From an uncultured Candidatus Saccharibacteria bacterium (GTDB lineage Bacteria; Patescibacteriota; Saccharimonadia; Saccharimonadales; Saccharimonadaceae): a DNA stretch of 48,310 nucleotides. This document shows, piece after piece, positions 1 through 48,310 of the stretch. Location of the stretch: contig CAYSSH010000001.1 in assembly GCA_964433705.1 (NCBI GenBank), positions 1-48,310 of the forward strand, in the 5' to 3' direction. Position 1 is the stretch's first letter; every line of letters begins with the position of its first letter. A program made the translations under genes and the position numbers. The notes beneath the pieces were generated by a model. It ran no database searches and had not been told where the DNA came from. It worked only from the letters and a program-made list of their open reading frames with translations.

Positions 1-26
1 AGCAAATCATGAAAAAAGCACGAGAA

Positions 27-76
27 ATGTCTTCCTTGTAGATTGTTAATGCCTGAACAATTCGCCCCGCCACCAG
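27..76 (+). repeat. Intergenic ~40-50 bp repeat, copy 1 (candidate recombination or operator site)
   Basis: ATGTCTTCCTTGTAGATTGTTAATGCCTGAACAATTCGCC; contains inverted core ATTGTT-N8-AACAAT; similar copies at 826, 1069, 1488, 38204. Confidence 0.85.
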
Positions 77-108
77 ATTTTATATAACTCGGCAATTTAG
101 CCGATTTT

Positions 109-768
109 TTAGAATTCAGAAAAGGCATCCTCTTTTGTCATCTCATTTAAGGCAGTACTTTGCAATAGCTCAAGATTATTGCCAGACAACACATATGAAT
201 AGTCATAGCCATTAAGCGTAGTTATTAGCGCTGAACAACTCGTACGACAATTTTCAAAATCAATCTCCCCCGCTTTACTCCTCACAATTTGTAACAAGTT
301 ATTGCTATTCCAATCCATTTGTTGTCCATATGAATACGCAGATGCGTAATCAGTAATCTCTAAATAATCAAAATAATCATTGCTACTAAAAATATAGCCA
401 ACCTTACCAATTAAACTTTCTGGTATTTTTATTTTTACTCCCCACTCCCCAATATAGATATAATCTTTCGAATTGCCATCAACAATGGTATCTATTATTG
501 TTGCTACCGTTCCGTCATTAGCACTGGTTTCAATTTCAGGTGTTTTAATTGTAGTAATTGTTTCATCATTTTCTTTTATCTGAACTTTCAGATCAGAAAT
601 CTGACTATCCTTTTGTGAACTTTGTATCATACCATAAACGCCAAACCCAATACCACAAACCGCCACAATACACGCAATCGCAGTCGCAATTTTTAAACCA
701 TTTCCACTTTTTTGCTTATTGTCTATTACTGGCGTCATTTGCGCTCCAGTATCAACATTTTGTTCCAT
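109..768 (-). CDS. Single-pass membrane-anchored surface protein (N-terminal TM + coiled coil + variable C-terminal domain)
   Basis: 219-aa ORF, TM IATAIACIVAVCGIGFGVYGMI, SD AGAAAGGA, TGCTATAAT promoter upstream; N-terminus resembles ORF 35859-36671. Confidence 0.8.
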   Translation of the reverse strand: MEQNVDTGAQMTPVIDNKQKSGNGLKIATAIACIVAVCGIGFGVYGMIQSSQKDSQISDLKVQIKENDETITTIKTPEIETSANDGTVATIIDTIVDGNSKDYIYIGEWGVKIKIPESLIGKVGYIFSSNDYFDYLEITDYASAYSYGQQMDWNSNNLLQIVRSKAGEIDFENCRTSCSALITTLNGYDYSYVLSGNNLELLQSTALNEMTKEDAFSEF

Positions 769-825
769 TGAATTCCTTTCTGTAATATTTATGCTTCTAT
801 TATAGCATGGTTTAACTTATCCCAA

Positions 826-877
826 ATATCTTCCTTGTAAATTGTTAATATCTGCCAAATTCGCCTCTATTTACCAG
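826..877 (+). repeat. Intergenic repeat copy 2
   Basis: ATATCTTCCTTGTAAATTGTTAATATCTGCCAAATTCGCC. Confidence 0.85.
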
Positions 878-915
878 TGTCGACAAGAGATAACCTCTAT
901 GATAAAATATAGAGA

Positions 916-996
916 ATGAAAAGTAAAAATATCAAGCGAGGTAGAGTCGTCACGCCAGCAGACGCAAATCCGTGGCCACACGAACAGAAGGTATAA
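916..996 (+). pseudogene. Truncated gene remnant MKSKNIKRGRVVTPADANPWPHEQKV*
   Basis: 26-codon ORF just after TGATAAAAT -10 element and followed by a terminator hairpin; lies between repeat copies 2 and 3. Confidence 0.5.
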
Positions 997-1015
997 AATC
1001 ACCAATTACCGATAT

Positions 1016-1040
1016 GCTCCTACCGCAGGAGCTTCTTTTT
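1016..1040 (+). terminator. Intrinsic terminator
   Basis: GCTCCT-ACCGC-AGGAGC followed by TTCTTTTT. Confidence 0.6.
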
Positions 1041-1068
1041 ATAGTATTCAAGCAATCTAGCTCCATTC

Positions 1069-1100
1069 TCTTCCTTGTAGATTGTTAATACCTGAGCAAT
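1069..1100 (+). repeat. Intergenic repeat copy 3
   Basis: TCTTCCTTGTAGATTGTTAATACCTGAGCAAT. Confidence 0.85.
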
Positions 1101-1122
1101 ATACTCATTAATCTATGTGTCT

Positions 1123-1377
1123 TTATTTTTGGCACTGGTTTACGCTCTCTATTTCTTGAAGTTCAAAGCGATATTTTTGTTTTGCATTAGGGCATTTCCC
1201 GCTTTCGACTTCAGAGATAAACATGTCATACGGGCGACACCACAAACGGGAATCTCCATATAATGCACGATATGCCACCATTTTTTCCTTGGTCTCGGAA
1301 TGATAAATTATGTCCTCTACCAAATAAAGATCGCCCTTATAATGTTTATATATACCATGAATCTTGACTTGTCGCAT
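1123..1377 (-). CDS. DUF1653 domain protein
   Basis: Motifs GIYKHYKG, HSET, VAYRALYG, WCRPYDMF, YRFE typical of DUF1653. Confidence 0.85.
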   Translation of the reverse strand: MRQVKIHGIYKHYKGDLYLVEDIIYHSETKEKMVAYRALYGDSRLWCRPYDMFISEVESGKCPNAKQKYRFELQEIESVNQCQK

Positions 1378-1487
1378 TGCCTATACTCCTATTATCTACT
1401 ATCATACCATATTTTCGTGTTATAATAATGATATGTCTAAATAATCTCGATATTTTTTAGATAAGCACGAAACTGTTTTAGCCCGAC

Positions 1488-1510
1488 CTGTTAATACCCT
1501 AAACAATTAG
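1488..1510 (+). repeat. Partial intergenic repeat copy 4 (core and right arm only)
   Basis: CTGTTAATACCCTAAACAATTAG. Confidence 0.5.
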
Positions 1511-1536
1511 GTCTTATTCCGAATTTATTAGAAGCA

Positions 1537-3288
1537 TTACTTCAAAACGCCGTTTTTCATATCTTGGAAAATACCTGGTACATCAGAAAGTTGATCAAAA
1601 GTGCCACGTTGGACAATTTTGCCTTTATCTATCACAATGATCTCATCACAATTCTGTAAAGTGGTTAATCTATGTGCAATAGATATAATTGTGGTACCAT
1701 ACTCTGACTTAAGCTTTTCTATCTCTTTTTGGATGTGTTTTTCCGAAGTATTATCAAGTGCGGAAGTAGCTTCATCTAGAATTAAAATCTTTGGTTTACG
1801 CAGGAAAATACGTGCAAGTGCAATACGCTGACGTTGTCCGCCCGACAAGTTCCTGCCTCCTTCTGAAATTACAAAATCATACTTTTTCGGTAAATTGTTA
1901 ATCGTATCTTCAAGATTTGCGCTTCTGGCGGCCGCCGAAATTGCCTCTGGAGAAATTTTTTCTTCTAAGCCATAGGTAATATTCTCGGCGATCGTCCCAG
2001 CAACCAAAAATGGAGTTTGTGGAACTAACGCAATGGACCTAGCGATTTCGGAACGGCTTAATTGTCCAATTTCGATACCACCAATTTTTATCATGCCATC
2101 GGCCTGCTCCAATTTATCTATGATTTTTATAAGAGTTGATTTGCCACAACCGCTAGGTCCAACCACGCCGATAAACTTTCCCTTATCTATTTCAAGATTT
2201 ATGTCATTTAGTATCTTCTTATTTGGCTCCTCATCATAACCCATCGAGACATCTCTAAGCAAAATGTTATTATTAATAATTTCATCATAATATTTGTCGC
2301 CTGTGGCATAAGAAAAATCTTTCGGTAAGTATGCAATCCTAAAATAGTCATCCGCCAAAACTTTACATTCCGATAATTCATCTAGGATTCTATGTAGCTC
2401 TCGAAGCGGTGCGGTTAGCTGAGTAAAACATAAATAAACAGTCAAAATGGATCCTACCGCAATGATACCATTTGAGGCAAGTACTACGGAAATAGCGATA
2501 ACTAGAACAGTAAAAACAGCTTCATTAATAAACTTAGCGCAATCATAAAATGCCATAGATTTATGATGTTCCATCTCTCTTGCGCGCAAAACGCTCGATT
2601 TATTCTCCACGCGTGACACTTCCATATCGACACTATTTAGAGAGCGAATCGTTTCGATGCCACCAAGAAGTTCCACCATAGTTCCATCCATTTCGGCTTT
2701 TTGCTCCATTAGATCAACGCGTATGCCACGCTGAGTCTTAATTTGCCTCCAAACAATAAAAAGACCGACAGGGATAACTGCAATGACGAGAAGCGCAATT
2801 AGTGGTGGGAGTTGCGAAAAAATTACGACAATTGCAGCAACTCCTGTAGCTATAGCAGGAGCAAAATCCATAAACACCAGTTTTACTAACTTTGATACCC
2901 CCTCTATGCTACGATTAAGACGCCCATGAATATTGCCAGTCATATGTTTGCGAAAGTAAGATAAAGGAGCCATCATTAGAGCACTAGATGCTTTTACTCT
3001 TGCCCTAAGCTCTACCTTTGTAGCAACACCTTCGACCATCAGCCGCCTAATTACTTTTATGATTTCATTCGAGACGGTGACTATTAAAATAACCAACAAA
3101 ATCGGTATAACTGCTGCAAAAACTATCTCATCTTGAGCTAAAACTTGATCGGTAAGATAGCCAATAGCTAGTGGGGTGATTTGGCTAAGTATCGCCGATA
3201 TCCCAAGAAGAAGCAGAACTAACAAAAAACTAATTTTTTGTTTTTTGTCTAAAATATCATATATTTTTCTAAACAACGATCTTTTCAT
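1537..3288 (-). CDS. ABC exporter, fused permease/ATPase (MsbA/MdlB type)
   Basis: N-terminal TM helices; Walker A GPSGCGKST, signature LSGGQRQR, Walker B ILILDEATSALD, AHRL. Confidence 0.95.
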   Translation of the reverse strand: MKRSLFRKIYDILDKKQKISFLLVLLLLGISAILSQITPLAIGYLTDQVLAQDEIVFAAVIPILLVILIVTVSNEIIKVIRRLMVEGVATKVELRARVKASSALMMAPLSYFRKHMTGNIHGRLNRSIEGVSKLVKLVFMDFAPAIATGVAAIVVIFSQLPPLIALLVIAVIPVGLFIVWRQIKTQRGIRVDLMEQKAEMDGTMVELLGGIETIRSLNSVDMEVSRVENKSSVLRAREMEHHKSMAFYDCAKFINEAVFTVLVIAISVVLASNGIIAVGSILTVYLCFTQLTAPLRELHRILDELSECKVLADDYFRIAYLPKDFSYATGDKYYDEIINNNILLRDVSMGYDEEPNKKILNDINLEIDKGKFIGVVGPSGCGKSTLIKIIDKLEQADGMIKIGGIEIGQLSRSEIARSIALVPQTPFLVAGTIAENITYGLEEKISPEAISAAARSANLEDTINNLPKKYDFVISEGGRNLSGGQRQRIALARIFLRKPKILILDEATSALDNTSEKHIQKEIEKLKSEYGTTIISIAHRLTTLQNCDEIIVIDKGKIVQRGTFDQLSDVPGIFQDMKNGVLK

Positions 3289-3378
3289 ATATCTATTATA
3301 GCATGAGAGCTAAAACGCCAAAAATGGCATTTTTTTGAAATATTTTTATTTTTTGTGGTATAATATAGATAGGTGAGC

Positions 3379-3421
3379 AAAAATCAGCCTACGTTACCCC
3401 CCTAACGCAGGCTGATTTTTG
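3379..3421 (-). terminator. Intrinsic terminator hairpin downstream of oxidoreductase gene
   Basis: CAAAAATCAGCCT...AGGCTGATTTTTG long stem; the A/C mismatch becomes G-U on the minus strand. Confidence 0.75.
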
Positions 3422-3430
3422 TATTAGCCT

Positions 3431-4816
3431 CTATTTTCTTCTTCCTTTTGGTCCCTCGACTAATTTCTTCGCCGCGAGCTTTACCGCATAGTTCCAACTA
3501 TTAATCATGTGTGGCGTTGACGCAATTTCGAGCGCCGTCAAATGATGGCGAATTGCAATCGACAATTCCTGGGCCATCAACGCCGCATTCGGTGCCACAA
3601 TCGTTGCACCTACAATCCGCCCCGTTGTATCAGCCAAAATTTTCACAAAACCATGTTCTAACCGCTCGGTCCTACTCGCCGGAATGTCCTTTAGTGGCAC
3701 AATCGCCCGCGCATACTTACGTTTGCGTTTATTCAAATCATTTTCATTAAGTCCAACAGTCGCAACTTCTGGATAAGTACTTACCACCCGAATAAATCCG
3801 CTCCGGCTGATCAAATTCTTCGCCCGACTCATAATATTGACCGCCAGTACCGAAGCCTCATATTCAGACCGTTCAGTCGATGAATCACCCCCAATACAAT
3901 CCCCCAACGCATAGATATTCTTTGCCGAAGTATGGAATAACTTGTCAACAACAATCCCAGATCGCTTGTATTTCACACCAGCATTCTCAAGCCCCAAATC
4001 CGTATTTGCTTCGGATCCAGTCGCAAGTACGATACAGTCAACATTCACCATTTTTTCCTGACCAGCCGTCCTAAAAATCACCGTCTTCACATTGCCTTTT
4101 TGCTCCACCGCCACAACCTCAGAATTTGGAATTACCATTATTCCAAGTTTATTCGTGAAGTAATCAGTTAAAAGTGCCGCCACTTCCTTATCTTCGCGAG
4201 GTAAAATATGCGTAGATTTTTCCATAATCAAAGTTCGCGCTCCGAGTTCTGCAAAATATTCCGCAATTTCGCACCCTGTCGCCCCACCCCCAATAATAAA
4301 TACAAATTTAGGCAAACGCCTTACCTTGATCGCGCTATCCGGCGTCAAGAAGCTCACTTTATCTAGACCTTGAATTTCGCTCGTTATTAGTCTGGATCCA
4401 GTCGCAAGAACGAAATAACCGCCAGTTATTTGTTGGTCGCCCACCGCAATCGTATGATTATCCAAAAAATGTGCAAACCCATCAATACAGGTTATGCCAG
4501 CCTCTTCGTAAATTTTCTTACTGCCACCGCCCAGCAAAGAAACGATATGCTGTTGATGCGCCACTACGGTTGGGAAATTATATCTTAGTTCTCGGCTGTT
4601 AATTTCCGGATACGCTGAAAGTTTCGCATACGCATGTGCGAATCCAAGACTTACCGCGTATGGCACATCGCGATAATTCAAATTATTCCCACCATAACTA
4701 TCGCCTTCTACAATTGCCACGCGCAGCTTCTTATTCTTCGCTAGCGTCAAAGCCACTGTCGTCCCAGCTGGCCCACTCCCAATAATAATATAGTCAAAAT
4801 TGTATTTCTTTCCCAT
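3431..4816 (-). CDS. Class I pyridine nucleotide-disulfide oxidoreductase family protein (Lpd/MerA-like), lacking the redox cysteines
   Basis: IIIGSGPAG FAD motif, IGGGATGCE NAD motif, TSAKNIYALGD, C-terminal dimerisation domain; GGNNLNYRDVP replaces GGTCLNxGCIP. Confidence 0.85.
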   Translation of the reverse strand: MGKKYNFDYIIIGSGPAGTTVALTLAKNKKLRVAIVEGDSYGGNNLNYRDVPYAVSLGFAHAYAKLSAYPEINSRELRYNFPTVVAHQQHIVSLLGGGSKKIYEEAGITCIDGFAHFLDNHTIAVGDQQITGGYFVLATGSRLITSEIQGLDKVSFLTPDSAIKVRRLPKFVFIIGGGATGCEIAEYFAELGARTLIMEKSTHILPREDKEVAALLTDYFTNKLGIMVIPNSEVVAVEQKGNVKTVIFRTAGQEKMVNVDCIVLATGSEANTDLGLENAGVKYKRSGIVVDKLFHTSAKNIYALGDCIGGDSSTERSEYEASVLAVNIMSRAKNLISRSGFIRVVSTYPEVATVGLNENDLNKRKRKYARAIVPLKDIPASRTERLEHGFVKILADTTGRIVGATIVAPNAALMAQELSIAIRHHLTALEIASTPHMINSWNYAVKLAAKKLVEGPKGRRK

Positions 4817-4828
4817 CCTTTTGTACCT

Positions 4829-5068
4829 TTATATTATTATATCATAGTTTTCATAAACATAAGCAAAATCTTTATTATATTTTTTTAATTCTTTAACTAC
4901 TCTGCGCTTAATATCATCTACTGTAATGATTTTTCTTCCAACTAAATCCTTGTAAACCGCATCGAGCGTTATTTTAATAAATTCATCCGCCGCCGCTTCG
5001 GGTATTCTTAGCCCACGCGCTTGAAACTCCAATTCCTTTCTTATTTTTTTTATCGCCTCATCCATCAT
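4829..5068 (-). CDS. Hypothetical protein
   Basis: Short ORF; ATG at 5068 overlaps the upstream stop codon (ATGA coupling). Confidence 0.7.
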   Translation of the reverse strand: MMDEAIKKIRKELEFQARGLRIPEAAADEFIKITLDAVYKDLVGRKIITVDDIKRRVVKELKKYNKDFAYVYENYDIII

Positions 5069-5772
5069 TTTGCCCCCATCCACATTAGTATTCCCGCCAC
5101 TGCTAAATACCCGCAGGGAATCACAACCATTAGGACTGGTTTCATTTTTACCCTCATTTTTTGAATATCGACCAGATTTTGTCCTGCTCGAAACATAAAT
5201 CTAATCACAAAAAGTGGCAACACCATCGCCAATATGCCTAAAATAATCACTATGGCCCTCACTATATTTGTCGTATAAAGTAGCACCACATTAGCCACCA
5301 CAAATAACGGCAAACTAAAAATTAGTTCTGGCACTCCCGCAAAAAATCCTACTGCCACCGCTTCGCGTTGATTTTTCACCATCCGTATCTCCGCCTGCGT
5401 TTTTCTTACATATCTCCTCGGCACAAACAGCGCCGTAGAATTTTTTGGCATTTTCTTACGATAATAAACCAAAATCACTAAAACCGATTCCACTGCGACA
5501 ATTCCTGCCAAAATCCACCACAATAAACTTTCTTGAACCTGCCCCACATTGTAAAAAATCACAAATAATACAAAATAGCAAATCAGCCAAACTGCTGTTG
5601 CAAAAAACTCTACACCAAGCGTAAACCATAAACTTAAGTTATCTGCCTTTTTGCTGCTGTTTTTACCAAGAGCGGAATGATAAAAAATCGCAAAAGTACC
5701 CGGTATTAGTTGTAAAACCATCAAAATAAGCAATACCAGAATTAATACAATAACAGAGGGCACAACGCTCAT
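5065..5772 (-). CDS. Integral membrane protein (about 6 TM)
   Basis: 235-aa hydrophobic ORF; TGATATAAT just upstream of ATG. Confidence 0.8.
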   Translation of the reverse strand: MSVVPSVIVLILVLLILMVLQLIPGTFAIFYHSALGKNSSKKADNLSLWFTLGVEFFATAVWLICYFVLFVIFYNVGQVQESLLWWILAGIVAVESVLVILVYYRKKMPKNSTALFVPRRYVRKTQAEIRMVKNQREAVAVGFFAGVPELIFSLPLFVVANVVLLYTTNIVRAIVIILGILAMVLPLFVIRFMFRAGQNLVDIQKMRVKMKPVLMVVIPCGYLAVAGILMWMGAK

Positions 5773-5843
5773 GTTTATATTATATCACACAATTTTTAGG
5801 TGGGGGCTTGTTTTTTATTTTGAAGTGTGCTAATGTCCGCAGT

Positions 5844-7442
5844 ATGAAAAAAATATTCTATTTTACTATCATGCTTTTCTTAACAGTTTTTACTATATCT
5901 GATCCGTTTTCTGCCGCCATGGCGACTGACATAGTCGAAGATGCGACCGATGCTACTGTTACGACACCAGAAATTCATGACAGCGTTCCAGAACTTTACA
6001 TTAAGGCAGTTAATCCAGGCTACGGTAAACAAAATGAAGGAGAAATGATTGAACTCGCCCGACGTATTTCGCCATCTTCTGATTCGGGCGCCACTTTATT
6101 TTCGCTCGCCGGCGTATCTGTGCGCTATACAATATCAAGCGGGAATCAGCCAGTTCTGGTCAAGTTTCCCGAGAACAGTTATATGGCTGGCGAGTCCATC
6201 ATCCTTCGTTTAGCCAGCTCGCCGGATCACGAGCTGGCGGCGGTTACTTATACAAAAACCATTGCGTTAGACAAGAGTATCGATTTAATAAAAGACGACG
6301 AAATAGTTGATTCACTTTGTTGGACAAATAAAGATGGCTGCTATCCAAAATTTAAATCAGACTCGCCCACTACACTTGTTCGTGACATAACGACCAATCA
6401 GTTCTTTTCAGACCCTAATTATTTACCAATCTTCATCCCGGAAAACTACGTCATCCAAGACCCCACCCTAGATTCTGACATTTTAGGCAGTGGCGCCACC
6501 GACACTACGCCGGATGCAATTGAGCCAAATGACTCTATCGCCGTTCTTGACCCAGTAACCATCTCAGACTCTGCCGCCGCTCTTACTCCATCAAACATTC
6601 AAGAATTAGCCCCAAACGACGATTCGGGTGCTTCCGTCCCGCAAAATACCATAAAACCTGCTCATTGTCAAGGTCTAGTTTTTTCCGAAATTTTGAGTTA
6701 CTATGCTGAACTCCAATCCGAACAATTTATTGAACTCCATAACTCCAATTCCGAACAAATTTTATTGGATGGTTGCGCCATCCGCTATAAAAATAAAGCC
6801 TACCCGCTGTCCGGAATTATTAAACCAGAAGAGTATTATGTCTATCAGCCGTCAGATTTTAAACTCACCAAAAACCCTACCACATCCAATTTACTAGAAA
6901 TCCTCGACTCCGATGGCACTATAGCTGACACCTTAGAATATTTAAACGGTCAGAAAAAGGGAACTGCTTGGGCTTTTATTGGCTATGACGAAAAAGGTGA
7001 GCCAATTTGGCGTACAACCTACTTAGCCACTCCAGGCGCTCCAAATATCTATCAAGAATACAAAACTTGCGAATCCGGCAAGGTGATCAATGCAGCCACA
7101 GGAAATTGCGTCAAGGTAACAGAAGTCACGCAGAAAACCTGCGCTGCTGACCAATATCTAAATCCATTAACCGGTCGTTGTAACAAACTTCCCACGTCCT
7201 CGACTCCTACTGAATGTAAAGATGGTTATGTTCTAAATCCCGACACTGGCCGTTGTAATAAAATCAAAGAAAACAACGGCGCCGATTATTCATTAATTAC
7301 AGAAACCTACGAAGAAAGTTCTTCCTTTGTCGCACTCTCAGCTATCCTTGGCGTCGTCGTAGCCGGCATAGTTTTTCTGATTTTTGAGTTTAGGCATGAG
7401 CTTGTAAGGCTTTGGCGTAGAGTTGTTCAACGATTTCATTAA
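5844..7442 (+). CDS. Secreted, C-terminally anchored lamin-tail-domain-like protein with Cys repeats
   Basis: Signal peptide MKKIFYF...; FSEIL...EQFIELHN motif; three CxxGxxxNPxTGRC-like repeats; C-terminal TM. Start moved to ATG 5844. Confidence 0.75.
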   Translation: MKKIFYFTIMLFLTVFTISDPFSAAMATDIVEDATDATVTTPEIHDSVPELYIKAVNPGYGKQNEGEMIELARRISPSSDSGATLFSLAGVSVRYTISSGNQPVLVKFPENSYMAGESIILRLASSPDHELAAVTYTKTIALDKSIDLIKDDEIVDSLCWTNKDGCYPKFKSDSPTTLVRDITTNQFFSDPNYLPIFIPENYVIQDPTLDSDILGSGATDTTPDAIEPNDSIAVLDPVTISDSAAALTPSNIQELAPNDDSGASVPQNTIKPAHCQGLVFSEILSYYAELQSEQFIELHNSNSEQILLDGCAIRYKNKAYPLSGIIKPEEYYVYQPSDFKLTKNPTTSNLLEILDSDGTIADTLEYLNGQKKGTAWAFIGYDEKGEPIWRTTYLATPGAPNIYQEYKTCESGKVINAATGNCVKVTEVTQKTCAADQYLNPLTGRCNKLPTSSTPTECKDGYVLNPDTGRCNKIKENNGADYSLITETYEESSSFVALSAILGVVVAGIVFLIFEFRHELVRLWRRVVQRFH

Positions 7443-8013
7443 ATACCGCTTCGCGCGTTTGGTCGCCGTTCACATTAATGAGCAACCCAAGTTGTTTGTA
7501 GTGCTCAATTACCGGAATTGTTTTTTCTCTAAATTCCGTTAATCTGGTTCGAAAGGCTTCAATTGAGCGGTCGTCCTTTCGCTCACCGCGGTCGTTTAAT
7601 ATCTTGGCTGCTTGCCAGCGCCCCTCCACATCCGCCTCGGAAATGTTTAGTAAAATCACCGCTTTGATTTCATGGTTGGCACTTCTAGCCGCCTCCATTA
7701 CTGCATCTTCTTCACCCGACCACCGTCCAATTGATGACAAAACCAGCGGCACTGTCGCCACGTCCTCTCGTCCAAAATACGGTAATACCCATTCATAAAA
7801 CACATCTGTAGGTATTAAATTGCCTTTACCAGAATAGTCTTTATGTGCCTCTGCTTCTTTCGCCCGAATAATCATCCCAGACGACAAAAGCTTTGCTCCT
7901 AGTAGTTTCGCAAGCATTACTCCTTGCGTATCTTTTCCAGACATTGGCAACCCAAAAACATTTATCGACCCCGTACCGAGCCATTCTTTAATAACTCTAC
8001 TCTTTTCTTCCAT
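7390..8013 (-). CDS. adk: Adenylate/nucleoside monophosphate kinase
   Basis: P-loop [21 protein letters not shown], short LID; start moved to ATG 8013 after TGGTATAAT. Confidence 0.75.
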
Positions 8014-8049
8014 ACCGTAATTATACCACACATCAAAAAGCGAACAAAA

Positions 8050-8076
8050 TTAGCACTCTTGAATTATTGGTGCTAA
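8050..8076 (+). promoter_or_regulatory. CIRCE element (HrcA operator)
   Basis: TTAGCACTC-N9-TGGTGCTAA (consensus TTAGCACTC-N9-GAGTGCTAA) directly upstream of hrcA. Confidence 0.9.
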
Positions 8077-8093
8077 TTATATATAATATATAT

Positions 8094-8819
8094 ATGGATA
8101 TTACAAATCGTCAGAGGGCCATTCTCAGCCAAATCATCGAAGAATATGCTGAAACAGCATCGCCTGTTGGCAGTGTAACGATGGCTAAACTTTTTAACGT
8201 TTCGCCCGCTACTATTCGTGCCGAAATGGCGCGGCTAGAATCCTTGGGTTTAATTGCCCAGCCACATACGTCCGCTGGTCGTGTTCCGACCGACGCCGGC
8301 TACCGTTTTTACGTCAATCATCTAAACGAATCGCCTATACCAGAGCAAGAACCAGTTGACCAAAAATCTCTCGAACGTGGCACACACGCCTTAAAGGTTC
8401 GCATTGCTTCACAATCTCGTGCCGATGCAGCGATTCGTGGCGCTGTTGATTCACTCGTGGAACTTACAGGTAACCTCGGCCTCGCTACGATTGGCGACCA
8501 ACTATATCTTTCCGGCATTTCTCGTCTGTTTACTCAGCCTGAGTTTATGGATAATAGGCGTGTCCAATCCGTTGCCAAACTTCTTGACGAATTAGAACCT
8601 TGGCTTCGTGAAGCCGCCCCCGGTGAGCCACTCAACATCTTTATCGGGCATGAAAACCCTATTGGCAAAAATTCCGAAGTTTCGCTTATTATCTCAAAGT
8701 TCCGCTCGCCTTTTTCGGATCGTAGTTATATTGGTGTGCTCGGACCCACGCGCCAAAATTACCTTCGCGTTACCGCTCTCGTTCGCCACGCCGGTCGTTT
8801 ATTAGAAGAAATATTATAA
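8094..8819 (+). CDS. hrcA: Heat-inducible transcription repressor HrcA (short form)
   Basis: [43 protein letters not shown]; CIRCE upstream. Confidence 0.95.
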
Positions 8820-8828
8820 GGAGAAATT

Positions 8829-9314
8829 ATGAAAACTTCAAACCCAGAATCAGATCAACAGCCAAACTCGCAGACAGGTCAGCAACCGCCCAAAACCAAT
8901 CCAACGTCAACTCCCGCTGACCTTGAAAAAATTAACGAACTAACCAATGATTTAAAGCGCACTCGTGCGGATTTCGAAAACTATCGTAAACAGACCGAAA
9001 ACCAAAAGGAAAACGAGAAGAAAGCGACTAGACTTTCTACCGTCTACAAATTCCTCGGTCTTTTAGATGATTTGGATCGCGCTTTTGCCGCTTATGATAC
9101 GCTTGCGCCTCTCTCTAAATCACTAGAAAAAACTTTGAAGGAGCTGGGGCTTACGAAGATTCCAACCGACCAAGAATTTAACCCAGATCTTCACGAGGCG
9201 ATCCAATCAACCGGCGAAGGCGAAAAAGAAATCATCGCGGAAGTTTTAAGACCCGGCTATTATTACGAAGGTGAAGTTTTGCGCCCAGCTATGGTTAAAG
9301 TTCAAAAAGTCTGA
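8829..9314 (+). CDS. grpE: Nucleotide exchange factor GrpE
   Basis: RADFENYRK, FNPDLHEAI, GYYYEGEVLRPAMVKV. Confidence 0.95.
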   Translation: MKTSNPESDQQPNSQTGQQPPKTNPTSTPADLEKINELTNDLKRTRADFENYRKQTENQKENEKKATRLSTVYKFLGLLDDLDRAFAAYDTLAPLSKSLEKTLKELGLTKIPTDQEFNPDLHEAIQSTGEGEKEIIAEVLRPGYYYEGEVLRPAMVKVQKV

Positions 9315-9377
9315 CCCTTTACAATTATCAAAATAAGTGATAAAATAATAACTAAATTTAGTAGAAAAGGATAAAAA

Positions 9378-10046
9378 ATGGCTGAATATAAATTGTCGCT
9401 CCAAAAGCGCGAAATTACAGGAAAGAAATTAAAAGCATTAAGGGCTGAAGGCTTAATTCCTTCCGTGGTTTATGGCGATAAAACTCCAGCTCTCGCTTCG
9501 TCGGAATATGTTGCGACCGAGAAAGTGTTGGCGCTCGCTGGTTACCACTCTCCAATAGACCTCGATCTTGACGGTAAAAAGACCCTTGCTATCGTGAAAG
9601 ATGTTCAAATCGACCCGGTCTCTCGTAAAATTGTCAACATTGAGTTCCAGGCTATTTCCGCAAACGAAGTCGTAGAGGCTACCACTCCGATTATCATTCT
9701 TAATTATGAAGAATCCGATGCCTCAAAACTTTATCATTTTGCGATGACTAAGGCTCTTGAAGAAATTGATGTTAAGGCAAAGCCAGCTGATTTGCCAAAA
9801 GAGGTTACAATCGATGCTGCAAACCTTAAAACTCTTGAAGATAAATTGACAATCAAGGATATTAACTTGCCAAAAGGCGTAGAGTTTGCTGACAAAGAAC
9901 TTGATGAAGCACAAGTTGTTGCTTCTCTCTATGATCCGGCCGCTGAAGCTGAAAAGCGCGAAGCAGAGGCTACGGCACCTGCTACCGAGGCTGCAGATGT
10001 TCCTTCCGACAACGGTACCAAACCAGAAGAATCCGCTGCGGAATAA
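9378..10046 (+). CDS. rplY: 50S ribosomal protein bL25 (Ctc long form)
   Basis: LRAEGLIPSVVYG, VKDVQIDPV, acidic tail. Confidence 0.92.
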   Translation: MAEYKLSLQKREITGKKLKALRAEGLIPSVVYGDKTPALASSEYVATEKVLALAGYHSPIDLDLDGKKTLAIVKDVQIDPVSRKIVNIEFQAISANEVVEATTPIIILNYEESDASKLYHFAMTKALEEIDVKAKPADLPKEVTIDAANLKTLEDKLTIKDINLPKGVEFADKELDEAQVVASLYDPAAEAEKREAEATAPATEAADVPSDNGTKPEESAAE

Positions 10047-11395
10047 TCGGCGCCGCTCGTCATTCTAACAATTACGGCATTAAAATTCACTCCAAAACTG
10101 CGGAGTATGGCAAAAAATTCCTTCAATATCTTTTGCATCACCTCCGCAGTTTTTGTATTCGATTTTTCTGCTCGGATTGCCACATCAATCTCTAAAATCG
10201 GCACTATTCCCGCCGATTGGCAAGTTTTCGCAAAACTTGCCAGCCCGCGGCACTTATCCATAATTTCATTGTCAGCTGCCGATAAAATCGTATCACGTTT
10301 CATCGCCGTCCGCACCCCCATCTCGTAAAACTCTCGCAACCTTTTCGCGTTATTATCCGTAACAACTCCAGGAATTATTCTCTTTGAAATTAAATAGTCC
10401 GGCATCGCCACCCCATTTTTCGCCCGCTCAAACATTAACGGCTCGGTCAGTACTATCCCACTTGCCTTATCGCTTACTTTGTCGATCTCCGACCACACAT
10501 CTAAGCCGCGTCCCATATAAATCTTTTTTCCAGGTCCCAAAAGCGTTGCGGTGATTAGCTCCAATGATTGCGGCTCAGTCGCTGCGATAATTTCCATTTC
10601 CTTTAAATCAAGTACCTCATCGACCGTAGCATTTTCCAAATTCGCCCGCGCCAGCTTTAAACTTTCCTCCATTGTTTTTCCTAGCACAAGCCCGCCCAAA
10701 ATTGTCGCCGCCGCAACCGAATATGCCGATAGATGCGTCAACCGGTCAATTCGCTCAACCGTCACCGGCTCGACCAAATCACGATAATAAAAAGCCTTTG
10801 GCGACAGCATCACTAATTTTTTGTCCCCCATCGTTTTTATTAATAGATCATTCCCATGTTCCTCATAAAAAACCAAGTCCGCCCGCCGCGCCAGGGAATT
10901 AAACTCAAAACTGTTTGCCTTACCAACATAAATCGCCAGAACCGTTTCTCTGTGCTCATCCAAATAATCAACTATTTTTTTCGCCGTCCTTCCGTCAATC
11001 TTTGCCGATCGATCCACGAAAATCATTTCTACCGGCTCTTCCGGTGCCACAAACTTCGCCGATTTTGGCATAGTTTCTGTTAGGTAACTAATTCCATCAT
11101 CTGAATTCAAAATATAACGATACGAATCCACTATGGACGGCTCCCGTATTTCTTCGCCATCAAAACCTAGGCTCGACCCCGCAATCTCCGCCTCAACCCC
11201 CATTTTTGACAACACCAAAAGTGTAACCGCAGCCCCACCATAACTACTATGCCGACTAAAAAACCGATGACAAGACCCATTAAATTCAAAATCCAGCCAC
11301 TTCACCCCCGCCTTATCTGTCTCGAAAGCCTCTGTCCGTCCGTCTAGATTCAAATAAACATCCTTCAGGACATTTCCCACCACCAAAATCTTCAT
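9929..11395 (-). CDS. PfkB-like carbohydrate kinase fold fused to a degenerate class I fructose-bisphosphate aldolase domain
   Basis: KILVVGNVLKDV and YGGAAV N-terminus; C-terminal RLREFYEMGVRTAMKR and FAKTCQSAGIVPILE match class I FBA motifs. Confidence 0.65.
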   Translation of the reverse strand: MKILVVGNVLKDVYLNLDGRTEAFETDKAGVKWLDFEFNGSCHRFFSRHSSYGGAAVTLLVLSKMGVEAEIAGSSLGFDGEEIREPSIVDSYRYILNSDDGISYLTETMPKSAKFVAPEEPVEMIFVDRSAKIDGRTAKKIVDYLDEHRETVLAIYVGKANSFEFNSLARRADLVFYEEHGNDLLIKTMGDKKLVMLSPKAFYYRDLVEPVTVERIDRLTHLSAYSVAAATILGGLVLGKTMEESLKLARANLENATVDEVLDLKEMEIIAATEPQSLELITATLLGPGKKIYMGRGLDVWSEIDKVSDKASGIVLTEPLMFERAKNGVAMPDYLISKRIIPGVVTDNNAKRLREFYEMGVRTAMKRDTILSAADNEIMDKCRGLASFAKTCQSAGIVPILEIDVAIRAEKSNTKTAEVMQKILKEFFAILRSFGVNFNAVIVRMTSGADYSAADSSGLVPLSEGTSAASVAGAVASASRFSASAAGS

Positions 11396-11402
11396 AAAAC
11401 CA

Positions 11403-12161
11403 TTATATCACACCGAGGATTCCGCGCAAGGCATAACCAGTATCTTCGTGATTCCTGACGGTAATCGTTTCAATCCCCATCTGCACTACCGGATAATCAT
11501 TCCCGCCTGGTTGCGTCATATCACCAAAATACAAAACATCCGACTTTTCCACCCCAAGTTCTTCTAGAAGATGCGTCATCCCAAACACTTTATTCATCCC
11601 AGGCGTAATCGCATTTATCGAGGTTGTTCCGCCAATCTCGTAATCAAATTCCGGCGCCAACTCTTTACATCTTGCCACAATCTTTTCACGTTTTTTACAA
11701 TCTGGGTCCCAAGCATATTTTGCCTCAGTCCCAGCCTTTTGTCCAAGCGCCGAAAATGTCACCTGACTCAAACGGTTCTCGATAATCTCGTCCCCGTCCA
11801 TCAATTTATCCTCTTCCCAAAAACCAAGTTCTCGCGCCGCCTGCTCGATGGTTGCCGAAATCTTCGCTACCTGTTCATCTGTCAAAGGGTAATTGTAAAC
11901 TTGTTCCCACTCGCTCCCGTTATAGCGGTAATATTGCGTCCCCTGCGCCACAAAAAGATGCAAGTGTTTCAGCTGCTCCGCCGTCGGATTTGGCAAACGA
12001 TCCACAATCTGTATCAAAAACTGGTCAAACTTCTGACCAGAAATCGGACAAATCTCAAAATGATCCAAACACTTCACGATTAGTTCCGCAATGTCATCCG
12101 TAATCGGCGTTTTTGCTACATTTAAAGTTTGATCAATATCAAAAGCTAAAACTTTTTTCAT
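11403..12161 (-). CDS. HAD-IIB family phosphatase / phosphomannomutase-like
   Basis: FDIDQTL, ISG, GGTTSI, YFGDMTQPGGNDY; start moved to ATG 12161 with GGAG SD. Confidence 0.85.
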   Translation of the reverse strand: MKKVLAFDIDQTLNVAKTPITDDIAELIVKCLDHFEICPISGQKFDQFLIQIVDRLPNPTAEQLKHLHLFVAQGTQYYRYNGSEWEQVYNYPLTDEQVAKISATIEQAARELGFWEEDKLMDGDEIIENRLSQVTFSALGQKAGTEAKYAWDPDCKKREKIVARCKELAPEFDYEIGGTTSINAITPGMNKVFGMTHLLEELGVEKSDVLYFGDMTQPGGNDYPVVQMGIETITVRNHEDTGYALRGILGVI

Positions 12162-12222
12162 AAAAACTCCACTTAATACGTTAATTATAACACAAAACCA
12201 AAAATAATGATATAATAAGGTT

Positions 12223-12993
12223 ATGAAAACATATGTTGTGGGCAACTGGAAACTCAATTTTAACGTAGGCGAAGCCTCAATTTATCTTCACAAACTTCTC
12301 AAGAAACTGCCTAATTATCGCGATATAGAAGTCATTATCGCTCCGCCTCTTATTGCTGTACAACCTCTTTCTCTTCAAGTTGATCGTCACAAACTAAAAC
12401 TTGCCGCCCAAAACGCTTTTTCCTCTGACTATGGCGCCTATACCGGCGAAACCTCAATGAGCCAGCTTCGTGGCATTACTGATTATGTTCTCGTCGGACA
12501 TTCTGAACGCCGCCATATTTTTGGCGAAGACGATAAACTTATCGGCAAAAAAGTCGCCGCCGCTCTTCGCAACCGCATTAATCCTATTCTCTGTATCGGC
12601 GAAACCGAATCCGAACGTACTTTTGGCGAAACCGCCGATGTTATTCGTGACCAACTTATGAGCGGGCTTCGCGACGTCTCTGAAGAGGAAATCGATCAGG
12701 TCATCATCGCCTACGAACCAGTTTGGGCCATTTCCAGCGTTAAGGGTGCTAAATACGCTTCTCCTTATGACATTTCTGACGTCATTAAACTCATCCGCGC
12801 CACCATTTCAGAACTCTACGGCCCCGAAATCTCCGCAAAACTCCCAGTCCTTTACGGTGGTAGTGTCAACCCATCCAACGCCGGCGCCTATCTTACTATT
12901 CCTGGAGTGAACGGCGTTCTTGCCGGTGGTTCTTCCTTGATATTAAGCGAATTTCTTGATATAATTGACATAGCTAAAAGAGTGAGGTCATGA
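12223..12993 (+). CDS. tpiA: Triosephosphate isomerase
   Basis: GNWK, GAYTGE, GHSERR, AYEPVWAI, LYGGSV. Confidence 0.97.
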   Translation: MKTYVVGNWKLNFNVGEASIYLHKLLKKLPNYRDIEVIIAPPLIAVQPLSLQVDRHKLKLAAQNAFSSDYGAYTGETSMSQLRGITDYVLVGHSERRHIFGEDDKLIGKKVAAALRNRINPILCIGETESERTFGETADVIRDQLMSGLRDVSEEEIDQVIIAYEPVWAISSVKGAKYASPYDISDVIKLIRATISELYGPEISAKLPVLYGGSVNPSNAGAYLTIPGVNGVLAGGSSLILSEFLDIIDIAKRVRS

Positions 12994-13643
12994 ATAAAAG
13001 ATACATCGATTTCGTCCCCAATACGGCTGCCCCAAAAAAGCGTCGAACCACCTCCGGGTCTTCTCCCGAGGTCAGTTTTCCCAGTACCACTCCGAGGGTG
13101 ACCGTTACGACCACCAGCGTTACTTTGGTCAAAGATGAAGATGTCAACGTCGAAGCGATTTTTGCTGAAAGACCTGTTGAAAAATCTCTTGAAGAACCAA
13201 AGCCAGCCATTGGCTCGATTGAGAATCTTTCTGAAAAATTCGTTAACACAAAAGTTGAGAAACGCCCTTTAAGCCGCTCCAGTTTTACCTCTGCTGCCGC
13301 CGCCAAGGCCAAAAAAATCCCGAAAATCCCCCTCATCGGCAAGAAAAAAAATACCGATTCTGCCCCGGAGCCGTCGGTGAAAAAAGAAGAAAAAAAGCCG
13401 GATACACTTACCGTCCCATCTTCTCCTTTTGTCCGCAGCGTTAAAGTTGCCAAACGTCCTCTTTCCCGCAACGTTTATCGCCCGGAAAAACCCGTTACTG
13501 AGCCAAAAGAACCGAAGGGAACAGTCACCATTATTGAAAAACCAGAAAAAGATTCCCGTATCGGCCTTATCGTCACAATTATCATCACTATCATCCTCGG
13601 CGCCGCCGCTGGTACTGTCGCGTTTTTACTCTTGCCAAAATAG
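12990..13643 (+). CDS. Hypothetical Lys/Pro-rich protein with C-terminal TM anchor
   Basis: ATGA coupling to tpiA; internal FVxxxKVxKRPLSR duplication; C-terminal hydrophobic helix. Confidence 0.75.
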   Translation: MNKRYIDFVPNTAAPKKRRTTSGSSPEVSFPSTTPRVTVTTTSVTLVKDEDVNVEAIFAERPVEKSLEEPKPAIGSIENLSEKFVNTKVEKRPLSRSSFTSAAAAKAKKIPKIPLIGKKKNTDSAPEPSVKKEEKKPDTLTVPSSPFVRSVKVAKRPLSRNVYRPEKPVTEPKEPKGTVTIIEKPEKDSRIGLIVTIIITIILGAAAGTVAFLLLPK

Positions 13644-13668
13644 TCTAGAAAGTGTATAATACAAGTAT

Positions 13669-13746
13669 GGTGGGATTAGCTCAGATGGTTAGAGCGTCTG
13701 ATTGTGGTCCAGAAGGTCGTCGGTTCGATCCCGATATCCCACCCCA
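13669..13746 (+). tRNA. tRNA-His (GUG)
   Basis: G-1, acceptor GTGGGAT/ATCCCAC, anticodon loop TTGTGGT, TTCGATC T-loop, CCA end. Confidence 0.95.
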
Positions 13747-13752
13747 TTTCTA

Positions 13753-13827
13753 GCGGGTATAGTACAGCGGCTAGTATATCAGTTTTCCAAACTGAGGATT
13801 GGAGTTCGACCCTCCATACCCGCACCA
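13753..13827 (+). tRNA. tRNA-Gly (UCC)
   Basis: Acceptor GCGGGTA/TACCCGC, TCAGT-TTTCCAA-ACTGA anticodon arm, CCA end. Confidence 0.95.
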
Positions 13828-13829
13828 AT

Positions 13830-13860
13830 AAAACCGCCCAGTAAAAGGGCGTTTTTTCTT
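13830..13860 (+). terminator. Terminator after the tRNA pair
   Basis: CGCCC-AGTAAAA-GGGCG followed by TTTTTT. Confidence 0.7.
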
Positions 13861-13899
13861 TGTATTTCTCTCAAACATTTAAGAATGATTGTATAACTA

Positions 13900-13928
13900 T
13901 TGACAAAAACAGAAAAGTGTGCTATAAT
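13900..13928 (+). promoter_or_regulatory. Consensus sigma70 promoter
   Basis: TTGACA-17 bp-TATAAT with extended TG. Confidence 0.85.
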
Positions 13929-14000
13929 GGAAGTAACGATGGGCTGTGGGAACCTATCCGTAGTACCTAAAAATTTTTTCGATATTAGGAGGAACACGTC

Positions 14001-14495
14001 ATGGCAAAAAGAGATTACGATAACCCTCGCACCGCTGCCTCTACCGGCAGACCAACCCTGACCCTCGGCAGAGATCCCTCGAACCCCAGAAACTGGGAAC
14101 TCGACGACCTCAAAAGGGCCGCCGACGCCCTGCGTGAGCATGTCAGCGCATTTCGCGCCACCTTCGGCGAAGCGGAGCTGGCTAAAGCCATCCCGCTTCT
14201 GACCGACGAACACGTCAAAGCGGAGATGCGCCTCTATGCCGACTTGTCTGCTCTTGTCGAGCAGGCAAAGGACACCGCGCTGAGAGCATATGTGTCCTTC
14301 ACCCCCGACGACGAAGACGACAATGCGGTCCCCATGTGGGCCTACATCGACGCCGAAGGAAAGACCCAGTATGTCGACACCAAGTTCGAAGCGCAATCGA
14401 AATGCGCTTTCGAGCGCATTGCGGAAGTCCGCAAATGTTACTGCGTTCTGCAAGGCGACGAGTGGAAGGAAATCGCCTTTCCCCCCACCCCCTAA
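14001..14495 (+). CDS. Orphan hypothetical protein, GC-rich
   Basis: 164 aa, AGGAGG SD, own promoter and terminator. Confidence 0.75.
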   Translation: MAKRDYDNPRTAASTGRPTLTLGRDPSNPRNWELDDLKRAADALREHVSAFRATFGEAELAKAIPLLTDEHVKAEMRLYADLSALVEQAKDTALRAYVSFTPDDEDDNAVPMWAYIDAEGKTQYVDTKFEAQSKCAFERIAEVRKCYCVLQGDEWKEIAFPPTP

Positions 14496-14520
14496 TCCCA
14501 CACCCCCATCGCACCTTAGG

Positions 14521-14546
14521 AAAACCCAGCTACAAGCTGGGTTTTT
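14521..14546 (+). terminator. Intrinsic terminator
   Basis: AAAACCCAGCT...AGCTGGGTTTTT. Confidence 0.8.
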
Positions 14547-14592
14547 CACTGCAAAATAATCTATACATAACCGCAATATTATGGTAATGATA

Positions 14593-14621
14593 TTGACAAA
14601 AATCACTTTGTGTGCTATAAT
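14593..14621 (+). promoter_or_regulatory. Consensus sigma70 promoter, near-copy of the 13900 promoter
   Basis: TTGACA-17 bp-TATAAT; both read TATTGACAAAAA...TGTGCTATAATGGAAGTA. Confidence 0.85.
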
Positions 14622-14781
14622 GGAAGTAGTCTAAGTCTGAGACGTACTGTCAAGGCGACGAAGACCATTAACAACCGAATCATCTCAGGTTTCAATGAAA
14701 CCTGTTTATATATGCCTATCACAACACCCCCCCCAAACTTTGGGGGCGTTGCCCCCGACATTTAAGAAAGGAGGCAACTTC

Positions 14782-16977
14782 ATGTTGTCAGTATTTTTCG
14801 AGTTACTAGTTCCCGCAACGATACTGTTTTTCTGCATTAACGGCGCCACCATGCGGTTCTACCACACCGATTGGTTCAAAACCGCATCTGGCGGTCTCAA
14901 CCGACGTCTTCTGCTAGAAGGCGGCGGTGTCAGTCTGGTGGTTGGCTTAGCCAACTACCTGACGCCGCGACTTGGCAGTGCGACTTGGCTTGCTATCCCA
15001 TTTTTCGGGATTATGGCCGCCGCATTCGTCAACATGTTTCTCTGGTGGGGCAAGGAGGGTTCCGAACGCCGCGAAATGACTCCGTTCGTCTTTACGGATC
15101 TCCTGCTGGCACTTATCGCTAGCGGACCTGCAAAGACGGTTGCGAGTCTGATTCCGGTTCTCTCCGGGCTCATCAAGGCGCTCCCCTGGATGGCCTTTTG
15201 GGCTTTCCTCGGGTTCATGACGGTAAGCACCCTTTTCTTCCACTACAATCGGAAGAAAAGGGAAGGAGAACCTGCCACGAAATTCCTCATTTGGGGAATT
15301 GTCCTGGCGGTACTGTTCGGCCTGCTTTTCGCTTCGGCTCTGACCGGCGCTTTTAAGCGGCCGAACCCAAACCTCCCGAAGGCAACTGCCTCCATGCATA
15401 ACGTCAGTGAATGGTGGAACTCCATCACAAACCGAGCGGCGACCGAGCCTGCAGAAACAGCAGAAACAGCGGCGACCGAGCCCTCGACAGAAGCCACAGA
15501 AATCGCGACAACCGAAACGACCACCCCTGCTACCGATTACGAGCAAGCAGCTCGCGAAGAGGAAGTCTCTGCCGAGGCGGCGGCTAGCGCCATCACCTAC
15601 GAAAAGGCTGGAGGTCTGATGTTGGTGCCTGAGGACTCCATCTGGACCTTCTACCACCATCTCGTCATAAAAGATAACTATGACGAAAATGGTCAGAGGC
15701 TTGAAGGCAAAGCACTTGAGGTGGCCAAAGTCAATGATTACGACTTCGGCGTGAATCCTCTCGAGGAAATCTTCAGACAGAAAATCGCCAGCGGCGAATT
15801 ATCCGTCAAAGATCTCGCTAACAAGACAAGCGCAGAGTTATTCGCGCTCGTCACCGTCGATGATCTCATGACTGAACTCATCGAGATGATGAAGCGCGAC
15901 CCCGCTCTCGCCGCCGCGTTCATAGCATGGTATGACGCCAATATGCACACGCGGTTTCTCGGCAAGTTCTTCTCCGAGTATCAGGACCACCCCGATGCTT
16001 GGATGGAAACTATCAATGCCGCCAAAGAGAGCTGGGTTAAGAACCCTGACGAGTACCGAGAAGTGCTTGTACCCTTCATTGAGTCGTTGGCAGAGGCAAA
16101 CAAGATCGAAGTGACCCACAAAACGTCTGGGTTGAACGACCAAATGTATATGTTTGGTTTTTCGGACAAATTTGTTCCAGACGTGATTGTGATGGAAAGC
16201 AAGGACCACGAAGGATTCCTGCTTACCTTCACCTACCTGGTCAAGGGCGAGAAGGTCGTCTTTTCGTATCGGATCGACTGTGGGTTCCAGCCCACAAACG
16301 TGAGCAACGTCATGAACGTTACTCCGCGCTCTAACCCGAATAAGCCGGCCACTCCTTCGGTCCCGAAGTCCAGCGGTGGTACGCCGCCGGTAACGACGCC
16401 AAAGTCTGCTGGTGGTACTCCCGCCACTGATACTGGCAAGTCTGCTGGCGGTACGCCGCCTGCTGAAACCGGTAAAATTGCCGGCGGATTTCCGATCACC
16501 AACCCGAAGAGTCCCGATAAGGGTACTCCCCCCATCGTCATCGACGATCGGGGTCCGGGTTCGGAATCTAACGATGGGGTTGGGGCTTCCTACTCCAGCA
16601 AGCAGAAGCCCTGGGCTTCCACTTTCCTCGAAACTGTCGAGGAGCTAAAAGAGGAGGTTGCCCAGTCCACAGGGAATCCTGCTCACGAGGCGGGGACTCC
16701 AAATACCCCGACCTATACGCCGCCAGCCTCGCTGAAAGCCGATACTGACAGCAATGCCAAAAAAGGCACTGGCAGCGGCGGCGCTGACACTAAAACGCCG
16801 GTTAGTCCCGGTGTGACATATAATACAACGGATACTAGTAGTACCAGCGGCACTACCGCTGGCGGCACGAATGGTGGTAACACCACAAGTACCTCCAGCA
16901 GCACCAGCTCTGGCACTACTACGCGCTCCGTTACCGACGAACCTCGGGGGACTGATTGGGGCGGTCTCCCGGACTAG
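14782..16977 (+). CDS. Orphan multi-TM membrane protein with extracellular domain and Pro/Thr/Gly-rich tail
   Basis: AAGAAAGGAGG SD before ATG 14782; about 6 N-terminal TM helices; ATEP and KSAGGTP repeats. Confidence 0.8.
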   Translation: MLSVFFELLVPATILFFCINGATMRFYHTDWFKTASGGLNRRLLLEGGGVSLVVGLANYLTPRLGSATWLAIPFFGIMAAAFVNMFLWWGKEGSERREMTPFVFTDLLLALIASGPAKTVASLIPVLSGLIKALPWMAFWAFLGFMTVSTLFFHYNRKKREGEPATKFLIWGIVLAVLFGLLFASALTGAFKRPNPNLPKATASMHNVSEWWNSITNRAATEPAETAETAATEPSTEATEIATTETTTPATDYEQAAREEEVSAEAAASAITYEKAGGLMLVPEDSIWTFYHHLVIKDNYDENGQRLEGKALEVAKVNDYDFGVNPLEEIFRQKIASGELSVKDLANKTSAELFALVTVDDLMTELIEMMKRDPALAAAFIAWYDANMHTRFLGKFFSEYQDHPDAWMETINAAKESWVKNPDEYREVLVPFIESLAEANKIEVTHKTSGLNDQMYMFGFSDKFVPDVIVMESKDHEGFLLTFTYLVKGEKVVFSYRIDCGFQPTNVSNVMNVTPRSNPNKPATPSVPKSSGGTPPVTTPKSAGGTPATDTGKSAGGTPPAETGKIAGGFPITNPKSPDKGTPPIVIDDRGPGSESNDGVGASYSSKQKPWASTFLETVEELKEEVAQSTGNPAHEAGTPNTPTYTPPASLKADTDSNAKKGTGSGGADTKTPVSPGVTYNTTDTSSTSGTTAGGTNGGNTTSTSSSTSSGTTTRSVTDEPRGTDWGGLPD

Positions 16978-17000
16978 GTGTGATAGGCATCGCACATTCC

Positions 17001-17028
17001 CGACCCGGCAGGCATTTTCTGCCGGGTC
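17001..17028 (+). terminator. GC-rich hairpin after the orphan gene
   Basis: GACCCGGCAG-GCATTTT-CTGCCGGGTC; no clear U-tract. Confidence 0.55.
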
Positions 17029-17171
17029 ACTCCTATGAATCCATTGAAGTTTGAGATGATTCGGTTGCAGACGCAAATTAACAATCTGGTTAGCGAGCAG
17101 ATAGGTTTTTAATTTGAGTCACAATCAAACAGTAAGTTAAATTTAAATTTAATTTTAAGAAAGGATTTTTT

Positions 17172-18467
17172 ATGAATAAAGTTTATAAAGCTATTCTCAG
17201 CGCTACTGCTACTGCAATCGTAGCTGGCGCTTCCATCGTTCCTGCTAACGTTTTAGCTTGGGGCGATTCAAGCAACGGTCGCAAGACTTATACGCTTGAA
17301 GAAATCAACGCTGGTGATCTTGGCAACACGATTACCATGAACTCCATCACTAACGGTAAAAATGGTGATGAGCGTAACTTCGTTAGCGCTCAAATGGCAT
17401 CGTCAAACACGAACGCCTGGAACGCCAACGAAATAACTGTTAAAGACGGCGATGTTGTGACTATCCGTCTTTACGTCCATAACAACAGTCCGCTTGGCAC
17501 TAACGCTATTGCTACTGGTGTTTCTGCGAACATTTCCTTGCCTACTACTGTATCCAAAGAACAAACCGTTATCGGCTATTTGAATGCCGCTAATGCTACT
17601 CCAAGTCGTTATTGGGACGAAGTTAAACTTGTCTCTTCCGACTACATGATTCTTGAATACGTTGAAGGTTCTGCTAAATATACCAACACTCAAGGTACTT
17701 TTAGTCTTCCTGATAGCATCGTCGTTTCTGAAGGCGCCAAACTTGGCTACACTTCAATGAACGGTGAAATTCCAGGCTGCTTTGAGTATGATGGTTTTGT
17801 GACTCTAGATGTTAAAGTTACAAAGGCTTTGATTACTAGACTTTCTAAGACTGTGCGTAAAGCCGGTACAACTGATAAGTTTACCGAAAAAATTGACGCC
17901 AAAGTTGGTGACAAGGTAGAATTCCAAATCGAATATCGCAATCTCTCCGATGCTGATGTGGATAATGTGATGATTCGTGATATTCTTCCAACTAACATGG
18001 AATATGTCAAAGATTCTACCTACCTTTACAACTCTAATCATCAATCTGGTGTAAAAATCAATGAAAACACTTTGACTACAACCGGTATCAATATTGGTAA
18101 CTATACCGCAAAAGGTCTTGCTTATGTTCGCTTCACCGCTAAGGTTGTCAACAAGAATTTAACTTGTGGCGCTACCCAAATGGTGAACTGGGCTAATGCT
18201 ACCGTCAGCGAAAACGTTGTCAAAGACGATGCTTCTGTCATGGTAAATATCACTGATGGCTGTACCAAGAAAGAAGATGAAAAGAAAACCGACGACAAAA
18301 AGTCTGAAGACAAGAAAACCGACGACAAGAAAACCGATACTACCGAAACTGTTACGAAAATCGTCAGCACCGGTCCAGCCGAAATCGCTGGTGCCGCTGT
18401 TGGGCTTGGTTCAATCGTGACTGCCGGTGGTTACTACATCGCTAGCCGCAAAAAGCTTGTTAAATAA
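17172..18467 (+). CDS. Secreted DUF11-like domain protein with LPxTG-like (IVSTG) C-terminal anchor
   Basis: Signal peptide; KVGDKVEFQIEYRN...VMIRDILPTNMEYV; KKTDD repeats; IVSTGP + TM + RKK tail. Confidence 0.8.
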   Translation: MNKVYKAILSATATAIVAGASIVPANVLAWGDSSNGRKTYTLEEINAGDLGNTITMNSITNGKNGDERNFVSAQMASSNTNAWNANEITVKDGDVVTIRLYVHNNSPLGTNAIATGVSANISLPTTVSKEQTVIGYLNAANATPSRYWDEVKLVSSDYMILEYVEGSAKYTNTQGTFSLPDSIVVSEGAKLGYTSMNGEIPGCFEYDGFVTLDVKVTKALITRLSKTVRKAGTTDKFTEKIDAKVGDKVEFQIEYRNLSDADVDNVMIRDILPTNMEYVKDSTYLYNSNHQSGVKINENTLTTTGINIGNYTAKGLAYVRFTAKVVNKNLTCGATQMVNWANATVSENVVKDDASVMVNITDGCTKKEDEKKTDDKKSEDKKTDDKKTDTTETVTKIVSTGPAEIAGAAVGLGSIVTAGGYYIASRKKLVK

Positions 18468-18490
18468 TTGACCGCTTCACGGTGGGTCAA

Positions 18491-18524
18491 GAAAATGAGC
18501 CAGACTAAAATCTGGCTCATTTTT
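18491..18524 (+). terminator. Intrinsic terminator
   Basis: AAAATGAGCCAGA-CTAAAA-TCTGGCTCATTTTTT. Confidence 0.85.
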
Positions 18525-18560
18525 TGTGTTAAATTAAAATGGTTATGATATAATAAAAAT

Positions 18561-19355
18561 ATGGGTCCGTCATACAATAATTCTTTTGGTAGCTCCGGTG
18601 TTATCGCTTCGGGTGATGATGTTGCGCCGCTCCCATCGCCAGAAGGAAGCAATAATCGACGCTGGCCGCTTGTTGTCGGCGCAGTTTTGTTGATTGTTGC
18701 AATTATTGCTGGCGTCGCAACTTTTATGATTACACGAAACAACTCCGATTCGTCTAGCGATAATGCTTCGACTACCTCAGAAGCTCGTTCTGCCTTTAAC
18801 CAATATGCTAATTATCTTTTATACGGTGAAGATTCTGACGCAAATCTTGCCTCATTTGACAAAAGTCTTGAGTATTCTATCGATAAAAACTATACCGACG
18901 CAACTTTCCTCACTAATGCTAAAAATAAATACGAAAATTTTTTCAACGTCATTAAAGACAATCCGCCAGCCGAAATTTATCGCATCTCAATTTTAAAAGT
19001 GCCATCTGATTTTGATTTGCTTTTAAGCCAAACAGCAGAAGATAATTCCTCTGATAATTTCTACGCAATTGTTTTACGAGAATACAAAAAACTTTCTGAC
19101 GCTGGCACAATTTCCACCGAAGAATATGAAAACTACCGCAACTCTCTCATTTCTAATGCTGTCAATGAAATCAAAAATCAATGCTACGACCTCGTCGAAG
19201 CCTTTAATGGCAATAACCCATATCAAGATTTAGAAAATACAGATGACACCGACGAATCAACCGAGCCAGAATCGTCAGACGAATCCGCTAAGTCAGAATC
19301 CAGCGAAGAACCAGTAGAGAATTACGAAGGAGAGGTGGAAAATGCTACGGAATAA
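18561..19355 (+). CDS. Single-pass membrane protein with acidic tail
   Basis: 264 aa, TM at residues ~36-57, overlaps the next gene start. Confidence 0.75.
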   Translation: MGPSYNNSFGSSGVIASGDDVAPLPSPEGSNNRRWPLVVGAVLLIVAIIAGVATFMITRNNSDSSSDNASTTSEARSAFNQYANYLLYGEDSDANLASFDKSLEYSIDKNYTDATFLTNAKNKYENFFNVIKDNPPAEIYRISILKVPSDFDLLLSQTAEDNSSDNFYAIVLREYKKLSDAGTISTEEYENYRNSLISNAVNEIKNQCYDLVEAFNGNNPYQDLENTDDTDESTEPESSDESAKSESSEEPVENYEGEVENATE

Positions 19356-22300
19356 AAAAATTACTAAACTTCTTCTAGGGATAATTCTGCTCCTTGTTGG
19401 TTTTGTCGGGACCAGCCATAGCGCCTTTGCTCTTGGTGAATCATACCTCAATAAAGCCGCCGCCTATAATATTTACCGTTGCTACACACAAAGCCAAAAC
19501 GGTACTCCAATTATGAAAAACAACATTGCATTAAATGGATTTAACGACATTAGTTCCTTATTTAACTCTTTCGACTTATCATTTGTCAAAATGCCAGATT
19601 CATCCTCAAGCTGTAGTATGTTTTTGACGGCCAAAGCCCTTGGTGCTGGTCTCAAAGTTGTCCCGTCAAGCACATCGGACAAAATTGCTCTTTTATATCG
19701 TCTTGGCTATGAATCTTCAGATGGTATCAATTTCTCACGTTCATCCGCTCGCGGCGCCGCCACCACCGCCGCCAACTCTGTTCTCGGAACACAATACACC
19801 GACGTTCTAACGGATTCTAAATTCACCGAAGATGAAAAATATCAGCTTTACTCTGGCTATCTTCGCGATGTATATGGCATTAGCGCCGCAAAAGGCACTC
19901 TAGTTTGCGGAAACAAACCGTCCGGTGATGGCTGGAACGAAATGCCATATCTTTTAAATGGCTCGTTTCAGACCTGCTATGCTCGCGTCCTTTTCGACAA
20001 TGGCGTTAAAGTACCCGGATTAAACTCGCTAAATTATTTTACCGGAACTGCTCTTACTGCCAGTCAACTTATTAGCGCCCTTCAAGCCGCCAATCAAAAC
20101 AGCAGCCTCACTGCAACTGGCGCCGCCGCTATCACAAATAACGAGGCGATTAACACGATTATTCAGCGTGCCAACTACGATGCTTATACTTCTGCCGAAG
20201 CGCAAAAAATGGAGCAATCCAGCGTCGCAGTTGACATTAAAGAAATCGACGAAAACTGTCGTGATGCTGGCGTTAAGGGAATTAGTTGGATAGTTTGTCC
20301 AGCTATGACTAATATGGTCCAAACCGTTACCGCGATGGAGAGTCTTATCCAAAGCATGCTGAGCGTTGACTCGGAACTCTACGACAATGACAGTTCAACC
20401 AGATTAGTCTGGGAATACATGCGAAATATTGCCAACTTTATCATCAGCGCTATTCTTCTCATCATTATTTTCTCGCAACTGACCGGTTACGGCATTGATA
20501 ATTATGGCATCAAGCGTATGCTTCCAAAGCTCATCGTCATGGCGATTCTTCTAAATCTTAGTTTTTATATTTGCGAACTAGCCGTCGATGTTTCAAATAT
20601 TGCCGGCGTCGGGCTTAGAGATCTTTTTGCTACCATCGCAAGCAACGCAGACCCAGGTAAGGCGAACATTGTTGAGGGCTTTGTGGCAACTGCCATCTCC
20701 GTATTGTTCACCGCCGCTTCTGCAGGTGGTGCTATTGCTGGCACTGGCGTTGTCACCGCAGTAGCATTTGCTCCAACTATGGTGATGGCAGTGATTGTCA
20801 TCGTCCTCGCTCTTTTGGTAGTCATTGTTGCTATTTTACTATTCTTCCTTGCACTTGGGGCAAGAATGATTATCATCGTTTTTTGCGTTGCCATCTCGCC
20901 GCTTGCCTTTGCTTGTTATATTCTCCCCAACACTCAAAAATTATTCAAACGCTGGTGGTCGCTATTTGAAGCTGCGCTTATTATCTTCCCATTATGCGGC
21001 GCAGTTATGGGCATCAGTTACATTATTAAGGCTATCGTTTCCAATGCTGACGGTGCCCACATTTGGATGTGGATTGTTGCCATTTTCTTGCCGTATCTCC
21101 CATTCTTCCTTATTCCGACCCTACTGAAAAATTCTATTAGCGCTCTTGGTACCGTAGGTGGCGCTCTAACCTCCATGGGTGGTGCTTTTCGCACCGGCAT
21201 CCTGCGCGGTGGCGAGGCGGTTCGTAATTCCGAGGCATTTAAATCTGCTCAAGAAATCACCAACCGCAACCGCGCCAACTGGCAAGCCGGTTTCAAATTC
21301 GACCGCCGCACTGGTCGAGTTGAAATGCGAAACGGCAAGCCGGTTGAGGCTAACGTTAACGGATTCCGTCGCTTTATCTCCGGCGGCACTATCGGCATGG
21401 CAAAAGCTCGCGAGCAATCCCTTAAAAACGAAGACGCTGGCGACAGCGAAGACAATATCATGGCCGACACTAATATCTACTCTGCTCAACGTGTCAAGGA
21501 TCAGAACAAGCAGACCTACAAGGTTGAAGAAGCCAATGAAGGTGTAGCGCGTGTAACGACCCGCTATGCTCGTCAAGACGCCAAGAACCGTCGTATTACT
21601 GAAGAAGAGAAATACGCTGAGGGTCTCGAGCAAGTCAGCCACGAATATGCTCGCCGCACCGCGCGTAACGAGCGTCTCGAAAAGCAAGCTAAGATTGATG
21701 AGCTCCCAGCCAATGCTCGTTACAGTACTCTTCGTCAGCGCGCCGCCAACCAGCGCATGACCGACCAAGCCAAGATGCGCCGCGCGCCGGTTATGACCGA
21801 GGCCTACGCCAATCAGCTCGCTGACAACGAAGTCGAAATGGAACAGGGCAAAATCGATGTCGGCGCTCCGAATGTCAGTCGTGCATACGCTCACCGCGTT
21901 GCTTCAAATGCTAAAATTAATGAACAAGCCAAAATTGATAATCTCCCGGCTCAAATGACGCGAGAATACGCCAATCAAACCGCCGCGAACGAATCAACTC
22001 GTCAACGAGCCCAAATCAATGAAGGTGCAGTCCGCACGAATTATGCGTATGAGAGACAAATGGCAGAAAATGCTCGACTTGGACAGCAAGCGAAAATCGA
22101 TGTCGGCGCTCCTGTCATGCAAAGAGGTACGCTTGAGGCCATCGCTAACAACGAACGTCTCATGACTAACGCCCAACAGCAAGTTGGTGTTGCTGCGATC
22201 AACGAACAAATCGCCCGGTCGCGCGCCGAAGCCTCCCGCGATTCTCAGGAATACAAACTTGCACTCGATCAGTTCAGCAATCTGGACAAATCCGCCCGCC

Positions 22301-22959
22301 AAACCGAACTTTGGAGAGCGACTTATGGTTCTGGTACTGGCGCCGGCGCTCGTACCCGCGCCGCCTTCGACTCGCTCTTTAAAACTGGTGATATGGCCGA
22401 GATTCTTCAAGTTATGCAAAATATCCAACCCGCCACTCTCGACCCCAGCGTTCGCGAAAGCCTTGTACAATCCGCTTCCGCCTCTGGCAACGTGCTTTTG
22501 AAAGGTTGGGCTAAAACTAATGGTATGGTAAATCTCAACAACTATATTACCAGCACAGCCGGCAATAACGGCGGTCTTCGAGATTACATTAACAATAACG
22601 CCGGTGCCCACGCTCTCGATAATATGGATAAAGATACCCTTAAAACTATCTCTGAAGTTCCTGGTTCCGCCTCCGCTCTCGCTCCAATTGTCTTGAGAAA
22701 CGCCGCCGTCAGCTCTGCCAACCAAAACGCTGTTTCTCGTCAGGCCATCATTAAACTCATCAATGATCCAAGCAGTAACAAAAACGCCATTGGTAACGAA
22801 TTTAGCGCCAGCGACCTTACTAAGATTTCCGCCGAAGTCGCTCGCGCCCTTGGCCCAACCGCTCTTGCAAAGGCCATCGCCGAGGCCAAGAAACCAGGGA
22901 ACGAGTCCATTCTCGCTGGCATTCCTACCCCAGTCAAACAAGAACTCGGCATCGTCTAG
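19342..22959 (+). CDS. Large VirB6/TrbL-like type IV secretion membrane protein with repeat-rich C-terminus
   Basis: Signal peptide; GISWIVCP, WEYMRNIAN, YGIKRMLPKL, NLSFYIC...VDVSNI, ISPLAFACYILPNT polytopic core resembling CPR VirB6-like proteins (recognised from memory). Confidence 0.7.
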   Translation: MLRNKKITKLLLGIILLLVGFVGTSHSAFALGESYLNKAAAYNIYRCYTQSQNGTPIMKNNIALNGFNDISSLFNSFDLSFVKMPDSSSSCSMFLTAKALGAGLKVVPSSTSDKIALLYRLGYESSDGINFSRSSARGAATTAANSVLGTQYTDVLTDSKFTEDEKYQLYSGYLRDVYGISAAKGTLVCGNKPSGDGWNEMPYLLNGSFQTCYARVLFDNGVKVPGLNSLNYFTGTALTASQLISALQAANQNSSLTATGAAAITNNEAINTIIQRANYDAYTSAEAQKMEQSSVAVDIKEIDENCRDAGVKGISWIVCPAMTNMVQTVTAMESLIQSMLSVDSELYDNDSSTRLVWEYMRNIANFIISAILLIIIFSQLTGYGIDNYGIKRMLPKLIVMAILLNLSFYICELAVDVSNIAGVGLRDLFATIASNADPGKANIVEGFVATAISVLFTAASAGGAIAGTGVVTAVAFAPTMVMAVIVIVLALLVVIVAILLFFLALGARMIIIVFCVAISPLAFACYILPNTQKLFKRWWSLFEAALIIFPLCGAVMGISYIIKAIVSNADGAHIWMWIVAIFLPYLPFFLIPTLLKNSISALGTVGGALTSMGGAFRTGILRGGEAVRNSEAFKSAQEITNRNRANWQAGFKFDRRTGRVEMRNGKPVEANVNGFRRFISGGTIGMAKAREQSLKNEDAGDSEDNIMADTNIYSAQRVKDQNKQTYKVEEANEGVARVTTRYARQDAKNRRITEEEKYAEGLEQVSHEYARRTARNERLEKQAKIDELPANARYSTLRQRAANQRMTDQAKMRRAPVMTEAYANQLADNEVEMEQGKIDVGAPNVSRAYAHRVASNAKINEQAKIDNLPAQMTREYANQTAANESTRQRAQINEGAVRTNYAYERQMAENARLGQQAKIDVGAPVMQRGTLEAIANNERLMTNAQQQVGVAAINEQIARSRAEASRDSQEYKLALDQFSNLDKSARQTELWRATYGSGTGAGARTRAAFDSLFKTGDMAEILQVMQNIQPATLDPSVRESLVQSASASGNVLLKGWAKTNGMVNLNNYITSTAGNNGGLRDYINNNAGAHALDNMDKDTLKTISEVPGSASALAPIVLRNAAVSSANQNAVSRQAIIKLINDPSSNKNAIGNEFSASDLTKISAEVARALGPTALAKAIAEAKKPGNESILAGIPTPVKQELGIV

Positions 22960-22970
22960 CTTTGTGCAGT

Positions 22971-23753
22971 TTATCTTGCCGCCTGTAAAAGATGCTCAAA
23001 CAAACACGTTACCGTTAGCGGCCCCACCCCGCCTTTCACCGGCGTGATTCCGCCGAGATCCCCCCGCTCTCTCACCTCATCCGAAACGTCCCCCCGAAGT
23101 ACCCCCTTATCCGAAGCTGTGCCAGCGTCCACGATTATTGCCCCCGTCTTTACCATCTCACCAGAAATTAAACCGGGAACACCAGTTGCACTTATGATTA
23201 TATCAAAGTTCTTAAGTTTTGTCAAGTCATCCCCGCGGTGAAACAGGGAAACACTATAGGAAGAGTCAGAAAACATCTTAAAAAGCGGCGCTCCAACCAA
23301 TTTCCCGCGCCCCACAATCGCAATTTTCGCGCTTGCTAGATTCACATCGTAACCGCTAAGCAGCCACAAAATCGCCGTCGCCGTCGCCGAATCAAACATC
23401 CCCGCCCCAGACAGTCCATCCACATCCTTCTCTGGCGAAATCAACGCCGTTATCTCATCTGTCCGCTCTTTCTCCACAATCGGCAGCTGCAAAATCATAC
23501 CATCAATACTATCATCCTCGTTTGCTTCCAAGATTTTCGTCCGGATTTCCTCTGTTGATTTCGCACAAAAATCAATCACCCGAACGCCAATATCTTCGCC
23601 ATACGACATCTTTAAATTCACATACTTACAAATCACCGGATCATCCGAGTCGCGAATGATTAGTAGCGTCGGCTGCTTCCGCATCCCACGCACTTCTCGC
23701 GCTTGCCGCTCTTTAATATAACCTGCGAGTTCCGCTCCGTTTAAGATTTTCAT
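22971..23753 (-). CDS. folD: Bifunctional methylenetetrahydrofolate dehydrogenase/cyclohydrolase
   Basis: DGMILQLP, PEKDVDGL, VGRGKLVGAP, TPVKGGVGPLTV. Confidence 0.93.
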   Translation of the reverse strand: MKILNGAELAGYIKERQAREVRGMRKQPTLLIIRDSDDPVICKYVNLKMSYGEDIGVRVIDFCAKSTEEIRTKILEANEDDSIDGMILQLPIVEKERTDEITALISPEKDVDGLSGAGMFDSATATAILWLLSGYDVNLASAKIAIVGRGKLVGAPLFKMFSDSSYSVSLFHRGDDLTKLKNFDIIISATGVPGLISGEMVKTGAIIVDAGTASDKGVLRGDVSDEVRERGDLGGITPVKGGVGPLTVTCLFEHLLQAAR

Positions 23754-24757
23754 ATTTCTACTGGTTCCTGTTCTAGCGTGTAGCCAAATTTCTCGCGCAC
23801 CGCTTCGATAATTTCACTTCTCGCCGCCGCCAAATCATCATACGAAGTCGCCGATTCATTAATCAGGACCAGCGCCGCTTTCGGATTTACCCGCATCCCA
23901 TGAAGTAATGACCCCTTTAGTCCACATTCTTCAATCAACCACCCAGAGTTAATCTTTAATCCGTCATGACCATGATAAACCGGATAACCCTTCGCCTCAG
24001 CTTCTTTCGCTTCCGCCTCACTCAGATAAATATTCTTAAAAAACGACCCAGCCGAAGCCTTCACTCGCGGGTCAGGCAACTTATCTGCCCGAATCTCCGA
24101 TACAATCTCCCGAATCGCACGCGGCGAAAAATCCGAAATCCCTTTTGCCTCAATATACCGCTCTACCGAATTGTAAAACGGTCGTGTCATCTGACCGTAT
24201 CCTAACCGTAATACAATTGCACCCACAAAATACCGTCCCTTCTCGCTCGTGTTTAGAATTGACTTACGGTATGAGAATCCAAAATCAGCCTTGTTTAAAG
24301 TCCGAAACTCGTCATTTAGGCTATCATAAACTTCCGCCGACGCAAAAACTTGCGAAATATCTTGCCCATAAGCTCCGATATTTTGTACTGGCGCCGCCCC
24401 CGAGAGCCCTGGGATTTTCGATAGTGCCTCAATTCCAGTTAATCCGCGAGCCACCGTTGCTTCGACCGCCGCGTCCCATTCTGTCCCACCCGTAATTCTT
24501 ACCATCACCGAGCCGTCTTTCTCGTCAAATTCCACTCCGCGCGCCACATTCTTAATAATCACTCCATCAAATCCTGCATCCTTCGCAATCGTATTTGCAC
24601 CACCGCCAAGCACAAACGTTGGTAAATTCTTTTCCCGCGCAAATTTATATGCCTCGCGCACTTCTTCTGGCGACTCAACTTCGATTACATATCGCGCTGG
24701 CCCGCCAAGCCGCATCGTCGTAAGTTTTGACAAAAGCACATTTTCTATAATCTTCAT
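23750..24757 (-). CDS. murB: UDP-N-acetylenolpyruvoylglucosamine reductase
   Basis: TTMRLGGPA, LGGGAN, IPGLSGAAPVQNIGAYG, SAGSFFKN, LEQEP; start moved to ATG 24757. Confidence 0.95.
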   Translation of the reverse strand: MKIIENVLLSKLTTMRLGGPARYVIEVESPEEVREAYKFAREKNLPTFVLGGGANTIAKDAGFDGVIIKNVARGVEFDEKDGSVMVRITGGTEWDAAVEATVARGLTGIEALSKIPGLSGAAPVQNIGAYGQDISQVFASAEVYDSLNDEFRTLNKADFGFSYRKSILNTSEKGRYFVGAIVLRLGYGQMTRPFYNSVERYIEAKGISDFSPRAIREIVSEIRADKLPDPRVKASAGSFFKNIYLSEAEAKEAEAKGYPVYHGHDGLKINSGWLIEECGLKGSLLHGMRVNPKAALVLINESATSYDDLAAARSEIIEAVREKFGYTLEQEPVEI

Positions 24758-24857
24758 ATCTCTTATTCTACCATTTTTTCCCAAAAAAATAAAACCCATT
24801 CTATCATATCTCTCTCCAAAAATCAATCCCCCACCCTGCGCTTATGCTTAATACGCG

Positions 24858-24963
24858 AGGTATAGGGTTGACTTTTGATTTTTGGTATGCTAAAAGATTG
24901 ACAGGAATAAGGCTGGCGCAGCGCAATTTATCATACACAAGTGTCAAAGTCAACCCTATTCCT
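24858..24963. repeat. Long imperfect inverted repeat between murB and recA
   Basis: ATAGGGTTGACTTT (24862-24875) / AAAGTCAACCCTAT (24946-24959) perfect 14-bp arms with further pairing inside and outside. Confidence 0.85.
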
Positions 24964-25010
24964 AAAAAAGTTTTTATTATATAATATAGTATAGAAAGAA
25001 AGGTAATACT

Positions 25011-26099
25011 ATGGTTAAAAAAGATGCGGTGGCAGAAAACAACAATAAAAGTCCGAACGATATCAAGAATGGCATCAAAAACGATGTTAAAAATGACAGC
25101 ATGAACGACAAAAAGAACGATGGCAAAATGGAAGCCCTTAAACTTGCAATGGCGCAAATCACCAAGCAATTTGGCGACGGGTCAATCATGAAGCTCGGTG
25201 AAACCCCGAAAATGGATGTAGAATTATTGCCTTCTGGTTCGCTCGCTTTAGATTTAGCGCTCGGCGGTGGTTGGCCGAAGGGTAGAATTATCGAAATCTA
25301 TGGTCCGGAATCATCTGGTAAAACTACTTTAGCACTCCACGCGATTGCCGAGATTCAGAAGCAAGGCGGTCAAGCGGCTTTCATTGATGCAGAGCATGCT
25401 CTTGACCCGGCCTACGCTAAAAAAATCGGCGTAAAAACCGAAGACCTGCTTATTTCGCAACCGGACAACGGTGAACAGGCACTTGAAATTTGTGAAACGC
25501 TCGTGCGCTCTAATGCTGTAGATTTAATCGTGGTTGACTCCGTTGCGGCGCTCGTTCCACAAGCCGAAATAGATGGCGATATGGGAGACGCTCAAATGGG
25601 TCTTCAGGCGCGCCTTATGAGTCAAGCCATGCGCAAACTTACCGGTATCATCAGTAAATCTCGCGCTACGGTTATTTTTATCAACCAAATTCGTATGAAA
25701 ATCGGCGTGATGTTCGGTAATCCTGAAACTACGACCGGCGGTAACGCTCTGAAATTCTATGCTTCAGTGCGTGTAGATATTCGCCGTATCGGTCAAATTA
25801 AAGATGGCGATAACATCGCAGGGAACCGTACGAAGATCAAGGTCGTGAAAAACAAAATAGCCGCTCCGTTCCGTACCGCCGAATTTGATATTATGTACAA
25901 CGAAGGAATTTCTAAAACCGGCGACGTCCTGGACCTCGGCGTTCAATATGGTATCCTTGACAAGGCCGGCGCCTTCATTAAATACAACGGCGAGACTCTC
26001 GGCCAGGGTCGCGAAGCCGTAAAAAAGTTGTTCAAAGAAAAGCCAGAGCTAATGGCTGAGATTGAGGCTCAAGTTCGCGAAAAAGCCAAGGCGGAATAA
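25011..26099 (+). CDS. recA: Recombinase RecA
   Basis: [42 protein letters not shown]. Confidence 0.99.
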
Positions 26100-26102
26100 T
26101 CA

Positions 26103-26813
26103 GTGGAGATTTATAAACTCAGCAGTACGGTGGGGCCGGCCAGTCCTCGGTCGGCTCCTGCCGAATCGCAGCCGGACACCATCGCGCTTACGATTACCGA
26201 CATTAAGCAAGCCGTCCACAATGAAAATCGTGTCAATGTTTATGTGAATGGTAAGTATTCTTTTTCGCTCGACATTGCGCAAGTTGTTGACATGGGCGTC
26301 AAAATCGGCCGCGTTCTTACCGCCGAAGAACTCGCGGATTTTAAGCGCGCCTCAGAATTTGGCAAACTCTATCAGCGCACTCTTGAATGGGTTCTTACCC
26401 GCCCGCGTTCGGAACGTGAAACCCGCGATTATCTCTACAAAAAAATCCGCGAAAAAAATCTAGACAGAACCTTCATCGACGAAATAATCCAAAAACTTTT
26501 TGCCAAAAACTATTTAAACGACGAAAAGTTCGCCGCTTACTATATTGAAAACCGTTTTACTAAAAAGGGAATCAGCGCCAAACGCTTAAAGCTCGAACTT
26601 ATGAAAAAAGGCATTGGAAACGAACTCGTGGATGAAATCTTGGACCAATCCCCAAGAACCGACGAGGCTGAAATCAAAAAAATCATCAAACGAAAACGTA
26701 CCAAATACGATGATGATAAACTTATTCAATATCTATGTCGTCAAGGTTTTGATTACGCTCTTTCGCGTGAACTTGTTCAGTCTTTCGAAACGGATTCACA
26801 AAATTCGGAATAA
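26103..26813 (+). CDS. recX: Regulatory protein RecX
   Basis: Directly after recA; RPRSERE, YLNDEKFA, ELMKKGI, YLCRQGF; start uncertain. Confidence 0.9.
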   Translation: MEIYKLSSTVGPASPRSAPAESQPDTIALTITDIKQAVHNENRVNVYVNGKYSFSLDIAQVVDMGVKIGRVLTAEELADFKRASEFGKLYQRTLEWVLTRPRSERETRDYLYKKIREKNLDRTFIDEIIQKLFAKNYLNDEKFAAYYIENRFTKKGISAKRLKLELMKKGIGNELVDEILDQSPRTDEAEIKKIIKRKRTKYDDDKLIQYLCRQGFDYALSRELVQSFETDSQNSE

Positions 26814-27330
26814 ACTCCGTCGTCTCCGCCTTCCGCTTTATCGCGTCCTCTTCGTCTTTTACAATTAATTTTTCATCCGTCACTTCCACAATCTCCCGGC
26901 GGGGAATAATTAACTCCGGGTCTAAAAACGATTTCACAAGCGGCCGCTTTACTATAATCTGCTGGACCATAAAATCTTCCGAAGTGATCGTAAAATCTAC
27001 TACGCGCCCAAGTTTTGTACCTTTTTTCGTTTCTACTTTTAGCCCCACTAACGAAAAATTCAGCTTCACTACTTTTTCAATTCTAATCACGTCTTCTCGC
27101 CCTACAAACTCATCTGCCGAATCAACTACCATTCCCATTACCGAATATTCCCGTACCGATTTCACATCCAGAATATTCGCATTCCTATCCACTAGTGACC
27201 CCACTAAATAAAACGCAATAATTTTTAGCGAATCCGGATCCACAATTGGCTCATAAATCTGCCCTACCGGCGCCGCCGCTTGCATACTTAGAATCGGCGT
27301 CCCGATTAAACGATTCGCATAGACTAACAT
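26722..27330 (-). CDS. PRC-barrel domain protein
   Basis: Two PRC-like repeats (LIGTPI...VGQI; LVGLKVETKKGTKLGRVVDF). Confidence 0.8.
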   Translation of the reverse strand: MLVYANRLIGTPILSMQAAAPVGQIYEPIVDPDSLKIIAFYLVGSLVDRNANILDVKSVREYSVMGMVVDSADEFVGREDVIRIEKVVKLNFSLVGLKVETKKGTKLGRVVDFTITSEDFMVQQIIVKRPLVKSFLDPELIIPRREIVEVTDEKLIVKDEEDAIKRKAETTEFIPNFVNPFRKTEQVHAKERNQNLDDIDIE

Positions 27331-27396
27331 ACTTTTATTATAACAAAAATTCGAAAAAAACTATTGAAAAAAATTAAAACGTGCTATAATAAAAGT

Positions 27397-27579
27397 ATTA
27401 CAACTTTAAGAAGTGCGTTCCAGAGTTGTATCAGAAACATTTTATCGCTAAAAGGTGATAAAGGCACCAAGAGGGCCTAGTCTTTTAGCGAAAGCTACAG
27501 CTCTGGAACGCACCCTCGTGGTGCCTTTATTGGTTTTGGCCTCACGAGTAATAATATTAACAACACGAGAGGTCACCAA
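27397..27579 (+). ncRNA. Candidate structured 5' leader RNA of the DGR-target-like gene
   Basis: TGCTATAAT at 27382-27390; helices 27413-27430/27496-27513, 27445-27454/27482-27491, 27458-27475/27513-27530, 27537-27543/27569-27575. Confidence 0.6.
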
Positions 27580-29937
27580 ATGCCAAAAGTCATACATTTA
27601 TCAAATCTAATCAAAACAGTCAGAACTTATTCATTTCTTCATCTTCGCAGTCACTCATCTTTGTCCACTACCTCCACGTCCCTCTCTCGTGGAGGAGTGG
27701 CCGGTGGTATTGTAGGGCTTCTTGCTCTCACACTTACTCCTGCCACTATATATAATATATATAACGTTAGCTCTGCCTTTGCTGCAGACGCCTCAGATAC
27801 GAAATCCCTAGACTTCACCGTCATCAGCGAAAAATCTATTGACATCACTCTTTCTTCTAGTTCCGTTGCTCTCTCCATCCAACCTACCGCTGAAGGTAAG
27901 TTCGGACGTAGCTCTCTTGATGTTAATGTATCTACCAATAACACTACCGGCTATAATTTAACTATGCAGGCCAGTACCGATACTCTTACTAGAAGCACTC
28001 AGGTTAACAACACTACCTATACCATTACCCCCCTCTCTCAATCTATCACTTGTACCTCCGAAACCGCTTCTTCTTGTACTGGTTGGACTAGCTCCTATGC
28101 CAATAACCAATGGGGTTATCGTATAGATAATGGTACAACCTATACTTCCATGACTGGTGCCGTTTCTAACGCTGCTACTATTAAAACCACCTCTGCTTCC
28201 GCCAATACCAGTAGCACTACCGTCTATTTTGGCGCTAAACTAGACAATGCCATTCCCGTAGGCTCATACGAAGGAGTAACCTTAACTTTCATGGCCGTCA
28301 CTAATCCTATCGCCGCAATTAACGATATGACTTATCTCCAGGAATTTTATGGCCTAGATTCAGCCACCAAGAATAATATTTCCTCGTCCATGACTACCAA
28401 TGTCCCATATAAACTAGTAGATTCTCGTGACGGCACTATCTATAATATCGCCAAACTCGCAGACGGCAACATCTGGTTCCTAGATAACCTCCGCCTGGAC
28501 CTCACGAACAATACCGTTAAGACTAACCTCACTCCCACTACTACTAACGCTACAGATACCGCCCTTAACTGCCTTAAAAACGGTAATTGCTCAAGCCCAT
28601 ATTCTCTAACTGCAGTAAGTGGCACATGGGGTGACAATACTTTTACAGATGCACGTATCAATACTACCTACGCCACCACCATAAACTCAGACTCTTCCAA
28701 AAACTACGGTGACGGCTCTCACATGTATGGCGTTTATTATAACTTTTGTGCAGCCTCAGCTGGTTCATATTGCTACGCTGGGGGAGCATCTCCAGATGGC
28801 GTGAATGCTTCTGAAGATATCTGCCCCGCTGGTTGGCATATGCCTACCGCAGATTCATGGGGCGTCCTTAGGAACACTATTAACAGCAATACCGCTTCTA
28901 ACTCTGCTTCTATCCAAGCTAGGTTGTCCTTGCCACTCTCTGGCTACTTCAACAATGGGTCCGCGAACGGTCAGGGTTCGGGCGGCTTCTGGTGGTCTTC
29001 TACGTGGGGCGCTAGCTACGACGCTATGTCCTACTTCAACGCGACTGCTACGCTTACGAAGATGGACGTCATCTACCGTCGCTACCTCGGTTACTCGATG
29101 CGGTGTCTGATGCCTGGCCCGAAGACGATAGATGACGTTTCCACTCTCCAAGATTTTGCTTTGCTTTCCGCGGATGATAAACAGTTCTTTCTTGATAGTA
29201 TGACTGAGAACCAAGTCTACGAAAAGACCGATTCCCGCGATGGGCAGACCTACAAAATCGCCAAACTCGCAGACGGCAACATCTGGTTCCTAGATAACCT
29301 CCGCCTAGACCTCACGAAATCTTCCGTAAAATATACCATTTCTCCCGCTGACACGAACGCTAGCCAAACCGCCATTAACTGCCTAACGGGCAGAACTACG
29401 GGCTGTGCTTCACCATATACTACTGCTGCAGTAAGTGGCACATGGAGCAATGCTTATACAGGCGCACGTATCAATACTACCTATGCCACCACCATAGACT
29501 CAGACTCTTCCAAAAACTACGGTAACGGCTCCCATATATATGGCGTATATTATAACTACTGCGCCGCTTCAGCTGGTTCCTATTGCTACGCTTCTGGAGC
29601 AGGTACCGGTAACGCTTCCGAAGACATCTGCCCCGCTGGTTGGCGTATGCCTACCGGAGACGCTGATGGCGAATGGGGCGCCCTAGACTCGCTTATAAAC
29701 AACCGCACTGCTTCTGACTCCGCTTCTATCCAGGCTAGGTTGTCCTTGCCCCTCTCTGGCGGCTTCTACGATGGGTCGGCGAGCGAACAGGGTTTGGACG
29801 GCTACTGGTGGTCTTCTACGCGGAACTTTGGCGACCTCATGTACCGCTTCTACGCGGATACTACGAGTACGGATGCGACGAACAGCAACTTTCGCGACTA
29901 CGGTCTCTCGTTGCGCTGTCTGTTCTCGGCTTCGTAG
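27580..29937 (+). CDS. Secreted surface protein with two Fib_succ_major/FISUMP-like (CLec-fold) domains; probable DGR target
   Basis: Two copies of DSRDG..Y.IAKLADGNIWFLDNLRL...YGVYYN.CAASAG...DICPAGW.MPT...G.WWSST...G.S.RCL. Confidence 0.85.
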   Translation: MPKVIHLSNLIKTVRTYSFLHLRSHSSLSTTSTSLSRGGVAGGIVGLLALTLTPATIYNIYNVSSAFAADASDTKSLDFTVISEKSIDITLSSSSVALSIQPTAEGKFGRSSLDVNVSTNNTTGYNLTMQASTDTLTRSTQVNNTTYTITPLSQSITCTSETASSCTGWTSSYANNQWGYRIDNGTTYTSMTGAVSNAATIKTTSASANTSSTTVYFGAKLDNAIPVGSYEGVTLTFMAVTNPIAAINDMTYLQEFYGLDSATKNNISSSMTTNVPYKLVDSRDGTIYNIAKLADGNIWFLDNLRLDLTNNTVKTNLTPTTTNATDTALNCLKNGNCSSPYSLTAVSGTWGDNTFTDARINTTYATTINSDSSKNYGDGSHMYGVYYNFCAASAGSYCYAGGASPDGVNASEDICPAGWHMPTADSWGVLRNTINSNTASNSASIQARLSLPLSGYFNNGSANGQGSGGFWWSSTWGASYDAMSYFNATATLTKMDVIYRRYLGYSMRCLMPGPKTIDDVSTLQDFALLSADDKQFFLDSMTENQVYEKTDSRDGQTYKIAKLADGNIWFLDNLRLDLTKSSVKYTISPADTNASQTAINCLTGRTTGCASPYTTAAVSGTWSNAYTGARINTTYATTIDSDSSKNYGNGSHIYGVYYNYCAASAGSYCYASGAGTGNASEDICPAGWRMPTGDADGEWGALDSLINNRTASDSASIQARLSLPLSGGFYDGSASEQGLDGYWWSSTRNFGDLMYRFYADTTSTDATNSNFRDYGLSLRCLFSAS
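28939..29109 (+). repeat. Putative DGR variable region VR1 (internal domain)
   Basis: Differs from VR2 mostly at codon positions 1-2 of NNC/NNT codons. Confidence 0.65.
29755..29937 (+). repeat. Putative DGR variable region VR2 (3' end of gene)
   Basis: Same signature; at the gene 3' end and followed by a GC-rich tract with hairpins. Confidence 0.75.
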
Positions 29938-29993
29938 CCCCGTAGCGCCCGCGTCTTTACCGCGCTTCCTCGCGGTGCGTTCCCGGAGGGAGC
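29938..29993 (+). other. GC-rich tract with two hairpins (candidate IMH/homing stem-loops)
   Basis: ACCGCG-CTTCCT-CGCGGT (29959-29976) and GTTCCC-GGA-GGGAGC (29979-29993). Confidence 0.55.
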
Positions 29994-30656
29994 CTACAAC
30001 TCCCCCAGCTCCATCGCCTCTTCTACCTTATACCCCGCAATCTGCGTCCGCCTTAGCTCCGTCAGATATGCCCCAACTCCCAGCGCTTCGCCAATATCCT
30101 CCGCCAGCGTCCGAATATACGTCCCGCTCGATACATGACATGAAATTCTCACCTCCGGATAGTCATAGCCTAGAACCTCTAGACTATACACCTCAACTTC
30201 ACGCGTTGGCGTCGTAAACTCCTTGCCCGCCCGCGCCAACTTATACGCCCGCTCCCCGTTAATCTTCACCGCCGAAAACTGTGGCACTTTCTGTCGAATC
30301 TTCCCAGTAAACTTCCTAGCCGCCTCTTTCACCTCGTCCAGCGTCGGCACCCGCTCGCTCCGTTTTGTTAGCTCCCCCTCCGGATCTCCCGTCGTTGAGG
30401 TCGCCCCCAGCCGCATTGTCGCTATATAAACCTTATCCTTCTTCAAAAACTCCTCAGACCGCTTCGTCATCTTCCCAGTCAGCACAATCAAAAGCCCCGT
30501 CGCAAATGGGTCTAAAGTCCCTGTATGCCCCACTTTAACCTTATGCCCGAATTTCGCCTTCATCCACCCCCGTACTTTCGCCACCACCCCAAAAGACGAC
30601 ATTCCTGCCGGTTTGTCAATTAAAAAAATCTGATTTTCGTCTAAAATCTCTTTCAT
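29994..30656 (-). CDS. truB: tRNA pseudouridine(55) synthase
   Basis: IDKPAGMSS, KVGHTGTLDPFATG, SSGTYIRTL. Confidence 0.97.
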   Translation of the reverse strand: MKEILDENQIFLIDKPAGMSSFGVVAKVRGWMKAKFGHKVKVGHTGTLDPFATGLLIVLTGKMTKRSEEFLKKDKVYIATMRLGATSTTGDPEGELTKRSERVPTLDEVKEAARKFTGKIRQKVPQFSAVKINGERAYKLARAGKEFTTPTREVEVYSLEVLGYDYPEVRISCHVSSGTYIRTLAEDIGEALGVGAYLTELRRTQIAGYKVEEAMELGEL

Positions 30657-30697
30657 GGCTTGATTATATCACAAATCTGTGCTATAATGATACCACT

Positions 30698-30964
30698 ATG
30701 ATTACAAAAGAGAATAAAGACAAAGCTATTGCCAGCGTCGCTCGAAACAGCAAAGACGTTGGTTCTCCTGAAGTTCAAGTGGCTATTCTTACTGCTCGCA
30801 TCAAGGAAGTGACCGAGCATGTCAAGAATAATAAACATGACTTTATGGCGAAACGCGGCCTTATGCAGATGGTCGGGAAGCGCAAAAAACTTCTCAAATA
30901 TCTCGAAGCGACCGATTTCGACCTCTACAAAAAGACCGTAGCGAAACTCGGCCTCAGGAAATAG
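30698..30964 (+). CDS. rpsO: 30S ribosomal protein S15
   Basis: DVGSPEVQVAILT, RGLMQMVGKRKKLLKYL. Confidence 0.98.
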   Translation: MITKENKDKAIASVARNSKDVGSPEVQVAILTARIKEVTEHVKNNKHDFMAKRGLMQMVGKRKKLLKYLEATDFDLYKKTVAKLGLRK

Positions 30965-30967
30965 CAA

Positions 30968-30999
30968 GTAAAACCCCCACCTGGCTGGTGGGGGTTTAC
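30968..30999. terminator. Bidirectional terminator hairpin
   Basis: AAACCCCCACC-TGGCT-GGTGGGGGTTT between convergent genes. Confidence 0.75.
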
Positions 31000-31068
31000 C
31001 ACTCCGGGGGATTGGAGTGGGGGAAGTGGTAGCAACGGAACTCACAGAGCCCGGTAATTCCGAAAACG

Positions 31069-31542
31069 TTATTTGTCGTCTTCTTTTTTTCGGACTCTGA
31101 TCACTCGGAGAAAACTCTGTACCGCCGCTTTTGCCGCAGCGTTCCTGACCTCCTCCGTCTCGTTTTTCAGCTCCTCTTTAACTCTCAGATACGACTCGTA
31201 TCCACGAGGGTCTTCAAGGAACTTCTGTAGGATTTTCTCGAAATACGTCATTTCCTTCGGGAACGACTTAACGAATTTCGAGAAATGCTCCTCGGCGTCT
31301 GTATCGCTCGGATAGGAAAGATAAAACTTTCCCCGAACTGCGCCCGGCTCATCCACCATCGGGTCAAAGTACCCGACGACCGACAGACCAGACTTTTCGA
31401 ACACGCGCTTTCTAATAGTCGTCCAGATGACGACAAGGGGATTGTCGTGTGTGGTTAGTTTGAGTTCCAAACCTCGGATAATCAGCCTACCGATGTGAAA
31501 TTCATCGATATACTCATTGTACGAAATGCCAGAAGTATCCAT
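31069..31542 (-). CDS. Orphan hypothetical protein inserted between rpsO and pnp
   Basis: 157 aa, GAGGTG SD, own TTGACT-17-TATAAT promoter (31620-31592, minus strand). Confidence 0.75.
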   Translation of the reverse strand: MDTSGISYNEYIDEFHIGRLIIRGLELKLTTHDNPLVVIWTTIRKRVFEKSGLSVVGYFDPMVDEPGAVRGKFYLSYPSDTDAEEHFSKFVKSFPKEMTYFEKILQKFLEDPRGYESYLRVKEELKNETEEVRNAAAKAAVQSFLRVIRVRKKEDDK

Positions 31543-31808
31543 CGTATCACCTCATAAAATGTTCTAGGCTAAAAAGCCCTATCTTCCCTCTATTATAGCA
31601 CACTTTACTAAAAAAGTCAAGTATTTTTCCGAAAAATCGCCCCAAATCCGCCTAGTTGTGATATAATTGTAGTAGTAATCATTAAACATTAGAGAAGACG
31701 GCAGATACGAACCCCTGAAAACCCATAAAAATCGCTCCGCCCCTAGATTTTACCAAATTCTCCCTCAGAGGCTCATACCTGAAGTTTTCTCTAAGAAAGG
31801 ACATTTTT

Positions 31809-33980
31809 ATGGAGATTATTAATCCAAACGGCAAAAAGACTACCTCTGTTTCTACAGAGTGGCTTGGCCGTACTCTGACGATTGAGGTTAATCGTGTCGG
31901 TTTTCGCACTACTTCATCAGTACTCGTAACCTACGGTGATACCGTAGTTTTAGGCTCGGTGGTAGTGTCAAAAAACCCCGTTACGCAGGACTTTTTCCCG
32001 CTTTCTATTGACTACGAAGAAAAGTTTTATGCCGCCGGCAAGATTTCCAGCTCCCGTTTTATCAAACGCGAAGGTAAACCTGCCGACGAAGCTGTTTTGG
32101 TCGGTCGCCTAATTGACCGCCCAATTCGCCCGCTCTTCCCGAAGGGCTACCGTCAAGAAGTTCAGGTCGTCTGCACCGTTCTCTCTATGGACCCCAGCTT
32201 CCGCCCGGATTGTGTTGCCATGATCGCCGCATCTAGCGCTCTCATGAATGCTGGCGTGCCGTTTGATGGTCCGGTTGCTGGCATCCGGATCGGACGTATC
32301 GGTGGCGAATTTAAGGGGTTTTTAAGCCCCGAAGAGCGCAATCTGTCGCCGCTCGACTTGGTTGTAGCCTGTAAAGATGGCAAAGTGATGATGGTGGAAG
32401 CCGGCGCCAATGAAGTTCCAGAAGAAACTATTATTGAAGCAATGCATTGGGCGGTTTCTAACGTCCAGCCGGTTTTAGATTTACAGCTTGAATTAAGGGA
32501 TATTGTCGCCCCGACTGAGCTTCCTTACGAACTTGTTTTGCCAAAAGATGAGATTTTACTCGAAGTTAACGAATGGTCTGCCGGTAAGCTCGCCGTTCGT
32601 GGCAATGTTTTAGAGCGCAAAGCCTTGCTTGATGAACTTGAAGAAACTATGCACTCTGAAATGGCTTTAAAGCATGGCGAAGGTGACACCGACGACGAAA
32701 AAATCGCTTTCTACGAAGCAAATCTGAAAGCTGAATACGCTCAAGCCTTTGAGCTCGCTACTCATGCCGAGGTGCGACGGGGAATTATCCATGATGGCGA
32801 GCGCCCAGATGGTCGTAAACTTACCGAAGTCCGACCGCTAAGCTCTCAGGTTGGTATTTTGCCTCGGGTTCATGGCTCCTCTCTCTTTACGCGTGGTTTA
32901 ACCCAAGCGATGAATATTGTCACCCTCGCTCCGCTCTCTTATTCGCAAGAAGTGGATACCATGGAAGTTACCGATGGTCATCGTCGCTACATGCATCATT
33001 ACAACGCTCCGTCTTATACAGTTGGCGAATGTGGGCGCATGGGTTCCCCTGGTCGTCGCGAGATTGGGCATGGTTATCTCGCCGAACGCGCCCTTATCCC
33101 AGTCCTGCCATCCGAAGAGGATTTTCCATATGCTATCCGTAGCGTGACCGAAATTATGTCGCAAAACGGCTCGACCTCAATGGCGGCCACTTGCTCGTCA
33201 TGTATGGCTTTGATGGACGCTGGCGTGCCTTTAAAACGCCCAGTTTCCGGCGTTGCGATGGGACTAATGGTTGATGTTGAAAAGGGTCAGCCGGTCGAGG
33301 CCTCAGATATTGATAAAGCCTATGTCCTGACAGATTTGATGGATGCAGAAGACTTCGCTGGTGATATGGACTTCAAGGTTACCGGTACGACTGAAGGTAT
33401 TACCGCGCTTCAGATGGATATGAAAGTTCATGGCCTTCCAGTAGAAATCCTTGAAAAAGCCATTAAACAAAGTCACGACGGACGGATGTTTATTTTGGAT
33501 CATCTTACCAGCGTCATCTCTGCACCAAAAACTAAAATTTCCGATTTTGCGCCACGCATCGAAAAAATCCAAATCTCGAAAGATAAAATTGGCACCATTA
33601 TCGGCAAAGGTGGCGAAACTATTAACAAAATCACCTCTGAAACGGGCGCCGAGGTCAATATTGACGAATCTGGCCTCGTTACCGTATCCGGAACCGACGC
33701 TGCTAAAATCAATGCCGCAGTCGATTGGATTAAATCCTTAGTCGAGGAGCCAGAAGTTGGTAAGATCTACGAGGGGACGGTTGTTGCGATTAAAGATTTT
33801 GGCGCTTTCGTCAATGTTCTTCCAGGTACCGATGGTATGCTTCATATCTCGCAAATCGTAGAAGGCAAGCGCCTTAAAAAGGTCGAAGACGCTCTTTCTC
33901 TCGGCCAAAAGGTGAAAGTCAAACTTGTCGCTATCGAAAAAGGCAAACTCAGCCTCTCAATGCTTGGCGTTGAGCAATAA
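31809..33980 (+). CDS. pnp: Polyribonucleotide nucleotidyltransferase
   Basis: FFPLSIDYEEK, RLIDRPIRPLFP, RREIGHG, GDMDFKVTGT, KH and S1 domains. Confidence 0.98.
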   Translation: MEIINPNGKKTTSVSTEWLGRTLTIEVNRVGFRTTSSVLVTYGDTVVLGSVVVSKNPVTQDFFPLSIDYEEKFYAAGKISSSRFIKREGKPADEAVLVGRLIDRPIRPLFPKGYRQEVQVVCTVLSMDPSFRPDCVAMIAASSALMNAGVPFDGPVAGIRIGRIGGEFKGFLSPEERNLSPLDLVVACKDGKVMMVEAGANEVPEETIIEAMHWAVSNVQPVLDLQLELRDIVAPTELPYELVLPKDEILLEVNEWSAGKLAVRGNVLERKALLDELEETMHSEMALKHGEGDTDDEKIAFYEANLKAEYAQAFELATHAEVRRGIIHDGERPDGRKLTEVRPLSSQVGILPRVHGSSLFTRGLTQAMNIVTLAPLSYSQEVDTMEVTDGHRRYMHHYNAPSYTVGECGRMGSPGRREIGHGYLAERALIPVLPSEEDFPYAIRSVTEIMSQNGSTSMAATCSSCMALMDAGVPLKRPVSGVAMGLMVDVEKGQPVEASDIDKAYVLTDLMDAEDFAGDMDFKVTGTTEGITALQMDMKVHGLPVEILEKAIKQSHDGRMFILDHLTSVISAPKTKISDFAPRIEKIQISKDKIGTIIGKGGETINKITSETGAEVNIDESGLVTVSGTDAAKINAAVDWIKSLVEEPEVGKIYEGTVVAIKDFGAFVNVLPGTDGMLHISQIVEGKRLKKVEDALSLGQKVKVKLVAIEKGKLSLSMLGVEQ

Positions 33981-34000
33981 AATATGGTATAATATAGTGA

Positions 34001-35782
34001 ATGGAAAAAATCCGAAATTTTTGTATTATTGCGCATATTGACCATGGCAAATCGACCATCGCTGACCGGATGATGGAAATTACAGGTACAGTTGAAAAAC
34101 GTGAAATGAAAGCGCAGCTTCTTGATTCAATGGAGCTGGAACGTGAAAAGGGAATTACGATTAAACTGACGCCGGTCACAATGCAATGGAAAGGCTACAC
34201 GCTGAACTTGATTGACACTCCAGGCCACGTAGATTTTTCATACGAAGTTTCTCGCAGTTTACAAGCAGTTGAAGCCGCAGTTTTAGTGGTTGACGCAACC
34301 CAAGGGATTCAGGCACAAACTTTAGCAAACGTTTATCTTGCGCTCGAACAAGACCTGACGATTATCCCAGTAGTTAATAAAGTAGATCTCCCGGCGGCAG
34401 ACGTTGAGGGAACTGCGGCGCAAATTATGAATTTACTCGGATGCGCGCGTGAGGAAATCATTGAAGTTTCTGGAAAAACCGGGCAAAATATTGATAAGAT
34501 TCTAGACGCCGTTGTGGCGACTAAACCCGCTCTTACTGCGTTGGAACCTAAAAACCCGGCCTTTACCAAAGCGCTTATCTTCGATTCCTACTTCGATGAC
34601 TATCGCGGTGTGGTGTTGTATGTGCGCATCTTTGAAGGTGAAATCCCCAAAAACTCAGAGATTTTGATGATGGCGGCCGGCGCAAAGGGCTTGGCGCTCG
34701 AAGTTGGGGTTTTGACCCCGAAAATGTCGCCGCGCGACAAATTGTCTAGTGGCGAAATTGGTTACATTGTGACAAATTTAAAAACTACGCGCGAAGCAAA
34801 AGTCGGCGATACGGTAACCTTGACTAAAAATCCAGCAAGCGAGCCGCTCCCTGGATACAAAAATGTCTTGCCTTTTGTGTACGCAGGATTTTTTCCAGTC
34901 TCGAACGACCAATATAAAGAGCTTAAAGAAGCGATTGAAAAATTGGCGCTTTCTGATTCTGCCTTAAAATATGAGCCGGAAAATTCACCAGTCTTAGGCT
35001 TTGGTCTTCGCATTGGTTTTTTGGGTCTTCTTCATATGGATATCATCCGCGAGCGTTTAGAGCGGGAATTTAATCTTGATTTAATTGTCACCAACCCATC
35101 TACGAATTATGAGGTTATTATGAATAATGGTAAAGTCATCGAAATTAAATCCGCAGCAGATTTGCCAGATATGAGCGAAATTAAAGAAATACGCGAGCCT
35201 TGGGTTAAGGGTGAGATAATTTTGCCAAAACCAATGATTGGCCCGGTCCTAGACTTAATTAATAGAAAACGTGGGCATCAGACCAATCTATCCTATATTG
35301 AGGAGCGGGCAATCATTGATTTTAAGGCGCCGATGGCAAACCTTTTGACCGATTTTTATGACCAGCTCAAATCTGCGACGTCAGGTTACGCTTCGTTTAA
35401 TTACGAATTAAATGGATACAGAGCCGAAGATTTGGTGAGGGTGGATTTCTTGGTTGGTGGACATAAAATTGACGCTTTGTCAATAATGTGTCATAAAACA
35501 GAAGCGGATGCGATTGGTCGTGAAACCGTCAAGAAGTTAAAAGAGGTTATTCCGCGCCAAAACTACGAAGTGGCGTTACAGGCGGCAATTGGCGCCAGAA
35601 TTATCGCACGCGAAACGATTGGCGCTTATCGTAAAGATGTGACGGTGAAAATTCATACGGGCGACCGAGACAGAAAAGCAAAATTGCTCGATAAACAAAA
35701 ACGTGGCAAAGCGCGGATGAAACGATTCGGCAAAATTGACATTCCGTCCGAAGCCTTTACTGTTATGCTAAAACGCGACTAA
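34001..35782 (+). CDS. lepA: Elongation factor 4
   Basis: IRNFCIIAHIDHGKST, LIDTPGHVDF, GFLGLLHMDII. Confidence 0.98.
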   Translation: MEKIRNFCIIAHIDHGKSTIADRMMEITGTVEKREMKAQLLDSMELEREKGITIKLTPVTMQWKGYTLNLIDTPGHVDFSYEVSRSLQAVEAAVLVVDATQGIQAQTLANVYLALEQDLTIIPVVNKVDLPAADVEGTAAQIMNLLGCAREEIIEVSGKTGQNIDKILDAVVATKPALTALEPKNPAFTKALIFDSYFDDYRGVVLYVRIFEGEIPKNSEILMMAAGAKGLALEVGVLTPKMSPRDKLSSGEIGYIVTNLKTTREAKVGDTVTLTKNPASEPLPGYKNVLPFVYAGFFPVSNDQYKELKEAIEKLALSDSALKYEPENSPVLGFGLRIGFLGLLHMDIIRERLEREFNLDLIVTNPSTNYEVIMNNGKVIEIKSAADLPDMSEIKEIREPWVKGEIILPKPMIGPVLDLINRKRGHQTNLSYIEERAIIDFKAPMANLLTDFYDQLKSATSGYASFNYELNGYRAEDLVRVDFLVGGHKIDALSIMCHKTEADAIGRETVKKLKEVIPRQNYEVALQAAIGARIIARETIGAYRKDVTVKIHTGDRDRKAKLLDKQKRGKARMKRFGKIDIPSEAFTVMLKRD

Positions 35783-35858
35783 TTTTCGCCTAAATTCTAT
35801 TCAAAATCTCCAAACTGTGCTATAATAAAACAAAGCATAAGCAGGAAAAATAATTTTT

Positions 35859-36671
35859 ATGGAACCAAACCAAAACCTAAACCCACAAATGCCAACTCAA
35901 CCAAACGCAGGTACGCCGCCAGTCAATCCGATGCCTACCCAGATGGCCCAATCGGCAACTCAGCCAACCGCTGCTGCGCCATCCCAACCAACCCAGCCGG
36001 TGCCCGCCCCTGCTTCTCCTGAGCAACAGATTGCTGCCGAATTGGAGCAAGCTGCCGCCGAGGATATGGCGAAAGCCGCGGCAATGAAGGAGGCTGCGGA
36101 AAAGGAAGCTGCGCTTGAAGCTGCTAAACCAAAGCAAAGCAAAGGTATGGTAGCTGGTCTTGTGATTGCTTGTCTTGTTGCTGTTGCAGGTATTGGTTTT
36201 GGTGCCTATTCCATGATTTCAAGTAGCCAGAATATTGATAGCCTTAATAAACAGATTACGACCTTAAAAAACACCAACAGCAATCTCGAAAGCCAAGTTG
36301 CTGATATGCCAGAGCTAACCGGTGAAGAAGCGTTGTCGCTTCTAAGCAACGCTGCTCTTTCCACCAACGCCGGCTATAAAATCGCTTTTGCGAACGTCTA
36401 TGCTGTCTATACCGGTAGCGAAGATGACGAAGAAGATGTTACCGCCTATTGGGTGAAATACTTACCAGTCGAAATGACCGAAGGTTCTACTTCCGCTGAC
36501 AATATCATTTTCACTTTAAACGATGAGGGTGAATGGGACTTTACTTTGCCTGGTTTCGTAACTTACGACTCAACCTTTACTGCTAACTACGAGCTATTGA
36601 ACGGCGAAAAAGTTCCTGCGAATGTTGTCAACTCAACCGAAACCGTTGTTGAAGAAGTTGTTGAAGAGTAA
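35859..36671 (+). CDS. Single-pass membrane protein (Pro/Gln-rich N-terminus, TM, coiled coil, acidic domain)
   Basis: TM VIACLVAVAGIGFGAYSMI resembles that of ORF 109-768. Confidence 0.8.
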   Translation: MEPNQNLNPQMPTQPNAGTPPVNPMPTQMAQSATQPTAAAPSQPTQPVPAPASPEQQIAAELEQAAAEDMAKAAAMKEAAEKEAALEAAKPKQSKGMVAGLVIACLVAVAGIGFGAYSMISSSQNIDSLNKQITTLKNTNSNLESQVADMPELTGEEALSLLSNAALSTNAGYKIAFANVYAVYTGSEDDEEDVTAYWVKYLPVEMTEGSTSADNIIFTLNDEGEWDFTLPGFVTYDSTFTANYELLNGEKVPANVVNSTETVVEEVVEE

Positions 36672-36673
36672 TT

Positions 36674-37573
36674 ATGCCAAAACCAAAGGTTTATTATTCC
36701 AAGCAAATCACCCCTGAAAGCCTGCAGAAAGTTTACTTAGCCCTCGGCGTGGACATCACCGAAAATGGAAACCGTAAAGTCGGTGTCAAGGTGTCAACCG
36801 GCGAGGATGGAGCCAAAGGTTATCTAAAAGCCGACCTTATCGCCCCCTTCGTAAAATCCATAGGTGGCACCATTGTCGAGTGTAACACCGCCTATGGCGG
36901 CACTAGGGGCAACGCTAAGGAGCATTTAGAGGTAGCAAAGAAGCATAACTTCACCAGTTTCGCCGAAGTTGACATCATGGACGCAGGCGGCGAGATTAAG
37001 ATTCCTGTGCACAGCGGCAAACATCTGAAGTATGACCTCCTAGGTAGTCATTTTGACGATTATGATGCATTCGTCAATCTTGCTCATGGCAAGGGGCATG
37101 CGATGGGTGGTTTTGGTGCAAATCTCAAGAATCAATCTATTGGCTTCGCCTCAAGAAACGGCAAGGCCTACATCCATTCGTGCGGAAAGACCGCAAACCC
37201 CAAGCTCTGCTGGGTCACGCCGCATAAACAAATTCATTTCATTGAGTCAATGGCTGAGGCTGCCAAAGCCGTTACAGATTATCTTGAAGAACAGGGGAAG
37301 ACAATAATCTATATTACGATTATGAATAACATCTCCTTAGATTGCGACTGCGATGCTAATCAAGGCGATCCAGTCATGGGAGATTTAGGCATTGTCGCTT
37401 CTCTTGATCCAGTTGCCAACGACCAAGCGTTTATTGATATGATTTGGCAAAGCAACGACCCGGGCACTGCCGACATGAAAGAACGCATAGATTCTCGTCA
37501 GGGTAGGGAAATATTGCCCTATGCTGAATCCCTCGGTCTTGGTTCTTGTAAGTATGAACTAGTTGTGGTATAA
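36674..37573 (+). CDS. DUF362 family (Fe-S related) protein
   Basis: VKVSTGE, VECNTAYGG.R, HGKGHAMGGFGANLKN, SLDCDC, ASLDPVA.DQA. Confidence 0.85.
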   Translation: MPKPKVYYSKQITPESLQKVYLALGVDITENGNRKVGVKVSTGEDGAKGYLKADLIAPFVKSIGGTIVECNTAYGGTRGNAKEHLEVAKKHNFTSFAEVDIMDAGGEIKIPVHSGKHLKYDLLGSHFDDYDAFVNLAHGKGHAMGGFGANLKNQSIGFASRNGKAYIHSCGKTANPKLCWVTPHKQIHFIESMAEAAKAVTDYLEEQGKTIIYITIMNNISLDCDCDANQGDPVMGDLGIVASLDPVANDQAFIDMIWQSNDPGTADMKERIDSRQGREILPYAESLGLGSCKYELVVV

Positions 37574-37582
37574 TAATCCTAC

Positions 37583-37659
37583 GGGTGATTAGCTCAGTTG
37601 GCTAGAGCGTCTCGTTTACACCGAGAAGGTCGGGGGTTCAAGCCCCTCATCACCCACCA
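37583..37659 (+). tRNA. tRNA-Val (UAC)
   Basis: GGGTGAT/ATCACCC acceptor, TCTCG-TTTACAC-CGAGA anticodon arm, CCA end. Confidence 0.96.
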
Positions 37660-37800
37660 AACGGTTTATAAAATTATTTTTATCTATTTCGTAATCTATA
37701 AATGTCTGTTAAATCCCCAACAATTTACCCTAATCAATGTAATCTAATAATTCTTTGAACTTTTGAATGTAACCGTTTCTTCAAATGATTTATAGCCCAT

Positions 37801-37829
37801 GAAAAAGTCCGCTTGAAAAAGCGGACTTC
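37801..37829 (-). terminator. Intrinsic terminator of the pseudogene unit
   Basis: Minus strand AAGTCCGCTT-TTTC-AAGCGGACTTTTT. Confidence 0.7.
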
Positions 37830-37837
37830 ATCTTGGT

Positions 37838-38038
37838 TAAAGAGCAAAGGAATCATGCCCACGCTTTGTCGTGTCCATCTCGATGGAGTTACCGATGCAG
37901 GCAAACGCGCCCACAACAATCGTTGTTGGGCATACCAGCGTCCAATATTAGGACATCCACGGGGCCGGTAGGGGTTTCTATTATCCCCACCATAGTCATC
38001 ATTTCGCCGAGGTTACCCTCGTTCTTTTTCTCAGCCAT
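37838..38038 (-). pseudogene. Probable frameshifted small orphan gene
   Basis: GGAGGG SD + ATG 38038 (MAEKKNEG...) stops after 18 codons; protein-like reading continues in other frames (DYVGIIETPTGPVDVLILDAGM; TTIVVGAFACIGNSIEMD...); TTGACA-17-CATAAT promoter upstream. Confidence 0.45.
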
Positions 38039-38203
38039 CTTATACCCTCCCTATAAAATTGATTTGAAAAAAGCACAATTCTTCTGAGATTTGAATGTGC
38101 TATCTATGACACCTCGCCATAGTTAATATCATTATGGCATACATAAGCGAAAATGTCAATATATGTTCAATCGTCATGCTCATAGTTCTGTAGTTTTTCC
38201 TGT

Positions 38204-38251
38204 ATGTCCTCCTTGCATGTTGTTAATACCTGGCGGATTAAGCCACACCAG
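38204..38251 (+). repeat. Diverged copy of the intergenic repeat seen at 27, 826 and 1069
   Basis: ATGTCCTCCTTGCATGTTGTTAATACCTGGCGGATTAAGCCACACCAG. Confidence 0.7.
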
Positions 38252-38434
38252 GACCAAAATTAAACCCCGCCGGGTTTTTATACACAAAAAGCTGTTTCAT
38301 CCCTAATAGATGCAAATTTGAGCAATTTTTCGAGTTTTACTACAAGGTGTAGTATTACTCCCTATAAATAAACCCAAAAACTTGACGAAAATGATAAAAT
38401 CACCTTAAGCGGAGGAGAAAGGAATGAAAAAACA

Positions 38435-39085
38435 ATGCTTAAAGTTGTGGTATTTGATTGTGGTATCGGTGGAGAATTGTTCGCCGATCACCTAGAAAAA
38501 GAGTTGGGAGTTGTGGAGGTGATTCGGGTTATTGATTGGCGGAACTCAGGTGAGTATTTAAAAAGTTCACATTCTGCCAGAAAGACAGCCGAATGCGCTT
38601 TAAAGCCTTACATCGGCAACGTGGATTTGATCATAGTTGCAAATTATTTACTCGCAACCACGAGTTTAAAATACTTCAAGAATAAATATCAATCTCAGAA
38701 GTTTATCGGATTTGTGTTCAAGACCAAACGCGTCATAATGGAAAAACCTACGTTAATTCTCACCACCAAGGCTACAACTAAAAGTTTTTCGTTCGTTAGT
38801 TTTTCGCATCGCATCAAGGCTAAAACTATTTGTTTTGATACATGGCCCCTCCTTATTGATGACGGGGAACTAACCTACGATGTGCTAAAAGATGATGTCA
38901 GAAACGCAATGTCATCGTTCCGCAACTTTTCTCCCGAGCAAATTATGCTCGCCTGTGGTCAATTCTCCGAGGTGACGCCAGACCTCCGTAAGATTTTTGG
39001 CCACAATGTCCGCTTTATTGATAGTTTTGAACATACCATTGGCGAAGCAAAGAAAGCTCTAAAAATCCGCGGAAGTAGCTGCTAA
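38435..39085 (+). CDS. Glutamate racemase-like protein (degenerate active site)
   Basis: VFDCGIGG start motif; IIVANYL in place of VIACNT; MLACGQF in place of LGCTHY. Confidence 0.7.
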   Translation: MLKVVVFDCGIGGELFADHLEKELGVVEVIRVIDWRNSGEYLKSSHSARKTAECALKPYIGNVDLIIVANYLLATTSLKYFKNKYQSQKFIGFVFKTKRVIMEKPTLILTTKATTKSFSFVSFSHRIKAKTICFDTWPLLIDDGELTYDVLKDDVRNAMSSFRNFSPEQIMLACGQFSEVTPDLRKIFGHNVRFIDSFEHTIGEAKKALKIRGSSC

Positions 39086-39141
39086 GTCCTCCAAAATAGC
39101 CTAGTTTATGATATAATAAATAGGTAAAAGAAAGGATAAAG

Positions 39142-40905
39142 ATGAATACTCCATACGAAGAAACCGAAATATATAAGATGCGACATACTTTAAGTCATGT
39201 TCTCGCCGCGGCTATTACGGAGCTTTATCCTACAGCAAAATTCGGCATCGGACCAGCCATTGAAAACGGTTTTTATTACGATATTGATTTTGGTGACGCT
39301 AAGGTTAGCGACTCTGACCTTTCCCGCATTGAGAAGAAGATGCGTGGCATCGTTGCGCGTAACCTACCGATGACAAAGCGGATTTCCTCGAAGACCGAGG
39401 CGCTAAACTGGGCGCGTGACAAGGCACAGGGCTACAAAATTGAACTCATTAACGAACTTCCAGAAAGTGCCGAAATCAGTTTTTATGACTTAGGCGATAT
39501 TTTTACCGATCTCTGCAAAGGACCGCATCTTGACAACACCAACGATGTTGGCGCATTTAAATTGATCCGAGTTGCCGGCGCATATTGGCGAGGTGACGAA
39601 AAACGCAATATGCTAACACGTATCTACGGTGTCGCTTTCGATACCGAAGCGGAATTGGACGAATATCTAAAGCGCCAAGAAGAGGCCAAGGCAAGAGATC
39701 ACCGCAAACTTGGCAGGGAATTAGACTTATTCTGCTTTAGCGACCTCGTTGGCGCTGGACTACCGCTGTTTACTCCTCGTGGCACAGAACTGCGTGAACT
39801 AATGGCGAATTACTCGCTGTCGTTGCGCGGCAGAGAAGGTTTTAAAAAGGTCTGGACCCCGCATATTACAAAAACTGACCTTTATAAAGCCTCTGGACAT
39901 TATGCTAAATTTGGCGATGAACTATTTATGGTTCATTCTCAGGTCAATGGTGAGGATTTTGCCATGAAACCAATGAACTGCCCACATCACGCCCAAATTT
40001 TTGCCTCTCGCCCGCGCACTTATAAAGAAATGCCGGTGCGCTATATGGAAGCGACGACCGATTATCGCGATGAAAAGACTGGTGAACTTGGCGGTCTTTC
40101 TCGCGTGCGTTCCTTAACTCAAGATGATTCGCATGTCTTCTGTCGCAAAGACCAGATAAAAGACGAAGTTAAGCGCCTAGTGGCCATCGTTAAAGAACTT
40201 TATACGACAGTCGGGATGCAGAAGCTCCGCGCGAGATTGTCCTATCGCTCTGATGAGGACAAGTATTTGGGTGACAAAAAGCTCTGGGAAATGGCACAAA
40301 AACAAATTAAGCAAGCCGCAATTGATAACGGACTAGATTATTTTGAACAGGAAGGTGAAGCCGCGTTCTATGGGCCAAAAATTGATTTTATGGCCGAAGA
40401 CGCCATTGGTCGCGAGCATCAACTTGCTACCATTCAACTAGATTTTGTTCAGCCTGAACGTTTTGGGCTGGAATTTGTTAATGAAAAAGGCGAAAAGGAG
40501 CGACCAGTTATGATTCACCACGCTACGCTTGGTTCAATCGAACGCTTCTTGTCTGTCTTTATTGAACATACTGGCGGCTGGTTCCCATTCTGGTGTGCTC
40601 CTGAACAAGTCCGTATCATTACTGTTAATAACGAAATTTCTGACTACGTTACGAAAATTACAGACGTCTTAAGTGAGATAGTTCTTGACAAGCCACTAAA
40701 ATATAATGAACTACGCTTCGCTGTAGATGACTCCGCGGACTCACTCGGTAAAAAGATTAAACGTGCTACCGAAATGAAAATACCGGTTCTCCTTATTGTT
40801 GGTCCAAAAGATGCGAAAGAGGGGATTGTATCCGTCCGCCTTCGCGATAGAGAAGAGAAAACTAATCTCAAAGAACTCGCAGCCTTCCTGAAAGAACTAA
40901 AATAG
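39142..40905 (+). CDS. thrS: Threonine--tRNA ligase (no N-terminal TGS domain)
   Basis: RHTLSHVLA, DLCKGPH, RDHRKLG, KPMNCPHH, AAFYGPKID. Confidence 0.98.
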   Translation: MNTPYEETEIYKMRHTLSHVLAAAITELYPTAKFGIGPAIENGFYYDIDFGDAKVSDSDLSRIEKKMRGIVARNLPMTKRISSKTEALNWARDKAQGYKIELINELPESAEISFYDLGDIFTDLCKGPHLDNTNDVGAFKLIRVAGAYWRGDEKRNMLTRIYGVAFDTEAELDEYLKRQEEAKARDHRKLGRELDLFCFSDLVGAGLPLFTPRGTELRELMANYSLSLRGREGFKKVWTPHITKTDLYKASGHYAKFGDELFMVHSQVNGEDFAMKPMNCPHHAQIFASRPRTYKEMPVRYMEATTDYRDEKTGELGGLSRVRSLTQDDSHVFCRKDQIKDEVKRLVAIVKELYTTVGMQKLRARLSYRSDEDKYLGDKKLWEMAQKQIKQAAIDNGLDYFEQEGEAAFYGPKIDFMAEDAIGREHQLATIQLDFVQPERFGLEFVNEKGEKERPVMIHHATLGSIERFLSVFIEHTGGWFPFWCAPEQVRIITVNNEISDYVTKITDVLSEIVLDKPLKYNELRFAVDDSADSLGKKIKRATEMKIPVLLIVGPKDAKEGIVSVRLRDREEKTNLKELAAFLKELK

Positions 40906-40913
40906 GGAAGCCA

Positions 40914-41681
40914 GTGAATAAGACACAAATCTATATGAAGCAGCCTGTTCTAGTCATCCTTGGACCAACTGGTTCGGGCAAGACAGGTATTACTATCAAA
41001 ATCGCAAAAGCAATTGGTGGCGAGATTATTTCTGCTGACTCTCGCGCCATCTATAAAGGCATGGATATTGGTACGGCAAAGCCTACCAAAAATGAAATGT
41101 GTGGAATCCCGCACTATGGTCTTGATTTAGTTTTTCCTGACGAACGCTTTACTGTTGCAGATTGGAAGGCATATGCCGAAGAAAAAATCAAAGACATTCA
41201 GGCGCGTGGCAAAATCCCGATTATTGTCGGTGGGACCGGGTTATATATCGATGCCTTAATTTATGACTATCACTTCAAAGGCCCTACGGGTAACAAAATC
41301 GGCGACATTGAACAAAAAAGTTGTTCAGACCGACAAGAGATAAAAGGAAATTTTCTCATCATCGGCATCGAGTGGGAATCAGACGCATTGCGCGAACGGC
41401 TCAAGGAGCGAATTGAACAAATGTTTTCGCCAGCTCTCTATGATGAGGTCACTAAACTAGTGAAAGAGTATGGCTGGGGCAGCGGAGCAATGAAAAGCAA
41501 CATCTATGAATATGCCTGGAAGTATTTGAACCATGAACTAACCTTAGAAGAAGCAAAGACTCAATGTTTTTACGAAGATTGGCACCTAGCCAAGCGTCAA
41601 CTGACTTGGTTCAAACGTAACTCAAATATCATTTGGCTTCCGCTTGAAAAAGTTTATGCTTTCGTGATTGAAAAAATGTGA
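40914..41681 (+). CDS. miaA: tRNA dimethylallyltransferase (short form)
   Basis: GPTGSGKT, EIISADSR, MDIGTAKP, VGGTGLY, AKRQLTWF; start may be ATG 40935. Confidence 0.95.
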   Translation: MNKTQIYMKQPVLVILGPTGSGKTGITIKIAKAIGGEIISADSRAIYKGMDIGTAKPTKNEMCGIPHYGLDLVFPDERFTVADWKAYAEEKIKDIQARGKIPIIVGGTGLYIDALIYDYHFKGPTGNKIGDIEQKSCSDRQEIKGNFLIIGIEWESDALRERLKERIEQMFSPALYDEVTKLVKEYGWGSGAMKSNIYEYAWKYLNHELTLEEAKTQCFYEDWHLAKRQLTWFKRNSNIIWLPLEKVYAFVIEKM

Positions 41682-41725
41682 TTTTTATACATTTTTATTA
41701 TGGATGTGATAAAATAGTATACAGA

Positions 41726-42328
41726 ATGGTTAAAGAAAATAGTTCACCTACAGAAAAACTGTTCGGATCAAAGACCCGAGCGAAACTTTTAAAACTTTTT
41801 TTTGAAAATCCTGAAAAATCTTTCTACGTGCGTGAGATGACGCGAGTAATCGATGAACAGATTAACTCAGTCCGCAGGGAATTGTTGAACCTTGAGAGTA
41901 TTGGTATTATCAAAAATGAAACTTTCGACAATAAAGTTTACTATTCTGCTAACGCAAAACATCCCTTCACTCGTCCACTAAGTGAAATGTTTAGCAGAAA
42001 AATTGACTTAACTCGTGAAAAAGATATCCACGAAACTACCTGGGAAGAGTATATTCGCCCAGTTCGTAAATACCTAGACGGACTAATTGTTACGAATCGG
42101 TTGCCTGGCCAAGATGGAATTGACCTCCTTATCATTGGTAACGATAAAACAAAAAAACTTACTCGATGGGCGGAAGTAATTGAAAAAAAACAAGGTAAAC
42201 CAATTAACTATGTCATTATGACTGCGGATGACTTTACCTATCGCAAAAGTGTCAAAGATCGTTTCATTGGTGACGTCCTAGAAATGGAAATTACCGAAAT
42301 TATCGATCCGGAAAGAATAATAAAATAA
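41726..42328 (+). CDS. Winged-helix transcriptional regulator with nucleotidyltransferase-like C-terminus
   Basis: LFGSKTRAKLLKLFF...FYVREMTR...NSVRREL; DGIDLLIIG; start moved to ATG 41726. Confidence 0.75.
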   Translation: MVKENSSPTEKLFGSKTRAKLLKLFFENPEKSFYVREMTRVIDEQINSVRRELLNLESIGIIKNETFDNKVYYSANAKHPFTRPLSEMFSRKIDLTREKDIHETTWEEYIRPVRKYLDGLIVTNRLPGQDGIDLLIIGNDKTKKLTRWAEVIEKKQGKPINYVIMTADDFTYRKSVKDRFIGDVLEMEITEIIDPERIIK

Positions 42329-42337
42329 AGGAGTAAT

Positions 42338-42784
42338 ATGTTTGAAATAGAGAGTAAAAACCAGGACATCATTGTCCTATCTACAAAAAATGGCAGCATT
42401 GCTTTTAATATAGCAGATGGTTCTATTGATGCCGGCCTTGCCGTAGGGAAGATTGAAGGGCCTTGCGAAGCAGAAATCGGCGACGCTGCTATCCGCGGTA
42501 TTGCGACGACTTCCGGGCGCACTATTTACGATGTCGAAATCGGCGGTGTCCATGTTGGTATTTTAGGGGATATTGAGGAGAATCTCGACGATTTAGCCGC
42601 CGACGTTCTCTGTACCTCCAGCGTTCGTGCTGTTCGTGAATTGGAGCCTAAACTCATCATAGCGATGGGCAACCTCGATGGCATGGTAACCGACCTGAAA
42701 CTTTCTGCCCGTACGGAGAAGAAACTAAAAATTAAGAGTCTAGATAACCTTCCGGCAACGCAAGAAATAGTCGTACTTGGGTAG
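42338..42784 (+). CDS. Reduced metallo-beta-lactamase-fold-like protein
   Basis: IEGPCEAEIGDAAIRGI, HVGILGD, VRELEPKLII; no HxHxDH. Confidence 0.55.
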   Translation: MFEIESKNQDIIVLSTKNGSIAFNIADGSIDAGLAVGKIEGPCEAEIGDAAIRGIATTSGRTIYDVEIGGVHVGILGDIEENLDDLAADVLCTSSVRAVRELEPKLIIAMGNLDGMVTDLKLSARTEKKLKIKSLDNLPATQEIVVLG

Positions 42785-42786
42785 TT

Positions 42787-43431
42787 ATGAACTCGAATCC
42801 GTTACAAATCGTTCTCGTTCTCTGTATCGTTGTTGGTTCGGTCATTTTGCATGAGCTAGCTCATGGCCTTGTCGCTTATTGGCTCGGTGATCGAACCGCC
42901 AAAGATGCCGGGCGCCTGACTTTTAATCCGGTTAAACATATCGATCCGTACATGTCCATCATCGTTCCGGTCATATTATACATATTAAAAGCGCCAGTTT
43001 TCGGAGGCGCCAAGCCAGTCCCAGTAGATTTTGGTAAAGTTAAATGGAAAGAGTGGGGAATGGCACTAGTTGCACTCGCCGGTCCGTTTACTAATTTTCT
43101 CATTGCCTTCATCTCATTCCTCATTGGACATTTCAGTGGTCTTATCTATGGTGTTGGCGGTGATATCCCAGAATTCATCTTTCTGGAGCTGGTTTACATA
43201 AATCTCGGATTTATGATTTTTAACCTCATCCCTATTCCACCATTGGACGGTTCCAGAGTGCTTTATGCCATCTCTCCTGATTCAGTTAGGATAATGCTAG
43301 CTCAGATTGAGCGATATGGCATAATTCTAGTATATCTCCTGATTCTTCTATTTGGTGAAGTTTTTTCTTCTCTTATGACGAATGGCATCAACGCAATTGT
43401 TGAATTCTTTTATCTTATGGTGTATAATTAA
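42787..43431 (+). CDS. Site-2 protease (M50 family)
   Basis: HELAH, AGRLTFNP, ALAGP, FNLIPIPPLDG. Confidence 0.95.
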   Translation: MNSNPLQIVLVLCIVVGSVILHELAHGLVAYWLGDRTAKDAGRLTFNPVKHIDPYMSIIVPVILYILKAPVFGGAKPVPVDFGKVKWKEWGMALVALAGPFTNFLIAFISFLIGHFSGLIYGVGGDIPEFIFLELVYINLGFMIFNLIPIPPLDGSRVLYAISPDSVRIMLAQIERYGIILVYLLILLFGEVFSSLMTNGINAIVEFFYLMVYN

Positions 43432-43435
43432 AGTA

Positions 43436-43575
43436 GCCCTACCGGCAGCATGATTTTCCTGAATAATCATGTTTAAGGGATTTCGTGGCTTATGACCGTG
43501 GTCATATCGCATAAGATTTTACCCACCTTGTATATATTACGGGGAAAACAGGTCGGCGGGGCTGAAAAGGTGGGC
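43436..43575 (+). ncRNA. Candidate structured leader RNA / riboswitch-like element
   Basis: TATAAT 43423-43428; closing stem 43436-43446/43552-43562; three internal hairpins; anti-SD CCCACCTT. Confidence 0.5.
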
Positions 43576-44427
43576 ATGAAACAACGCATTCGAGTCGCAG
43601 CAATTATTAGGTCAGAAAACGGAATTTTAATTTTGAAACGTAGCCGTGGTCGTTCTGAGGCCTCGGTTTTTTGGGAACTTCCTACTGGTAAGATAAAATT
43701 TGGCGAACAGCCAGAGGAGGCAATCGTTCGTTCGCTATCTGAATATACCGGTCTACAAGCCAGCTCTGTTGTTATTAAGGATGCTATTACCTTTTTAGCT
43801 TTAGAGGGCACAAGTCGTCTTAGTAATTTGTATATCGTTTATGAAGTTGAAATCGCCAAAGGGATGAAGCCAACTCCAAAAGAGCGCTACACGGCGTATA
43901 AATATATCAAGGATTTTACCTCGTCTGGCGTACGTTTAAATGAAGCCAGTATCTCGGTGTTCGAAATTATTGAGGGGCGCACTCACTCGAACCGCATTTC
44001 TCCCCGAAGTGCCGCCAGCGCCGTCACTATTTATGTCGATGGCGCATCTCGTGGCAATCCCGGTCCCTCTGGCATCGGATATCAAATTGTTGATGAGGAT
44101 GGGCGCACCATCGAACGCGGTGGCGAATTCATCGGCTTTGCCACCTCTCGTGTTGCCGAATATTATGCAATGCGAAATGGTTTGGAACATGCGGTGAAAC
44201 TGGGGCTAAAGACTGCCCACTTCGTTTCGGATAGTTTAATGGTTGTTAATCAATTAAATGGGATTTTTTCGGTTAAAAATCAAGACATTCTCCCGATATA
44301 CGATGCAATCCAGAAACTGCTTGCCTCTTTTGAAAGTGTATCATTCACGCACGTTTCAAGATCGGACAATCAGATTGCTGACCTTGAAGCTAATAAGGCT
44401 ATTGATGATATTTTAAAAAGAAGATAG
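43576..44427 (+). CDS. Nudix-like domain fused to ribonuclease HI
   Basis: WELPTGKIKFGE Nudix-like box; YVDGASRGNPG, AEY, SDS, NQIAD RNase HI motifs; start moved to ATG 43576. Confidence 0.88.
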   Translation: MKQRIRVAAIIRSENGILILKRSRGRSEASVFWELPTGKIKFGEQPEEAIVRSLSEYTGLQASSVVIKDAITFLALEGTSRLSNLYIVYEVEIAKGMKPTPKERYTAYKYIKDFTSSGVRLNEASISVFEIIEGRTHSNRISPRSAASAVTIYVDGASRGNPGPSGIGYQIVDEDGRTIERGGEFIGFATSRVAEYYAMRNGLEHAVKLGLKTAHFVSDSLMVVNQLNGIFSVKNQDILPIYDAIQKLLASFESVSFTHVSRSDNQIADLEANKAIDDILKRR

Positions 44428-44473
44428 CGTCGCCTATCTTTACAAAATGCCGTTGGTGTAGTATAATAATGAA

Positions 44474-44808
44474 GAGCCTGAAAGATGACCGCCTACTTTG
44501 TAGGAGGAAAGTCCGGGCAACAGAGAGCAGGGTAGTCGCTAACAGCGACCGTCCGTAAGGATAGGGAAAGTACCACAGAAACTTATACCGCCGGCATCCG
44601 CCGGTAAGGGTGAAAAGAGTGAGGTAAGAGCTCACAGCGCGTCGTAGCGATATGTCGCGGAGGCAAACCCTACCTGTTGCAAGGAGTACTATTTACCTCG
44701 GCTCGGGGATGTACGCTTACCGCTTGAGCGTTATAGCAATGTAACGTCTAGATAGATGGTCATCGCCCCTGTAACCCAGAGGCACAGAACCCGGCTTATA
44801 GATGGCTC
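44474..44808 (+). ncRNA. rnpB: RNase P RNA (type A)
   Basis: GAGGAAAGTCCGGGC, AGTACCACAGAAA, GGCAAACCC and ACAGAACCCGGCTTAT conserved regions; TATAAT upstream. Confidence 0.97.
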
Positions 44809-44814
44809 ATTATC

Positions 44815-44843
44815 AAAAAACTGGCCGAAAATGCCAGTTTTTT
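44815..44843 (+). terminator. rnpB terminator
   Basis: AAAAAACTGGC-CGAAAAT-GCCAGTTTTTT. Confidence 0.85.
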
Positions 44844-45068
44844 GAGTTCGTCATAAAAAAATTGTTCACCTATCATGTTGTAAAAATTACACCCATAATT
44901 CAGAAATACCCAAAAATCAAAGTTATTTTTACAACAGAATATGAGTACTCTTCGTTTCTCACAATATTCTTAATGGCTTTGTTCAAAATCTAGTCGCCCC
45001 TGTAAAAAAGGGAATACTTAATGAAAAATAGTCAATGTTGTAAAAAATACAGTATTTTTAATAAGAAC

Positions 45069-45101
45069 AAAAAATCGCCCTAGTTTATTGGGCGATTTTT
45101 T
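45069..45101 (-). terminator. Terminator of the infC operon
   Basis: AAAAAATCGCCC-N9-GGGCGATTTTTT. Confidence 0.85.
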
Positions 45102-45113
45102 CTTTATTTAAGA

Positions 45114-45341
45114 TTAGGCATTTTTCTTTGCTTTTGCAGCATCTTTTGGCGACTGAACTAAGCCATGTTTTTTCAGCGTGCGAAGAGCAGAAGTAGAGAT
45201 GTTGCACTTAATCTTCTGACCACCAATAACCAAGGTTCTCTTGGACACATTCGGTTTAAAAACCTTCCGCGTGTGCCGTTGTGAGAACGATACATTGTGA
45301 CCATACATCTTACCTTTTCCAGAAATTTCACAGATAGCCAT
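45114..45341 (-). CDS. rpmB: 50S ribosomal protein bL28
   Basis: CEISGK...GHNVSFSQRHTRKVFKPN. Confidence 0.96.
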   Translation of the reverse strand: MAICEISGKGKMYGHNVSFSQRHTRKVFKPNVSKRTLVIGGQKIKCNISTSALRTLKKHGLVQSPKDAAKAKKNA

Positions 45342-45342
45342 C

Positions 45343-45690
45343 TTATTTCTCCTTCACCGTATTTACGATTGCCTTAAACGCTTCTGGATTGTTCACAGCG
45401 AGATCGGCAAGTATCTTGCGGTCTAAACTGATGTTCTTTGCCTTCATTCCTGCGATTAATTGAGAATAGGAAAGACCAAGCTCGCGAGAAGCGTTGTTAA
45501 TACGTGTGATCCAAAGCGCCCTCAGGTCGCGTTTCTTATTGCGACGATCGCGGTAGCTATACCGTAGCGCCTTAATTACACCTTGTTTTCCCAAACGATA
45601 GCTACGGGTTCGTGCATGTTGCATACCCTTAGCGCGTTTAAGCATCTTCTTATGTTTAGCCATTGCGGCTACACCACGTTTTACTCTCAT
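45343..45690 (-). CDS. rplT: 50S ribosomal protein bL20
   Basis: [30 protein letters not shown]. Confidence 0.98.
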
Positions 45691-45692
45691 AA

Positions 45693-45887
45693 TTAAACCC
45701 CTAATGCCGTCTTAATATTTTTCTTAATCTTACCATTTACGAAAGCAGCAGTTTTCATGTTGCGCTTCCTGGCCTTTGACTTTTTTGCGAGAATATGATT
45801 CCCAAAGGCGCGTTCGCGAGCGATTTTACCAGAACCGGTAATTTTTATCCTCTTAGCGGTGCCTTTATGCGTTTTTAACTTTGGCAT
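45693..45887 (-). CDS. rpmI: 50S ribosomal protein bL35
   Basis: [20 protein letters not shown]. Confidence 0.97.
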
Positions 45888-45949
45888 AACTTTTCCTTTT
45901 TAGTTAATTATTATTTAAAGTGCTATCAGGAGGCCGTTAAAGTAGGAAA

Positions 45950-46468
45950 TTACTTTTTCCGAACCTGAACTGATAAATTGCGCCCGGTCATCTGCGCTTT
46001 TCCTTCGAGAACGGCGTCTTCTCCGAGCAGACTAAGCACTTTGTCTAGTAATTCTTGCCCAATCTCTCTGTGAGCCATCTCACGACCGCGGAACACGATC
46101 ATGATTTTGACTCTATCCCCGTCGTCCAGAAAGCCACGCATTTTACGGACTTTTATATTGAGGTCGTTATCTGAAATCTTTAGGCCAATCTTCATTTGTT
46201 TAAGCTCAGATTGTTTTTCCCGCGCTTTTTTGCGATTCCTAGCCTCTTCCTTCATCTTTTGATATTGGAACTTACCCCAATCAATGATTTTAACGACCGG
46301 AGGGTTAGCATTAGCGGCAATTTCCACTAAATCCACTCCTTGTTGCCTCGCGAGAAGTTGGGCGTCACGACTGGACATAATCCCCAGTTGCTCTCCATTT
46401 GAACCTATAACGCGTACCTCCGGATAACGAATTTCTCCATTTATGCGGGTGCGTGATGAGTTTTTGAT
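45950..46468 (-). CDS. infC: Translation initiation factor IF-3, non-canonical ATC start
   Basis: Frame extends upstream of ATG 46378 through RINGEIRYPEVRVIG to ATC at 46468, preceded by AAAGGA SD. Confidence 0.93.
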   Translation of the reverse strand: MKNSSRTRINGEIRYPEVRVIGSNGEQLGIMSSRDAQLLARQQGVDLVEIAANANPPVVKIIDWGKFQYQKMKEEARNRKKAREKQSELKQMKIGLKISDNDLNIKVRKMRGFLDDGDRVKIMIVFRGREMAHREIGQELLDKVLSLLGEDAVLEGKAQMTGRNLSVQVRKK

Positions 46469-46581
46469 AGTAATCCTTTCTTCTCTTGATTTAACCTGAT
46501 AACATTATATCAAAACTCCTAAGAAAAAGCAAGAATAAAATGACATATTGTAAAAAATACATTTGTTCAATTATTTATGGG

Positions 46582-48102
46582 TCAATGCTTACGGTAGTTC
46601 AGCGATTCTGCGATGTGTTTTTCCTCAATCACCTCATCACCATCTAAATCTGCAATTGTCTGTGCTACCTTTATCACCTTAAAATATGACCTTGCGGACA
46701 GGTTAAGCATATCTGATGCCTTAGCCAACAGCGCTTCGGCCTGAGTCGACATTTTTAACTTATTCGCCACTTCATAAGAGGAAAGGGAGCTATTATAGAC
46801 CCCCTGGCGGCCAAACCGAGTCGTTTGTCGGTTAATCGCCCCTGTTATAGTATTTTTTACAACATTATGCTCCTCTGTTTTTTCGGACTTAACCGGTCGC
46901 TTCAAATCGGCATTTTGTACTTTTTCTACCGCAATAAACATGTCTATTCTGTCAAGAAGTGGTCCCGAAATCTTCTTCTGGTAATTTTGTATTTGTACTT
47001 CGGTACATTTACACTCGTGTGTCGGATCGCCAAGGTATCCGCAAGGACAGGGGTTCATTGTCGCTACCAGCATAAAGTCTGCTGGAAAAACATTACGATG
47101 ATTCGCCCGCGAAACTGTAATCTCTTTATCTTCAAGCGGCTGCCTTAGCGACTCTAAGACCGAACGGGGAAATTCCGGTAGCTCATCTAAGAATAAAATC
47201 CCCTTATGCGCCAAAGAAATCTCTCCCGGTATTGATTTACTACCGCCCCCGATTATCGCCGTTGCACTTGCCGTATGGTGCGGACTCCGAAAGGGCCGCT
47301 TCTTGATAATCTCATCTGTCGCCAGTCCCGCTAGGGAATGGATCTTCGTAATTTCTAGCATCTCAGTTACAGACAGTTTTGGCAGAAGGTTTGCTGCCGC
47401 CTTTGCTAGCATCGTCTTTCCAGCCCCTGGCGGCCCTTCGATCAGAATATTATGGTGTCCCGCTATCGCAATCTCCATCGCCCGTTTTGCCATTTTTTGC
47501 CCCCGAATATGGTCAAAAAACGGCCCAGAACCGCTATCGACGCCATAATCCGCTAAATCAGTCACAGGTTCCGCTTTTTTCGCGATAATACCTTGATTTT
47601 TTAGCTGTAAAAATAAATCTTGTAAAGTGTCCACCCCATAAACGTCTATCCCCTCAATCAGCGCCGCCTGGGGTAGATTCATTAATGGCAAATAAACTTC
47701 CTTCGCCCCCGCTGACTTCGCCGCTTCAACGATATTGATGATTCCTTTGATTGGGCGCAGTTTTCCATCTAGCGATAGTTCGCCCGCAAAAACGCGCGAG
47801 CTAACATCGGATTTTATGAGCTGTCCCGACAAGAGCAGTACTGCTAGCGCAATGGGTAAATCTAGATACGACCCGTCTTTTTCTAAATCTGCTGGTGCTA
47901 AATTTATTGTTACTTTTTTATCTGGGAACGAAAAACCAGAGTTCACAATTGCGCTTCGCACCCGCTCTTTCGCTTCATTTATAGTCTTATTAGCCATTCC
48001 TACAATATTGAAAGCTGGCAACCCCCTATTCATGTCGCCTTCAACCTCGACAATCTTACCACTGAAGCCATATGGTATTGCTGAATATATTTTACTAATC
48101 AT
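46582..48102 (-). CDS. comM: ComM/YifB Mg-chelatase-like AAA+ ATPase
   Basis: INLAPADL, GELSLDG, GPPGAGKT, FRSPHH, LFLDELPEF, NPCPCG. Confidence 0.95.
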   Translation of the reverse strand: MISKIYSAIPYGFSGKIVEVEGDMNRGLPAFNIVGMANKTINEAKERVRSAIVNSGFSFPDKKVTINLAPADLEKDGSYLDLPIALAVLLLSGQLIKSDVSSRVFAGELSLDGKLRPIKGIINIVEAAKSAGAKEVYLPLMNLPQAALIEGIDVYGVDTLQDLFLQLKNQGIIAKKAEPVTDLADYGVDSGSGPFFDHIRGQKMAKRAMEIAIAGHHNILIEGPPGAGKTMLAKAAANLLPKLSVTEMLEITKIHSLAGLATDEIIKKRPFRSPHHTASATAIIGGGSKSIPGEISLAHKGILFLDELPEFPRSVLESLRQPLEDKEITVSRANHRNVFPADFMLVATMNPCPCGYLGDPTHECKCTEVQIQNYQKKISGPLLDRIDMFIAVEKVQNADLKRPVKSEKTEEHNVVKNTITGAINRQTTRFGRQGVYNSSLSSYEVANKLKMSTQAEALLAKASDMLNLSARSYFKVIKVAQTIADLDGDEVIEEKHIAESLNYRKH

Positions 48103-48235
48103 GCGAAACCTATATCACATAATCTTGCGAAAAACAACCCCCCACCTTGAGTTTATGCTTACTTCAGGGGTGATCGAGCCTGTGGAAAACTTCGCAAAAA
48201 AGCCAAAATTGAACAAAAAAAGTATGAAAAACCTA

Positions 48236-48264
48236 TTGACATTAGCGTTTTTTAACGCTATAAT
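48236..48264 (+). promoter_or_regulatory. Consensus sigma70 promoter for a gene beyond the window
   Basis: TTGACA-17 bp-TATAAT. Confidence 0.75.
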
Positions 48265-48310
48265 AGAGATAGCTTCTGAATAAAAAAATTATACAGAAGG
48301 TCAAAACAAA

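Follow-up and report, generated by a model that had tools for sequence, protein, structure and literature searches.

Features of the locus

The window (the whole stretch of DNA analysed here, 48,310 nucleotides) begins at a contig end of an assembly of 506 kb in 36 contigs that is 64% complete. Close to this end lie three direct copies of a repeat, all on the same strand, and the intervals hold unrelated single units: a gene for a 219-aa protein on the minus strand, a CdiA_C-like remnant with a terminator on the plus strand, and a DUF1653 gene on the minus strand (Table 1). Copies and intervals alike are as an earlier note on this DNA had described them.

Table 1. Positions in the window of the features discussed in the text, with arms and cores named as interpreted there (LSR, large serine recombinase).
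Feature	Position	Strand	Description
Site 1	28..75	+	Complete right arm (type A) and core
Core and left arm	70..112	+	Truncated left arm, type A; non-coding derivative of an LSR gene 3' end
Cargo 1	109..768	-	219-aa predicted surface or membrane-anchored protein, N-terminally hydrophobic
Site 2	827..866	+	Right arm without intact core; no left arm after it
Cargo 2	916..996	+	26-codon remnant of a CdiA_C-domain gene
Site 3	1068..1100	+	Left two-thirds of a right arm; core lost
Cargo 3	1123..1377	-	DUF1653
Distal motif of left arm	1488..1510	+	Left boundary of the ABC cassette
Cargo 4	1537..3288	-	ABC transporter, 583 aa; its right arm lost in the window
Hairpin	3379..3420	+	In relatives, shortly behind initiator-type tRNA-Met
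tRNA-Val(TAC)	37583..37659	+	Anchor of a second array, one unit
Core and left arm	37654..37717	+	Type B, directly behind tRNA-Val
Right arm and degenerate core	38205..38250	+	Type B; closes a 591-bp unit with gene remnants only

Scored with a profile built from 15 sites, all from other genomes, sites 1, 2 and 3 reach 44.1, 30.8 and 28.1 bits, and a fourth copy, 591 bp behind the tRNA-Val gene, reaches 24.1 bits; the best score over 50 dinucleotide shuffles of the window was 9.4 bits. The repeat of about 40 bp in the earlier note is real but longer than was thought: in same-genus genomes the full repeat measures about 46 bp and its 3' terminus is the tRNA end CCACCA. Site 1 runs into a second conserved arm (32.9 bits), and a terminator-like hairpin at 89-104 lies within this type-A left arm. 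Two further details of the earlier description did not survive. The stretch at 1488-1510, taken for a partial copy, scores below 5 bits with the repeat profile and is the distal motif of the left arm of the ABC cassette; and conservation does not extend to the inverted core ATTGTT-N8-AACAAT, whose right half falls on the most variable codon of the arm, where that variant is found in 48 of 156 type-A arms.

Several familiar kinds of repeat were considered and set aside. A REP element, a CRISPR repeat and a structured RNA were rejected on finding no Rfam match over the sites, and a CRISPR array on finding no PF01867 match in the assembly and a spacing between copies of 240-800 bp. A transposase fragment beside the C18 copy had raised the possibility of a terminal repeat from a family that we take to be IS481; this was ruled out, because the repeat pairs with tRNA ends and with islands that carry an LSR.

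The cargo genes have relatives elsewhere in the genus. A Pfam search with the 219-aa cargo 1 protein gave no match, and its family is the cargo in 26 of 170 parsed units. Full-length relatives of cargo 2 have 132 aa and belong to PF18451, a domain call made on a full-length relative standing in for the 26-codon remnant; this remnant has a promoter-like site at 880-908 and its terminator at 1016-1032. The irregular junction at site 2 recurs 5' of CdiA_C-like genes in other arrays. The cargo 3 unit (1113-1487) has a 94.5% identical counterpart in another genome (G116) in which the array order differs. In the window it is joined to the ABC cassette exactly at the distal left-arm motif (1488-1490), which normally lies about 142 nt behind the core.

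Cassette arrays at tRNA genes across the genus

Where the repeat occurs in same-genus genomes it lies downstream of tRNA genes and in the same orientation as they do. The layout is a tRNA gene ending in CCACCA, a left arm, a gene, a right arm ending in CCACCA, the next left arm, and so on, the longest arrays having about seven units; the left arm follows the tRNA CCA without a gap, and follows many of the repeat copies in the same way. A unit thus runs from a core through a left arm of about 142 nt and one or two genes with their own promoter to a right arm and the next core. Among 202 left-arm sites, what precedes the arm is a tRNA 3' end in 79, a right arm in 93, another CCA-ending sequence in 26, something else in two, and a contig edge in two. 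The median unit length is 996 bp (170 units up to 5 kb), and 91 of 112 units shorter than 5 kb contain one ORF. Over the same 170 units the anchors carry nine ARAGORN labels in total: Phe (22), Met (19), Val(CAC) (11), Ile(GAT) (9), Val(TAC) (4), Ile(TAT) (3), Leu (2), Ala (1) and Lys (1). Since loci were chosen with type-A patterns, these anchor and unit counts lean to type A.

The scan of related Saccharibacteria with a profile of the copies, an idea already present in the earlier note, was productive: with 25 candidates scored in each genome, a junction model found matches in 96 of the 149 genomes from the same genus and in none of 148 from other genera of the order. An exact-pattern search of 185,579 genomes returned 92 stretches. 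Taxa were inferred here from record titles, which among the matches listed name Candidatus Saccharibacteria or Candidatus Nanosyncoccus and, once, an 'uncultured bacterium'; many come from ruminant gut.

What counts as one unit can be read from the arm types. Left and right arms are of the same type within 111 of 117 units, against about 74 expected from the marginals, and across junctions the types agree in 20 of 30 and are mixed A/B in 10 of 30. Because types match within units more consistently than across junctions, a unit is bounded by its left and right arms, and exchange takes place at the core. An LSR match is absent from 112 of the 117 parsed units; the parser omitted one LSR-bearing unit of 7.6 kb (L311). 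In 72 of 89 single-ORF units the gene is oriented towards the tRNA, and the right arm adjoins the cargo promoter in most units. Decay with rank in the array is weak (left-arm scores 64.8, 58.3 and 54.6; intact cores 53/61, 16/21 and 11/13).

Read against this layout, the left end of the window is the decayed distal end of a tRNA cassette array. That array runs on to the left, as the earlier note supposed, and its probable anchor is an initiator tRNA-Met beyond the contig. None of the contigs in the assembly overlaps the start of the window. The choice of anchor is drawn from five observations. The hairpin at 3379-3420 has its counterpart shortly behind initiator-type tRNA-Met in relatives, and would be the native sequence behind the array. 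Bases 65-75, within site 1, equal the last 11 nt of the relatives' initiator-type tRNA-Met. This tRNA adjoins an oxidoreductase gene in all 11 relatives inspected, seven of which have an orientation that would place an array at the position of the window. No tRNA-Met is among the 22 tRNAs of the 64% complete assembly, and one relative (G193) carries a type-A cassette at an initiator-type tRNA-Met. Gut metagenome contigs aligned to the window break at 68 and 70, with a loose end also at 112, and in three of four runs the letters 5' of 70 are those of a tRNA T-arm.

Serine recombinase islands and the coding origin of the arms

The same arms bound larger islands. One LSR clade, with Resolvase, Recombinase and zinc-ribbon domains (DUF4368 was not detected with Pfam), lies directly behind tRNA 3' ends at 16 of 20 loci inspected. 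Its gene points towards the tRNA; the last 50 or so codons are the left arm, and the frame continues into the antisense strand of the tRNA. The islands (7-15 kb) close with a right arm of matching type: both arms are present in a type-B island of 13 kb at tRNA-Val, in type-C islands of 9.7 and 14.8 kb at tRNA-Gln, and in a type-A island of 7.6 kb with a truncated LSR. Joining island ends in silico carries the LSR frame across the core into the right arm, where it terminates 11-25 codons later. The frame is open across the reconstructed attP in the four island junctions and the one coding-type cassette that were examined, and the minus-strand reading of site 1 in the window is the LSR C-terminal peptide of the circular form.

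Right arms bear the marks of this coding role. They are free of stops in the LSR frame in 193 of 209 cases, and their single-base variants comprise 142 synonymous, 182 non-synonymous and 3 stop changes against 26:74:8 possible, counts that are not a formal test because the sequences are related. Left arms of cassettes are non-coding LSR derivatives. Whatever the species or tRNA, they have their stop and frame lesions in common and so did not decay independently of one another. Sequence comparison thus shows that the left arm descends from the 3' end of an LSR gene and that the right arm encodes the C-terminus that the LSR would have on the circle.

The suggestion in the earlier note that the copies are recombination-site arms of a cassette array is well supported. 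As to the identity of the sites, we consider it very probable that they are the right-hand attachment arms of small cassettes that lack a recombinase and are stacked at tRNA genes. The recombinase had also been placed outside the stretch, and rightly: none is encoded in the window, and the LSR is carried by the related islands. Near-full-length members of the clade (at least 51% identity) occur in 21 of 369 genus genomes, and none of the near-full-length genomic LSRs whose ends were inspected is of type A; intact type-A LSRs (P0159-P0161) were found only in a metagenome protein collection. In the source assembly (64% complete) there was no resolvase-domain match and no intact LSR, and the 3' third of an LSR lies behind tRNA-Leu on contig C35.

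Other LSR clades occupy tRNA-Lys, -Gly, -Tyr, -Arg and -Asn and some tRNA-Met, -Ile and -Gln genes, without these arms. Cassettes are sometimes found behind the far ends of such other-clade elements.

An inverted pair of hexamers, seen by eye, is centred on the terminal CCA. When inverted symmetry was scanned, the CCA axis ranked second for type B and outside the top four for type A.

Movement of cassettes and reassortment of cargo and arms

Near-identical cassettes occur at different tRNA genes in different genomes. A Nudix cassette of 704-705 bp (96-99% identical) directly follows tRNA-Phe, -Met or -Val and also occupies internal positions in two arrays. A methyltransferase cassette of 927-932 bp (94-96%) is found at Met, Phe and Lys and inside a Val array; in two genomes that share such cassettes a neighbouring host gene is 43% identical as protein. 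The ABC unit of the window shares 97% identity with a cassette that is complete, with both arms, and stands at another locus in a genome (G368) whose core oxidoreductase region is 71% identical to that of the window, and in a third array (G270) the ABC gene lies 5' of a right arm. Comparison between genomes, which the earlier note had in mind, thus found a gene order that is not fixed: DUF1653 stands in another order in G116, and the ABC gene elsewhere in G368.

Arms and cargo do not share one history. Among 26 same-cargo pairs in 10 clusters (units above 5 kb excluded), the first 142 or so nt differ at 10-44 positions in 24, about as random arms do; of the others, one is a nearly identical pair at the same tRNA and one has no measurement. 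Identity between such pairs jumps at the distal left-arm motif, which was placed about 13 nt off in four of the units compared. Conversely, left arms that are 94-96% identical stand 5' of cargo genes that are unrelated and lie at different tRNAs. Nor is the arm downstream of the cargo inherited together with it: identities are 0.65-0.76 in the three testable pairs, which do not support a Campbell-type model with cargo travelling with the left arm downstream of it. Taken together, these patterns imply that arms move between tRNAs at the core and that cargo moves between arms near the distal motif. If an LSR alone transported the units, left arm and cargo would travel together, and the 24 pairs show otherwise.

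The motif TGTTAA has three direct-orientation occurrences per unit, and hybrids between them occur. The earlier note expected breakpoints within TGTTAAT. One does fall there, at 1488-1490 in the window, but the units are defined by exchange at the tRNA 3' end, the CCACCA just to the right of the motif.

Proposed mechanism and alternatives

We propose that the LSR of related larger islands inserts and excises cassettes at tRNA CCACCA ends, and that this includes action in trans on the small units; we put the probability of this reading at roughly 0.6. An island or cassette circle would present right arm, core and left arm as attP, which the LSR would recombine with the 3' end of any of several tRNA genes, leaving the tRNA intact. 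The target tRNAs would share little beyond the T-loop and CCACCA, crossover would take place within the terminal CCA, and arrays would grow next to the tRNA. Cassettes may have arisen from islands through internal deletion and then spread as two lineages of non-coding arms, A and B. Cargo would be exchanged between arms by a further process, homologous or site-specific recombination in or close to the distal left-arm motif, and distal sites would erode through deletion. Counting against the proposal as a whole are the rarity of intact LSRs, the uncoupling of cargo from arms, the weak decay with rank, the symmetry scan, in which no axis at the core stood out for type A, and the outcome of the circle searches given below.

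A somewhat unlikely alternative is that the units are CIME-like relics of decayed LSR islands, which have lost the ability to recombine by themselves, move only in cis beside an active island, and whose cargo is spread by homologous recombination between arms after DNA uptake. Its attraction is that cargo is uncoupled from the left arm and that identity rises abruptly in the block nearest the cargo, which is the best conserved, a pattern expected of repeated homologous crossovers; intact LSRs are, moreover, rare, and searches for circles found none. The circle searches covered several sources. There were no terminal repeats in 45 metagenome loci, no viral contigs with the exact pattern, and no circle-form C-terminal peptide among 15 LSR proteins, and no circles were seen in the metagenome contigs (contigs, not raw reads) aligned to the window. 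Contig joints at which the sequence 'goes back' were not counted as circles, since tandem cassettes of other strains fit them equally. Both CIMEs and tandem accretion have, besides, been described (PMC5704250, PMC3146451). Against relics stand the derived non-coding left arms behind nine tRNA types, the arms 94-96% identical at different tRNAs, and the mixed A/B junctions, which also arise at the core. The same arms at nine tRNA types imply repeated exchange at a core of 6 bp, a length insufficient for homologous recombination. Mobilisation in cis could account for part of the spread of arms over tRNAs; as the distribution stands, spread over so many of them suggests more than movement in cis.

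The trans-acting LSR reading can also be extended to a two-level cassette system, in which the LSR, complete only on the excised circle, docks reusable arms on nearly any tRNA that ends in CCACCA and a site-specific exchange at the distal motif loads the genes. We regard this version as speculative and unlikely. If it were true, integration would alter the C-terminus of the LSR and so act as a switch, and the system would be an integron equivalent with a serine recombinase, its attB little more than the tRNA T-loop and CCA.

It is very improbable that a tyrosine recombinase, possibly the host Xer-like enzyme, acts in integron fashion on TGTTAAT and that the link to tRNAs is secondary. The start of cargo identity at the distal TGTTAA, the position of the DUF1653-ABC join, the hybrids between copies and the presence of a tyrosine recombinase in 147 of 151 genus genomes all fit such a scheme. 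However, TGTTAA has no conserved inverted partner, all three copies are LSR coding sequence in the islands, and deletions between short direct repeats suffice to account for the hybrids. The site proposed in the earlier note, inverted arms around an 8-bp spacer, is not supported either: its inverted half is the most variable part of the arm, no dominant symmetry axis lies there, and the arms are tied to an LSR. Nor is an integron integrase at hand. The sole tyrosine recombinase found in the 64% complete assembly is a core Xer-like gene that sits beside ndk, far from the arrays, with a best score of 128 bits against TIGR02249 (cut-off 265), and the most that an Xer-like enzyme could provide is the second exchange point; it would leave the anchoring at tRNAs unexplained.

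That the repeat is a regulator's operator, or a terminator-linked repeat beside accessory-gene promoters, is hardly credible and largely refuted by the island boundaries: the right arm does lie near the cargo promoter (the tRNA-ward orientation noted above) and the type-A left arm has its hairpin, but the repeat ends in the tRNA-end core, pairs with a type-matched left arm and marks the limits of LSR islands, and it accompanies unrelated genes from locus to locus.

Relation to known systems

Integrons hold arrays of single-gene cassettes behind a fixed site, and the same cassette occurs in different arrays and at different ranks. The arrays described here resemble them in having one-gene cassettes, some common to different loci. 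They differ in enzyme family, in having several arrays per genome at tRNAs and cassettes with their own promoters, and in lacking an IntI above the cut-off and attC-type hairpin sites.

The ssrA islands of Dehalococcoides are closer. As described in PMC3146451, these have DsiB, a serine recombinase of about 540 aa, and stand in tandem, with direct repeats, behind the 3' end of an RNA gene; many have no integration module, the recombinase gene overlaps attL, and McMurdie et al. (2011) suggested that DsiB is fully functional perhaps only on the circle. Going by that account, the present system shares the serine recombinase, tandem units at an RNA gene 3' end and recombinase-less members, and its LSR ORFs likewise read through the left arm, into the antisense strand of the tRNA. 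The ssrA islands as reported there have one target, a 20-bp repeat and a six-gene module, whereas here there are at least nine tRNA types and a 6-bp core; Pfam searches of five neighbours of two LSRs found none of the module families (dsiA, recF-like, parB and mom among them). The present units are also small, at about 1 kb and a single gene each, and we met no mention in that account of non-coding arm lineages held in common or of reassortment between cargo and arms.

Ccr recombinases (CcrAB, CcrC) excise tandem SCC-like, att-bounded neighbours outside their own element (Hossain et al. 2024, PMC11470126). The excision of neighbouring cassettes by LSRs in many combinations is thus a feature of SCC in that report, and it is predicted here. 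SCC cassettes, as presented in the same source, have a single target at the 3' end of rlmH and measure tens of kb, in contrast to the tRNA 3' ends used here, and the LSR scores 40-84 bits against Ccr models with cut-offs of 700-900.

CIMEs, according to a review (PMC5704250), have lost recombinase and transfer genes, retain attL and attR, and are stacked at gene 3' ends; that text links tyrosine recombinases with targets at gene ends and serine recombinases with targets inside genes, and treats CIMEs as decay products moved in cis. The present units are similar in keeping their arms and lacking recombinase and transfer genes (as noted, 112 of the 117 parsed units have no LSR match). They are unlike CIMEs in that a serine recombinase is found at tRNA ends and in that defective arms have multiplied.

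Multi-targeting LSR clades use many attB sites, and their targets are clusters of protein genes (Durrant et al. 2022, PMC10083194). The LSR here is similar to those portrayed there in that one clade uses many attB sites. The main text of that paper does not contain the word 'tRNA', and DUF4368, reported there as common in the multi-targeting clade, is undetected here.

On these published accounts, the system works like ssrA islands, tandem SCC and CIME accretion, and is a member of none of them by target or enzyme. Within the scope of our literature search, which left aside subscription papers and supplements (the latter may hold tables of LSR targets), no description of such arrays in Saccharibacteria was found.

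Significance

Arrays of LSR islands with recombinase-less members are of a general kind already known. What is added here is the range of one arm family over many tRNAs and a definition of the unit by matching arm types, together with the coding signature of the repeat and a point at which cargo and arms reassort. Here a recombinase gene would be interrupted by the very site at which its product attaches the element, and an LSR family that in nature uses many tRNAs through a 6-bp core would be relevant to LSR specificity and to integration tools.

Saccharibacteria have very small genomes and live as episymbionts, and to our knowledge few mobile elements have been described in them. Of the genus genomes searched, about two thirds contain the arms, and the cargo ranges over surface proteins, transporters, methyltransferases, Nudix enzymes and toxin-like domains. 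Given this distribution and this range of cargo, the cassette system may be a main route by which accessory and host-contact genes vary in these episymbionts.

Recombinase genes and islands

Where genes for the large serine recombinase (LSR) occupy internal ranks of an array, the right arm of the upstream cassette completes them into the circle-form C-terminus, i.e. the end that is encoded once the island ends are joined. Three such internal genes have a visible 5' part and all three are broken; intact LSR genes are located at the tRNA. The LSR islands have in common a protein of about 530 amino acids and one or two proteins of about 150-200 amino acids beside the recombinase. These have no clear Pfam family and are candidate components of a module for replication or excision.

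tRNA-associated sequences and array remnants

An LSR 3' remnant and a right arm lie on separate contigs of the window's own assembly (G000). These could be opposite ends of a single tRNA-Leu array, because another genome (G113) has such an array with the same glycosyltransferase downstream of it.

Downstream of several tRNAs, no more than about 70 nt away, 17-24 nt of the tRNA's own 3' end recur as a second copy, and the spacer is palindromic. In relatives such copies also serve as docking places for left arms. Throughout the genus, the initiator tRNA-Met is followed by a conserved hairpin whose loop is C-rich. This trailer hairpin is retained without the tRNA in the window, where it matched no Rfam family.

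The locus encoding a glutamate-racemase-like protein and threonyl-tRNA synthetase is present in G000 as two differing copies, and a type-B right arm stands ahead of each. The bin may be a mixture of two genomes. Elsewhere in the window, a tandem pair of repeats of about 810 bp, with blocks 79-87% identical, probably represents a repeated protein domain.

Features in the window, in other contigs (C) of assembly G000, and at array or LSR loci (L)
Feature	Location	Positions
LSR 3' remnant behind tRNA-Leu(CAA); tRNA-Leu on minus strand	C35	145-519
Right arm adjoining transposase fragment	C18	11170-11752
tRNA end with nearby 3'-end copy	C10	8734
tRNA end with nearby 3'-end copy	C13	1105
tRNA end with nearby 3'-end copy	C15	7996
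Initiator tRNA-Met trailer hairpin	window	3379-3420
Glutamate-racemase-like/threonyl-tRNA synthetase locus	window	38435-40905
Same locus, other copy	C26	757-3248
CdiA_C-like gene, irregular right-arm junction	window	829-1068
CdiA_C-like genes, irregular right-arm junction	L090, L084, L214, L229, L252, L315	
N-terminally hydrophobic cargo family member	window	109-768
More distant look-alike of this family	window	35859-36671
LSR genes at internal ranks	L080, L311, L171, L329, L348	
Shared recombinase-neighbor proteins of an LSR island	L128	9772-11853
Shared recombinase-neighbor proteins of an LSR island	L129	6486-9166
Islands with shared recombinase-neighbor proteins	L296, L309	
Tandem ~810-bp repeats	window	28420-29823
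RNase P RNA, class A	window	44473-44813

Cargo genes

CdiA_C-like genes repeatedly occur 3' of a right arm, without a left arm, via one recurring irregular junction, as though these genes had been captured from a secondary site. One protein family, in which an N-terminal hydrophobic segment is conserved and the C-terminus varies, is the most frequent cargo, at 26 of 170 units. Its members are often in tandem, and they are possible variable surface antigens.

What the first reader, a model, noticed from the sequence alone, without database searches (positions are those of the whole stretch)
27580..29993. Surface protein with two DGR-type variable regions and no RT or template repeat nearby (remote, possibly two-site target)
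Seen: the gene has two duplicated domains whose scaffolds are near-identical in DNA (e.g. ATCGCCAAACTCGCAGACGGCAACATCTGGTTCCTAGATAACCTCCGCCT in both), but whose last ~57 codons (28939-29109 and 29755-29922) are hypervariable. By hand alignment about 28 of 33 differing codons keep the third base and change positions 1-2 (TAC/GGC, GGC/AAC, CGT/TTT, GTC/AAC, CTT/AGT), the reverse of neutral drift. Codons ending in A are almost absent and codon usage switches to ACG/GCG/TCG. Established: DGRs diversify CLec-fold targets, including Fib_succ_major-like domains, by A-to-N mutagenesis of AAY template codons, and are common in CPR. Inference: both regions derive from one template located elsewhere, so this is a trans-targeted host-binding adhesin with an internal as well as a terminal variable region.
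Basis: partly seen in the sequence, partly recalled or inferred. Interest (0 to 1): 0.9.

Follow-up and report, generated by a model that had tools for sequence, protein, structure and literature searches.

The report
Remote DGR target, two variable regions
Both lectin-like domains of this predicted surface protein end in a stretch derived from one mutagenic template (a diversity-generating retroelement, DGR) found on another contig of the same genome, but the inner stretch lacks the usual targeting signal and is likely rewritten only rarely.

Summary
Confirmed, with one qualification. The predicted template exists. Contig C30 carries an AAC-rich template repeat (TR), an intact DGR-type reverse transcriptase (RT), an accessory ORF and an adjacent target.

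Both regions derive from this TR. VR1 differs at 31 of 55 template adenines and 9 of 129 other sites; VR2 at 28 of 55 and 5 of 129. The TR serves 7 variable regions on 6 contigs. It lies antisense and convergent to the RT, as in 51 of 55 relatives' cassettes.

Live two-site diversification is not shown. VR1 lacks the 3' homing homology that VR2 keeps, and it was unchanged in two samples; VR2 could not be tested. VR1 is still not a simple fossil: a sister gene with the same junction has a different VR1, and internal VRs in a relative were re-randomised at adenines after becoming internal.

Most likely VR1 is refreshed rarely, by recombination from terminal targets; direct retrohoming is not excluded. 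Remote targets and internal VRs are both described in print. The scan noted similar cases in other genomes (e1-5211446, e1-2962954, e1-3022721).

The parts
27580..29937 (+). Target gene, 785 aa: N-terminal region plus two Fib_succ_major (CLec-like) domains
   Evidence: ORF; PF09603 E 8e-15, two stretches; TIGR02145 E 7e-26
27694..27750 (+). Hydrophobic segment (residues 39-57); likely signal or anchor (inferred)
   Evidence: Highest 19-residue hydropathy window, 1.72; no signal-peptide predictor was run
28318..29109 (+). Domain 1 (internal Fib_succ_major domain)
   Evidence: Alignment with paralogues; low confidence in the structure model
28923..29109 (+). VR1, internal variable region derived from the TR at G000:C30:2711-2909; one extra codon; template homology ends just after the Cys codon
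   Evidence: 31 of 55 template A changed, 9 of 129 non-A, 3-nt insertion; no 3' flank homology or hairpin
29110..29118 (+). Junction replacing the terminal residues and stop of a single-domain target; same position and length in the sister gene P0002
   Evidence: Alignments
29119..29934 (+). Domain 2 (terminal Fib_succ_major domain), predicted CLec/FGE-like fold
   Evidence: pLDDT mostly above 90; VIA-align Z 7.5 Lcl, 6.9 TvpA, 5.8 TaqVP, 5.2 Mtd
29739..29937 (+). VR2, terminal variable region derived from the same TR
   Evidence: 28 of 56 template A changed, 5 of 143 non-A to the stop, no indel
29938..29990 (+). Non-coding 3' flank homologous to the TR 3' flank (IMH-like), with a weak 6-bp stem-loop
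   Evidence: 65 of 79 identities from the Cys codon on; BLAST match to 29990; fold z -0.65, not significant

Best explanation
This gene is a remote target of a chromosomal DGR on another contig: both domain tails derive from one template by adenine-specific mutation, the terminal tail is likely rewritten by ordinary retrohoming at a low rate, and the internal tail is likely refreshed rarely and indirectly, by recombination with template-written paralogues. Shown: the template, the RT, the mutation pattern, 7 variable regions on 6 contigs, and loss of the 3' homology at VR1. Inferred: a separately transcribed antisense TR RNA is copied by the RT and the cDNA acts in trans; terminal targets with 3' homology take it up; homologous recombination among the paralogous domains then moves finished variable regions into internal positions. 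The product would be a two-headed surface binding protein whose heads change on different time scales.
For: TR origin. The adjacent target has 0 of 129 non-A mismatches, the remote terminal VRs 1, 5 (VR2), 5, 6 and 11, and VR1 9, which fits slower refresh away from the cassette. VR1 has no 3' flank homology and was spanned by single contigs with 0 differences in runs X1 and X3. In the sister gene cluster, VR1 is the same in 6 of 6 members and VR2 is switched in 1 of 5. VR1 did change after the fusion: it matches the sister gene at 29 of 53 residues, its flanks at 33 of 40 and 35 of 40. Its third codon positions match the TR at 53 of 56, whereas the nearest paralogous scaffold differs at 5 of 31 fourfold sites. 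Recombination is visible: scaffolds in relative G173 are mosaics whose nearest neighbour changes block by block. In cluster P0083/P0144 the internal VR is swapped together with 14 upstream scaffold changes, 11 of them to the residue of the terminal domain (counted by eye); a TR cannot supply those.
Against: No donor was found: VR1 differs from every other VR in the assembly at 28-39 of 55 adenine sites, though the assembly is 64% complete and donors change. VR1 is no more decayed than the terminal VR on C10. In G173, internal and remote terminal VRs do not differ in non-A mismatches (8 against 7, Mann-Whitney p 0.81). VR2 activity was not shown. A terminal-type VR allele was also static across three runs. 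Wholesale VR replacement appeared in only 2 of 20 clusters, once terminal and once internal.
Confidence: 0.52

Rival explanations
1. VR1 is a direct but low-rate retrohoming target. The cDNA pairs through the constant stretches of the VR itself, without the downstream homology or stem-loop, so one protein is diversified at two sites independently.
For: In G173, internal VRs sharing one downstream junction (5-11 of 90 nt differ) differ at 23-33 of 58 template adenines and 7-15 of 113 other sites. They keep template homology up to the stop position. None is a near copy of a terminal VR (at least 18 adenine-site differences). The stem-loop is not strictly required in reconstituted BPP-1 (PMC12875486, passages). 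One CLec1 target with two internal, apparently mutagenised VRs is on record (PMC5758913).
Against: VR1 homology ends before the IMH-like segment. There was no variation in X1 or X3 or in 6 sister-gene members. The only internal swap seen carried upstream scaffold changes.
Confidence: 0.32
2. VR1 is a fossil: a terminal target that became internal when a second domain was added, and has only drifted since.
For: No 3' homing homology; 9 non-A changes and a one-codon insertion; static in all near-identical copies seen.
Against: The sister gene with the same junction has a very different VR1 between conserved flanks. Synonymous sites still match the template. G173 internal VRs were re-randomised.
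Confidence: 0.14
3. Ordinary duplicated lectin domains under diversifying selection, with no retroelement involved.
For: The tails are no more divergent in DNA than the scaffolds.
Against: A non-coding AAC-rich template beside an RT explains the differences, with p 1e-12 or lower for each region.
Confidence: 0.02

Closest known systems
CLec2-class DGR targets (category 'd': DUF1566/DUF823/Fib_succ_major; Legionella LdtA), Wu et al. PMC5758913 (passages and part 5 of 8 read)
   Same: Fib_succ_major target, AAC-rich template, A-to-N changes at codon positions 1-2, in-frame indel next to AAC codons.
   Different: [quoted passage not shown] Here one TR serves 7 VRs on 6 contigs, and 8 internal VRs were found in one relative.
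Multi-target DGRs with remote targets (Treponema denticola, 7 non-adjacent targets per PMC5758913; remote targets cited to Paul et al. 2017 in PMC8144416; Paul et al. itself not held, not read)
   Same: One template acting in trans on dispersed paralogues.
   Different: Targets here include tandem-domain genes with internal VRs. The distance to the RT is known only to be at least about 18 kb.
Bordetella phage BPP-1 DGR (mtd, avd, TR, brt)
   Same: The RT's best PDB hit is 8ub7, E 1e-14 (that this entry is the BPP-1 RT is recalled). CLec-like fold, Mtd Z 5.2.
   Different: Order is target, accessory ORF, RT, then an antisense convergent TR. TR and adjacent VR share 79 of 79 bases of 3' flank including a hairpin. 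The 314-aa accessory ORF is not recognisably Avd. TR and RT on opposite strands are noted as possible (PMC5758913) and rare (PMC6602519).

Membership tests
DGR target (VR) | A template repeat in the genome from which the VR differs mainly at adenines | tested here: met
   VR1 31/55 A against 9/129 non-A; VR2 28/55 against 5/129
DGR | Intact DGR-type reverse transcriptase next to the template | tested here: met
   385 aa, no stops, YVDD motif, about 170 nt from the TR; best PDB hit 8ub7; no RT tree was built
DGR | Avd accessory protein | tested here: inconclusive
   A conserved 314-aa ORF precedes the RT; no Pfam or PDB match, single or as a 19-sequence profile. A likeness of its C-terminal part to Avd is recalled only
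DGR target (VR2, terminal) | IMH-like 3' homology to the template | tested here: met
   65 of 79 bases from the Cys codon on
DGR target (VR2, terminal) | GC-rich stem-loop after the IMH | tested here: inconclusive
   6-bp stem, z -0.65; lacks the extra hairpin that follows the adjacent target
DGR target (VR1, internal) | IMH-like 3' homology and stem-loop | tested here: not met
   8 of the 15 bases up to the stop position differ and there is no stem-loop
Active DGR target (VR1) | Standing variation at template adenines | tested here: not met
   0 differences in contigs spanning VR1 in X1 and X3, one study; contigs drop rare variants
Active DGR target (VR2) | Standing variation at template adenines | tested here: inconclusive
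   No listed contig spans VR2; switched in 1 of 5 sister-gene members
CLec2 / Fib_succ_major variable proteins | Fib_succ_major domain with a CLec-like fold that holds the VR | tested here: met
   predicted domain 2 matches CLec/FGE folds at modest Z 5-7.5, no Foldseek hit at E 0.001 or better
Host-binding adhesin | Surface display and ligand binding | not testable with these tools
   Hydrophobic N-terminal segment only

The most novel reading that the evidence does not exclude
In this Saccharibacteria genus, one antisense, separately transcribed template writes directly into internal variable regions that have no downstream homing signal. Tandem-domain surface proteins would then carry several independently diversified binding heads, and DGR retrohoming would need only the homology inside the variable region.
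Probability: 0.3. Interest if true: 0.72.

Novelty: new variant of a known kind. Interest (0 to 1): 0.52.

Why it matters
How DGR cDNA finds and enters its target, and whether the IMH and stem-loop are needed, is still open (PMC12875486, passages). This system offers a natural graded series under one template: an adjacent target, remote terminal targets with full or partial 3' homology, and an internal target with none. It also shows that the genus invests heavily in DGRs, with RT homologues in 117 of 201 genomes. These epibionts likely combine retrohoming and paralogue recombination to vary multi-headed surface proteins. DGR finders that look only near the RT would miss such targets.

Tried and rejected
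Misassembly of the antisense TR: rejected. 51 of 55 RT contigs from 47 relatives show the same layout, 3 have the TR on the RT strand, and 1 had no TR in range. These loci were picked by TR or RT likeness and kin are not independent.

The second RT on C13 as the source: rejected. Its best hits are anti-phage RT families, all below cut-off, and BLAST with both VRs found no template on C13.

The coverage hole over the 3' half of VR2 in all four runs: not used as evidence, because the scaffold has a hole at 29354-29435 as well.

Runs with a small share of words: not used as evidence of habitat.

Orthologues of the junction in metagenome contigs: none confirmed among 443 candidates. In genome contigs only 2 distant loci were found. 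The gene's own 90% cluster has 1 member.

Single-sequence fold failed (pLDDT 34). In the alignment-based model, domain 1 was low confidence and is not interpreted. Atlas look-ups gave no result.

The 47 of 79 score for the VR1 3' flank comes from heavy gapping and is treated as noise.

Literature searches listed no paper on DGRs of gut Saccharibacteria or on internal VRs in tandem Fib_succ_major proteins. The library lacks most subscription papers and Paul et al. 2017; supplements of PMC5758913 were not read and may list such cases.

Full report
Observation. The ORF at 27580-29937 (785 aa) has two Fib_succ_major domains. The scaffolds are only 72% identical, not near-identical. Named homologues are from Candidatus Saccharibacteria; the assembly is 506 kb in 36 contigs, 64% complete, 1% contaminated.

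The template and cassette. BLAST with both tails found six further copies on five other contigs. One, C30:2711-2909, is the template: 23 of 61 codons are AAC or AAT, and an in-frame stop lies just upstream. On the other strand lie a target end, a 314-aa ORF and a 385-aa RT with a YVDD motif; the RT's best solved relative is 8ub7 (E 1e-14). Against the template, adenine / non-adenine mismatches (of 55 / 129) are: adjacent target 25 / 0, C4 29 / 1, VR2 28 / 5, C28 30 / 5, C21 33 / 6, VR1 31 / 9 plus one inserted codon, C10 33 / 11. One template therefore explains 7 variable regions on 6 contigs. Domains on C14 and C8 do not fit it (33-54 non-A mismatches). The window holds no RT_1-type RT, so the target is at least about 18 kb from the cassette, provided C30 is binned correctly.

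Layout. The template is downstream of and antisense to the RT. Because template and adjacent target share a long identical 3' stretch (79 of 79 bases from the Cys codon), an assembly inversion was possible. Relatives exclude this: RT homologues occur in 117 of 201 genus genomes, and 51 of 55 RT contigs have the same convergent layout. A separate template transcript is inferred; the promoter scan gave only a weak site. The accessory ORF is conserved, but neither it nor a profile of 19 of 22 homologues matched Pfam or PDB.

Is VR1 live? Against: template homology stops just after the Cys codon, whereas VR2 keeps 65 of 79 bases of 3' homology; VR1 has no stem-loop. Single contigs span VR1 with 0 differences in X1 (467 nt, depth 14.6) and X3 (501 nt laid, depth 6.1), both from one study (4 of 18 listed runs laid per call, contigs only). 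In the closest two-domain relative (63% identity), VR1 is the same in 6 of 6 members and VR2 is replaced in 1 of 5. This is weak: a terminal-type allele was also unchanged across X1-X3, VR2 itself was not spanned, and among the 20 multi-member clusters examined wholesale replacement was seen twice, once terminal and once internal (my pattern missed some VRs in these clusters).

Is VR1 a fossil? Probably not. The sister gene shares the junction, yet VR1 matches at 29 of 53 residues between flanks matching at 33 of 40 and 35 of 40; VR2 gives 31 of 55. VR1 third positions match the template at 53 of 56, while paralogous scaffolds differ at 16% (nearest) to 30% (median) of fourfold sites. In relative G173, the fetched loci hold 8 internal and 8 terminal VRs. 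All 8 internal ones fit its template (5-12 non-A mismatches of about 112), as do 7 of 8 terminal ones (1-16; one has 41). Internal copies that share a junction (5-11 of 90 nt differ) differ at 23-33 of 58 template adenines and 7-15 of 113 other sites. They were thus re-randomised after becoming internal. In most other genomes checked, internal VR-like tails did not fit any template I had fetched (G016, G020, G025, G056, G160, G166, G225), and one in G052 did (12 of 106). So the pattern is not general, or those templates were not in my loci.

Route. Two routes can refresh an internal VR: direct cDNA entry, or recombination with a template-written paralogue. Recombination is demonstrably at work. 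G173 scaffolds are mosaics, and in cluster P0083/P0144 the internal VR changed together with upstream scaffold residues, mostly to the terminal-domain residue, while the terminal VR stayed the same. Direct entry is possible: no donor was found and the stem-loop is not strictly required in reconstituted BPP-1 (PMC12875486, passages). I give recombination 0.52, direct low-rate retrohoming 0.32 and a pure fossil 0.14.

Protein. Domain 2 folds with high confidence. Its best structural matches are CLec/FGE-type folds, including the DGR variable proteins TvpA (Z 6.9, rmsd 4.4, 154 aligned), TaqVP (5.8) and Mtd (5.2); these Z values are modest and Foldseek gave nothing significant. Surface location rests on one hydrophobic segment and the family description; host binding is inference.

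Comparison with print. PMC5758913 (passages and part 5 of 8) records internal VRs as exceptions (one CLec2 DGR, one CLec1 gene with three VRs), says CPR DGRs tend to have one target, and notes that TR and RT can be on different strands. PMC6602519 (passages) calls that rare. PMC4159848 (passages) lists Fib_succ_major targets. PMC8144416 (passages) cites Paul et al. 2017 for remote targets; that paper was not held. Every element is therefore known. The combination is what my eight searches did not find in print: a genus-wide antisense template, many dispersed targets, and internal VRs re-randomised within tandem-domain proteins. Verdict: a real remote DGR target with two template-derived regions, new variant of a known kind, interest 0.52.

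Noticed in passing
L003:2711-5654 (G000:C30): Full DGR cassette. TR and adjacent VR share an identical 3' flank including a 7-bp hairpin; a second hairpin at C30:5202-5218 follows only the VR.
   Followed up: yes
L003:4240-5181: 314-aa accessory ORF, conserved upstream of the RT across the genus, much longer than Avd as recalled, with no Pfam or PDB match.
   Followed up: partly
L008:1-70 and L003:5585-5654: The end of C12 overlaps the end of C30 by about 41 nt with one mismatch, so the adjacent target is probably C12 plus C30; a paralogue could also explain the overlap.
   Followed up: partly
L002 (G000:C13:1884-3386): Second RT, 501 aa, weak hits to Drt4, Drt3b and AbiA below cut-off; probably an anti-phage RT.
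   Followed up: partly
L121 (G077:C63:1700-3940): Five AAC-rich template-like repeats in a row that differ from one another; a possible template array.
   Followed up: no
L009 (G000:C14:7699-9639) and L010 (G000:C8:3-773): Further Fib_succ_major genes, one with two domains, whose tails do not match the C30 template; a second, unassembled or lost DGR is possible.
   Followed up: partly
Genus-wide: Many relatives hold dozens of candidate Fib_succ_major-like loci, some in open frames of 2000-3900 aa; several such genomes (for example G152, G085, G158, G253) were not listed among the RT matches.
   Followed up: no
L004 (G000:C10:3428-4957): Single-domain paralogue 80% identical in DNA to the first 1.5 kb of the window gene; likely close to the form from which the two-domain gene arose.
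   Followed up: partly
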